Below, piece after piece: positions 1-64,000 of a stretch of 64,000 nucleotides of DNA. The stretch lies in contig LSRY02000005.1 in NCBI GenBank assembly GCA_001643675.2, positions 1 to 64,000 on the forward strand. The letters are read 5' to 3'. Made by a program: the position numbers and the translations under genes. The notes beneath the pieces were generated by a model, which saw only the letters and a program-made list of their open reading frames with translations, did not search any database and was not told where the DNA came from. Position 1 is the first letter of the stretch; each line of letters starts with the position of its first letter. This DNA comes from Monocercomonoides exilis PA203 (taxonomy: Eukaryota; Protista; Preaxostyla).

Positions 1-1485
1 ACCCTTAACCCTAACCCTAACCCTAACCCTAACCCTAACCCTAACCCTAACCCTAACCCCTAACCCCTAACCCTAACCCTAACCCTAACCCTAACCCTAA
101 CCCTAACCCTAACCCTAACCCTAACCCTAACCCTAACCTAACCCTAACCCTAACCCTAACCCCAACCCTAACCTAACCTAACCTAACCCTAACCCTAACC
201 CTAACCCTAACCCTAACCCCTAACCCTAACCCTAACCCTAACCCTAACCCTAACCTAACCCTAACCCTAACCCTAACCCTAACCCCAACCTAACCCTAAC
301 CCTAACCCTAACCTAACCCTAACCCTAAGTAACCCTAACCCTAACCCTAACCCTAACCCTAACCCTAACCCTAACCCTAACCTAACCCTAACCCTAACCT
401 AACCCTAACCCTAACCCTAACCCTAACCCTAACCCTAACCCTAACCCTAACCCTAACCCCTAACCCCTAACCCTAACCCCTAACCCTAACCCCTAACCTA
501 ACCCTAACCCTAACCCTAACCCTAACCCTAACCCTAACCCTAACCCTAACCCTAACCCTAACCCCTAACCCTAACCCTAACCCCTAACCCTAACCCTAAC
601 CCTAACCCTAACCCTAACCTAACCCTAACCCTAACCCTAACCCTAACCCTAACCTAACCTAACCCTAACCTAACCTAACCTAACCCTAACCCTAACCCTA
701 ACCCTAACCCTAACCCTAACCCTAACCCTAACCCTAACCCTAACCCCTAACCCTAACCCTAACCCTAACCCCTAACCCTAACCCTAACCCTAACCCTAAC
801 CTAACCCTAACCCTAACCCTAACCTAACCCTAACCCTAACCCTAACCCTAACCCTAACCCTAACCTAACCCTAACCCTAACCCTAACCCCTAACCCTAAC
901 CTAACCCTAACCCTAACCTAACCCTAACCTAACCTAACCCTAACCCTAACCTAACCCTAACCCTAACCCTAACCCTAACCCTAACCCTAACCCTAACCCT
1001 AACCCTAACCCTAACCCTAACCCTAACCCTAACCCTAACCCTAACCCTAACCCTAACCCTAACCCTAACCCTAACCCTAACCCTAACCCTAACCCTAACC
1101 CTAACCCTAACCCTAACCTAACCCTAACCCTAACCCTAACCCTAACCCTAACCTAACCCCTAACCTAACCCTAACCCTAACCCTAACCCTAACCCTAACC
1201 CTAACCCTAACCCTAACCCTAACCCTAACCTAACCTAACCCTAACCTAACCCTAACCTAACCCTAACCCTAACCCTAACCCTAACCCTAACCCTAACCCT
1301 AACCTAGTTTGAACCCTAACCCTAACCCTAACCCCTAACCTAACCCTAACCCTAACCCTAACCTAACCCTAACCCTAACCTAACCTAACCCTAACCTAAC
1401 CCTAACCCTAACCCTAACCTAACCTAACCTAACCCTAACCCTAACCCTAACCTAACCTAACCCTAACCCTAACCTAACCCTAACC

Positions 1486-1526
<41 letters not shown>

Positions 1527-2503
1527 CCCTAACCCTAACCCTAACCCTAACCCTAACCCTAACCCTAACCCTAACCCTAACCCTAACCTAACCCTAACCT
1601 AACCCTAACCCTAACCCTAACCCTAACCCTAACCCTAACCCTAACCCTAACCCTAACCCTAACCCTAACCTAACCCTAACCCTAACCCTAACCTTAACCC
1701 TAACCCTAACCCTAACCCTAACCCTAACCCTAACCCTAACCCTAACCCTAACCCTAACCCTAACCCTAACCCTAACCCTAACCTAACCCTAACCCTAACC
1801 CTAACCCTAACCCTAACCCTAACCCTAACCCTAACCCTAACCCTAACCCTAACCCTAACCCTAACCTAACCTAACCCTAACCCTAACCCTAACCCTAACC
1901 CTAACCCTAACCCTAACCCTAACCCTAACCCTAACCCTAACCCTAACCCTAACCCTAACCCCTAACCCTAACCCTAACCCTAACCTAACCCTAACCCTAA
2001 CCCTAACCCTAACCCTAACCCTAACCTAACCTAACCTAACCCTAACCCCTAACCCTAACCCTAACCCTAACCTAACCCTAACCCTAACCCCTAACCCTAA
2101 CCCTAACCCTAACCCTAACCCTAACCCTAACCCTAACCCTAACCCTAACCTAACCCTAACCCTAACCCTAACCCTAACCCTAACCCTAACCCTAACCCTA
2201 ACCCTAACCCTAACCCTAACCCTAACCTAAACCTAACCCTAACCTAACCCTAACCCTAACCCTAACCCTAACCTAACCCCTAACCTAACCCTAACCCTAA
2301 CCTAACCCTGAACCCTAACCCTAACCCTAACCCTAACCCTAACCCTAACCCTAACCCTAACCCTAACCCTAACCCTAACCCTAACCCTAACCCTAACCCT
2401 AACCTAACCCTAACCTAACCTAACCCTAACCCTAACCCTAACCCTAACCCTAACCCTAACCCTAACCCTAACCCTAACCCTAACCTAACCCTAACCTAAC
2501 CTT
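1..2503. repeat. Telomeric array (CCCTAA)n = (TTAGGG)n, left chromosome end
   Basis: Continuous CCCTAA tandem repeat from base 1, C-rich strand on +, with interspersed CCTAA/CCCCTAA variants. Abrupt junction to AT-rich DNA at about 2503. Confidence 0.98.
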
Positions 2504-2749
2504 ATTTATTAATTCTTTATTTTAAAAATGAGTAGATGTTGTTATGTTAGAGATTATTCATTTCTTGAATATCATCCATTTCGAATTTTTGTTGATAATA
2601 TTTATAGTTCGAATAGTTATTTTATGCAATCTGTAATACAAATTATTATATTTCTATTTCTCTTTATTATTCAAAAAATTTAGAAAATTATTTATTTTTC
2701 CATAATTTCTTCATGTTTCATCATTCTTATTTAAGTTATTTTTCATGAT

Positions 2750-5700
2750 GTTTGCATTTCAACTTGAATGAAGCAATTCGAGCATGCACCTTGATCAGCA
2801 TTGTGTAATACACATGAAAGCACACAATGCATTGGCCAGCTACTGAATTTATACTATTACCAATTTGTATCTTTCATCATCAACTTGAAACCATGATTCA
2901 TCAAAGTTTGTTTCACTTAATTGGATATCTTGTTCTATTTCCGTTCCAATATTCCAGGTGACGCATTTGAAGATGTTTCCTTTGTGCATTTTGGTAAATG
3001 AAGCTTCATTCTCCATCAATAGCACTCTATTCTTTTCATTGTTTTATTCAATGCATATTACTCATTCAACCAACATAACTTTGACAATTACAATATATTC
3101 TTCCCTCTCAATAGTGACAAGCTTTACAACTACTTGATCATTTCAATATGCTATTTGTTATTTCCGTGTTGAATAATCGAATTTTCTTTATTGATAATTG
3201 TTTGAAATATGTTTTAAATCAATTGCATAATATTGAAAAATGGTTGCTCAGAAGTTTTCGGAGTGCATTTTTATGTGTAATCAATGAATTACTGAAAATA
3301 AGATATTAGATCAGTTCTTTTCATTCTCGATGAACTAATTTCTTGAACTTTTTTAAATTCTTTTGATCCAAAAGTTTTCTCAAATAACAATTTTGAATAT
3401 CAATTATTTATATCATTTTCTAACCGATGTTATTTCTTGTTTGCGCATTGTTGAACTTTCTTTTTGATCACAAACAAAACAATCAAAAGTTCATTTTTAT
3501 CAAAAGAAATGATATAGATTGATTTGTTTGCCATGATCTTTATTTTCTTTCTTTTGAATTTTGCGATTTTCATTCATTTCAATTAACAAACAATAACAAT
3601 GAACAATTTACTCGTGTTTTTCATTTGTATTTCAAACGATACAACACAATCAAGAAACAAAACCTTTTTGAAAAGAACTGGAAAAAATCATATATTAAAG
3701 TACCTCAGACATAAAATTAAGCTCATAAAAAACTTTCAAAGATCTCTTAATCTTTCGTCTGCTTATCCTCTCGTTGTGTTATTTTTCCATCGTTCTGTTT
3801 ATTCATAAGAAAAGAAAATTATCTTTCTTCACAAATGGAAAAAAATAGGTAAATTCTCATTTCCTTCGTCAACAACTTCATTTTGTCTTTATGATGAAAA
3901 AGAACAAAATTCAACTGATGAAGACTATAAAGAAAGAAGATGAAGAATGAAAGTTAACTTTGATCAACGGTGTTTGTTAAAAACCTTCTTTTCATTCTTC
4001 ATGGTAATTATCTCTTTATTAACAATCATTTAATCTTTTTGGAATGAGTGTTTTTTTCTGCAGCCAAAGCTGAACTTGCTTCGTGCTCAATCTGCCGAAT
4101 GTGATAAAAGTCACTTCGTTCGCTTCTTCCTCAATCACATCAGCTTCCCTCAAACTTCTGCATATTTTGCTCCTTTCCTTTGAATTTCTTGGTTCAGCTT
4201 TCTTCACTATTATCACCGTTAAAACACTTGTCTTCAAAATAACGACGAATGATACTTGCTTCAATTCCATCATATTGCAAATCATTTATAATATGAATCA
4301 CTTCCATCGCTCAACATTTCGGTTCTGTTTCATTCTTCTATCTCTTTAACTTCTTCTCATACTTCCACTCAATCCAAACATTTCATCTCTTAAACAAACT
4401 TTAAATTTCAATCAGATTCTAAATATTTACTTTGTTTTCATCATGAACTCCTTTCGTCTAAAACCTTTCCAAATATATCCAATCAACCTTATCCTCTCTC
4501 CAAGTCCATTCTCTTCAAATTACTTCTTTCATTTGGATGAAAACATTTTCAAATAGTTGTTTAATCCTAATGGAACCAATCCAAAACTTGTTTCTGCTTC
4601 GTTTCATATTTTCTTCAATTCCTAACATGATCCTCTAAAATTGACTCGCATCATGATTGCTTGTTGGCTCCTTCCATCTCAATCATCAAGAAATCTACTG
4701 TACACAGAACATTCCAATCTCCAGCATCCAATTTACAATAGCTTTTTACCAATAAAAAAAGTACAATCGAATAATCACTTTGTTTAAAGCATTTTATGAT
4801 AGAATCTTTCCTTGTAATCCACTTCCACATTTCTTCGCTTCCTCAATTCCTTCTACGCTTCAGGTTTTTATTCCTCTTTGTGGATTACGCTGTTACACAT
4901 GAATATCAACTTGTCTGTAAACATTTTGCTCATATTAACTTTATGACTGTTTTCAGTTGTGCCACATATTGCAGTTCGTTTGGATGCTACGCTCATTCAG
5001 TGCCTTTTTCAAACATCATTGAATTACATTTTGTTTATATGCAATGAAAGCATATTTCAAAAATACGCTATTTGTGATCAGCACGAAGTTCTGCTTGATT
5101 AATGATGAAGCGTCTCGTTCTCGGACATCAAATATAAAAATTGATCAGATATATTTTCTTCATCTTGATCTTCGATCGTTCCTCTTTCTTTATTCGCTTT
5201 TGCAATGTCAATCAGATGAAGGTGAAAATTCCTCAAAGATGAACCATATGATACAAAACGTTGGTGTCAGTTGTGCATTTTCGTTTATAATTCCGAACTA
5301 CATGAAGAAGTGCAACGACAAAAAAATTATGGATGGATTATTTCAGTTGACATCGCACTGCTTGCATCACTGAAACAATTTTCATTGAAGAGCTATCCTT
5401 TATCATTAAACAAAATTCTTCCTTTATCTTTCTTCCCTCTATCATCTTCTTCTATTCTATTTTCCTCGCCCTTTGTTTCCATTTCTCTAATTCTTTTATT
5501 CTTCTTACTGCGCTTCGAATTCGTCTCCCTTTCCATGTGCACTAAATTGATAAACTCAGTTCCTCACAGGCCAAGCACATTGTATTCCAGAAAACGCACC
5601 TTTGACTCCGGTAGTTCTTTCTATTCTTTCTGTTTCTTCTGCTTTTTTTCTAGGTAGTTTATCATTCTCTGCTTTTTTTCAACTTCGTTCATTATTGATG

Positions 5701-6450
5701 AACACTTCGTTGAAGCTAGTAATTTAAGAGAAGTCAAGTTGTTAAAAATTTATGTATCAACATTCTCAAACCTTCAACAGTGTTGAAATCATTTCATCAT
5801 CGAAATTTCTTCAAAAACGAAAGCAGCATCAACAACTTTTGCATCTTTTTTCACATAGAATGAGATTCAAAAGAATTCTGTAATTTCGACAACTCGTTGA
5901 ATTGAGTTGCTGTTGGTGTAACACATCATTGCTGAAGATTTTCATCTGTTACGGATAACTCAAAATGCTTGTACCTTCTCAGCCCAATTTTGTTTGAATA
6001 ACAAATTTTCTTTTCGTTGTCCTGTTTTCCGATTGATCCAAAGGTTAGCGTGCCTCTTTTCAACAAGCACGTTGTGCTGCTTTTCCATTAATCTGCATAG
6101 AAACTTCTCTGATGTCTTTCGTTAAGAATTCGTAACGAAATTTGCCTCAATTGCTAAGATCTTTGATGCCTCACTAATGTCAGATTATGCAAAAGCCTTT
6201 CCAAAACGTTTTTCTCATGTAAACTTTTTTATTTATGTGCAGCTTTGTTAGAAATGCAATTTTCAAGCACATGAATTTGTTAATTTCACAAAAACAATGT
6301 ATTCAGGTCGTTGAGTGCGATCATGAAATATCCAAATCATCCAGTTCGATACTTGCCCAAAACAGATTCAACGTTTCCCCAATACAATAGGATAACCGCT
6401 TATTCCTTTATCCAATGATATTTCACATTTTCTTTTTAAAATCTGTATTA
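2750..6450 (-). pseudogene. Decayed coding remnant(s), possibly a degenerate DNA transposon with protease/zinc-finger pieces
   Basis: The minus strand gives short protein-like stretches broken by stops and frameshifts: RTAICGTTENSHKVN (~4935-4975), FDCFVCDQKE (~3460-3490), ESWFQVDDE (~2875-2900) and a Cys/His cluster HCVLSCVLH..GACSNC (~2770-2835). No intact ORF. Confidence 0.25.
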
Positions 6451-8512
6451 ATTCATCAAAATCATAATAAAAAATTTTTTAATAAAACAGAAAGCAAAAT
6501 GTATCGAATCATACTTCAATAGATTTCGATGTTGTTTGAATGCACAATTTTCTTTCATAAATCCCGTAAAAGTTTCAAACGACTCAAAAAACTTAAAAAA
6601 ATACAAAAATTTGAAAAACTTATAAACAAAAAATCAAACCTTGAGATCATAACGGAAAAATAACGAATAGGCAAAGTACAAAAAAATCAAAATTTTGCGA
6701 TAGTCATATTAGCGTCTTAACGCACCAAAAAAATTTTTTTAATAAAACTCCTCCATTTTTCATCAGTTTCATCGTTGTTGAGAAATTAATATCGCTCCTC
6801 CAAAACAACAAATACTTCACCACATCTTGCCACAATCTATTTTCAACAAAAAAAAGTTGCTCCACCAAAAAGTGCTCTAATTAAAAGTTCAAAATTGAAA
6901 GTGTGAAAATGCAAAAATAAGTTCAATTTTTGCAAACCTCCACAGCACATATAAGCCTGCTTTGTCTGCAGCCAACTTTGAAGCGCAACAAGCAAAACTG
7001 AATGAGTTGACGCAATCGTCAAACTCAAAAAATCACCCACATAAAGGGATGATCAAAATATTTTTCGAAGAAATTCAAATTTTTATTGCAATATTTTTGA
7101 ATTTATTCAAATAATTATAGATATAGATATCATTTTCATTAAGTGTAAATAAGTTATTTGAATAAATATATTCTCAGGTATTTTTGTGATTCATATTCAT
7201 TTTTTCATTTCGCTGAACACAGTCGAACAGAATCTATTTTTTGTTTTCTATATAAAATTCACGAGATTTACACATATTATAGAATAATAAAACGTGTCAA
7301 CTTCATCAAATCATTTTTGATAATTGATGGGAAATTATATGATATTTTGAAATTTTTTAATATTTTTGTTAATATACGCAAATGCAAACATTTCGAAAAA
7401 TAATACCAATGTTTATAATTAATCATGCAATTAATAATTTCTGGTTATTAATAATTTGCGAACTATCTCCATTTATTGAATATTTGAAAAATCAAAATTT
7501 TGACTGAAAAATGAATGAAATTTCTATTATTCATCAAATTATTAATGAAATAAAAAACAACTTTGAAATCAAATATATATTTTGAATACTAACTTATATA
7601 ATAAATGATTATTTGATGATGGCGTAAATAATAATTTGGTTCCGCTTTGTCAAAAATTAAATGTGAACTTTTTTCCTGTAAAAATTTGTTTCAACAAATT
7701 TTTCTTAAATACACAAAAGTGATAAAAATGATACGCAATATCATTTCCTATGAACAATTATGTGAAACATATCCAAAAATAAGCAACAATTTGTATTTCT
7801 TTTCATTACAAAAATACATTAAATTTTTCTGTCATTCACTTTTTTATGGTTCATGAGATATTTCACAATTTATGATTGAAATACAGTACAGTTTCTAAAT
7901 TGCAATGGACTGTGTTTGTATTACAATGAAATGAATACATTGATGTGGGAAATATAGATTTCTATTTCATTCGGATTATTTGTGATTTTAAAAATGTTAT
8001 TTTTTAATGAAAATTTTTAAAAAATGGAAAATTTTGTTTTGAGTGGGAAGTGAATAATAAAAATAATATTGTAAATAGTTAATATAAGAATCATTAATGA
8101 TTATGAATATGATGAATTTTATGTTTTGCAAAAGCTTATAAAAAAAATGATAGTGTATTTTCAGATATCAGAAAATCTAATATTTTATGGGTCACATTTT
8201 AAAATGCGTTTTGTGACGCGAATAAAAAAAAGTGATCGAATCGATAAACATATGTTAAAATACACTCTATATTGAATAGATTCATTATCGATTTTTTAAG
8301 AACTGCACAGTTCATAGCAAAGAAAAATTCAATCAAATAAAAAGTCAAAAATGAAAAAATTTTGAAAAATCAAAAAATAATTAACAGTTAATTTTTCAAA
8401 AAATGAAAGTGAAACAAAATTCATTTCAAGATTATAAGTTCACAAGAATAAAATACACAGCATATTGCAGTAAATAATGCACGTCACTTCCTCTATAAAA
8501 ATTACTTCAACA

Positions 8513-11500
8513 TTACTCGTTATCTTTTTCCCTTGCCAATTTTTGAATGTATTCTAAATCGAGAGGTTGAGAGTCATGGTAATCTCTCATTAAGTCACGA
8601 GCAGTTTGCAAATTGGACCTGCTTTTAATGCTTTTTAATGGATCTCCTGCTTCATTTGCTTTTTTCTGCATTTTCACTATATTTCTTAGTCGATCTCTGC
8701 AAGAATTTTTTGATCGAAGTTGTAATTTTTGTTTTAGATAATCATCGCCCTTTCCATTCAAAAATGCATCCATCAAGATTTCATCTTCCTGTCTTGTCCA
8801 TTTTATTCTTGCTGGGCAATTCATCATTTCATTTCTTTCTCTGACTTCTCTTAATTTCTTTTTCGGTTGAATGTTTGATGTATCAAAAATGATTTCACCA
8901 TCCAAGTATTCATTTATTGTTGAAAGTAATTCTTGACCCAATTGAACAACTCCTCCATCATTTGCGTAAAATTTTTGTAGAATGACTCTTCTTGAAGCCT
9001 TGATATCTGTTTCATTTTTTTCTTTTTTAATTCCTAATTTATCCAAGTAGTTTTTTGAAGCCATTTTGTTGAATTTGATAACCATTGCTCCAGGGTATTT
9101 AAGTCTGCTGCAAGAGAATTTGATAACTTGCAGAACAAAGAAATTGAAACTGTCCAAAATGTCTTCAAACTTCCATTCACTTTGTTTTAATGAGATATTG
9201 TGAAATACTGTTGGATTTGCCAAATCTTCACTGAATGGTTCAGAAGATTCAATTAGCGCATCAGGAAAACCAGTTCGTGTTGCCACAACAGTTCCTCGTT
9301 GTGCATATTTGACATATTCCTTTTCACTTCTTGAATTTTTTTTCCAATTGCCAATATAAGATGCTGTTTCCAACGCACTTTCTTTTAAGATTGGTTTATT
9401 TCCAGTCTTTAAAAGTAAAGAACAAATAAAGCCGGATCTGAATGAATGAAAAGCAAATAAATCTTCTGGATATCCAGCTTGTCTTGCACGTTTCTGTATT
9501 CTAACTCTCATCGCTCCTTTTCTTAACCCCCAAACAAATTCGTTACTCAACTCTCCGAGATTCCAATTATCAAATTGTGTTAGTGATATTCCAAACTCTT
9601 GAACCAAATACTCTTCGAACCACCAAACAAAGTTCAAATTATGTTTGAAGCACAAATCACCTTCTAATGTTACACAATGATCATCACCTCTTGATCCTTT
9701 TCCAAATGCAAGATTAAATGTCACCTTAACGAATGAAGATCCCTCTTTTGCAAAAACTCTCACTATATCCTTCAACTTGACAAACGAACAAGTGTGAGCT
9801 CTGGCTCCGGTTGATAGAGCAAAAATAAAAAGAGAAGCTTCTCTGGGTTTTTCAACAACCCAATCAGGCATTGAGCTCAGAATGATTTCCAAATCGCCAA
9901 CAATCAAAGCCTCTTTTTTGTGAGATCTATTTAGAACACCTCCATATTTATTTGATTCGTTCTTTTCTTTTTCGAACATTTCATCCAAAGCATTATATAT
10001 TTCCATTTTTGCTCTTCTAACAATATGTCTCACATTGTCATCCACAATTTCATTTGTTTTGTACTCAGAAATTTGATATAAGCCAGGGATGACAGATCCA
10101 TTAATTGTTTCCATGGAATATCTCAATGCAATTCCAAGAAACTTGAGAAAACCATAAACAGGTTTCACCTCCAATGGCCAAGCATTGTAACGCATTGAGT
10201 TGCAAAATTGAGTGAACATTTTGTAAACCCAAATATGAGATCGTTCTGATTCCTTTTTATATGGTGCACCCATGTTAACATAAGGAAGAATTGCTTCTCT
10301 GCTATAAGTTCTCAAAGCAGATGATAACGTGGATGGTGCATCATAACAATGACGTGGTGTGTTGAGTGCAGGAACAATGCTTGAATTCGCAGTTTGTGAT
10401 ATTGGTCGATATTCAGTTGTTTCAACATTTCCATATAATTCATTTCGATTAACTTTCACTCGAAACACATCATCCGTTGTTGCAATATCGTTTATTGTTT
10501 TTGGTTTTTCTTTCATCAATAAATATCTTTGTTTTATCAATTGTAAATTTTCTTCTGATTCCAATACAGACTTTCTTTTCATCTTTTCTTGCTTTGAACA
10601 TTTGACTTTAGAAGATTTTGAACGTTTGTTTTTTTCATTTTTCATAATTGTAACTGAAGAATAATTATGTTGAGAAAGCGAACTGGAGTCATCTTCATTT
10701 TCTGCATCATCTGAAGAATAATTGTTGCTGCTCCTTTCACAATTGGTATCATCTTCATTTGATTGAGTATCAAATGAGTTATCTATTTTCTTTTGTAAAC
10801 ATTGTGCATTCTTTTTTGTCTTTTTTGTTTTCTTTCCAATCACTTTTAATAACTTTTCAGTGCAAGCTTGTTTGGCTTTTCTTGGTTGTAAAGTTTCTTG
10901 AGAATTCACATATTCAAATACATCTTTCTCACCAGTAACTTTCAGGTTATCTTTGTTTGATATTTGACTGTTGATTTCTTTCACTTGACTTGTATTCCTC
11001 TTCAAAGCACTTTTCTTTTTTGGCCTTCCTCTTTGTCTCTTCACTTTCATGACTGTTTCATTTTGTTGCTTACTGTTTGCATCACAAATTTCGTCTGAAT
11101 TGTTTGACGAATTCAATACTTCCGGAGATGGAACGTATTCGACAAAACGATTCGATGATAAAGCATCTTTTGAGAGACCATGTAAAGAAACGCATGCAGA
11201 TGCAGAGGGGAAAGGAGCAGTGGAGTATTGATGACCTTCAACGAATTTGTTTGTAATTCTGAAATGTGGAATTTGTTTTGTCTTTTGATCTTTTTCACTT
11301 TCAGAATTTTCTCTCTTGTCTTTTGATTTTGAAAGTGTTACGAGTTTATCCACATATCTGAGATTGGTCCAATCTTCACTGTCTTCATTATCAGTGTGTG
11401 TCAAGGTGTCATTAAACTCGCAAACGTTTGAAGTTGATGTTTCTAATTCGTTGTTGATTTCAACATGATTTTCTTGAGATGTTGTTTCATCAGTGTTATC

Positions 11501-13515
11501 ATCGATTGCTGCTAACTGAGAAACCAAATCATCGATTGAATCATTATCATCATTTGAACTCTCACCTTCCATTTCATACATGAAAGGATTTGAGTAAATA
11601 ATTTCATTTTCAAATGGTAGAGGTGTTGCTGTTGATTGTGTTTGTGAACATGTTTCCGACACAGGAATTGAATTGTCATGGTTGATTTTTCCTTCACTTG
11701 CTTTTTGTTCAACTGTTCTTCCTTTTTTGCAGTTGAGATCCAAGTCTTCTTTTCGTGACAAGAACAACGGTCGAGGATAAATGCTTTTATGAGCATATTG
11801 CCTGACACAATCAAGTGATTTTTGGTCAGGGTAACTGTACAATTGTGTTGAGTTGTAATCAAGCTTGGGAAGTGTGTCATCAGAAGACATATGAAACAAC
11901 CATTCAGTAATCGAAGTGATATTTTGAAAGGAAACTTCTTTTTGTCTTTGTTGCAAACCCAAACTGTCAACCAATGATCTATTTCGTTCAACAGTGATTA
12001 GTGAAGGTGTAGTGATCACGTCATCGTATGAATGGAATTGCACTGTTGTCGAATAGCGTAGGGGAGACAATGGTCTATTCGAATGATGATTAGCAACGGA
12101 TGATGTGTCACTGGCCATAAGTCTATTTTGAGTTGATTGAACAAATGGTAAAGATGAAACTGCACGATCTGAACTTGTCAGAGGTGTCAATGTGTAAAAA
12201 TTGCTGAAGGTGGAAGATTTATTTGCAAAAGCTGGATTTATTGAAGTTTGATGTTTCACAATGTCAATGTGTGATGTTGAAGATTGCATATCTGAAAAGT
12301 TTGCACTGCAGCGTGGAGATTGAGAAGGAGGAACAGACAATGAGAATGGATGGGAATGTGATGTTGTATTGCTATTCGCTTCTTTTCGAATTGGAGATAT
12401 TGATCTCGAACAGTAGTGAGAAAGATTTTTGCATGTCTTCGACTGTTCATCATGGTTATCATTTTCCGTTAATGGTGGTGGAATATCAACTGTTGCATCT
12501 GCTGGTGGAGGAAGGTATGGATTTGGGGAAATGGGTTCTGGTGATGCACTGCTTGATTCTGGAGTTGATGCAGGAGGTTCCCAATGAACTGGAGATAATG
12601 AAGTTGATGGCTGAGAATACGTTGTGAACAATGAAACTGATCTTGTGTCAGGATATAGAGAGATTGAACTTGATGGAGATTGTGAAACATAACACATAGA
12701 TGGTGTTTGTGATGGTGACTCTGAATATCGATAGTTGATAGGTGATATTGATCGTGAGAAATGCTGCATTGAAGAATTTTGACCCAGAACATTATCATCA
12801 TTGGAACTTTGAAATCTGTTCGGATATGGAGAAGCTGAATAATGTCCAGTTGAAGGTGTTTGATATGTGTTCATATCAGAAAACGAATCATTCGAGCATG
12901 AAGTTGATCTTGCGTGAGGATCATGTTGATATGTTGATGGTGGATAACTGAATGCAATTTGGTCAGACGAACGAAATCTTGGTGGTGAAATAGATCTAAA
13001 TGGACGTTGCATTGCTGTCATTTCATTGAAAACATGTTCTGAATCTGGTGTTTGAGCCCGTGGATGTAAAAGTGATGTGTGTATGTTGTTGCTAATTGTT
13101 GGATGTTCATCACTGTTGAACGATTCAGGTAAACGTTGATTTGAAGGAGACATTGAACGAGAAGTCAGATGTTCCCTTTGAGACGGATAACTTGATGACT
13201 GATATTGGCTGTGAACAGACGGACGATATGACGGAGGTGAAAAGAAACCAGGCTGTGATGGTGAATATACTCCTCCAACTTCTGCTTCGACTTTGTTTGA
13301 ACTCTTTTGTCTTCCTCTTCGAATTGCATCGTTTCTTCCTTAAAGAAAAAATAAAATATACATCAACTTCATACAAAGAAATTCAGCGAAAAACACACTT
13401 TTATGACAGAATCCGTAGTTGCTATTGCACAAAGAAAAAGGAAATAAAAATGATTAAAATGAAAATAACAAAGATCAAACATTCGCCTTTGCTCACTTTC
13501 GTTTGAATTGTACAT
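8513..13515 (-). CDS. Tyrosine recombinase (DIRS/Crypton-type YR) with AT-hook and C-terminal Myb/telobox-like domain, ~1,640 aa
   Basis: 1546-aa ORF 8513-13153. Catalytic motifs in order: ALSTGAR (R ~9800), FGKG (~9700), HSFRSG (HxxR ~9437-9448), GNW (~9345), EKEY (Y ~9315). A helical core-binding-like segment precedes them (~10070-10260). AT-hook KRQRGRPKK at ~11015-11045. Myb-like KWTRQEDEIL...RSKNSCRDRLRNI at ~8670-8810. The frame stays open upstream to a TAAG acceptor at 13339; two short GT-AG introns link it to an ATG at 13515 (5' exons inferred). Confidence 0.88.
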
Positions 13516-16401
13516 CTTTTTTTTCAAGTCAATTGTTCAATTTCTTGTTTATTTATATCTATTTCTATTAATATGCAAAATGGGAATGAAAATCACTTTT
13601 TCAGAATGTGGATCAAAATGGAGTTTATGAACCGGAAAAACAAAATTTCAGCTTGAAAGATGATTGAAAGTGCTATCGAAGGTATTACTGATGAAAAATT
13701 GTATATTAATTTGATAATTATTATAAATAATATTCTATTTGTTTTGAAAATAACTTTTTAACTTTCAGAAACTTTTCAATGGATAGGTTTTCAGAAAAGA
13801 AGGATCCATGATATTTTGTGATTGAGGAAGCAGTCTTGAACGGACAAATGCATGAGAAAGGAATGTCAGTTACATTTTAAAATAGATTTTTTGTGCATTA
13901 AAGAAATAGGAACAATTAACAAAGATAATAGCTCTTAATGAAAAATGATCATATTAAGGAGAATATTACATTGAACGAACAAGAAGACGATAACGACGTT
14001 GAGCTGAATATTTATTTTGTTTGATATTCATAAACATGTGATATATGATATGAGTTTTTCAGCTATTTTTTGTTTATTTCTTGAGAAAATTGTGTAACTT
14101 TTAATTTTCTATTTATTTGATAAATATTTCTCAAATCGCCTTCATTTCATTTCATATCAATGAATTAAATAAAATATAACAATTTTGAAAGAGCATTAAT
14201 TGTATTTTTATGATAGAATGAAATGAATTCATGAAAAATTAAAAAACAAAAGTTTAACTGCAGTCTTTCAATTATAATAAAAATTTTAAACGGATACATA
14301 AATAATTAATACTAAAGTTTCATAATGCATGTTTGTGAAAAACGTTTTAAACATCTTTATAGATAAAAAAGCTTAACAAGAAAAAGCAAAAGTGACACTT
14401 TTTGAGATATAAAAAAACTATTTCTTTATTCTTCTTTGATTGATCGTATTATAAGAATCAAAAGAACACTTCAAACGATATTCTGAAGTTAAAAATGTTA
14501 AAAGAACGAAAAGAACTGCAAAAAATACGTGATAAGCATTTTTTTATCATGTATCAGCTTTTTAATCAAAAAACGATGATTTATCAAATAAATAATGTTC
14601 AAAAATTTAATAGAAAACTCATACATATCGCAATTTCACCTTCATAATCGGTAATCATTGAATGCTGTTTATTTTAACTCTCTTTTGGTTTTCGGATCAT
14701 GTTGAATTAAATAAATAAAGAATTTTTGAACGAATTTTTATCTTTTCTTATCAACAAAGAAATATTGAATTGATTTTAATATCGCCTTGCAAACCAAGAA
14801 ATATTGAAAGTGTGTAACATTTTTTTCAATTTGTTAACCACATTTTTCATTTTCCTTGCACACAATCTAAAAACAATAGAAGATATATTGTTACAGACGA
14901 ATGAACAAATAAATGAAGCGATGAAGAAAGCAATAATAACAAAAATGAAGTGAATCTTAAGGCATCAAAGGAAAAAACAGGTTTGTTTTTTTATTTTTTT
15001 GAATTTACTTTTTTCAATAAAAATGGAATGAAACAGAACGAATACTTTTAGCAAACATTTTGAATGAATTTATATAGCCGATATTTCAATGCACATTGAT
15101 TACAGTCAAAAGATTAACAAGAAATAACTAATTTTTGTTTAAATAAGCTTGGAAGCAATTTAAACAAGCCTGTTATTTTGAATTGATTTGTTTCCGATAG
15201 AAATACGTTCACTTTATTGATTTATAACTTTTTTAAACATTATTTATTGTTTATAATGTTTATGTCCGTTGAATGATTGAATGGATATTTTCTTTTTTCA
15301 AAAGAAAATATTGCATTCAATCCATGGTCTTTTTTCGAAATTTTGCGATAATAACCTTCGTGTTCATTTTATTCTATTTTTTTCCTTAATTTCTTGTTAA
15401 AATTAATAAAAATTCACTTATTTTTGAAAGAAAACAGTACTTTTTTTATTAAAGTTTAATATTTTTGTGGTATTGAAATGAAAAAGACAAGATCTTAAAA
15501 AATTGCGAGTGAGATTGAAAAAAATAGTAATTATAATATGATATTTCTGTTATTTAAACAGCATTTGTTATATTTTGCTATTTAAACAACAAAATATTGA
15601 ATTTGTTTGTTAAAAAGGATTCTATTGATGCTTTAAATTAATAAAAAAGTTAATCAAATTAAAATATTCATTAAAAACAGAGCAAACCGAGTTTTTCATT
15701 TGATTGATTATTTCAGTCTAATTTGACTGGAATGACAAATTTTGCAAAGTTGAGAAATATCTTCAAAACTGAGATGAAATAGCGAAAAAACGGTGTGTTT
15801 ATCAATTGTATCTATAATTAATATGTTATTAATGAAATTGTTATTTTGTTTTATGTAAAAATCATTGAAAAAAACAGAAGTCAAACCTGGTTTTTCGGTA
15901 TTTACAATTTTTCCTCTTCGCGCTGCGAACATCCCGCCAAAGCACTTCATTTTAATTATGATTACCACCTACATGCTTTTTATTAAGTCAAATCATCCCA
16001 TTCGTGAGATAATTTTGATGACTGAAAAATAAAAATTTTCATTATGGTATTTTTGATTTTTTTCGAATTTTCAATTTTTCCTTGATTAACCGTTTTGATA
16101 ATAAATATTAATTAAGTTAATTAATAATAAACATGTTAAAAATGCTTATTTTCCAATTTGGTCACATTTCGAAGAAATTTTTCAAAAATTTATTTTTTCA
16201 GGTGAGTTGATATGGGATGTCAAATAACCTAAACTAGTTGACATTTTTTTCAGAAATATTTTTTCTTGTTTTGCATCCTTTTGCTTTTTTCTTTTGTTTT
16301 ACGCTCATAACAGTTTATAATTTGCATTAATATCGAGCTGTCATACAATTTTCCCAAAAAAGTTTTTTGAGTGGAGAAAAGCGAAAAATTTAATTATGGG
16401 T

Positions 16402-16632
16402 CTGAGTTAGGTTAGGGTTTGTTTTTGTGCAGCCTACTGTTGTCCAAATTTATTTTTGTGATTGTCACAGCTCCCCGGGGCGGTGTCTGTTCCTCACCAA
16501 AGCCCCTCTGGTGGTAGGGGTGGGCAAGCACCTTCACCCACTATTTTTGGTTTCTCCCGCACCCCCTCCCCCGGCGAGAAAAACGCGTGAAAAGAATCTG
16601 GATGCGTCGTCTTTTCCCCTAACCTAACCTAG
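16402..16632. other. GC-rich structured island flanked by inverted telomere-like repeats (candidate ncRNA, regulatory/recombination site, or small non-autonomous element)
   Basis: GTTAGGTTAGGG (16406-16417) and CCCTAACCTAAC (16617-16628) form a perfect 12-bp inverted pair. Internal hairpins: CCCCT..AGGGG, GTGGG..CCCAC, TTCTCCCG..CGGCGAGAA. ATTTTTGG lies between two stems. Confidence 0.5.
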
Positions 16633-17463
16633 TTTAAATAAGACAGACAAAGACAGACAAGGAAAGGCCGACAGATAGATACACAGAGAGACAAGATAGA
16701 TAGATAGATAGATAAGCCGACAAAGCGACGAGTGCGTTCAATTTTTGAGTGGGTCAGGAGGCAGCCACGCACAGTTGGCAGTGTCATTCCTCTTTTTCTT
16801 TTTTTCTTTTTTTTTTTTTATTTGTTCTTGATGATGAAGAAGAGGGGTCAGAAAGAGTGCTTTTTCTCTTCATATTTAAAAGAAGGAGGGGAAGAGACAA
16901 GAGAGAAGAGAAGAGAGAGAAGAGAGAGAGAGAAGAGAGAGAAGAGGAGAAGAGGAGCAGACTGAAGGGACAGGCGCTGAGCGAAGGCGGATGGCCTCTT
17001 TTGCAAAGAATGAAAGCAGCAACATTGACATGTGGAACATTTGTTATTCTTGATTTGTTTTCTTTTTGTTTTCTTTTTCATGGAGAAAAGAACAGAATAA
17101 ATTCTGAATATTCTCTTTTTTTTATTTCTTGTTTTTTGTTGTTGTTGTTGTTGTTTTGCTCCATTTCAAAGAAAATGAAGAAGGGAAAAAGAAAAAAAAG
17201 CCAAAAGACTTTCAAATAAACTTCGAAAACTGTTTTTTTGGTGTTGTGAGATGGCAAAAAAAAGAAAAGAAAAAAAGAAAAAAATTGAATTTTTTATTTT
17301 ATTTTATTTTATTTTATTTTTTGGAAGGTGAAATTCAAATCATTTCATTCTCCAAACACATTTGCAGAGGTGTTCGCTGCATAAGAAGACAATCCAGAAC
17401 AAGATGCTCTGCTGAGGAAATAAGTCATCTCAATGACATCTTCCTTTCTTCCTTTCTTCCTTC

Positions 17464-17495
<32 letters not shown>

Positions 17496-17711
17496 GAAAT
17501 ATCCAAACCGAATTGTTTCTCCCTCTTTCTTGTCATTTCGCCTTCCAACTCCAGCTGCCTTCAAATTGAATAAAATGCCTTTTCCAAATATTCCTCTTTA
17601 AATTCCTCTTTAAATTCCTCCTTCGGCTCTGCCCTCCCTCAAAACACTGCAGATCTCTCCCGCATTTTCTCCATTCCACACCTCAAAACACTCAAAAAAA
17701 AAATAAAATAA

Positions 17712-17742
<31 letters not shown>

Positions 17743-19271
17743 TAAAAAAAAATAAAGCAGCTTTCTGTAACTGTCCATTTCAATGTGATCTTCGTTTCTT
17801 TCTTCTCTTTTCTTTTCTGATCTCTTTTTCCTTCCAATACACATTTCTTCTCGGCTCTCTAAATTCTCTTTTCGCTTCTGATACAACCCGCTGATCGTTC
17901 ACCCTCATCTTTCCCAGCTCTCCTTTTTTCGATTAATCTGTCCGTTGAAAAGCCCAAGCCCGATCGATGCTCACGCCAAATAAGATCGTGACGCTCCTGG
18001 CAGTCTTGGATGGTTTCTGTGATCTCGCTCAATTAAGTTTCTTTTTTCTCTTCCTATTCAAAATTCAAAAAAAAGGCAATGCGTTCCTTCGAAAAAAACT
18101 TCGCAAACTTCCCTTGTTAAGATGTTCCTCAAGTCCAGCAATTTTATTTCCACCTCTTTTCGCACTTCCACCTTTTTCCTTCGATTTGAACCCGCTTTTA
18201 GTTATCAAAAAATTAGCCTTAGCAAAAAAAAATTCTCCGATAAACAAAAGAAATCCCCAACACGAGCAAACACAAATTTTATGAATTCCAACATCATTCT
18301 TCTGTACAATAGTTTTTAATCAACATTCGTTCCATCCAAAGTCAAAAGCAATAAAACAAATAATGTCTTAAACAATATTCAAAATGTTAATCAAAAATAT
18401 TTCTCACCTGAATCCGGCGCTATTTGCAAACAAAAAAATGTTTATAATGTACGTTTTGCACTTGCAAAGCTTGTGGGTTATGTTCTATTTCGATGATGTT
18501 TGTAAATGTCAAAACTGTCCGCAGCCAGATCTATGGCATTTTTGCAAACACAAATTTTTCATTCGGCCGTTTTCATCTCTGCCCCTTAATTTTTCACAAA
18601 TCACCCAAAAAAAATAGTCTCATCAAATAACTGTCTGCTATATATATTGTTAATCATCATAGGCAATGACCTTCGTTTTTCTATATATTAAGCCAAAACA
18701 GTTCGTATGTTTTGTGAAAAAATGAATATTATCACTTATCAATTGAATGTGTGCAAAAAAATAAATGGTGTTAACTATTATCATGAAAACTCAGCCCATC
18801 AACAGTTAGGAAAACATGCTTATTTCGTTTGACAGGGAAATAAAATTAATAATTTGTTGAAGTATTTATTGTACAGTTTCCAACGCAATTCCAATAATTT
18901 TTGTTCAAAAATGGAAAACTTGTTTTAGAAAAAAAATGATTTTGTTGTTTTTGAAATGCACATAGACAATTATTAGCAAATATATGCTTCATATGTTAAT
19001 TGGAATTTGCTATATTTTACAATAAAAGTGATATTATTGTTTAAAAAAAAAAAGAAAATAAAATAAATTTTTTCAAAATATCAAAGATCGGTTTTTCTTT
19101 TTGAAAGGTCGCAAATGTTTAATATCTGGGTTAAATAAAAAATGTTCCAAATTCGACTGTTTTTATGTAATCAAATCATCAAATTTCTTCACCGTGCACT
19201 CATTCTCACTTCATGTTGATTTGAATATTCCATTCACAAAATGATTAAGTCTGATTGAATCATTGCCATAA

Positions 19272-19542
19272 ATGGGGGAAAATACGGACTTTCCAGCTTA
19301 TTATGCACAAAGCATGAAAAAATTGTTTCACTTTTAACATTTTTTTACTTTACCAGATTTCAAAATAAATTAGATTCTCATGTCATTAAACATGTGTTAT
19401 TAAAAAAACTACTCAATGTTTTGTGTTTTCACAATTATTTCAAAAATTGAACACATTGTTACTTATTTTTTGATCACAAAAATTCAATAAAAAGTTCATA
19501 AGTTTTCAAAGAAAAAGCTTGAAAGTTCATATTTTCCCCCAT
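19272..19542. mobile_element. MITE family A, copy 1 (~270 bp, ~30-bp imperfect TIRs)
   Basis: Starts ATGGGGGAAAATACGGACTTTCCAGCTT and ends AAGCTTGAAAGTTCATATTTTCCCCCAT. Body is colinear with copies at 20654 and 36812. Confidence 0.8.
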
Positions 19543-20653
19543 CTGAACTCGAAGTTGTGAGAGTTTCAAATGTTCAATCAACAAATTTTCTGTTATCCTG
19601 TTTGAAAATAAACTCATTTTCTTTATTTTTGGATATTGAGTTGATGTGAAAATGTGATTATAGTTCATACAAAGAAGTTTCTTTTGACAAAGAATTCGCT
19701 TTAAAGCTGTTGAAATGAAGCGAAATCCTTCACAATAATTATGTGAAATTTTCAAAAATTTGCATGAATATAAGCACAATCACAGAAATCCATATGGACA
19801 TTGCTTGCTGATTTAGCGAACTTGGAAAAAAAAGTCTTTCATCATTATCAATTACTAACAATTAAATTGAAACTTCTCTCAGACAAGGAAAAGAAAAGTT
19901 GAAACTTGTTTTTTGCCTGAAGGATCAGCTTCCTTCTTCACCACCCACTCAACATAAGTTTTCGTTTGAGGCAATGTGTTTTTATGTGTGTACTGATGGC
20001 TCATGTTTGAATCATTGTTTGCTATTGCCAAACAAGACCATCCCTTCCGAGTTCATTAATTTTTCTTCGTTTTTCACAAAATATGTATATACAAGCTCCG
20101 GAAGGACAACATGTGATTTTTTCAAGACTATTTTTTCCAATGATTTATAAATTCCAACAAAAAAAAAGGAAAAGCTGGCTCATTTTCGTTGTGATTAATA
20201 ATTGGTGAATAATCATGAAAAACAATTTTGAACGAAAGTTTTTTCATCTGTAAATAACAAATTTAAAATTTTGAAGAATTTTCCTCTTTGGATTACTCAT
20301 TTTCTTCAACCTTAATTCAGTAGTATTTTTTTTGGGAAAAAATCTTGTTTAAGACAACTTGCTTCAAAAATATCATCTATTAACATTGCGTGCAAAAAGG
20401 TTTTCCTGTCAAATATTTTTCTGGATGCTATAGCTGCAACAATTCAATTTTCAGCAATCAGTAATTCTTTTTTGAAAACATGTATTTGACCAGGAACAGT
20501 AACAGAAGTTTTATCTCAAGTTTATGGATCATCGATACAAATCTCTTGCATCCAAAATGTGATTCAATCATCTTCGGATCAGCAAAGGGAATAATTCGGA
20601 AACAATTCAATGAAGAAGAAAGTGGATAAAAATAAACGAATTTTTTTGTGAAT

Positions 20654-20925
20654 ATGGGGGAAAATACGGACTTTCAAGCTTTTTATGCACAAAGCATGAA
20701 AAAATTGTTTCGCTTCGAACTTTGTTTCGCTTTCTCAGATTTCAAAATAAAATTGATTTTCATATCCGTAAACAGGCATCGTTCAAGTCAAAACATAAAG
20801 TTTTCCAACATTTCACGAACGTCAAAAAATGGACCCATTTTTTTTGAATTTTTAAATCTCAAAAAGTCAATGAAAAGTGCATAATTTTTCTATGAAAATG
20901 ACTGAAGTCAAATATTTTGTCCCAT
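20654..20925. mobile_element. MITE family A, copy 2
   Basis: Starts ATGGGGGAAAATACGGACTTTCAAGCTTTTTATGCACAAAGCATGAAAAAATTGTTTC (near-identical to copy 1) and ends GAAGTCAAATATTTTGTCCCAT. Confidence 0.8.
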
Positions 20926-21925
20926 ATTAAAATGAATGAAAATCAGATAACACTGAAAACACACAGCACAAACAAAGAGAGATGAATTTCTTGCACAACC
21001 GCTTGGCACAAATAAAGAAGCAATTCAAAATTGCGAGTTACAAAAAAAGTTTTCTGAGGATAATGCATGAACACAATGATAAATGTGAAAGTTACAAATA
21101 TGAATTCAAAAATCTTATTTTGGATGCACATGCACAAAAAAATGTACAAATGTTGGATATTCTTCAACATGATAAAGATTCATTTAAAGAAGCACTTGAA
21201 TAATCAACAATAATAAACATTAAAAATTATAAACCTTTGTTTTAAACAAGGGAGAGAAATGCATTCTTTAAGCCATGTGGATATTTCCATTATTCACGTG
21301 AAAAGAAAAGGACAAGTGAAAACAACTTAATAAAAAAAAAAATTGCAAGAAGAGAAAAATGAATTATTTTTTAAAAAAATACATTTTTCATTTATTTGAT
21401 TAGCCTCTGACCATTTCATTGTGGTTGTTCAGAAGAATTGACTATTTGCAAAGAAGTGATTTTTGTTAATATCTTTATCACTTGAAGGCTTCACAATCAT
21501 TTCGTCAGTTTTGAAATAGTTTGAATACAAACATGCAACAGTCTATATCATTAATTGCTCAACAAATAATAACCGCAAAAGTTTAATTCAAAAAATAATA
21601 AGAACTTTCACTGTTTCGTTTCATTAGAAGTTCAGGATTTTTTTTAAAAAAGGAACAGATATTGGAACCAATGGCAATTTCATTTCATCCCTATTCTAAC
21701 ATCTCTAAAAAAAACTTTTGAGGAAACTAGATGAGTGTTTTTTGATCCAATAATGATTATTTCTCATTTCATGGTTGTGTTCTATTCCTTTTTATTGTTT
21801 ATTGTTTTGTCTCATTTAGAAGATATGGAAAATGGCTAATGCAAAATAACTCAATTTCTTCTTGAAAAATGAAATGATGAAAAAGAAAAATGAAAATTTT
21901 GAGTTTTTAAATTCTAAACAATTTT

Positions 21926-23385
21926 TCAAACATTTACAGAATAATCCGAAATGTTCAACGATAAACCACCATAAAATTTATTATTAAGAAAACCAAATAT
22001 TTCATGAAAGCTTGCGATGGCATCTTCATATCCACCTTCCTCCATCTTTTCGAATATCTCCATTTTCATTGCCTTTCTGTTCACTTCTTCCATTTCATTA
22101 TCCGTCTTTTCTCTCAATCGCCTTGAAATATTCAAAAAGAATCGCAAACAATAACAAGTGCTTTTGCATATTGATGCTGATTGTTGAATTTCCTCCAAAA
22201 CAGCTTCAACAGCTCCTTCTTTCAACAAGTCATCAATTCTCACACTTTCATTTTTCGCTGCTTCCCTCAAGGTATAAATGCACTTGTTGCTGATTTCTCT
22301 TTTATTTTCTCTTGCTGCTCGAAGCACTTTCACAATGCTGTCAATAAATCCATCAAATTCTTCATTCTTCGAACGATATTTGCTAAAATATATCCCCAAT
22401 GTTTTGAACCATCTCATCAAAATAAGCTCATCTTCAGTCACTTTTCCTCCTCTTTCTTTTTCTTTTCTCTTCCAATCAACACATCTTGTCAGTTCTTCCA
22501 TTTCCCTTTTTACCTCTCTCAAAAAATGCAGTTTAAACACAATCTCTCTCTCTAAACTTTTGTCAAAGTCCAATCTGTAGATCAAATAAAGCCAAATTGA
22601 TTGATAGGCAAGATGAGTCAGATTATGATGTTTCTGATGAAATAGCACGATTTCTTTGATTTCATTCAAATACAGTTTTTGTTCGACTGACTTTCAAAAA
22701 AAAATAAAATAAAATAAAATAAAATAAAATAAAATAAAATAAAATAAAAAATAAATAAATAAAAATATCAAAAATATATCAGAAATACTCAAACCCAATA
22801 TCCTGCGTTGCTCACAGCCAGCAACGCCATTTCAACTTCTTTTCGAGTCTCCTCGCTTTCCTCTTTCCTCAATGCAACTTTCAGAAGGCAAGGCACACTA
22901 ATTGAAAGTAATTCCGAAGAAACCCCGGGGCTCAATAAAAGATAGCATTCACAAAGATCAGCCAAAATCTTTTCATTCTTTTCTTCTTTTTTCTCAATTT
23001 CATTAATAATCATTTTTTGAACAAAATAGTACAATTTAGAAAGATAAAAGCTGGTAATAAATATGCCTTTCAACTCTTTGCAATGACCAATATGTTCCAT
23101 CAAATAAAAAGCATTCTTCATTGTCATTTTCTTTTCTTCAATCATTTTGTGCATTTTTTCAAACATTCCAATCGAAATTACTGATATGAATTCGTTTTCG
23201 TTCATTTCTTCCATTAGTTCATTCATTTCTTCAATTTTCTGCATTTGTTCTTCCTCTTTGCAACCTTCAAGTTTATCAAACAATTCTTTCATAAAAAATT
23301 TACGTCATAATCATCATCAGCATGAATTCAAATACAACGACAATTGCAAACCTGTAAACTTTTCATTGGCGCTCTTAACCTGCAT
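21926..23385 (-). CDS. Hypothetical alpha-helical protein of an expanded lineage-specific family (3 exons)
   Basis: ORFs 22789-23292 and 21926-22669 are joined in frame by a GTTTGA..AAAG intron (~22692-22794). A first intron (23286-23351) links to an ATG at 23385. Shares VPCLLKVAL..EE..E..KE.E.ALL and YLNEIKEI...HQ..HNLT.LAY with the paralogue at 27.1-28.5 kb. Confidence 0.8.
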
Positions 23386-26300
23386 TTTTAAAATGCATTG
23401 TAACCAGAAAACAAGTTATTTTGCATTTATAAAATATTTTAATTCATTTGGAGAAATGAAACAGATGAATAATAAAAACAAAAAATAATCATAGAAATAA
23501 ATACTTTTATACCAAATTTATTTGCATTTGCATTTTTGACAATGCTTTATGAAGAGAAGAATCGTTTAATTTCAGATTCTGTATGTTGTAATGGAAATTA
23601 TGATCTTATTGTTTTCTTTGGACTTGAAAAACTTTTGGCTAAAGAGAGATTGGTAAATTTATATTTTTCTGCAGAACAGATAATATAACTTTATGTGGTG
23701 GAATGGGACAGTTGAAATGATGCATTTATTGTTCAATATTCCTTGTTGATCTTTATGAAAAACATCTTCGAAGGAAATTCAACAATTTTATTAAAATCCA
23801 AATATTTGTATTTATGCGTTTTTTTAAATTTTCTTTTGATTGCGAAAATATTTTCTTTCTTCTCTTTTTCAGTTCTCGGAGTCCGAAAAATAAAATAAAT
23901 GGAAAATTAAAGATTTTTTGAACTGAATATAGAGCTATCAGCTTCCAGGTGGAAATTCAACATAGAAAAGAGATTGGATGAAATTCTTCCCCCCCCCCCC
24001 GAAATACAATCTGTTAAGAACGTTGATCGATCGAATTGAACTGAAAACAAATTTCCCAATTTTTATTCTGAAGGATCGAAAATCTGAGGTTTCATGGACA
24101 AAAAATTTATTTGAAGGGGAAGATGAGCGAATCAGCTGCTGAATCTTTTGCAAAACCAGGAATAATGAATTTTTTTAAAATTAAAACGAACATTGAAAAG
24201 TGGGGGAAAAAAAAAGAAAAAGAAATTGATGTAAAAGTTCGAAATGAAGGTTTGCTGTTTCTTTTATTGAAGTGATTATTAAGTTTATTTTGATTCAGGA
24301 AGTTGAAAGAACGAAGGATTTGATAGCTTTGAAGAAGAAGAGGAAGAAGAGGAAGAAGAGGAAGAAGAAATATTAAGAGGAGAATAAGAAAGAGAAGAAG
24401 ATTGAATTCTTTGCAAAAATACAAATTTTACTGAAGAAAAAGAAGAATTATTCAAAAAATAAAATAATATAAAATAAAATCAAAATAAAATAAAAAAATA
24501 AAAAATTCCTTTTTTCACCCTTCTTTTGTGAATTGCGGAATTTTTCCGGCTAAATCAAAGAAGAAAGGAATTTTAATTGAAAGAAGAAGAAGAAGAAGAA
24601 AAAAAAAAAAAAATAAAAATAATAATAATAAGAAGATGATGATGATGATTATAATTTGAAAAGGAAAAGAAATGATATTTTCTGAGCATATTGCTGTTGT
24701 TTTATGAATGAAAAAAATGCCAAAATGTTTTTTGTTTTATCTTTTTCAATTCAATTTTCCCTCTCTTTTCATTTTTCATCATTTCCTTTCAACTTTTCCC
24801 TTCTTTATTTATGTTTCATCGGGTAATCTTTTCTCTTTCTCTCTTTTACCTGTTAAAAAATTTGAAACCTCTTCGCACAAATCATCTGATGAGAAATAAC
24901 TCCTTTCTTATTATTCTTCTTTTTATAATTATTCTTCGCTTTTCCTGCTGATATCCTCAAAATCTCACTTGTTAATATTTTTGAAACCAAATCCGGAGAA
25001 TTAGTTTCATCCGGAGAAATATCACTCTTTGCTTGATTTTCCCAGCTTTTGTTTTATCTTCCGCTTCTTCTTTCCATAAATATTTTCCTTTTATTCCATG
25101 AAAATTCCCCCTTTCGGCTCATCTTTTGGGAAGTTTGCCTGAATAATTTATTCAAATATTTTTTCCCCCTTCTTTTCTCAAAGCTGATTTCAAAGAAGTC
25201 TTCTTCTTCTCTCTTCCTTTCTTTCTCTTCTCTCTCTTTCTCCAATAAAAAATAACTAACTTCTTTCTCTGTGTTTTCTTTCCTCATAATGAGGAACATC
25301 TTTCCTTCTTTCATGTCATTCATTTGAAAATATCTTTTTCTTCTTTTTTAAAAAAAAAAGCTAATTTCCTCTTTCTCTCTCTCTTTCTCTCTTTCTCTTT
25401 CTCTCTTTCTCTCTTTCGCTTTCTCTCTCTTTCTCCAATAAAAAATCTGGCAAAGTTCTTTCTCTTTCCTTTCTTTTCCTCAGAACGTCGAATATTTCGT
25501 CTTCTTTTAAAAAATAAGCTTATTTCTTCTTTCTCTCTCTTCTCTTTTCTTCTCTTTTTTTCTTCTTCCTCTTTCTTCTCTTTTTTTCTTCTTCCTCTTT
25601 CTTCTCTTTTCTTCTTCGTCTTCTTCAAATTCACTTTTCTTGTTCACAACCATTTTTTCCTTTGTTTTCTTGTCCATCGCTGCATCACCCTCCTTTCTCT
25701 TCTTCTCTTTTTGGAAGTGTTCCAATTTCAACTTTGGCTTAAATATCAGAGTTCCTTTCACATTTTATTCACCCAATTCTGCATATTTCACCAGAAATTG
25801 CAAATCTTTCCATTAAAGCATCAAAATGGCTGTTTCCATCAAGCAATTTTTATTGGAATGACGATGACTATAAAGAAGATGATGAGTTAATAGATGATGA
25901 AGCATGAAAAATAGATGGCAGAAGAAATGAACGCCATCGTTGAATACGATGCAAACAAGAATAATCTCAAAACTTCTGGCTCTTTTCAAAAAGGTAAAAA
26001 TGGCTTCTCTCTCTTTGCGGTATTCCTGTTCAAAACCAATCTGTATTCATTCAAAGAACATCTTAAAAGAAAAATGAACAAAACAAAAAAAGTCAAACCA
26101 TCTTTTTGGTCTTGAAATATTTTCCCATCTCCAATGGATTGGGAATAACAACCAAACTGGCTTTCTTGTTCTCCAAAATTGACTCTTGCCACATAAAAAA
26201 ATTCAGATAACTGGAGAATAAATGCCTGGCATAGAACATCATCGAATGTTGAGAATCCATTGTGAAGTTGGCTGTGATATCAGATGAAAACACATATTCT

Positions 26301-27111
26301 TTAAATTAACTCCTTTTCAAAGACTTGTTCAACGTCAAGTCTTCGCTGACGGCTTTCTAGTAGGATTCGTGTAAAGGCAAAGGCGATTGTTATTGAGGCC
26401 TATTTAACATCTCGCTCTGTTCGCTTCCTCCACTGTCCAATCCCTCAATTTCCTTTTCTTTTCCACAAAACCAATCTTCCCCTCCAAAACCATGTTAAAC
26501 AAGTCCTGAGCAAAAGATATGCCAAGGACACAGCATTTCCCTCGAAATGAACAAGCGGTCCAATTCAATCTTTCTGAAATTCAACTCGCTTCTTCTGCAT
26601 CTAGCTTAAATCATTTTTCATTCAAAATATAGCATTTGACGATATGTCACACATTTTGCAATTTTTCACCATGTTCAAATTTCATGCAACTTCCCACACT
26701 TATTCACTTTTCGCAAACAATTTTGGAAAACAGCCACTCTCTCCTCCATCTGCAAGAAAAGTACCTGTTCTTCTGCAATGCTATAACTCGCATGGTTGCA
26801 TCTGTGGAAGTTAACCTAAACAGCTCAAACAAACTTTTATCTCAACATATCATCAATAAAAAACCTTCATTTTTAAAATTATAGGTTGGTCACCCTTACT
26901 TATTTGCGCGAAAATTGATTTTTTTAATACAAAGATTTGCTTGTTTTGATGCAAAAATCTTTGATGCCAAAAGAGGTTTCGAATCCTGTGTTGTTTAAAA
27001 AATTTTGATTTGGTGCTTTTAATTCATTTAATTTGAACAAAACACGAATATTTCGAAAATGAATTTATTTGTTGTTTTGGGTTTATTTTGTGATTTCACA
27101 GAGACCTTCAG

Positions 27112-28521
27112 ATGAACAAACGTTTCTGGGTATGTCTGTGTTTTGGAACAGACGATTGTTTATTGATTTTATTTTTTTTCTTTTTTGAACATAATTAAAG
27201 AGAAACTTTCACAGATGGAACAATGCACCGACACTGAGCAGAAACTGAAAATTGAAGAAATGAATGGAATAGTTGAAGAAATGGATTATAATGAATTTAA
27301 ATCAGTTTTCACAGAAAAGCTGTTCAACAAAATTCACCAAATGATTGAAGAAAAGAAACTTTCGATGGAAAATGCAATTTTGTTGTTAAAGATCGTTGGA
27401 TATTATAAAATAATGATATTTATTTTATTGTTTTCTTTTAAAGAATCTTCGTTGTGTAAAAGATTTGAAAAGATGATTATTGAGGAAGATCTTGAGAAAA
27501 AAGAGGAAAAGAATGAAAAGCTTCTGGCTGATCTTTGCGAATGCTATCTTTCTCTTGGTCATGATTTCCCACCTGAATTGTTATCGATTTGTGTGCCTTG
27601 TCTCCTCAAAGTTGCGTTGAATAAAGAGGAAAACAAGGAGACTGAGAAAGAAGCAGAAATAGCATTGTTGGGTTTGACAACTTTAGGACTAAGAGTATGA
27701 AAACTCTTTTTCTTTTTGATGTTTCTGATTTTCATCTTTGTCTTTTTTAAAGTTCATCCAACGAAAAACTTTATCTGAATGAAATCAAAGAAATTATCGT
27801 TTATCATCAAGAAAATCACAATCTGACGCGACTCGCCTATCATTGTGCTTGGGACTTTTTGATTTGCAGATTGAAAGCTGACGAAAGCTTGGAAGAAGTG
27901 ATAACGAAAGAACTGCATTTTGTGAGAGCGGCAGCAGGAGAAATAGAAGATCTGTCAAAGTGTGTGGATTGGAAGAGAAAAGTTGATAAAAAAGAAAAAG
28001 AAAAAGTGAAGGAAGAGCTTATAATCTGGAGATAGTTCGATGCGATTGATATGTTCATATACTCATACACATTGTGGAACGAAGAACTAACTGGACTTAT
28101 GGTCATCCTTGTGAAATTATTTCATGCATCAAGGGTCTATCACAAAAATATTGGTAATGGATTCCTCGATTCACTTCGACTTATAGCAAAAAATGAAAAT
28201 GTGAAAATTGATGACTTGCTGAAAAGCGGAGCTGTTGATCTCTATTTGGAAGAAATTAATCAATCAACTTTGAATGACATGATGATATTTTATGCCTTTG
28301 CATTTTTTAAAACGATTTCAAGTAGATTGAAAGAAGAGGAGAATAATGGAATAGAAATAGCGAAAATAAAAGAGATGAAAAGGAAAGTGTTTGAAAAGAT
28401 GGAAGAAGAAGGATCAGAAGATATCATCACAAGCATTCATGAAAGATTTAAATATCACAACAGATTTTTTTATCCTTATTTACTGTCTGAAGACTTAATT
28501 GAATATTTTATGAATGTTTGA
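27112..28521 (+). pseudogene. Paralogue of the 21.9-23.4 kb family gene with a premature stop
   Basis: Same motifs and intron positions (introns ~27130-27203 and ~27695-27751). In-frame TAG at 28033-28035 where the paralogue has Trp (R-W-F becomes R-*-F). Confidence 0.72.
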
Positions 28522-28949
28522 GTAAATGAGATGTTATTTATTTTGTAACTCAAAATTTTATTTTTTCTTTTTTTTACCATTTCACAGAATAGAAAACAAA
28601 CAGTGGTTTGAATCTATTTAAATATTTTTCCCCCCATAACTTCAAAATGCAACAAAGCAATTGAATAAAATTGAAAAAACAAAGTGCAAAAAAATCCTGA
28701 AGTTTAAATCCTCCAGAGAGGATAATAAAGTTCTTCATCTTTTTTGGTTATTTGAGAAAAATGAATCAAAATTTAATTTGGAGAATTTGATTGAGTTAGG
28801 AAATATAATATAAATTGTTGATAGATTATTTCGCTTAAAAGAAGAAGAAGAAAGAGAAGGAGAGATTGAAGAAGAAGAAGAAGAATTAAAAGAACGAGGA
28901 GAAGAAGAGGAAGAGGAATAGGAAGAGGAATGACAGATTTTGGATGTGA

Positions 28950-30600
28950 AATCCCTACAGAGAGTCCATGCTCATCCAAGATGTGTGTGAAAGCTAGTTG
29001 TTATAATTTGTATGGTAGCTAGCGGGACAATCATGTGATGATAAAAGTGATTGGAGAGAAGAAGGAGATGAGTGAAGAGCGGGAGGGGATTGTGGGGGAG
29101 CCAGTTGTGGAGTGGAGTGGATGATACAGCAGGATGGAGAGATGAGTGTAACATTTTATTGGGAACAGGCTGTTTGGGAGGAGAGAGAGAAGAGAAGAGA
29201 AGGAGGAGAGGAAGAGAGAGGACGATTGCTAATTGAAGAGAGAAGAGTGAAAAGTGAAATGTCTGGTGTAGAATTGGCGTTTGACATTAGATGGAAAAAT
29301 GTTTCTTTAAAATTCGGACAGAAAGAGAGAGATGATAAACGAGTTTGCTGCAATTGAAGATGTAGCGATTCAGTAAAGTTTTCCGTTGATATTGAAATGA
29401 AAATAAAGTGTGGGATCTTCCAAGTCTATAGAAATGAATGGGCGATCTGGCTGTTAACCCTGGTACATTCGATGATTACCAAGAAGAGAATGAAAAATCG
29501 GATCTGTCAAAGGAATAGTTCTGGGCATCAGACAGTTGCATCATCTGCTTTCCGTAAGATGTCAAGTCTTCTTCGGGTTGATAAAGATGTTTTCTTTACT
29601 ATTTTCCTTCTTCTGCACAATAATGAAACTGCTGGCTCGCATTCGCTTGTTCTCTCTTCAAAAAAATATCAAAATACAACTTCTGATCGGTCTCCAGCTT
29701 TTTGAACATTTGCGAACCAGTAAACTTTGCAAAGAAAGTCATCAGCAGTTAAGTGAGCGAATTCTCCATGGTTATCCGTTCATGTTGTGATTCTTTACTT
29801 GCGTCCATTAACGTTTCTCTTGTTGAAATCAAAAGCAATGTAATTGCTCTTTCAATTTCATCAAAATCACTTTAAATTTCAATGAAATTTCATTTGCAGA
29901 AGAAAGCGAAAGCAATGAAGTTGTGGAAATAATCTTCTTCCAGTTCACATTTCTTCTCTTCAACAAGCAATTCTGAACATAAATCAGTCCTGCGGAAAGC
30001 ACTGCATTATTTTGCGTTCACTTCCGATAAACTTTGAAAGCCCACAAAAAATCAAATCTTCAACTCCAGAAACCTCAAAAAGAATTATTGATCCGTTTGA
30101 TTGGAGTGTTTTTGTCGTGCTTAACAGACATGTTTCTGAAGGCACAATCATGAATCCGTTCACTTTGGCTCTTTCCAGACAGTAGGAAATAGTCTGATGA
30201 TGAAACAGCCAGATCTGCAACAATGGAATTTCTCAAAATAACACAATTTGAATCATCAGATGAAAATATGAGGCTGGAAATGCAAAGATTCTTTTGGGGG
30301 ATCAAACTCATATTTGTGAAACAGATTGCCCCACTTTGCAAAAGAAACGGAGATTCCGATTTTTGGTGGGAAATGCAGGAATCCATTGTTACAGTCGATT
30401 TGTCTGTTATTAGCACACACGTTGAAGAAGAATGCTCAATTGCCACATTGTTGAGTCCAACTGTAGAATTGTGCAATCCCAAAAATGTGTTTTTCACTGT
30501 AGAAAGTCCTGACTGTAATCTTTTCACTTCCAACAATGCATTCTGCTCGAATAAATAATTGTTATCAGTCTTTGATAGATATTGTGCATCATTTGAATAA
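28950..30600 (-). pseudogene. Frameshifted beta-helix (pectin-lyase-like) surface-protein family remnant
   Basis: The 153-aa ORF 30075-30536 has Ser/Asn/Cys-rich beta-strand repeats (VTMDSCISH, ERIHDCAFRNMSV). Similar fragments continue in other frames downstream with multiple stops. Confidence 0.45.
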
Positions 30601-31418
30601 CCTGAACCCTAATAAAGAAAATTATTGAAAAAATAACAGTTAAAAAGAATACCTTTGTTTTTCAAAATTGAAATTTCAGAGATATTCTGCACGTCAAAAA
30701 CGTTCCCTAGAGTTTTATGTGTCGAAGAAAAATAACTTATGCAATATGCGAGAAAATCAATTTTTTAGTGATCAAAAAATATTATAAAACATTGTTTTCT
30801 CAGTTTTTGTTGGAACTGTGAAGTTTTTAATGGAAAAACAAACAAATATATGTTGAACAAAACAATTTTCAAGATAAAAAATGTAAACGGAGTTTTTTTT
30901 TAGAAGCAGCAATGGTTGAAATTTTTGAACTTTTGTGACTATTCATTAAAGAATACACATATATATATGTTCATATAAATCTGAATATAACAATAATCTT
31001 TGTCATATCTTTCGCATTTCATCTTCAATTATATCCTTTTTTATCGAACTGGGTGATAAAAGAGAAAATGTTATTCATTATTGCAAAAATTTTTTGATTA
31101 AATATTTCTCAATGAAATGATTTGATCATATTTTTTCAAGCAAAACATAAGACGAAAATTTGAAGCAAAAAAGGACTGGACTTCTTTGTAAACAATAAAG
31201 TTACAGAATGAATAATCAATTGAATCTTTATGAAAGATAAATAGAAATTTTGCTGACAAATTTCAAATCAAAAAATTGTTTTATTGAGAAAAACAATTTA
31301 AATTTCATTCAAAATTTTTGAAGTTTTTTGAAATTATTGAGATCTCAAAACGATAATCAATTTTCTTATTATATTAATATAGATCAAAATAAATATTTAA
31401 ATAAGTGTTATTTGAAGA

Positions 31419-34361
31419 ATGTTCTGGGGGTTAATTCTTGTCCAAGTCGTAATATCGGTTTACTCACAAGATGATCCATCAAAACCAGTTACAACAGTGT
31501 TCCTCAAGCAAAGCGGGAACAATTCCAACAGCGGATTATATATTGGTCAGGAAAGACAATCTTTATATTCAGCATATTCACTCCTGAGCGATAATTGTGC
31601 TTGTTTCATGAAAGTCGTTTATGATACAGAATTATTAACTGCGGATACAGTTACATTTAGAAATAAACAAAAAGTTACGGTTGAAGGAGTAAATAACGAA
31701 GGAAGTGGAAACACTGAAGTGGCAATGGACTGTGACATAAATCCAGGACAAACTCTATTTAATTGTTATTGCGACATGGAATTCAAATGTATAGCTTTCC
31801 ATTTTCCAGCAACATTGGCAAAAGAACCTAAAAATGATGAAATACTGGCTTTGATAAATGAGCAACGTGCAAGCTTGACAATAAGCAGCTGCAGATTTAT
31901 TCGGCCAGCTGGGGAAAACGTAATTGATTTTAGACTTGTTTACCAATATCAAGGTTCATTGACGATGGAGTCAGTTGAATGCTTGGATGAAGAAAATGCA
32001 TTTAAATCGGAGTACGAACTGTTTTCTATAAGTAACGCTGACACAATAATATTATCTAATCTAGCTTTGAACAATATTGAAATAATTAATGATTATGATA
32101 ATGGAATATATACTGACTCCGTTATCAATGTAAATGGTTATGCAAAAACCAAAGTTGATCTTATATTGAATGGGAGCACATTTTCGGACTTAAAAAGCAC
32201 GAGCAAAATTTTGTCTTTCACAACTGACAGCGACAAAAGCACATTTACTGTTGGAGATGGAGGTGTCACAACTTTTTCATCATGCCATGGTGATTTTTAT
32301 TATGGCTCTGGAGGAATATATCTACGAATGCTTGCAATTGAATCAGCAAGTCAGATTAAATGGCCCAAAGATGGGAGGAATCTGATATTTGACAAATGCA
32401 CAGTCGGAGAAGGTCAATCAAAAAGAGACACTGGACTGTTATTGATGATGGCAAATGACTCATTGTTCGAAGACATAGCAGTTGAAATGAAGAAGAGTTT
32501 TGCAACAAATTATACTCGGAATGATAATTTGTGGTTTGTTGCAGCATGTGTTGATGGCACAGAAAAAATTTTTGATTTTGTGTCCAAGTATTTTGATCTG
32601 ATAGGAAAGATATTTGTAAAGAACAAAGGAACAGGAGACGGATTGACAAGTTATTCACCATTGAGTTCATTGAAAGTTGCATATGATAAACTTGATGAAG
32701 TTCTTTGTTCTGTAGGATACTTCATAGAGATTGTAAAAGACGAAAGCCAGTTTACAGCAGAAGAAATGACAATTAGCAACGAAAAGGGAATAACCATTGA
32801 AGGAGTGAACAGCAATGGAAATGGAAATGTTGAAGTGGCAATCGATTGTGATGTTAGAGCAATGTCTGCTCTATTCACGTGCGAAAAAGAGGTGGAATTC
32901 AAGTATTTGGCATTCAATTTTCCCACGTTAGAGAACAAATGGAATTCTTTGATTTTTGGAAATGAAATGTCAACTTCACTCACGATCAGCAATTGCCGAT
33001 TTGTCAGAGTTGGAACACAATCATCATCAGATGAGATGAATACAAATGATGATGGAGACGGTGTTGTTGAAGGTAGACTTGTGAACGTTTTAAGTGGGAA
33101 AGTCACATTGAACAATGTTTCATGTGCAGATGATTCAATTTGCGTTTCATTTTTTTCATCTCCATTTTTTTTCAGCGGTGTGAGTTCAGCTTCGTTGAAT
33201 GGAGTGGAGATCAGCAATGTGAATATTCAAAAAAATGCCATATTTTTGATTCAAGATTTGAAAAGTCATGCAACGAAAATAGCTGTTGAAGGGATGCTTA
33301 TGAAGGAAGTGAGTTCAGAATTGGGAGAAGCAGCAGGGATGGAGATATATTTATACTCAGAAGAATCGACTTTGACGATTGGAAGAAAAAGCAAGTGTAC
33401 ATTCAAAAAATGTTCGGCTCCAATGGGGAAATCAGGAGCAATATACATTTGGATGACAAAGATAACACCAAATCTTCAGCTTCCGTCAGCAAACAATCTG
33501 GAGATTGATGGTTCAAACACAGCGAATTCATCATCGAGATCAATATGCATAGTTGCAAAAGATTTTGAGGAGTTCTGCAAACAAGAAGATGCATTTGAGT
33601 TTGCTAAAGATTTTGATGAATCAGCAGCTGGGTGGATTGTGGGAGCAAAAGATGAAGAATCTGAGCCAGAGGATGCGTATGAGAAGTATTTGAAGAGGAA
33701 GAAGGATCAAGAATCTGATCCAGAATCAGACACGGTGAACAAAGGTGATCCGAAAACAAAAGCAGGAACAATTGTTGCGATTGTTGTACCTATTGTGGTT
33801 GTTATTGTTGCTGCTGCAGTTATTTGCATCATTTTGATTTCAGTTAAGAGAAAGAAGAGGATTAATGTGGAGAGGGAAGAAAATGCATTAGAAGGGGAAA
33901 CAGATGAAAGAGAAGAAGAAGAATGCAGATCAGTAAAGAATCCAGTGATGGAATCAAATTCAATTGAAAATACATCAACCATTCAACATTTGGGCAATAC
34001 AACGCATGACATTAGCAAAACTGAAGAACATTTACAGAAAGATGAAAAAAGGGAAGGAATAAGCAATGAATTTATTGAAGAAGCTGTGAATCAGATTTTA
34101 TCTCCTTCTTCTTCTTCTGTGTTAACTGAAGGATTACAATCAGACACAACAAATGTGAATTTAAAAGAATTTGTAAAAGGAACAAGCACTTTTTCGATTC
34201 AAGCTAGCGAACAAAATGATGGAACAGGAATGGCAGATGAGGAAATCAAAGAAAATAGTACATCAGAAGAAAAAGAGAAAAAGAAAGAAAGGAAAACTCA
34301 AAAATTAACACATTTGATTGAAAATATCGAAATGGAAAATGAAAAAGGAGAGGAAGAATAG
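31419..34361 (+). CDS. Type I membrane surface protein with two internally duplicated beta-helix-like modules, 980 aa
   Basis: N-terminal signal peptide (MFWGLILVQVVISVYS). Two ~370-aa repeats (VTVEGVNNEGSGNTEVAMDCD vs ITIEGVNSNGNGNVEVAIDCD; GGIY vs GAIY). One TM helix (TIVAIVVPIVVVIVAAAVICIILISV) followed by KRKKR and an acidic tail. Intronless. Confidence 0.88.
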   Translation: MFWGLILVQVVISVYSQDDPSKPVTTVFLKQSGNNSNSGLYIGQERQSLYSAYSLLSDNCACFMKVVYDTELLTADTVTFRNKQKVTVEGVNNEGSGNTEVAMDCDINPGQTLFNCYCDMEFKCIAFHFPATLAKEPKNDEILALINEQRASLTISSCRFIRPAGENVIDFRLVYQYQGSLTMESVECLDEENAFKSEYELFSISNADTIILSNLALNNIEIINDYDNGIYTDSVINVNGYAKTKVDLILNGSTFSDLKSTSKILSFTTDSDKSTFTVGDGGVTTFSSCHGDFYYGSGGIYLRMLAIESASQIKWPKDGRNLIFDKCTVGEGQSKRDTGLLLMMANDSLFEDIAVEMKKSFATNYTRNDNLWFVAACVDGTEKIFDFVSKYFDLIGKIFVKNKGTGDGLTSYSPLSSLKVAYDKLDEVLCSVGYFIEIVKDESQFTAEEMTISNEKGITIEGVNSNGNGNVEVAIDCDVRAMSALFTCEKEVEFKYLAFNFPTLENKWNSLIFGNEMSTSLTISNCRFVRVGTQSSSDEMNTNDDGDGVVEGRLVNVLSGKVTLNNVSCADDSICVSFFSSPFFFSGVSSASLNGVEISNVNIQKNAIFLIQDLKSHATKIAVEGMLMKEVSSELGEAAGMEIYLYSEESTLTIGRKSKCTFKKCSAPMGKSGAIYIWMTKITPNLQLPSANNLEIDGSNTANSSSRSICIVAKDFEEFCKQEDAFEFAKDFDESAAGWIVGAKDEESEPEDAYEKYLKRKKDQESDPESDTVNKGDPKTKAGTIVAIVVPIVVVIVAAAVICIILISVKRKKRINVEREENALEGETDEREEEECRSVKNPVMESNSIENTSTIQHLGNTTHDISKTEEHLQKDEKREGISNEFIEEAVNQILSPSSSSVLTEGLQSDTTNVNLKEFVKGTSTFSIQASEQNDGTGMADEEIKENSTSEEKEKKKERKTQKLTHLIENIEMENEKGEEE

Positions 34362-35302
34362 AAAGAAGAATAAGAAGAAGAAAACAAAAAAATATTTTGA
34401 ATTGAAAGAAAGAAAGAAAAGTTGAGAAAGATTTGAAGAAAAGTGATTTTCTAGGCTTGAAAAAAGAATTTGACAGAAATGGAAAGATTTTTTGAAAGAA
34501 AAAAGCAAAAAAAAAAAAAATTCAACGCAAGAACTATATATTTTTTATGCAAAATATAACATTGTTATTAACTTTGCTCCTTTTATCAATGTTTTCTTTT
34601 ATCCTTCTCTCTTCATGTTTTTTACTGATTTGCACCTAAATTCTTTTAATTTTATAATGAATGGTAAGAATTATTTTTCTCAATTAATTTGTTTGAAATT
34701 ACATTTTTTTTAAAATCTATTGAATGACTTTCTGAATAATCCTTCCGTGTAATTCGTCTATTTCTTTTGAATCTTTCTTTTCTTTTTGAAATTCATTATT
34801 TTTATAAAAGAAAATAGCAAAGGTTATTTTCTTTTATTTGATTTTTTCACTTCGTTCAATAAAAGAAAAGTTTTCTTTGTTGAATGTGTTGTGAATCAAT
34901 TTTCTTAAAGATAATTGGAAAATTGAGATGATCATCGTGTTGTTTTTCATTGCCTTCATTCAATGATATAATGTCTTGTTTGTATTTTATAGTCATAATT
35001 TCTTTTTGAAATTCTTTAAAATAATAAAAGACAGTTAATCTTAAAGATTGATTTTTTGAATTAATTTTTATTACTGTTGTTTTCAATTGAAAGGAAAAAA
35101 ACGTTCCATTTAAAAAAGCAAAATGAATTCGTATCAGATACTCACTGTTCTTGTTAATTGTTAATTCTTTTTGTATTATTGAAATTATGAAAAACAAAGA
35201 TTTGACGAATATTTTGTTTATTTTGTCATGTTTTTTTGAAATGATCGATTTTATACGAATGATAATAACTCTTCAACATTTCAATTGTTCAAAAACAAAA
35301 AA

Positions 35303-36560
35303 CTATTGCGGAAGTCCAAAATTAACTGGCATTTTGTCGATGTTCATTATTCCCCAATCACATCCCTTTGTTTGTCTTGTTTTTCTTGTACATGAAAGCG
35401 GCAATGATTTGTTGTCCAATTTCTCAATTTCTTTCACTTTTTTGAAGCTTTCTTCAAAGATCTGAGCTGTTGAAGGAATCATGTGAAAATCATTAACAAG
35501 TCCACTTTCTTTAAAAGCAGAAAAAATGTTTATCGATGAAGAAACTTGCAATATTGCGTTCATTCCAACCCACAAAAGTTGTTCTACGCTGTCGTGTGTT
35601 GCACCCGAGCTAACCTGCTGTATTTGAAGCTTCCAAAGTGAAAAAATAAATAAATCCAATGACTGCAATAAGTGTGTTGTATTCGGAGGCAAAACCAAAA
35701 GCAAAATATTCTCATTAACAAGACGAGTCAATACATTATCCGATAGGTGGATTCTGCAGCCATCAAGAATCAACACTGCCTGTGCGTGTTTATCTGGCAA
35801 AATCATTCTTTTAATGTTGACATGAGGAATGAAAATTTTCTCAATCCAGTTTTCAAACAACTCCTTTGTGAAATAAGACGAATTTCCGATTTCCACACAA
35901 CCCTGAATTCCGGAATGATTTGACAGAAACTGAATGGATCTAATGTTGAATAGTTTCTGCACCAGAAAACAAGGAGGGACAAAAGGACCATCAAGTGAAA
36001 TACAATGAAGCAATTATAACCTTTTTTCTCCTCTGTCAACAGGCGTGTGATCCATTTCACGATTTCCATTTGTTCCTACAATAAGGTTCACCTTTCTTGT
36101 ATCTTCATGTGCATGATAACCTGATTCATCAGCACAAAAGATCATTGAAAATTAATTTCTATTCACATTTTGAGTCAAATGATTTTTCAATGCAATAATG
36201 TTTTGTTCAGATATTTTCATCCTATTTTCGTCTCTCGCGCTTGAAGGAACGATCATCAATTCCTCGCTCTGCCTTTTTATGAATGAAGAATGAAAATTGT
36301 GAGAAGGCGTTTTATGACAAACTTTCGCAACAACGGCTCTAAGCGTTTTCTATGTGATTTGCTTTCTTTTGTCTCACAAATTTTTTAGTATTTCCATGAC
36401 TCGTTTTTCTTGCTTTCGAGTCATTAACATGTTTTTTTCTCAATTCCCTTTTTCATTATTTATCCGGTTCGAATCTGGCAGACAAGGCTCGGTGTGCAGT
36501 TGAGTGCCTTTGCAATTCGCACGATAAAAGGAATTTTGACTTTTCTCGTTTTGCAAGCGT
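35303..36560 (-). mobile_element. pogo/Tc5-type (DDE_1) transposase pseudogene
   Basis: Motifs IFCADESG (~36120-36145), VLILDGCRIH and LPPNTTHLLQSLD. An HTH-like region upstream (IAKALNCTPSLV; LTRKQEKRV) is broken by stops and a frameshift near 36015. Confidence 0.85.
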
Positions 36561-36811
36561 AGAAGAAGGAACGAATTAATGAAACTTTCGTTTTTGAAGC
36601 GTTTCGAAACAAGAAGGATGAAATGAAGTGGAGGTCTATTTTTGGAATAAATCCTGTTAAAACTGTTTCAAACGATGATGTACTAAAAGTTGAAATAATG
36701 AAAGGCATTTCCAATAAAAAGATTGACAAACTGTTTCAACTGAAACAACCATTATAATTTGAGAATTATTGTTACCAACATATAACAATTAACATGAATA
36801 GTGAGTGACTG

Positions 36812-37103
36812 ATGGGGAAAAATATGAACTTTCAAGCTAGTTTTGCCCAATACAAATATTTTTTGTTTCTCCAATAACTTTATATCACTTTCTCAGATTT
36901 CAAAATTTATTGTATTTTCATGTCCGATTACATGCATAATTAATGTTATAAAAAATAATTTTGTTTCTTCACAAGTGCGACAAAAAAAATTAAAAAAAAT
37001 TAAAAAAAAAAAAGACTTTTATTTGTTTTTTTGATCACAATTAATGAACCAAAAGTGCAAAGTCTATCGATAAAAATGCTTGAAGTCACATATTTTGTTC
37101 CAT
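36812..37103. mobile_element. MITE family A, copy 3 (diverged)
   Basis: Starts ATGGGGAAAAATATGAACTTTCAAGCT and ends ATGCTTGAAGTCACATATTTTGTTCCAT. Internal TTTCTCAGATTTCAAAAT is shared with copy 2. Confidence 0.72.
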
Positions 37104-37535
37104 ATGGGTCATTCTTTTTGAAAAGTCACAAATGCTTAATATCCGTGTAATATTTACTGAACCTTATTTTCATATTTTTGCTTCATATCCGTCAAACTTA
37201 ATTGCAATGCAAATTAGAATAATAAACATATTTGGTTCGAGAATATGTGCGTCGTGGAGAAATTTGATGGATTTATTGCAAAAAATGATCAAATTGGTAA
37301 TTTTTTTGTAAACATCTTTTTGATGAATTTACAACAAAAACAAAAATTTCATATTTTCATCAATTTTCTGTTCCCATTCACGAATCATCTGTTCAATGAA
37401 AATAATGACATTGCTTGTGTTTTGTTTCCATAATAGTGAAGTTTCTTGAGAGGGAACAGAAAATCTATGAGAATATGAAATTTTAATTGTTCTTGAAAAT
37501 TAATCAAAAGGAATTTTACAAAAAAAAATTAGATA

Positions 37536-37777
37536 TGGGTGATTATTTTTGAAATCAAATATTTTCATACAAAAATTCCGGTGCAAAAATATTTCAAGAA
37601 TACAAATAAAAAAAAATTGAAAAGTGAAAAGGCTAATTGAATACATTTTAATCTTTGATTAGGAAAAACAATTGTCATTCTTTTTCACTTTTGAATATAA
37701 ATTTTTTTTCAAAAAACTTTCAATCTAAGAAAAAACAACACCCAGAAAATTTTTATGATAACAAAAATAATCACCCA
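37536..37777. mobile_element. MITE-like module family B, copy 1
   Basis: TGGGTGATTATTTTTG...CAAAAATAATCACCCA terminal inverted repeat; colinear with the copy at 39690. Confidence 0.75.
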
Positions 37778-37959
37778 TCAAATATCAGTTCTCACTCAAA
37801 AACTTAACTAAAATGGAAATAATAACGTTGTCAACATTTTGTTTCAATTTTTTTAAAATTTCATGATTGAGAACTGTTATTTGATCGAAACATGAAATTT
37901 TTGTTTTATTTGAAAATTTCACAAAAGGAACTTTTCAAAAAAATTATGACATATATAGA

Positions 37960-38717
37960 AAAAACTCTTCAGTCATATTCAATTTCTATGAGTCTGCTTT
38001 GAGTGAAAGTTTTACAACCTTGAAACCTGTTGTCTTCATGAAAAATCTGATCTCTCCCTCTTCTCCTGCTGCTCAAAAGGAAACAAATGAAAATCTTTGC
38101 TTGTGCATATGTGCGCATGGATTATCACTTCCTTGGTTTATGCTGCGTCTAAAAAGAGGAAACTCCAGATGAATTTTCTTCGTTGTTAGCTTTTAATATC
38201 CGATGCATTTATTTTTCATCAGGATGGATTGCAAATTAGATATTCAGAGAAATTATGTTCAATTGCTGGATTCCACTGATTTCCGCAAAAATCAATCAAA
38301 ATGAAGCAATGAAAGCACTTCTTCTAATGAACAATCACAGATCACATAATGACAAAATTGTGAAAAGCGAAGCAACAAAGAATTTAATTGCTATTCTTTG
38401 GTTTTCTCCAAGTATGACTCATTTCCTGCAGCCCAGTGATTCTAATGTTTTTTTCTTGTTTTAAGCTCGCAATAAACAACAAGTTTAGCCCTCTTTCAAA
38501 GTTAACTTTTAGTGAATATCGATCCACTCTCGCTATTGCACTTTCAAATTCTGTAGCATCTGCAATAACTCCATCGACAGTGAAAGAATCATATGTCAAA
38601 AGAGGAGTGTGGCCTTTTACAGCTTCTTCTGTTCTGACGAGAATATCAAATTCTCCGATCTCTTCTTCAAATGACAAAAATTTTGTGAAAGCATCTTTAA
38701 ATTTTTGGAAAAATTAA
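37960..38717 (+). mobile_element. Highly degenerate DDE_1 transposase pseudogene
   Basis: Motifs ALLLMNNHRSH and WFSPSMTHFLQPSDSNVF, then ITPSTVKESYVKRGVWPF in a shifted frame. Many stops. Confidence 0.75.
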
Positions 38718-39689
38718 TTGTTCGGAGATTTTTCTCCAAATAAATATCTCCAAATAACTTTTTCAATCAAAAATAAATTTGTTTCAACTTTTTCAACAAA
38801 CTTTTAAAAAGAACAAATGCCATTATCCCACACTAAATCACTACCAAATGCTTCAAATTCATCCAAATCCTCAGAGAACTCATCGTCTCCAATCTCACAG
38901 TTTTCTTCGAAAGAGACCACTTTGAGAGAGCTTTTTCAATGAATTCAAGTAGCAAAAAACAATATGTCAAAACTTCAAATTCAAACGAAATAATTTGGAT
39001 CGAAAAATATCAACAGCAGAAGCTCATCGCAAATCACAAAGCAGAGTCATGCAGATCTTCAGAAACGTTTGGATGCTTCAAAAAATTCTTCGAAGAAAAT
39101 ATTTATGAATCGTTGAAAAAGAATCAGAAAAGAAGAGCAAAAAATTGAAATCAAGCGCAATGAAAAAAGGCTGCAATTCAAATAGAAATGAAGCTTCCAA
39201 AGATCGTTTATCTCATATCTTCTGCAAAATAGAGTAAGAAATTCGAAAAACACTTAATCCAGAAGTGCAAAATGAAAAAAGAAAAATCACTTGATAAAAT
39301 TATTTCATTAAATATTCGATATTAGTTTCAAAGATGAAACAAATGTTATAATCCTTTTATTTGGATTATCATCAGACCTCTTCTGTTGTGTTATCTTTAT
39401 CTGCAAAGTCATGAACATTTTTTAAATATCTTCTGTGTGATAACAGTTTTTCGCCTCATTCTTAAACAAAAAATGAAGGAATATTTTTCCCTTGAAAATG
39501 TGGACTTCATCGTGTAAACTAATTAATTGTTTTCAATTCCAAAGAGAGCTATCAAACATTTTGATTATTTGTTTCTCATCTATTCACACTTTTTTATTCT
39601 TTTACGTATTAATAACGATTTAACAATAGCGCCTTTCAAATGTGGAACTATTAATGATAGAATAATCCAAACAAATATTTTGATAAAAC

Positions 39690-39946
39690 TGGGTAATTAT
39701 TTTTGATATCATATTTTTTCAAACAAAATTTTCGGAAAGAAAAATTTCATTGAGCATTAACAAATGAACACTGGAAAATGAAATGGCTTATAAAAGATAT
39801 CTTCGTCTTTATTTCAACAAAAACATTTGTTTATGAAACTATTGGGAAGTATTTTGCATTTGAATATAAAATTTCTTTCCAAAGACAAACAACCTTTGAA
39901 AAAACAGCGTTCCGAAAAAAGTTATGATTTCAAAAATAATCACCCA
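39690..39946. mobile_element. MITE-like module family B, copy 2
   Basis: TGGGTAATTATTTTTG...CAAAAATAATCACCCA; direct repeat of 37536-37777 (shared TTTGAATATAAA and GAAAAAACA blocks). Confidence 0.75.
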
Positions 39947-40349
39947 ACTTTTAAATAATTTCATAAAAATGATTTCTTTTTTAAAAAATACCGCATTTCA
40001 ACGCTTGTGAAATACAAAACATAAAAATTGAGATGATAGTTATTGGTAAATATATATATCAAGAGGGTCCATCTGTTTTGGGTTAAACACTGATGGTAAT
40101 TATGCACAAATATTAACCATTTATCTGAAATCAATATCAACAAGACAAACAGTTCAAAAAACTTCTATTCCAATTCATTTTGTTTGAATAAAAAAGTCAG
40201 GACCTTTGTCTAACATTTCACTTATCCTTTACTTCAATTTTTTTTATATCAAATTCGTGTTCAAAAGCAATAACATTTAATGTTAATGGATTCCATTTCG
40301 TTAAAGTGAAGAGGTTTTTTGTTTTATGAATTTTGTTCTTTATATGTTG

Positions 40350-42386
40350 TAGGGTGATTCATTAACCCGAACTTTTTTTAAAACCCGGACTTTTTTTTAA
40401 TAATAAGTTGAATTTTCACACTTTTTATATTGTTTTCAGTGTATAAGGAAAAATCAATGACTGAAATTGTAGATTAAATTACTATACCTAATCTCTGATG
40501 GGGGGAGATGGGGGGGTTTGCTCCTCCATCTCTGATTAGTGCCTCCCCTGAGGAGATTAAGTAATAACAATAGGGCTAATCAAGTTAGAATTTTATCGAA
40601 AACATTTTTTTGATTTTTTTTTTCATTTCAAAAAAAAAAAAAAAATAATTTTCAAAATAAAAAAAAGATCAAAACCAGAATATTTTTTTCAATGAATGTT
40701 GTGAAAACCAAAAGAGAACGTGGACAGTTAATTCTTCGAGAAAAAATGATGTCATTTGAATATCGAAGAATTGAAAATCGATTAGAACGCATGGCACGTA
40801 TTGTTGTTGATGAACATGTCAGAATCGTTGATGAAATTAATACAAAGGAGTTCTCTCGTTCAGCAGTAATCAGGCAGTTTCAGCAATTGAAAGCGGCAGA
40901 GCAGTTGCAAAACCTGGCAGGCCAGAACTATTCAATGATGAGGACAAAAACATTATTGTTGGAGTTATTAAAATCGAAAGTTTATCCGGGACAAGTTTTA
41001 ATGCAAAGAGAACAAGAGAATTAGTTTGATTACACATTTATTTATCTTTCGTTTTTGATAACAAATATTTTTCAGATGGAATCCGTCCTTTCCGATAAAA
41101 AAAGACGATCAGAAACTGATGTTGATGAAAACACCAGTGTGTCCAAATCATATCCATATCTATTTGCAAAAAGGAATTCTGAGCTCAAAGCGTCCATGCC
41201 CAGAAATGTGGATATCCAACGTCTTTCAGTATCCAATCAACAAGTTGTTTTTCTTTTCTTCGAGCTTCTGCAATATCTTCATAATTCACATCATTATTCA
41301 CCTTCTTTGATCTTTAATACCGATGAATCTTCACTCCGCTTATCGGATTCCTTCAAAACTCTTGTGATTCACTCCACAGGATTTCCAGCTGGATTTCAAA
41401 CAACACCCACAAACATGCCAAATGCCACTTTGGTTGTTGCAGCTGCTGCAGATGGATATTCTCTTAAAAGCGTTGTATTGTGGCCATGCCACAAATTACC
41501 AAAGGAAATGCGAGTTCTTCTGAGCGCATTCATTGATGTTTGGGATAACAACGATGGATGGATGACGGAAAGCATATTTCAAGGATACGCAGAAGAGGTT
41601 TTATTAACCGGAATCATCGAAAGAAGGAAAATATTAATGAGAACCAATGAGAGATGTCTTCTGCTTTTGGATTCTCATTCTTCTATTGCTCAACCTGAAA
41701 TATGGCAGAAATTTGCTGATAACAACTTTGACGTCGTCACTTTTATTCCTCGCAGTTCACACATCACACAACCTCTTGATCGTGGTGTGTTTGCAGTCTT
41801 CAAAAAATGCATCAACTCTCTGTACTCTGTGCCTCCGGATTCTTCCATTTCTCTTCGACGTGAGGCCATCTCCAACGTTCTTCCACAAGCTCTTCAGATA
41901 GCATAACTTCCTGCAACTGTTGTTTCTTCGTTCAAGAAAAGCGGCGTACTTTCAAACGAGTGGCAATCAGTACTATCAACACTTCCAAAGGAACCTTCGG
42001 TTACACTGAAAAAGAGAACACACAGGTTTGATTTTTTTGGAAAAATTATAACTGAACAAAATTTTCTTGAAGAATGGAAAAAAGAAAAGAAAATGAAAGA
42101 AGATAAGAAAAGAAAAGATAGTAATGAAAAAAAAGAAGAAAAAATTCTTTTCGCAGCTGAAAAGCCCCAAAAAAGAAGATTTTATAAATCCGCCTTTTTG
42201 AATGATGATATTTTGGATGATGAATCAAAGCAGAAAAATTCCAGAAAAATTATGAAGAGAGAACTTGTTGATTATATATATTATTAATCATTTCAATTTT
42301 TGTTATCAAAATATGATTGCTTGAAAAAAAATTTTTATTTATTTCGAACCAAAATAAAAAAAAGTTCGGGTTTATAAATCACCCTA
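40350..42386 (+). mobile_element. Near full-length Tc1/mariner-superfamily (pogo-like) DNA transposon with TIRs and a disrupted transposase
   Basis: TIRs TAGGGTGATTCATTAACCCGAACTTTTTT and AAAAAAGTTCGGGTTTATAAATCACCCTA followed by TA. Transposase motifs IFNTDES, LLLLDSHSS, HITQPLDRGVF in 41055-41906. The frame continues past a TAA at 41904-41906 to 42287. 5' ORF 40692-41024 with a probable intron at 41024-41075. Confidence 0.9.
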
Positions 42387-42408
42387 TATAAATATATATA
42401 TTTAATTA

Positions 42409-42476
42409 CATTGAAGCTCGGTTATAATCTCAAAAAATCGTGAAAAATGGATTGTGATTATAACCGAGCTTCACTG
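42409..42476. mobile_element. 68-bp mini-MITE (Tc1/pogo-like CAGT ends)
   Basis: CATTGAAGCTCGGTTATAATC ... GATTATAACCGAGCTTCACTG is a 21-bp inverted repeat with one mismatch, preceded by TA. Confidence 0.7.
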
Positions 42477-43105
42477 TGTTATTATTATGCATGGGAATGT
42501 TAGATTAATAATGATACGATGGAGAAAATGTTTGGAACAAAGAACAGTTTTTTTCATAAATGAAAAAAATTAGAATCATATGCTTAAGAAACAATAAAAT
42601 TGCTCATTAAAGTTGGAGATGATGGTGTATATTTCTGATACAAAATAGTTCAAACAATGTAAATAATCGCATTTCAAATATTATCTAAAATCTGAAACGA
42701 CAAATAAAAGGAATATTTAAAACAAAATATTTATGACAATATGAGTGAAATAAAATCACATTACTAATATAATTTAACGAAATGAGAAAAAAATAATTTT
42801 GCTGCACAAACATGTGCAATGACAATACTGTTTGTATTGCTTCTCTAAACTTGAAACCTCGAAATCAAAATAAAACAGAATGAAGACAAACATTAAGAAA
42901 ACAGGAGCAATAAAAAATAACGAAAAATCCATCATTTTGCTTTCAATCAAAAAAAAAAAAAAAAATAAAATAAAAATAAAAAATAAAAAATAAAAATGCA
43001 AAATGAAGCATCAATCGATAATAGAATAGATCGAATATATGCACACAATGTGCATTCAACTAATTTAGATTTTCTGTGGAATGCTGTTTTCTCAAAAGCA
43101 GCATC

Positions 43106-44380
43106 TTACATCACCAGCCTTTTCAGCAGCGGTATTTTCTGCCAAAGCGCAGTCACAATCCATGTTGTCAAATACACGCTCACGCAAAGCAGAGGAGTGA
43201 ACCACAACGGGTTCATATCGTAATAAGACTTCTTCAGCACTTTCGGAAACAGATAATCTGCCACAAACCTGAAGATCGCAAACTCGTTCAGCAAATAAAT
43301 CCCCAACGTGCACGATCCTGTCGAACTGAAGTACCACATCACACACTTCTCAAATCTGCTTGTGGGCTTCCATTTGCACGTCAATGCATAAATCCCACAC
43401 GCAAACCCCGCAAACGCAAAAGTCGTCGGCAAGCCATAATACTCGTAAAACCTCCAGAACTCAGCGTTCTGTGCATAATGCCCAGTCAGAACAACCAGCC
43501 CCCAGTTGCACAACGAAGCAAGCACAAACACTCCAAAGCACACCAACGCTGTCACTTTGCTCTGCCAGTTCACCCTCCCCAGAATTGGGAGGTATCCCGG
43601 CTCTTCCACCCAGCTCGGATGAGCTGCCGATGGATTGCGCTGATGCTCCATCACCGTCCAGCAGTAATACCCCACCAGAAACGTCAGAAACATCGCCACA
43701 AACGCATCTGCCCACACTCCTATTTGCATCCCAACCAGAAAAGTGTGCAGCAGGTGATGCGACACAAAGATCGACAGAATCGTCATTTCAAGCACTTTCC
43801 GGCTTGTCGCTTTCACTGCCTGCCTCACAAACGGCACAATCATCAGCATCCTCATCGCAATCTGCAAATACCAAAGCGTCCCAGGGTTCGCAAAAAAGAT
43901 GTTTACCATCTGCCGAATCCGCTTGAACGGAGTCGCCAACTTCATTGCAGCTTCGAACAGCTTGAAGTTGTACGGGATCATCCACAACGTGTATTGCACC
44001 ATTCGCCGCACCACATACTTCATCGTGCTTGTTGCGCTGTCGTTCAGCCGTTTCGGAGACAGCATGATGATCGCTGTCACCACCATAAACAAATGTGTCC
44101 CGATGCGCCCAAGTGCACAATACAGATTTGCCCAAATCCAGTACGAAAGCTTTTCGTTTTTGTAGTAAAGCTTGTACTGGTGCCTTTGCCGCAGCCCAGC
44201 ATGGCTCAGCACAACTGCCAGAGCTGCAAACGATTTCAATATGTCCAACGACGCAATTCTCTTTGCTGGAGCTGCACCATTTTGAATGCCTCTTCCATCA
44301 TTTGTTTGCTCAGCAAGTTCCTTCAGCTCTATCGCGCTCGAACTTTCCTCGTTTGCAATCAACGACTGCGTCCCATCCAT
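43106..44380 (-). CDS. Acyltransferase-3 family (OafA/WecH-like) multi-pass membrane O-acyltransferase
   Basis: Motifs RIASLDILKSFAALAVVLSH, RIGTHLFMVVTA, GTLWYL and TLGIYLLNEF; about 10 hydrophobic segments. ATG at 44380 follows a CAG acceptor, so extra 5' exons at ~44500-44715 are possible. Confidence 0.85.
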   Translation of the reverse strand: MDGTQSLIANEESSSAIELKELAEQTNDGRGIQNGAAPAKRIASLDILKSFAALAVVLSHAGLRQRHQYKLYYKNEKLSYWIWANLYCALGRIGTHLFMVVTAIIMLSPKRLNDSATSTMKYVVRRMVQYTLWMIPYNFKLFEAAMKLATPFKRIRQMVNIFFANPGTLWYLQIAMRMLMIVPFVRQAVKATSRKVLEMTILSIFVSHHLLHTFLVGMQIGVWADAFVAMFLTFLVGYYCWTVMEHQRNPSAAHPSWVEEPGYLPILGRVNWQSKVTALVCFGVFVLASLCNWGLVVLTGHYAQNAEFWRFYEYYGLPTTFAFAGFACGIYALTCKWKPTSRFEKCVMWYFSSTGSCTLGIYLLNEFAIFRFVADYLFPKVLKKSYYDMNPLWFTPLLCVSVYLTTWIVTALWQKIPLLKRLVM

Positions 44381-47223
44381 CTGTTGATTCAATGCAGAAC
44401 ATATAGCAAAATATCGCAATGAAACCAAACAATTCAAAAATGCCCACGAGCCAACATCAAAAACATAAATTCACATTCGAATAAATCGAGAAATAAGCAC
44501 ACATATTTTTCTGCACATTGCTCAGCCTGCAGTTGGCCATCATCTTCAGGGTTCTCATTTTGTCCAATGCAGGCGCAACCATCCATCAGATTTTCTCCTC
44601 CTTCTAAATAAATAACAAAGTCAAAATTTTCGCTTTAAAGGAAGAAAATCGCAGAATAATGTGTACCCATCGTTATAGCTTGAGAAGGAGTTGTTTCTCC
44701 TCCCCCTTTTTCCATCTCCAATTTCACCACAAGAAAAATGGATTTCTTTTTGATCTTTGGACTATAATATAGTTTTTTAAGAAAAATTTTAGAAAAATTG
44801 AAATGAATTGTTTTTTTGATAAGAATAAAATTATCATATTATATTAGTTTTAAATTTTTATTTCATTATCGTTCGATTTTTGATTGCATCACAAAAAGAG
44901 ATAAGATAGTTAACTAGAAAACATACACGCAGAGCATTGAATGAAATTTAAAAAGTCAGCAAACATTGATGCATTTCAAATAGATTGAAACAGAATTCAA
45001 TGGACAGAAATTCGATTTTTTGTGTTTTTTGATCCAAAAATGGATGAGCTATTGGATGAAGAGCGTGAGATAACACATTTTGAAGAGGAAAGACGAGCTA
45101 AATGACGAGATGAGTAATGTGGTGTATTTGAAATAACAAGTGAAAGTCGTGTTCGTTGAATATGGGGCTTGACTGAAATACTAAAAAGAGATAGAAAGAT
45201 GAGAAAATATTAGATTCTCACTGCAGAGTTTAAAAAAAGTGAGAGAAAGACGAAAACAGCAAGTGAGTCTTCGTGCTAGCAGGGATGAATGGGAGGTGAG
45301 GAAAATGGATTGGAGTTGAATGCTTCGCATTTTCTGTCTTTGAAGTGTTTGGCGTTGGAGCAGAAAACAAGGTTGCCGCTTTGAGAATGCCATCCAGCAA
45401 AAGAAAGCAACCAATATTTCACAACACAACGACCATTCCTTCTTCTCCTTCTCTCGAAAGCACAAATCCTCAAGAAGCTTTCTGCGCCTTTCTTCATCTT
45501 TTCTGTTTTCGTCCCATCCAGCAATTTCGGTTTCCCCCTCACGAAATGCCGATGAAATGCAGCAGCTGAGCAACTCTTCTGATTGAAGATCCAAAAGAAG
45601 AGAGTGTGTGGAGATTGAGGGCAATCATCAGGGAATCGGGGTTTCTCATTGATTCGAGGGTTCGAGGGGTTCTGCTGCATTGCCTGCCAATTTGCACCTG
45701 AATTTGCTCTGCAGCAGACCAGGCTATGTGAATGTCTCAGAGGCATGTGCTGATGGTTTCTGTCTATCAGATTGCAGCGTGAGAGCCGAAACAAGAATTC
45801 TCTGCCATCAAAATCCCTTGATGCCTCCAAAATCCTGTTTTCAGCTCCTTTCCTCTCCTTTCCTCTCCAGGCCTGCTTCAAAGCTGCTGAACGAGGGCTG
45901 GCTGCTGCCTCTGAAAGATGATGCAACTGCTCAAAATGGCTTGCTCCAGACAATGCGGTGCAGAACCCATGTCTGCCTCTCTTCCCGTGCTCGGTGGAGC
46001 ACAGCATCCAACACCTGTGGCAGAAGTCAGAAGAATGCTCGTTCCCACTTCTTTTCCTGGTGCAGCTGCTGTTGAGGCGCAAGCACTCCGCGTGCTTCTC
46101 CATCGACTGACAGCACCCCTCCGCAAGTTCTGGTGGGGCATCTGGAGCCGATTGGTGAATGGCTGCTCCACGTTGGATGAGTGAAACACCACACCGACAA
46201 GGGATTTGGACGAGACTGAGTTATTTTTATTGTTTAACTTTTAATTATTTTGTGTTTTGTGATGAACTTTCTTTTTTTCTTTCTTTTTTTCTTTCTTTTT
46301 TCTTTCTGCTCCTTTTCGATCCAGCAAAGAGATTTCGTGCAAAGCAATAGCTTTCTGTTGCCCATCGGAAACGGCGCTTTCTCAAAAGCATCCGCTTCCC
46401 GAAAGTCGTGTGCAATCTCCTCCACAAAAAACACAGAAAATGAAAATGAAAAAATTCAAAAGAAAAAGAAAAAGAATAAGAATAAGAATAAGAATAAACC
46501 AGCAGCAATAAATCACAGAAACAGCACCAAACAGCTGCATGCTTGCTGCTGACACCATTCACCGAAAATCACACAAACACCCGAAAACACCCGAAAACAC
46601 CCGAAAACACACCCAACACCAAAACACTTCATCAAACACAACTCTCACCCACAGAAAGCCAAACGAACCCTTGTGCACTTCACAAGCAGACATGTCTGTC
46701 AGTTGAGATACCAAGAAAAACAAAAGGAGAGAACGAAACATTGCACGAACTCCACACAAGCATGCACAGGCTCTCGCGAAAATATCACAATCCCAACAAT
46801 CCCAACAATCCCAACAATCAGAACAATCAGAACAAAACACAAAACACAAAATCACAAAAACACAATTCAATCTGCATTTTTGCAAAAAGAACTCCAGGTT
46901 GATGTGCACTTCAGCAACAATATTCACAAAGAGCGGTTGCAAATGGCAGAAAGCGTCCATCAAAACAACAGATGGAAATAAAAGAATCGCTGACAGAAAA
47001 CAACGCAACAACAGCTGTCATTCAAACACGCACATGCCGTTTCCTCTTCCCTCTCAATATCACTCTTTCTTCCAAAAGGCAAACTCATTTCCATCTTTTG
47101 TTTTTCCTTCCGTTCAATTCAGATGCATCTTCTTTTCATTTCTTTTCATTTTTTTTGTTTTTGTTTTTGTTTTTTTTGTTTTTGTTTTTGTTTTTTTGTT
47201 TTTGTTTTGCCTTCCAAAACAAA

Positions 47224-50200
47224 CTAATGCCGCGTCTTGGGCATCGCCATCTGCTGCTGCATCTGCTCAAACAGCGACTCAATGCTTGCTCCTTCTCTCT
47301 TCCCAGAAGCCCCTGAATAGCTCTGTGCTCCACGCACATCACCCCCATGACCATGGTCTGGAGGCAATGGAATCAGCGGCCTTTCAGAGTGTGGCGGCGT
47401 GCCCGGATGCTGCCCATGGCTCTCCTTCAAATATTGACTCTGGTTCTGACTCTGGTTATGAATTTGATGCTGCTGCGTGTGTGGATACGAATTCTGATAC
47501 GGCCGACCATTTGAACGGGAATACGAATTCGAATGGGAATACGAAGAAGAGTGAGGCGGTGAGCGTGTCTGTGTGTGGGCGTGTGGATATGGATGTGAAT
47601 TTGAATGTGAATGTGGGTGTTGCTGAGGTTGAGGTTGAGGTTGAGGTTGAGGTTGAGGTTGAGGTTGAGGTTGAGGTTGATATTGATATTGAGGTTGAGG
47701 TTGTGGTTGTACTTGTTGTGGTTGTGGTTGTTGTGGTTGTGGTTGTTGTGGTTGTGGTTGTTGGAGTTGTGGTGGTTGTGGCAGAAGCTGCTGCAGATCC
47801 AAAGGCAGCTGCAGATCCAATGGCACATCCAATGGCACATCCAATGGCACAGTCAAAGGCATCTGCTGCTCATCCGGCGGCGTCTGAGCAATCCCCAGCG
47901 TCTGCGCCAAAAGCTGGATGAGCGATTTGATGTGTGCCTCTTGTGACTGTGCTGCCGGATCAGATGGATCAGAAGGAATTGAAGGATCAGAAGGAATAGA
48001 AGGAATAGAAGTGGCTGTTGTGGATGTGTCTGTGTGTGGCTGATCCATGGGCTTTTCAGGAAGACTCGGGAATTGCATATTGCTTGTGCTGAACGAAGGC
48101 TTCGTCCCAATCAGCGGTGCATGCATGTCTGTTTTGTCTGCAATATTCAATTTTTCTTCTTTTTCTATTTTGTCTGAATTATCCGCTTTTTCCGCTTTTT
48201 CTGTGTTTTCTGTTTTATCTGTGTTTTCTGCCAACTCTTTTCCTGAACAGTTCGCTGATTCCTCATTTTCCTCATTTTCCTCATTTTTTTCTTCCCTTTC
48301 CTCTTTCTCTTCCTCCTCCGTTTTTTTCTCGCCAATCTCATTTTCCTTTCCGTTTTCTTTCTCTTTCTCGCCCTCCTTCTCCTTCTCTTTTTCCTTCATC
48401 CACATCCACGATGCCTTCTCCTTCTCTCTCTCCTTCTCTCTCTCCTTCTCTCTCCCCTCCCTCCTCTCCATCCTCCCCTCTCCACCAAACACCGCGTCAA
48501 ACGACCTCCCCTGCCGAACCATCTCAAACGTGTTGATGAACGCCCGCGCCACCTCGTCTGTCCGGTACACCACATCCCCAACATCTCTGTTCAGCTCAAA
48601 CGGATCGTGGATGCACAGCGAGTGCCGGTGGTAGTCCAAGTCTGTGTCCCACCCCGTCACCGTCTTCGGGATGATGCACCCGTACTTCACACACGCCACA
48701 TGCCTGATCCGGATGAAGTTCCGCGCATAGTGATAGAAAAACCCCACCACAAGAGACGACAGCGGCTCTGTGTTCACTTTCCGCAGCGACACAAACGGAA
48801 ACACTGCATTCGCCCCATACAGCCCTGGATATTGCATCTGATTCATCTGCCCCATCTGCCCCATCTGACTCATCTGACTCATCTGATTCCCTTGTGCTGG
48901 GTGTGGTGGTGTCTGTGATTGTGATTGTGATTGTGAAGAGGGTGATGAAGTGTGCGTCGGAGTGGAGATAGCCGACGATGAATCAGAGGGAGACAATGTT
49001 GTTTTCGAAGGAGAAGAAGGAGAAGGAGAAGAAGGAGAAGAGGATGATGGAGAGGCATCAGTTGATGATGATGATGTTGTTGTTGTTGTTGTTGCTGTGT
49101 CATTGTGAGGAGGTGTTGATGGAGACGACGACGAAGAAGAAGAAGATAAAGTCTTCTCGGTGTGTGTGGGTGTTTTTTCTTCAGTTGTGGATGAATCATT
49201 TGTTGTTGATGATGATGATGAGAAATACTCGTTCAGAGGGAAGTCCGCAGGCGTCGGGTCTCTGTTGTTCAGCACCGTCGGGTTCTGGCTCAGCCACGGC
49301 TGCAGGTCTGTGCTGTATCTGATCCGCGCCCCTTTCACCACAATGTCCACCACCCGGCTCGGGTCTGACGCTGCTATGTATGCCTCCCCCTGCAGCGTCG
49401 GCAGCACCGGCGGCTGCCTCACCTGCAGATAGTTCAGCGCAAGAAGCGTGTACCCATACATCGACAGCGTCCCGTTCGCCGAGTCTGCCACCCCAAACTT
49501 CTTCGCCCAGTGCTTCACAACAAGCAGAAGTGGCCGCACCCTCTCGTCCAGCATGCAGTATGTCTTGATCAGCTCTGAGTTGTAGATCCCAAACACGTTG
49601 TCGATGCAGATGTCGCAGTCGCGAAGGACTGGCGAGTGTGTTGTTGTTGCTGTTGCTGCTGCTTCTGCTTCTGCTTCTGCTGGAGAAGAAGAAGATGATG
49701 ATGGTGATGGTGATGGTGATGGAGAAGTATATGGAGATGGTGAAGGGGAAGGAGATGATGATGATGTTGATGATGCAGAAGACGAATCACCATTCGCATG
49801 ACTCGATTTCTCTTTCTCTTTCTCTTTCTCTTTCTCTTTCTCTTTCTCTTTCTCTTTCTCTTTCTCTTTCTTCTTTCTTGCCTTCTCCTTCTCTCCATTC
49901 GCACTGACACACAAGTGCAGCGGCACCTCAAACTTCACAATCGGCACACGCGCCGTCGGGATGCATCGGATGATCTTGAATCCGTTCTCTTTCAGACAGT
50001 CTCTGATCTCATTCACTGTGATCTTCTCCTTCAGTGACCCCTCCAACTCTGCACCAGACGATGGATTCGATGTCTGTTTAGTTGGGCTGCTTGTCTTTTC
50101 ATCTCCATCTTCTTTCTTCTTGTCTCCATCTTCTTTCCCACCCCACCCCCTTCCGCTTTCTCCATCTTCCACGCATTCTCCGCCTCCTTCCCCATGTTCT

Positions 50201-53200
50201 CCTCCGGCTTCCACACATCATACTTGTACGGAAACACCCCCTCTGCAAACGGATCCCCCTCTGCATACCTCCCGTCTGCCTCTGCCCCAACCGTCTTCAG
50301 CCACACCCTCAGCGCTGCTGGCGTGTCCTCTGCCGGCGGCCTCTTCTTCATCAGCTCTGCCGACTTCTTCACCCGGTTGTATGCCCCGTGTGTCAGCACA
50401 ACCAGGTCGATGTCGCTGTTCACTGTGAACACTGTGCTCCGTGTGGACCCATACAACTCTACACGCTTCACCACATCTGAGTGCAACACCAACACCAGAA
50501 ACATATGAAATGATTGAATCAAAGGGGAAAAATAAAATTTATAAAATTAATAAAACATAAATATGTGTTATTGAGTTATTAGCTAATTATAAAGCACACC
50601 TGGCATATACTTCCTGAGTGCTGCATCCACCCTGTCTCTGATCGCCAGCACCGACGACATCAGCGACGGCGGATGTGCTTCTGCCACAAACCTCGCCAGC
50701 TCGTCGTTGAATGCCTTCGACACACGAAACAGAGGCGGCGCATTGACTGTGATCACACCCAGACGCTGTGTGAACTGGAATGGCATGGTGTGGTGCTGGG
50801 GAGGCAGATGAGGCTGCGCGAGCGAGTGGCCGTGCGTGTGCGAGGAGGGGAACATGGGCAGAATGAGCTGCGGCTGTGGCTGCAGTTGAGGCTGTTGATG
50901 CTGTTGATGCTGATGTTGATGCTGATGTTGCTGTTGTTGTTGCTGTTGCTGTTGCTGCTGCTGCTGCTGCTGTTGCAATTGAAACTGAGATTGTGGTTGT
51001 GGTTGTGGTTGTGGTTGTGGTTGTATTTTGTTCGGAGATTGAGAATTGAACAAGGGCTGAGGCTGAGGCTGAGGCTGTGGCTGTGGTTGTGGCTGAGGAC
51101 GCAGAAGGAGTTTGGGCTGAGATTGAAATTGAAATTGTGGTTGTGGTTGGGGTTGGGGTTGGGATTGTGGATGAGGTTGCGGATGAGGTTGAGGTTGGGG
51201 TTGAGGTTGAGGTTGAAGTTGGAATTTCATCTGTGTCTGTGCTTGTATCTGGGGAAGAGGCTGAGGGAGAGGCTGAGGAAGTGACAAAGGATGGGCCAAC
51301 AGATTCAGCTGGGGCTTTGGCTGTGTCTGCAATGGCGATTGTAATTGCAATTGAAATTGGGGCTGCAATTGATATTGTGATTGTGATTGTGATTGTGAAT
51401 GTGATTGAGATTGCGATTGCGACTGAGACTGCAGTCTGAGCTGTGGATGAAGCTGAGGCTGGGGAAGAGGCAGGAGCTGCGAGCGGTTGACGGAATCTGG
51501 GGACAATGAAGATGAGGAAATAGGCGAAGAATAAGAAGAGGAAGAGGAAGAGGATGAGGATGATGATGGTGATGGTGATGATGAATATGAAGAATACGAA
51601 GAAGAATACGAAGAAGAATACGAAGATGTCGTTGGTGCATTTGATAGCAAAGCATTGTCTCGCTTCTGATTCTGCAGCAAAGGCTGCTGATTTTGCTGCC
51701 TCAACAGCTTGTTTTGTGAAGTGAGCGAATCCGAATAAGAAGAATAAGACTTCGTGTTCGTCTGCCTGGTGTTTGTGATCAAAGGAGAAGTGTTTGAGTT
51801 GGAAGGCGTGTGTGCTGAAGAGATGGGTGCAGATGGCTGTGACTTCTGTGTGTTTAAAGAAGAGTAGGAAGAGGATGGATAATAGGACGCTTTGAAGCCT
51901 TTGCTTGGCTCTGAGGATGCTGCAGGCGAATACGACGACGATGACGACGGCGATGGCGATGGCGATGATGATGATGAAGAGGAAGAAGAAGCTGATGAAG
52001 ATGACGATGACGAATATGAAAATGAAGAAGGGGGTGGTTGTGGAGAAGAAGAGGTGGAAGAAGAAGAAGAAGAAGAAGACAATTTAGCTGCTGGAAGGCG
52101 AGGGGGAGGAGGGAGTATGTGGATAATTGGTGAAGACTGAATATTTTGGGCTATTTGATGAGCTGGTGGGTCTGGCAACAGAGCATTCTGAGTAGCCTTC
52201 GCACTTGCGTCTGTCTTTTTCTGAGATAAAGATAATAATGATGAGGCTGAGGATGGTGACAATGATGACGACGATGATGGAGATGACGATGACGAAGTTG
52301 CAGAGGATGTGCGAGTGCGCTGAGATGGGCTTGGACGCCTTTGTGAGGAAGGTATGGTGGCTGTTGAAGGAACTGTGGTGGAAGATTTGTTTTGAGAGGA
52401 GGAGTAATAATGCTTACTGTTTGCTAAAGCTGTAGGATGTCTAAGAGGCGACGCTGAAGAAGAATAAGAATAAGAGGAGGAGGAGGAGGAGGAGTAGAAA
52501 TTAGTTGATGGAGGAGAAGTAGAAGAAGAAATAGTAGTTGAAGAAGAATGAGAGGGTGGAGGATGGTAAGAAGGAGTGCTTCGGTTGTATCCATAGGGAA
52601 GCAACCGGTCACATGAGCTGCCGCAGGAAAAGGCAACTGTTTAATAGAGTTGATAAAGTGCCACGGAAGTTAAAATAAGAAAGAAAATAAAAAATAAAAA
52701 ATAAAAGAAAACTCAATAGTTATAAAAAAAAAAAAGAAAGAAAATAGAGTGCAATGAACGTATATGCATATATATCTATTTTTTCTTAGCAAAAAAAGGA
52801 TTCATGATTTTCTCTTTACGCACCATTTCCGCTATCACATCCAACGATTCGTGACTGCTTCCCGCAGAAGCAGCTCACTGTCACTTTGTGAGAGCAAGGA
52901 GGGCAAGGGCCCGGATGGCATTTCAAAGGACACGGATGGGGGCAAATGCCTTTCCTTTTCTTCCCACATGTGCCACCACAGGAATGCGGAAGAACACCAA
53001 TTTTTCTGATGGGATTATTAACTTTTCCGCAGTAGCAGAAATACTGTGAAGGAATTGATTTTATTGAAGCATGACACCTATTTATATGCAAAAAAATGTG
53101 TAAGTTAATGATAAATATTAAATATAAAGCTACCATGGGCAAGGCCATTCCGTTTGTTTTGAAGTGTTATTTGCTAATTCCTGAAGGGCATCAGTTTTTG

Positions 53201-53442
53201 CTATTGCCCAGTTTTGTATGCATTTCAAATGAAAAAGCTGAAAGCATTGATGGCAACTCCATATTTCAGCTGATGGATCAATACAATCTTTGCAGCTTTA
53301 TCATTTACAAATGAAAGTGTTCATATGCAATTAAAAATAAAACTACACTGATAAAGCATTATGTTTAGCAATTTACATACAGAATGCAAAGAGAAGAATT
53401 TGCATTAACCTCTGCAATTAGCTCATCTCTGCGAGAATCCAT
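47224..53442 (-). CDS. NFX1-type RING/NF-X1 zinc finger - low-complexity linker - Cid1/TUTase-family nucleotidyltransferase fusion (left-arm copy, ~1,920 aa)
   Basis: Mirror copy of 53757-59975. The C-terminal 996-aa ORF (47224-50214) is intact. It has the same frame break between the GS/DxD segment and the rest of the catalytic domain (~50135-50150). Confidence 0.8.
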
Positions 53443-53756
53443 TTTCCAAAATAAAACTGATCAAAATGAAACCTTTAACAAAATTTGTTTTCAAAAATTA
53501 TCACAAATTGGAATAGTTATTATTCTCTCAAGGAATAATAAATAATAAAACGATAAGGAGAATCGTTTTTGAACAAAAAATTCACAAACAATGAATCTGT
53601 TAAGATTTGTTTCACGTATTTTTAAATAATTACTAAGAATTTTTTTCGTTTTATTATTAATTATTCCTTGAGAGAATAATAACTATTCCAATTTGTGATA
53701 ATTTTTGAAAACAAATTTTGTTAAAGGTTTCATTTTGATCAGTTTTATTTTGGAAA
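53443..53756. promoter_or_regulatory. Probable shared bidirectional promoter spanning the palindrome centre
   Basis: Only ~315 bp of AT-rich DNA separates the two divergent ATGs (53442 on -, 53757 on +). Confidence 0.5.
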
Positions 53757-56700
53757 ATGGATTCTCGCAGAGATGAGCTAATTGCAGAGGTTAATGCAAA
53801 TTCTTCTCTTTGCATTCTGTATGTAAATTGCTAAACATAATGCTTTATCAGTGTAGTTTTATTTTTAATTGCATATGAACACTTTCATTTGTAAATGATA
53901 AAGCTGCAAAGATTGTATTGATCCATCAGCTGAAATATGGAGTTGCCATCAATGCTTTCAGCTTTTTCATTTGAAATGCATACAAAACTGGGCAATAGCA
54001 AAAACTGATGCCCTTCAGGAATTAGCAAATAACACTTCAAAACAAACGGAATGGCCTTGCCCATGGTAGCTTTATATTTAATATTTATCATTAACTTACA
54101 CATTTTTTTGCATATAAATAGGTGTCATGCTTCAATAAAATCAATTCCTTCACAGTATTTCTGCTACTGCGGAAAAGTTAATAATCCCATCAGAAAAATT
54201 GGTGTTCTTCCGCATTCCTGTGGTGGCACATGTGGGAAGAAAAGGAAAGGCATTTGCCCCCATCCGTGTCCTTTGAAATGCCATCCGGGCCCTTGCCCTC
54301 CTTGCTCTCACAAAGTGACAGTGAGCTGCTTCTGCGGGAAGCAGTCACGAATCGTTGGATGTGATAGCGGAAATGGTGCGTAAAGAGAAAATCATGAATC
54401 CTTTTTTTGCTAAGAAAAAATAGATATATATGCATATACGTTCATTGCACTCTATTTTCTTTCTTTTTTTTTTTTATAACTATTGAGTTTTCTTTTATTT
54501 TTTATTTTTTATTTTCTTTCTTATTTTAACTTCCGTGGCACTTTATCAACTCTATTAAACAGTTGCCTTTTCCTGCGGCAGCTCATGTGACCGGTTGCTT
54601 CCCTATGGATACAACCGAAGCACTCCTTCTTACCATCCTCCACCCTCTCATTCTTCTTCAACTACTATTTCTTCTTCTACTTCTCCTCCATCAACTAATT
54701 TCTACTCCTCCTCCTCCTCCTCCTCTTATTCTTATTCTTCTTCAGCGTCGCCTCTTAGACATCCTACAGCTTTAGCAAACAGTAAGCATTATTACTCCTC
54801 CTCTCAAAACAAATCTTCCACCACAGTTCCTTCAACAGCCACCATACCTTCCTCACAAAGGCGTCCAAGCCCATCTCAGCGCACTCGCACATCCTCTGCA
54901 ACTTCGTCATCGTCATCTCCATCATCGTCGTCATCATTGTCACCATCCTCAGCCTCATCATTATTATCTTTATCTCAGAAAAAGACAGACGCAAGTGCGA
55001 AGGCTACTCAGAATGCTCTGTTGCCAGACCCACCAGCTCATCAAATAGCCCAAAATATTCAGTCTTCACCAATTATCCACATACTCCCTCCTCCCCCTCG
55101 CCTTCCAGCAGCTAAATTGTCTTCTTCTTCTTCTTCTTCTTCCACCTCTTCTTCTCCACAACCACCCCCTTCTTCATTTTCATATTCGTCATCGTCATCT
55201 TCATCAGCTTCTTCTTCCTCTTCATCATCATCATCGCCATCGCCATCGCCGTCGTCATCGTCGTCGTATTCGCCTGCAGCATCCTCAGAGCCAAGCAAAG
55301 GCTTCAAAGCGTCCTATTATCCATCCTCTTCCTACTCTTCTTTAAACACACAGAAGTCACAGCCATCTGCACCCATCTCTTCAGCACACACGCCTTCCAA
55401 CTCAAACACTTCTCCTTTGATCACAAACACCAGGCAGACGAACACGAAGTCTTATTCTTCTTATTCGGATTCGCTCACTTCACAAAACAAGCTGTTGAGG
55501 CAGCAAAATCAGCAGCCTTTGCTGCAGAATCAGAAGCGAGACAATGCTTTGCTATCAAATGCACCAACGACATCTTCGTATTCTTCTTCGTATTCTTCTT
55601 CGTATTCTTCATATTCATCATCACCATCACCATCATCATCCTCATCCTCTTCCTCTTCCTCTTCTTATTCTTCGCCTATTTCCTCATCTTCATTGTCCCC
55701 AGATTCCGTCAACCGCTCGCAGCTCCTGCCTCTTCCCCAGCCTCAGCTTCATCCACAGCTCAGACTGCAGTCTCAGTCGCAATCGCAATCTCAATCACAT
55801 TCACAATCACAATCACAATCACAATATCAATTGCAGCCCCAATTTCAATTGCAATTACAATCGCCATTGCAGACACAGCCAAAGCCCCAGCTGAATCTGT
55901 TGGCCCATCCTTTGTCACTTCCTCAGCCTCTCCCTCAGCCTCTTCCCCAGATACAAGCACAGACACAGATGAAATTCCAACTTCAACCTCAACCTCAACC
56001 CCAACCTCAACCTCATCCGCAACCTCATCCACAATCCCAACCCCAACCCCAACCACAACCACAATTTCAATTTCAATCTCAGCCCAAACTCCTTCTGCGT
56101 CCTCAGCCACAACCACAGCCACAGCCTCAGCCTCAGCCTCAGCCCTTGTTCAATTCTCAATCTCCGAACAAAATACAACCACAACCACAACCACAACCAC
56201 AACCACAATCTCAGTTTCAATTGCAACAGCAGCAGCAGCAGCAGCAACAGCAACAGCAACAACAACAGCAACATCAGCATCAACATCAGCATCAACAGCA
56301 TCAACAGCCTCAACTGCAGCCACAGCCGCAGCTCATTCTGCCCATGTTCCCCTCCTCGCACACGCACGGCCACTCGCTCGCGCAGCCTCATCTGCCTCCC
56401 CAGCACCACACCATGCCATTCCAGTTCACACAGCGTCTGGGTGTGATCACAGTCAATGCGCCGCCTCTGTTTCGTGTGTCGAAGGCATTCAACGACGAGC
56501 TGGCGAGGTTTGTGGCAGAAGCACATCCGCCGTCGCTGATGTCGTCGGTGCTGGCGATCAGAGACAGGGTGGATGCAGCACTCAGGAAGTATATGCCAGG
56601 TGTGCTTTATAATTAGCTAATAACTCAATAACACATATTTATGTTTTATTAATTTTATAAATTTTATTTTTCCCCTTTGATTCAATCATTTCATATGTTT

Positions 56701-59700
56701 CTGGTGTTGGTGTTGCACTCAGATGTGGTGAAGCGTGTAGAGTTGTATGGGTCCACACGGAGCACAGTGTTCACAGTGAACAGCGACATCGACCTGGTTG
56801 TGCTGACACACGGGGCATACAACCGGGTGAAGAAGTCGGCAGAGCTGATGAAGAAGAGGCCGCCGGCAGAGGACACGCCAGCAGCGCTGAGGGTGTGGCT
56901 GAAGACGGTTGGGGCAGAGGCAGACGGGAGGTATGCAGAGGGGGATCCGTTTGCAGAGGGGGTGTTTCCGTACAAGTATGATGTGTGGAAGCCGGAGGAG
57001 AACATGGGGAAGGAGGCGGAGAATGCGTGGAAGATGGAGAAAGCGGAAGGGGGTGGGGTGGGAAAGAAGATGGAGACAAGAAGAAAGAAGATGGAGATGA
57101 AAAGACAAGCAGCCCAACTAAACAGACATCGAATCCATCGTCTGGTGCAGAGTTGGAGGGGTCACTGAAGGAGAAGATCACAGTGAATGAGATCAGAGAC
57201 TGTCTGAAAGAGAACGGATTCAAGATCATCCGATGCATCCCGACGGCGCGTGTGCCGATTGTGAAGTTTGAGGTGCCGCTGCACTTGTGTGTCAGTGCGA
57301 ATGGAGAGAAGGAGAAGGCAAGAAAGAAGAAAGAGAAAGAGAAAGAGAAAGAGAAAGAGAAAGAGAAAGAGAAAGAGAAAGAGAAAGAGAAATCGAGTCA
57401 TGCGAATGGTGATTCGTCTTCTGCATCATCAACATCATCATCATCTCCTTCCCCTTCACCATCTCCATATACTTCTCCATCACCATCACCATCACCATCA
57501 TCATCTTCTTCTTCTCCAGCAGAAGCAGAAGCAGAAGCAGCAGCAACAGCAACAACAACACACTCGCCAGTCCTTCGCGACTGCGACATCTGCATCGACA
57601 ACGTGTTTGGGATCTACAACTCAGAGCTGATCAAGACATACTGCATGCTGGACGAGAGGGTGCGGCCACTTCTGCTTGTTGTGAAGCACTGGGCGAAGAA
57701 GTTTGGGGTGGCAGACTCGGCGAACGGGACGCTGTCGATGTATGGGTACACGCTTCTTGCGCTGAACTATCTGCAGGTGAGGCAGCCGCCGGTGCTGCCG
57801 ACGCTGCAGGGGGAGGCATACATAGCAGCGTCAGACCCGAGCCGGGTGGTGGACATTGTGGTGAAAGGGGCGCGGATCAGATACAGCACAGACCTGCAGC
57901 CGTGGCTGAGCCAGAACCCGACGGTGCTGAACAACAGAGACCCGACGCCTGCGGACTTCCCTCTGAACGAGTATTTCTCATCATCATCATCAACAACAAA
58001 TGATTCATCCACAACTGAAGAAAAAACACCCACACACACCGAGAAGACTTTATCTTCTTCTTCTTCGTCGTCGTCTCCATCAACACCTCCTCACAATGAC
58101 ACAGCAACAACAACAACATCATCATCATCATCATCAACTGATGCCTCTCCATCATCCTCTTCTCCTTCTCCTTCTCCTCCTTCTACTCCTTCGAAAACAA
58201 CATTGTCTCCCTCTGATTCATCGTCGGCTATCTCCACTCCGACGCACACTTCATCACCCTCTTCACAATCACAATCACAATCACAGACACCACCACACCC
58301 AGCACAAGGGAATCAGATGAGTCAGATGAGTCAGATGGGGCAGATGGGGCAGATGAATCAGATGCAATATCCAGGGCTGTATGGGGCGAATGCAGTGTTT
58401 CCGTTTGTGTCGCTGCGGAAAGTGAACACAGAGCCGCTGTCGTCTCTTGTGGTGGGGTTTTTCTATCACTATGCGCGGAACTTCATCCGGATCAGGCATG
58501 TGGCGTGTGTGAAGTACGGGTGCATCATCCCGAAGACGGTGACGGGGTGGGACACAGACTTGGACTACCACCGGCACTCGCTGTGCATCCACGATCCGTT
58601 TGAGCTGAACAGAGATGTTGGGGATGTGGTGTACCGGACAGACGAGGTGGCGCGGGCGTTCATCAACACGTTTGAGATGGTTCGGCAGGGGAGGTCGTTT
58701 GACGCGGTGTTTGGTGGAGAGGGGAGGATGGAGAGGAGGGAGGGGAGAGAGAAGGAGAGAGAGAAGGAGAGAGAGAAGGAGAAGGCATCGTGGATGTGGA
58801 TGAAGGAAAAAGAGAAGGAGAAGGAGGGCGAGAAAGAGAAAGAAAAACGGAAAGGAAAATGAGATTGGCGAGAAAAAACGGAGGAGGAAGAGAAAGAGGA
58901 AAGGGAAGAAAAAAATGAGGAAAATGAGGAAAATGAGGAATCAGCGAACTGTTCAGGAAAAGAGTTGGCAGAAAACACAGATAAAACAGAAAACACAGAA
59001 AAAGCGGAAAAAGCGGATAATTCAGACAAAATAGAAAAAGAAGAAAAATTGAATATTGCAGACAAAACAGACATGCATGCACCGCTGATTGGGACGAAGC
59101 CTTCGTTCAGCACAAGCAATATGCAATTCCCGAGTCTTCCTGAAAAGCCCATGGATCAGCCACACACAGACACATCCACAACAGCCACTTCTATTCCTTC
59201 TATTCCTTCTGATCCTTCAATTCCTTCTGATCCATCTGATCCGGCAGCACAGTCACAAGAGGCACACATCAAATCGCTCATCCAGCTTTTGGCGCAGACG
59301 CTGGGGATTGCTCAGACGCCGCCGGATGAGCAGCAGATGCCTTTGACTGTGCCATTGGATGTGCCATTGGATGTGCCATTGGATCTGCAGCTGCCTTTGG
59401 ATCTGCAGCAGCTTCTGCCACAACCACCACAACTCCAACAACCACAACCACAACAACCACAACCACAACAACCACAACCACAACAAGTACAACCACAACC
59501 TCAACCTCAATATCAATATCAACCTCAACCTCAACCTCAACCTCAACCTCAACCTCAACCTCAACCTCAACCTCAGCAACACCCACATTCACATTCAAAT
59601 TCACATCCATATCCACACGCCCACACACAGACACGCTCACCGCCTCACTCTTCTTCGTATTCCCATTCGAATTCGTATTCCCGTTCAAATGGTCGGCCGT

Positions 59701-59975
59701 ATCAGAATTCGTATCCACACACGCAGCAGCATCAAATTCATAACCAGAGTCAGAACCAGAGTCAATATTTGAAGGAGAGCCATGGGCAGCATCCGGGCAC
59801 GCCGCCACACTCTGAAAGGCCGCTGATTCCATTGCCTCCAGACCATGGTCATGGGGGTGATGTGCGTGGAGCACAGAGCTATTCAGGGGCTTCTGGGAAG
59901 AGAGAAGGAGCAAGCATTGAGTCGCTGTTTGAGCAGATGCAGCAGCAGATGGCGATGCCCAAGACGCGGCATTAG
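53757..59975 (+). CDS. NFX1-type RING/NF-X1 zinc finger - low-complexity linker - Cid1/TUTase-family nucleotidyltransferase fusion (right-arm copy)
   Basis: Exons 53757-53818, 53904-54065, 54122-54375, 54563-56599 and 56723-59975; all introns GT-AG and phase-compatible. Zinc-finger part: CILC..IWSCHQC..FHLKCIQNWA..WPCPWC, YFCYCGK, PHSCGGTC..CPHPCPLKCHPGPCPPC. Catalytic part: YGS..NSDIDL, ARVPIVKF, DCDICIDN..NSELIKTY..DERVRPL..VKHWAK, GTLSMYGYTLL, and PAP-associated NTEPLSSLVVGFFYHYA..IHDPFEL. Frame break ~57050-57066 and a local +1/-1 pair at ~58843-58878. Confidence 0.8.
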
Positions 59976-60999
59976 TTTGTTTTGGAAGGCAAAACAAAAA
60001 CAAAAAACAAAAACAAAAAAACAAAAACAAAAACAAAAAAAATGAAAAGAAATGAAAAGAAGATGCATCTGAATTGAACGGAAGGAAAAACAAAAGATGG
60101 AAATGAGTTTGCCTTTTGGAAGAAAGAGTGATATTGAGAGGGAAGAGGAAACGGCATGTGCGTGTTTGAATGACAGCTGTTGTTGCGTTGTTTTCTGTCA
60201 GCGATTCTTTTATTTCCATCTGTTGTTTTGATGGACGCTTTCTGCCATTTGCAACCGCTCTTTGTGAATATTGTTGCTGAAGTGCACATCAACCTGGAGT
60301 TCTTTTTGCAAAAATGCAGATTGAATTGTGTTTTTGTGATTTTGTGTTTTGTGTTTTGTTCTGATTGTTCTGATTGTTGGGATTGTTGGGATTGTTGGGA
60401 TTGTGATATTTTCGCGAGAGCCTGTGCATGCTTGTGTGGAGTTCGTGCAATGTTTCGTTCTCTCCTTTTGTTTTTCTTGGTATCTCAACTGACAGACATG
60501 TCTGCTTGTGAAGTGCACAAGGGTTCGTTTGGCTTTCTGTGGGTGAGAGTTGTGTTTGATGAAGTGTTTTGGTGTTGGGTGTGTTTTCGGGTGTTTTCGG
60601 GTGTTTTCGGGTGTTTGTGTGATTTTCGGTGAATGGTGTCAGCAGCAAGCATGCAGCTGTTTGGTGCTGTTTCTGTGATTTATTGCTGCTGGTTTATTCT
60701 TATTCTTATTCTTATTCTTTTTCTTTTTCTTTTGAATTTTTTCATTTTCATTTTCTGTGTTTTTTGTGGAGGAGATTGCACACGACTTTCGGGAAGCGGA
60801 TGCTTTTGAGAAAGCGCCGTTTCCGATGGGCAACAGAAAGCTATTGCTTTGCACGAAATCTCTTTGCTGGATCGAAAAGGAGCAGAAAGAAAAAAGAAAG
60901 AAAAAAGAAAGAAAAAAGAAAGTTCATCACAAAACACAAAATAATTAAAAGTTAAACAATAAAAATAACTCAGTCTCGTCCAAATCCCTTGTCGGTGTG

Positions 61000-62024
61000 G
61001 TGTTTCACTCATCCAACGTGGAGCAGCCATTCACCAATCGGCTCCAGATGCCCCACCAGAACTTGCGGAGGGGTGCTGTCAGTCGATGGAGAAGCACGCG
61101 GAGTGCTTGCGCCTCAACAGCAGCTGCACCAGGAAAAGAAGTGGGAACGAGCATTCTTCTGACTTCTGCCACAGGTGTTGGATGCTGTGCTCCACCGAGC
61201 ACGGGAAGAGAGGCAGACATGGGTTCTGCACCGCATTGTCTGGAGCAAGCCATTTTGAGCAGTTGCATCATCTTTCAGAGGCAGCAGCCAGCCCTCGTTC
61301 AGCAGCTTTGAAGCAGGCCTGGAGAGGAAAGGAGAGGAAAGGAGCTGAAAACAGGATTTTGGAGGCATCAAGGGATTTTGATGGCAGAGAATTCTTGTTT
61401 CGGCTCTCACGCTGCAATCTGATAGACAGAAACCATCAGCACATGCCTCTGAGACATTCACATAGCCTGGTCTGCTGCAGAGCAAATTCAGGTGCAAATT
61501 GGCAGGCAATGCAGCAGAACCCCTCGAACCCTCGAATCAATGAGAAACCCCGATTCCCTGATGATTGCCCTCAATCTCCACACACTCTCTTCTTTTGGAT
61601 CTTCAATCAGAAGAGTTGCTCAGCTGCTGCATTTCATCGGCATTTCGTGAGGGGGAAACCGAAATTGCTGGATGGGACGAAAACAGAAAAGATGAAGAAA
61701 GGCGCAGAAAGCTTCTTGAGGATTTGTGCTTTCGAGAGAAGGAGAAGAAGGAATGGTCGTTGTGTTGTGAAATATTGGTTGCTTTCTTTTGCTGGATGGC
61801 ATTCTCAAAGCGGCAACCTTGTTTTCTGCTCCAACGCCAAATACCTCAAAGACAGAAAATGCGAAGCATTCAACCCCAATCCATTTTCCTCACCTCTCGT
61901 TCAGCCCTGCTCGCATGATGTTACACTTGTTGTTTTCATCATTTTGTTGGTTCTCAGACCAATCAATGAAAGCCAGTTCCATCGCTCTTCTCATCGAAAC
62001 AGAGAAAGAAATGAAAGAAGATGA
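61000..62024 (+). other. GC-richer unassigned ORF/pseudogene region in the outer palindrome arm (mirror at ~45250-46190)
   Basis: A 312-aa ORF (61086-62024) and overlapping shorter frames with no recognisable motifs. The mirror ORF is 275 aa with a different end. Confidence 0.25.
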
Positions 62025-63050
62025 TTGCTTGCCTTCCTCATCTCCAATTGTTGGCTAACATTCGTGCAGTTCTGTAATTCTCCTTTTTTTATTCGTCTTC
62101 CGAGATCATTGTCTTTTGCTTCTTTCGTATTTATGTTCAATAGCATTTTTGTCTCTTGTGCAAATAGGTTGGAATTGAGAGATTTCAAGCTAACAGACAC
62201 ATTCTTTCATTCCTTTAATCAATGGAATTGTACTGTTATTGGCCTCATCATCTGCTCTGCAAAGCAAAAGATTGAGAATAATGGTTCTTTCTCGAAGAGT
62301 AATTTTAATTTTATTAAGGAAAAAAACAATTCAAACGAATGCTCATATAATCTCATTATTTTAATATTTGACGAATTAGAGATTGATGATTTGAAAAAAA
62401 GGAAAAAATTAAATTCATAAAAAAAAATCATTTTTGGTTCTAATTTAAATGTATTTTAAAATAGTTAATCTTCACTCTAATTAAATACACGAGCACCATC
62501 AGAAATATCATCGTTTGAAGTATTATCATTTTTTGTAAAAGAAATATTGCAAATAACATCAAAATTAAGAACCTCACTTATGATTATAACTTTTTCATTG
62601 TTTACAATCTTTTTCTTTTAAACTCTTCTATAAACATTATATCCTTCTTTGAGCAAAAAACAAACTTTCATTGTTTTTATCAACATCCTATTAGAAAGAT
62701 AATCTCAATGAATTACTCACTTATTCCATGTTTGGAAAAATAAATCTCAGATGTGACTTCATTCCTTTTTGTGTGTGCAAGCATGAGCACGTTTGAGAAC
62801 AGAAGAACTTCTTTGAATAATTCGTTATCAGATGAATGATACCATAATCCTTCAAAATGCTGTATTAACGCCAATCATCACTTATTATTATCGTTCCTGT
62901 ATAAATAAGGAAATTTCAAATAGAACACTCGTTTCTCCAGTTCAATCAGAAACCTTAAAATAAATCCATTATTCCAACTTTTTTTTCAATTACTCAATAT
63001 ATCTGAATCTGTATTTTTTCTGCATCTTTTATATTTTCTTCTTCTCCACA

Positions 63051-63491
63051 TAGGTGATAATTATCGAAATGATAACCTTTTTCGGAGTGTTTCTTTTTCA
63101 AAGGTTGCTTGTCATCGTGAAGAGATTTTGTGTTCAAATTGAAAAATTATCACAATTAATCGGAAAAAAAAATGCTTGAGCTCAAATATAGATGAATATG
63201 CTGTGAATATGCCTTTTCATTTTTCAGTGTTCTTTTGTTATTTTTCTAGGGAAATTTGCGTTTCAATTTTTTTTTTTGTTAGAAAAAAAATATGTTACCA
63301 AAAACAATCGCCCAAACACAGAAAAGTGTTAACATCTTTTAAATGATTCTTCTTCTTTCTATCTTCTCTTTCATTGGCTTTTGATGCCATTGCAACACAT
63401 TTCACATTTGTATTGAAAAGTTATTTCTGAAGATAAAAAATTCATTAATCAATACTCTAAAAACTTATGTGTTTCTAAAAAGAATCACCCA
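63051..63491. mobile_element. Diverged, longer relative of MITE family B
   Basis: The left end TAGGTGATAATTATCGAAATGATAACCTTTTTCGGA matches the reverse complement of 39911-39946. The right end is ..CTAAAAAGAATCACCCA. Confidence 0.55.
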
Positions 63492-64000
63492 ATTTCAAAA
63501 ATCCTTGTTTCAATCGGAAAATTTAAGAAATAATAAAGATTCTTCATAACAAATATTGTGAATATATTAATGAGAAAATTTGCGTATTTCGATAAGAAAT
63601 AAATATATCATTTTTTTGTTTTTTGTATTGTTGATAAAGAAAATGAAATCTTGAATTTTTGTGAACTTGTGGATTGAGTTGTTATTTGTTTTGCAGCTGT
63701 TGAAGCATTCGAAAACAATTTTTACTATTTTGTTAATTTTTCCATTTTTTTATCTCTTTTTATTCAATTTTTTTTCTTTTCTCCAAATTAATAAAAAAAA
63801 ATATTTTCTATCTTTATTGATGTTAATTGCAAACAGAATGTTTTCTTTTAAAAAATAATGTTTACCAATACACCCCCAAATTTCGACTTTTGATTTGACG
63901 AATTGAAAACAAAATCTCCATTAAAAACACAAAAAACAACACAAAACAAGCGGTCAATCGATTAAGCAAGGAAACAAACAAACAAAAAAATCAAATAACA

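Follow-up and report, generated by a model that had tools for sequence, protein, structure and literature searches.

The window analysed here is a 64,000-nucleotide stretch of the Monocercomonoides exilis nanopore (Canu) assembly, and it contains a predicted five-exon gene about 54 kb from a telomere that leads from an NFX1-type RING/PHD finger to a Cid1-family nucleotidyltransferase (Table 1). The gene lies in a palindrome and is present twice, in head-to-head orientation, with 314 bp separating the two ATGs; coordinates below refer to the + copy. Its four introns (85, 56, 187 and 123 nt) are all GT..AG and AT-rich (18–26% G+C), and they are phase-compatible, as a first-pass annotation of this DNA had proposed; the palindromic second copy had escaped that annotation. 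We counted them in favour of a fusion model, since they fit the published genome-wide norm for M. exilis introns (mean 119 nt, 27.6% G+C) in both length and G+C content. Splicing from donor 54376 to acceptor 54562, the key junction, gives ..CDSGN-V-AFSCGSSCDRLLPYG.., exactly the sequence given in that annotation. The claim of one joined gene over 53757–59975 held for the four introns and failed for a single clean frame: a further frame change is required inside 56985–57168, and an in-frame TGA interrupts the + copy at 58860–58862. Domain searches were run exon by exon, and exons were concatenated solely for codon counting.

Table 1. Features of the chimeric gene and its surroundings (positions in the window).
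Feature	Position	Strand	Description
Palindrome	45246..61943		16.7 kb, 86-nt spacer at 53557-53642
Mirror twin of whole gene	47224..53442	-	Other palindrome arm; last exon open for 996 aa, no TGA
Exon 1	53757..53818	+	ATG, 18 residues, then first RING CxxC (..SSLCIL-); homologue of C70 NFX1 exon 1; the published MONOS_16027 protein also begins here
Exon 2	53904..54065	+	Core of NFX1-type C4HC3 RING/PHD finger; skipped in published gene model
Exon 3	54122..54375	+	Last RING ligands (CPWC), PHSCG motif, one intact NF-X1 finger
Exon 4	54563..56599	+	Single 678-codon open frame
Exon 4 start	54563..54743	+	Remnant of next NF-X1 finger, then Ser tract
Exon 5	56723..59975	+	Cid1-family nucleotidyltransferase and low-complexity C-terminus
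LYGS motif	56743..56754	+	Exon 5
DID motif	56785..56793	+	Exon 5
Third catalytic Asp	57585..57587	+	Exon 5
PAP_assoc	58437..58610	+	Exon 5
Arg ending DxxExxR motif	58611..58613	+	Exon 5

The head of the predicted protein is recognizably NFX1-derived. All eight RING ligands (CxxC .. CxxC .. H..C .. CxxC) are present across exons 1–3, and the finger is homologous to that of the parental gene described below. Exon 2 is flanked by GT..AG introns of 85 and 56 nt with 24% and 18% G+C, respectively, and its Pfam matches to zf-RING_15 (E = 4e-4) and PHD (E = 0.015) both fall below the cut-off. A single NF-X1 finger, CPHPCPLKCHPGPCPPC, keeps all of its ligands; it scores 13.5 bits against PF01422 (cut-off 22.7), and the window has no PF01422 match at E ≤ 0.001. 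In the next finger, substitutions (C>Y, H>N, C>S, C>Y) have removed all four zinc ligands. Both the NFX1-type RING with an intact finger and the degenerate second repeat that the first-pass annotation had described were thus confirmed. A tandem array of six or more NF-X1 fingers was sought, and one intact finger was found; R3H gave zero matches in any exon translation, and the large exon of the parental gene is likewise without R3H at E ≤ 0.01. NFX1, NFXL1, FAP1 and shuttle craft share the order of an N-terminal C4HC3 PHD/RING followed by fingers of the NF-X1 type (C-x-H-x-C-x3-C-H-x-G-x-C-x2-C) (PMC8067315). However, members of this family have six to eight intact fingers, whereas the M. exilis chimera has one, the next being ligand-less, and R3H is absent. 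Human NFX1 also has an N-terminal PAM2 motif; the M. exilis head has only 18 residues before the RING.

The direct parent of this head is a full-length NFX1 gene of M. exilis itself (G000:C70:102585-109641; hereafter the C70 gene). The duplicated piece, window positions 53708–54743, corresponds to the 5′ end of the C70 gene over roughly 1 kb, starting 49 bp ahead of the ATG and extending midway into the parental fifth exon. Head DNA is 86% identical to C70:102536-103133, introns included (66–87% identity in the introns), with weaker homology continuing to window position 54743. The protein encoded by exons 1–3 is 91% identical to the parent (145/159), intron positions are the same, and parental splice sites have been kept, those of intron 3 among them. 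Homology to C70 stops inside the Ser-codon tract of exon 4, and we place the 3′ breakpoint of the duplicated piece at 54743, where it ceases to be detectable. Beyond the fifth exon, the sequence of the parent is replaced in the chimera by a low-complexity linker and the nucleotidyltransferase. The intact finger fuses parts of parental fingers 1 and 2 and was produced by a 228-bp in-frame deletion that sits between two GPCPPC-coding repeats and removed one finger. The 86% DNA identity to the C70 5′ end, and a homology that ends within exon 4, support the earlier suggestion of a chimera made from a truncated NFX1 gene. Full-length NFX1-type genes are present separately on contigs C70, C6 and C13, and the genome has seven other PAP_assoc loci.

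Over exons 1–3 we counted 32 synonymous and 15 non-synonymous differences from C70 (dS 0.42, dN 0.041, dN/dS 0.096); a binomial test against neutral drift of the window copy gave P = 2e-6. For exon 2 alone dN/dS was 0.10 (10 synonymous, 6 non-synonymous differences), and for exon 3 it was 0.07. In the finger remnant at 54563–54743, dN rises to 0.215, against 0.041 for exons 1–3. The RING and the first NF-X1 finger are held by purifying selection, and a dS of 0.42 does not support the 'young' chimera that had been suggested.

The published gene model at this locus, MONOS_16027, already joins the NFX1 head to the downstream part, without comment, and omits exon 2, the core of the RING. We found it in a supplementary table of PMC8767320, where it is scored as TUT4-like with the GO term nucleotidyltransferase activity; in the part of the protein given there, about 400 aa, it uses the same exon 3–exon 4 junction. 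Searches of the literature returned no mention of MONOS_16027 and no paper co-mentioning NF-X1 and PAP_assoc. A search of 1.84 billion representatives gave no self-match, the best match reaching 36%, and word searches of protein collections with the catalytic frame and with exon 4 returned no matching protein. The parental NFX1 exon, used as query of protein collections, retrieved distant NFX1 proteins only. The nearest natural relatives are Blattamonas nauphoetae proteins (36–42% identity), which have no NF-X1 or RING domain. Since no relative with the same architecture is known, cross-species conservation is unusable as evidence here.

Downstream of the linker, Pfam identified NTP_transf_2 (27 bits, cut-off 21; hhalign probability 95%), MTPAP-like_central and PAP_assoc (PF03828; cut-off 22.6), which scored 39.1 bits here and 44.7 bits when the whole genome was scanned. 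The nucleotidyltransferase motif set (hG[GS], [DE]h[DE]h, h[DE]h) is represented by LYGS, DIDL and the Asp of CDICIDN, the last aligning with the mutated catalytic position of URT1 in PDB 7xs4. Arabidopsis URT1 is also the best match of solved structure (PDB 7xs4, 6l3f; E = 6e-29). The palm with GS, DxD and third Asp, together with PAP_assoc, is shared with Cid1-family enzymes such as URT1, S. pombe Cid1 and human TUT4/TUT7. Unlike these, the M. exilis protein has long low-complexity loop inserts and an NFX1-derived N-terminus, and zero matches to CCHC (PF00098) or C2H2 fingers were found in any exon translation. Where URT1 has DPFETSH, it has DPFELNR. The DxxExxH nucleotide-recognition cluster of terminal uridylyltransferases is therefore not present in this protein: Arg replaces the UTP-selecting His, H336 in Cid1 (PMC5689010). 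Of the earlier label 'TUTase-like', the Cid1-family catalytic domain stands, whereas uridylyl specificity was too specific a reading, the substitution leaving 'TUTase' unproven. Fungal C/U-adding CutA (PDB 6ywn), the third-best match of solved structure, likewise has Arg at this position (R557 in TtCutA), where it contributes to CTP preference (PMC5689010). However, the CutA motif is ExxNxxR, whereas DxxExxR retains the Asp and Glu of Cid1; nucleotide choice is thus unreadable from the sequence.

The frame breaks within exon 5 bear directly on whether the enzyme half is functional. The frame change required within 56985–57168 is identical in both palindrome arms. It could reflect an assembly error, an atypical intron or a real frameshift. 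No AT-rich intron candidate was found in this interval, and we adopted no intron there: the 127 GT..AG pairs that would restore the frame all have 40–60% G+C, against 18–26% for the four real introns, and are without a pyrimidine tract. These features, together with the additional TGA in the + copy, are what would be expected if the enzyme half were decaying, the frame change being a real mutation that was gene-converted to both arms. The product would then end at a TGA at 57166–57168, after GS and DxD and before the third catalytic Asp and PAP_assoc, and only the head and the low-complexity tail would be functional. We consider such decay unlikely. Past the break, the + arm continues without a stop for 625 aa and the − arm for 996 aa, catalytic and PAP_assoc motifs being intact, which is unexpected for a long-dead reading frame. 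Moreover, the break falls among runs of G and A, typical sites of ONT error, and the assembly authors report that polishing of multi-copy regions is still incomplete and that homopolymer frameshifts escaped correction. The TGA of the + copy is flanked by two sites at which homopolymer length differs between the arms; in the mirror copy the frame has no TGA and is open for 996–997 aa. Both the frame change and the TGA of exon 5 may be homopolymer errors.

A second alternative is that the locus yields two products: a small RING protein by retention of intron 3, and a nucleotidyltransferase initiated at an internal ATG of exon 4. Read-through of donor 54376 reaches a stop two codons on, right after ..CDSGNGA, in-frame ATGs occur in exon 4 from codon 468 onward, and selection on the head is by itself no proof of its attachment to the enzyme. 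Four RNA runs, all 'synthetic metagenome' and from one study, were the only ones to match; they contain 84% of the words of the locus, and several transcript models fit them equally. Exon 4 nevertheless makes two separate products quite improbable. It has zero stops, none of 2,000 local shuffles gave an open frame, and only a single frame, inherited from NFX1, is open across the 468 codons before its first ATG. Because a single open exon runs from the finger remnant through to the intron just before LYGS, we regard it as an argument for continuity and hence for fusion. The splice sites of intron 3 are also conserved with the parent, and the public model joins the parts. Exon 4 passes from the NFX1-derived start through a Ser-, Pro- and Gln-rich stretch of about 600 aa to a putative first nucleotidyltransferase helix. 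Pfam found zero domains in exon 4, and for its last 78 aa neither BLASTP against the best relative nor hhalign against a 25-sequence profile gave anything significant; the assignment of this helix is therefore one of pattern only.

That the NFX1 piece, the palindrome or both derive from a chimeric or fold-back nanopore read might be suggested by the Canu assembly, by inner arms about 99.9% identical and by arm differences that are in some cases homopolymer lengths, but such an artefact is very improbable and we rule it out as the main explanation: the NFX1 piece differs by 14% from the one other copy that exists and so marks a distinct locus, the palindrome is contig-internal with unique flanks, arm identity falls to about 90% at the outer edges, six substitutions separate the arms at 58119–58185, and the MONOS_16027 tag dates from an earlier 454 assembly and has no 'fu' (fusion) suffix.

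We conclude that the locus probably represents a lineage-specific chimeric gene of M. exilis, in which a duplicate of the C70 NFX1 5′ end is joined in frame to a Cid1-family nucleotidyltransferase and encodes one predicted protein. The C70 5′ end was duplicated over roughly 1 kb with its splice sites retained, and within a low-complexity tract of Ser codons the duplicate meets coding sequence leading in frame to a Cid1-family non-canonical nucleotidyltransferase. One finger was deleted and the next stripped of its ligands, while selection kept the RING and one finger, and the gene is present as two near-identical head-to-head copies in a subtelomeric palindrome. We take the remaining frame breaks of exon 5 to be homopolymer errors left where a duplicated region was poorly polished. 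The predicted product is a single protein of about 1,900 aa in which a disordered linker of about 650 aa connects the RING and one NF-X1 finger to the nucleotidyltransferase. Its NFX1-derived head may act as a targeting module that binds an E2, another protein or nucleic acid, and its enzyme partner may add untemplated nucleotides to RNA 3′ ends.

Other systems also have zinc-finger modules that serve RNA enzymes, either built into the enzyme or supplied by a partner. ZNFX1 combines NF-X1 fingers with an RNA helicase, and in TRAMP the Trf4 enzyme works with the zinc-knuckle partners Air1/2. However, the enzymes and fingers are others in both cases, and neither is known to pair an NFX1 RING with a nucleotidyltransferase. 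The combination of an NFX1 RING with a tailing enzyme has not been described elsewhere. Human NFX1 proteins touch poly(A) biology through PABPC binding (PMC8067315).

These conclusions concern one species and draw on sequence evidence, with a frame break lying within the enzyme. They correct the public model MONOS_16027, which omits a selectively constrained RING exon, and point to homopolymer errors that probably remain in a duplicated subtelomeric stretch of the reference assembly. The gene shows clearly how partial gene duplication can give rise to a new domain architecture, with the parent and both breakpoints identified. Also of note are the 3′ breakpoint in a Ser-codon simple repeat, the internal repeat-mediated deletion and the measurable selection on the captured module. 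A fused protein, if it is made, would be the first tailing enzyme known to carry an NFX1 RING head. More tentatively, and with considerable doubt, a single polypeptide might combine an active NFX1-type RING E3 ligase with an active RNA 3′-tailing enzyme, selectively kept in this amitochondriate oxymonad. Were this true, ubiquitylation and RNA tailing would be physically coupled, as the first-pass annotation had suggested, so that, for example, an RNA and its bound protein could be marked in one encounter.

All-frame translation of 53640-54700, with the pieces joined in a local script, gave the exon set tabulated below. The four phase-compatible introns proposed in the first-pass annotation were borne out: they measure 85, 56, 187 and 123 nt, are GT..AG throughout and contain 18-26% G+C (M. 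exilis introns have a mean length of 119 nt and 27.6% G+C genome-wide; PMC8767320). The predicted product opens with 18 residues, followed by a C4HC3 RING split across exons 1-3, a PHSCG motif, one perfect NF-X1 finger and the junction ..CDSGN-V-AFSCGSSCDRLLPYG.., which was reproduced exactly as first written. Exon 4 forms a 678-codon open frame, with its first ATG at codon 468; the other + frames contain 5 and 9 stops, and local shuffles were never open (0/2000). Pfam searches were run on exons singly, with concatenation for codon counts only. Exon 5 matched NTP_transf_2 (27 bits), MTPAP-like_central (40 bits) and PAP_assoc (39 bits), while the RING and finger exons taken singly gave sub-threshold matches only.

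Exons of the fused gene and arms of the palindrome that contains it (window positions)
Feature	Position	Strand	Basis	Remark
Exon 1	53757-53818	+	frame translation and local script	
Exon 2	53904-54065	+	frame translation and local script	
Exon 3	54122-54375	+	frame translation and local script	
Exon 4	54563-56599	+	frame translation and local script	
Exon 5	from 56723 onward	+	frame translation and local script	
Palindrome arms	45246-53556 and 53643-61943			86-nt spacer between arms; the gene occurs twice, as mirror copies

The head derives from an NFX1-type gene of the same genome. Across 82,301,135 bases in 101 contigs, a DNA query of 53643-54640 matched the two palindrome arms and one further place, C70:102536-103133, at 86% identity, with weaker matches extending to C70:103894. 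An NFX1-type gene of full size lies on contig C70; its small 5' exons are the same and are followed by a 1672-codon open exon with PF01422 above the cut-off. Homology starts about 49 bp upstream of the ATG, spans exons and introns (introns 66-87% identical) and fades at about 54743, within a TCn-rich Ser tract, in line with the proposal of a chimera made from a truncated NFX1 gene. In the parent, this tract is a short insert within the next finger (..SCGYHRCTLPCH..Ser tract..CPPC); the window copy of that finger has other residues in place of all four ligands (..PYGYNRSTPSYH..) and is the degenerate second NF-X1 repeat seen at first pass. Compared with the parent (G000:C70:103122-103381, G000 being this genome), the window copy also has a 228-bp in-frame deletion at 54293/54294, between two 12-nt repeats coding (G)PCPPC, which takes a parental exon end, an intron and the next exon start and so merges fingers 1 and 2. 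The 3' breakpoint of the NFX1 piece falls in a simple repeat, which would fit joining by recombination or template switching between Ser-codon tracts. No DNA copy of the enzyme part (query 54640-58860) was found elsewhere in the genome, other matches being short low-complexity repeats. In the large exon of the parent (G000:C70:104626-109641), just two NF-X1 fingers exceed the Pfam cut-off and R3H gave no Pfam match; in M. exilis, NF-X1 fingers seem as a rule to contain low-complexity inserts.

Over the 159 codons of exons 1-3, the window copy and C70 show 32 synonymous and 15 non-synonymous differences (dS 0.42, dN 0.041, ratio 0.096). Were the window copy drifting neutrally beside a fully constrained parent, 66% of differences would be expected to be non-synonymous, against 32% observed (binomial P = 2e-6). 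The ratio was 0.12, 0.10 and 0.07 in exons 1, 2 and 3, respectively, and dN in the finger remnant of exon 4 was 0.215, five times that of exons 1-3. This dS, together with a low dN/dS in each of exons 1-3, indicates that the duplication is old, and the 'young' chimera first suggested was not upheld. From the low ratios, the RING and the first finger have spent most of the period since duplication as translated, constrained sequence. Judged by these codon differences, selection acts on the captured RING/finger module; this does not by itself prove linkage to the enzyme.

Attachment of the head to the enzyme is supported by three features: the NFX1-derived frame runs stop-free for 678 codons to the intron before ..VELYGS, the splice sites of intron 3 are inherited from the C70 parent, and exon 4 has no ATG within its first 468 codons. 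By pattern only, the end of exon 4 (..ELARFVAEAHPPS..RKYMP) is a putative first helix of the enzyme; BLASTP and hhalign searches with this piece returned nothing significant. Exon 5 aligns from three residues ahead of the GS motif (hhalign, 95% probability).

The window (G000:C47:1-64000) begins with CCCTAA telomere repeats with occasional variant units (window 1-300), and is therefore a chromosome end, with the locus ~54 kb from it. The palindrome arms differ by two substitutions beside the spacer, a small number of length changes in homopolymers or short repeats, and six substitutions at 58119-58185 (mirror 49014-49080), a stretch otherwise identical. Arm identity decays to about 90% at 61500-62000, with no homology beyond. 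A fold-back read as the source of the palindrome is argued against by the substitutions and decaying edges, which argue that the palindrome is real. All six substitutions at 58119-58185 lie within short codon repeats (CAT, TCC/TTC runs), where they reflect either genuine divergence of the arms or noise in the consensus. The two ATGs, 53757 (+) and 53442 (-), have 314 bp between them, and a 312-aa ORF (window 61086-62024, mirror about 45181-46103) sits at the outer, diverged palindrome edge.

The closest natural relatives of the enzyme are Blattamonas nauphoetae proteins (also Preaxostyla; 36-42% identity), and the matches include an M. exilis paralogue, MONOS_5787; NF-X1 and RING domains were absent from 9/9 top relatives scanned. 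Arabidopsis URT1 is the best solved relative (E=6e-29), followed by CutA, TUT4, GLD2 and Cid1. The GS motif, DxD and third Asp are all present, whereas the CCHC or C2H2 fingers of TUT4/7 are not. The nucleotide-recognition motif reads DPFELNR, compared with DPFETSH in URT1. H336 of the Cid1 DxxExxH cluster is the main UTP determinant, and CTP-preferring CutA has Arg at this position (PMC5689010), as does the enzyme here. Since Arg replaces the UTP-selecting His, the enzyme fails the DxxExxH signature of Cid1/URT1 uridylyltransferases and 'TUTase' is not established; the earlier label 'TUTase-like' is too specific. By motifs and domains, the predicted protein is a Cid1-family nucleotidyltransferase with no nucleotide preference assigned, provided that the frame changes within exon 5.

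LYGS and DID lie in an exon 5 frame that terminates at TGA 57166-57168; ARVPIVKF, the third catalytic Asp and PAP_assoc lie in another, open from 56985, so a frame change is required within 56985-57168. None of the 127 frame-restoring GT..AG pairs there, all 40-60% G+C, resembles this genome's introns, and none was adopted. The interval is rich in G and A runs. Further on, the two copies differ in the length of two homopolymers (A5 versus A4 at 58843 and A6 versus A7 at 58872, + copy first; mirror 48357, 48327). These differences compensate each other, but between them the + copy is shifted out of frame for 30 nt, which creates an in-frame TGA at 58860; the mirror copy reads through, its frame open for 996-997 aa. 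According to the authors of the ONT assembly, homopolymer frameshifts outlasted Nanopolish and Pilon, and multi-copy regions were less well polished (PMC8767320). The exon 5 frame breaks are probably assembly errors. On their own, the four introns do not yield one clean frame over 53757-59975.

The gene's public tag, MONOS_16027, is listed in Table S3 of PMC8767320 with mouse TUT4 as best MitoMiner match and the GO term nucleotidyltransferase activity. Over about its first 400 residues, the part compared, MONOS_16027 runs from exon 1 directly to exon 3 (..SSLCIL-CHASIKS..), skipping the 162-nt RING-core exon 2, and enters exon 4 by exactly the first-pass junction. Because it joins exon 3 to exon 4, the fusion is already a public prediction, uncommented and minus the RING exon. 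Constraint on exon 2, which is as strong as on its neighbours, argues that MONOS_16027 is wrong there or a minor isoform. In the literature searched, no paper named this tag or NF-X1 together with PAP_assoc, and searches of the large protein collections, made with single exons or frames, did not find the fused protein. The only public RNA runs containing the gene stretch come from one 2024 study: four small metatranscriptomes labelled 'synthetic metagenome', which may represent mock or simulated data and not cultures of M. exilis.

NFX1 family proteins comprise PAM2, a PHD/RING finger, six to eight NF-X1 fingers and R3H (PMC8067315), whereas the protein here retains just the RING and one finger; the head is thus an NFX1-derived module, and family membership of the fusion was rejected. 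A separate full-length NFX1 gene and an unfused nucleotidyltransferase, which the first-pass annotation had proposed looking for, were both found: NFX1-type genes lie on C70 (the full-length parent), C6 and C13, and seven further PAP_assoc loci on C55, C28, C30, C14, C5 (two) and C8, so both parental functions exist unfused. The observation of a fused gene is real and its reading as a chimera is right. The gene is a lineage-specific variant within a known enzyme family, and its interest would rise if the protein were truly a RING-bearing tailing enzyme.
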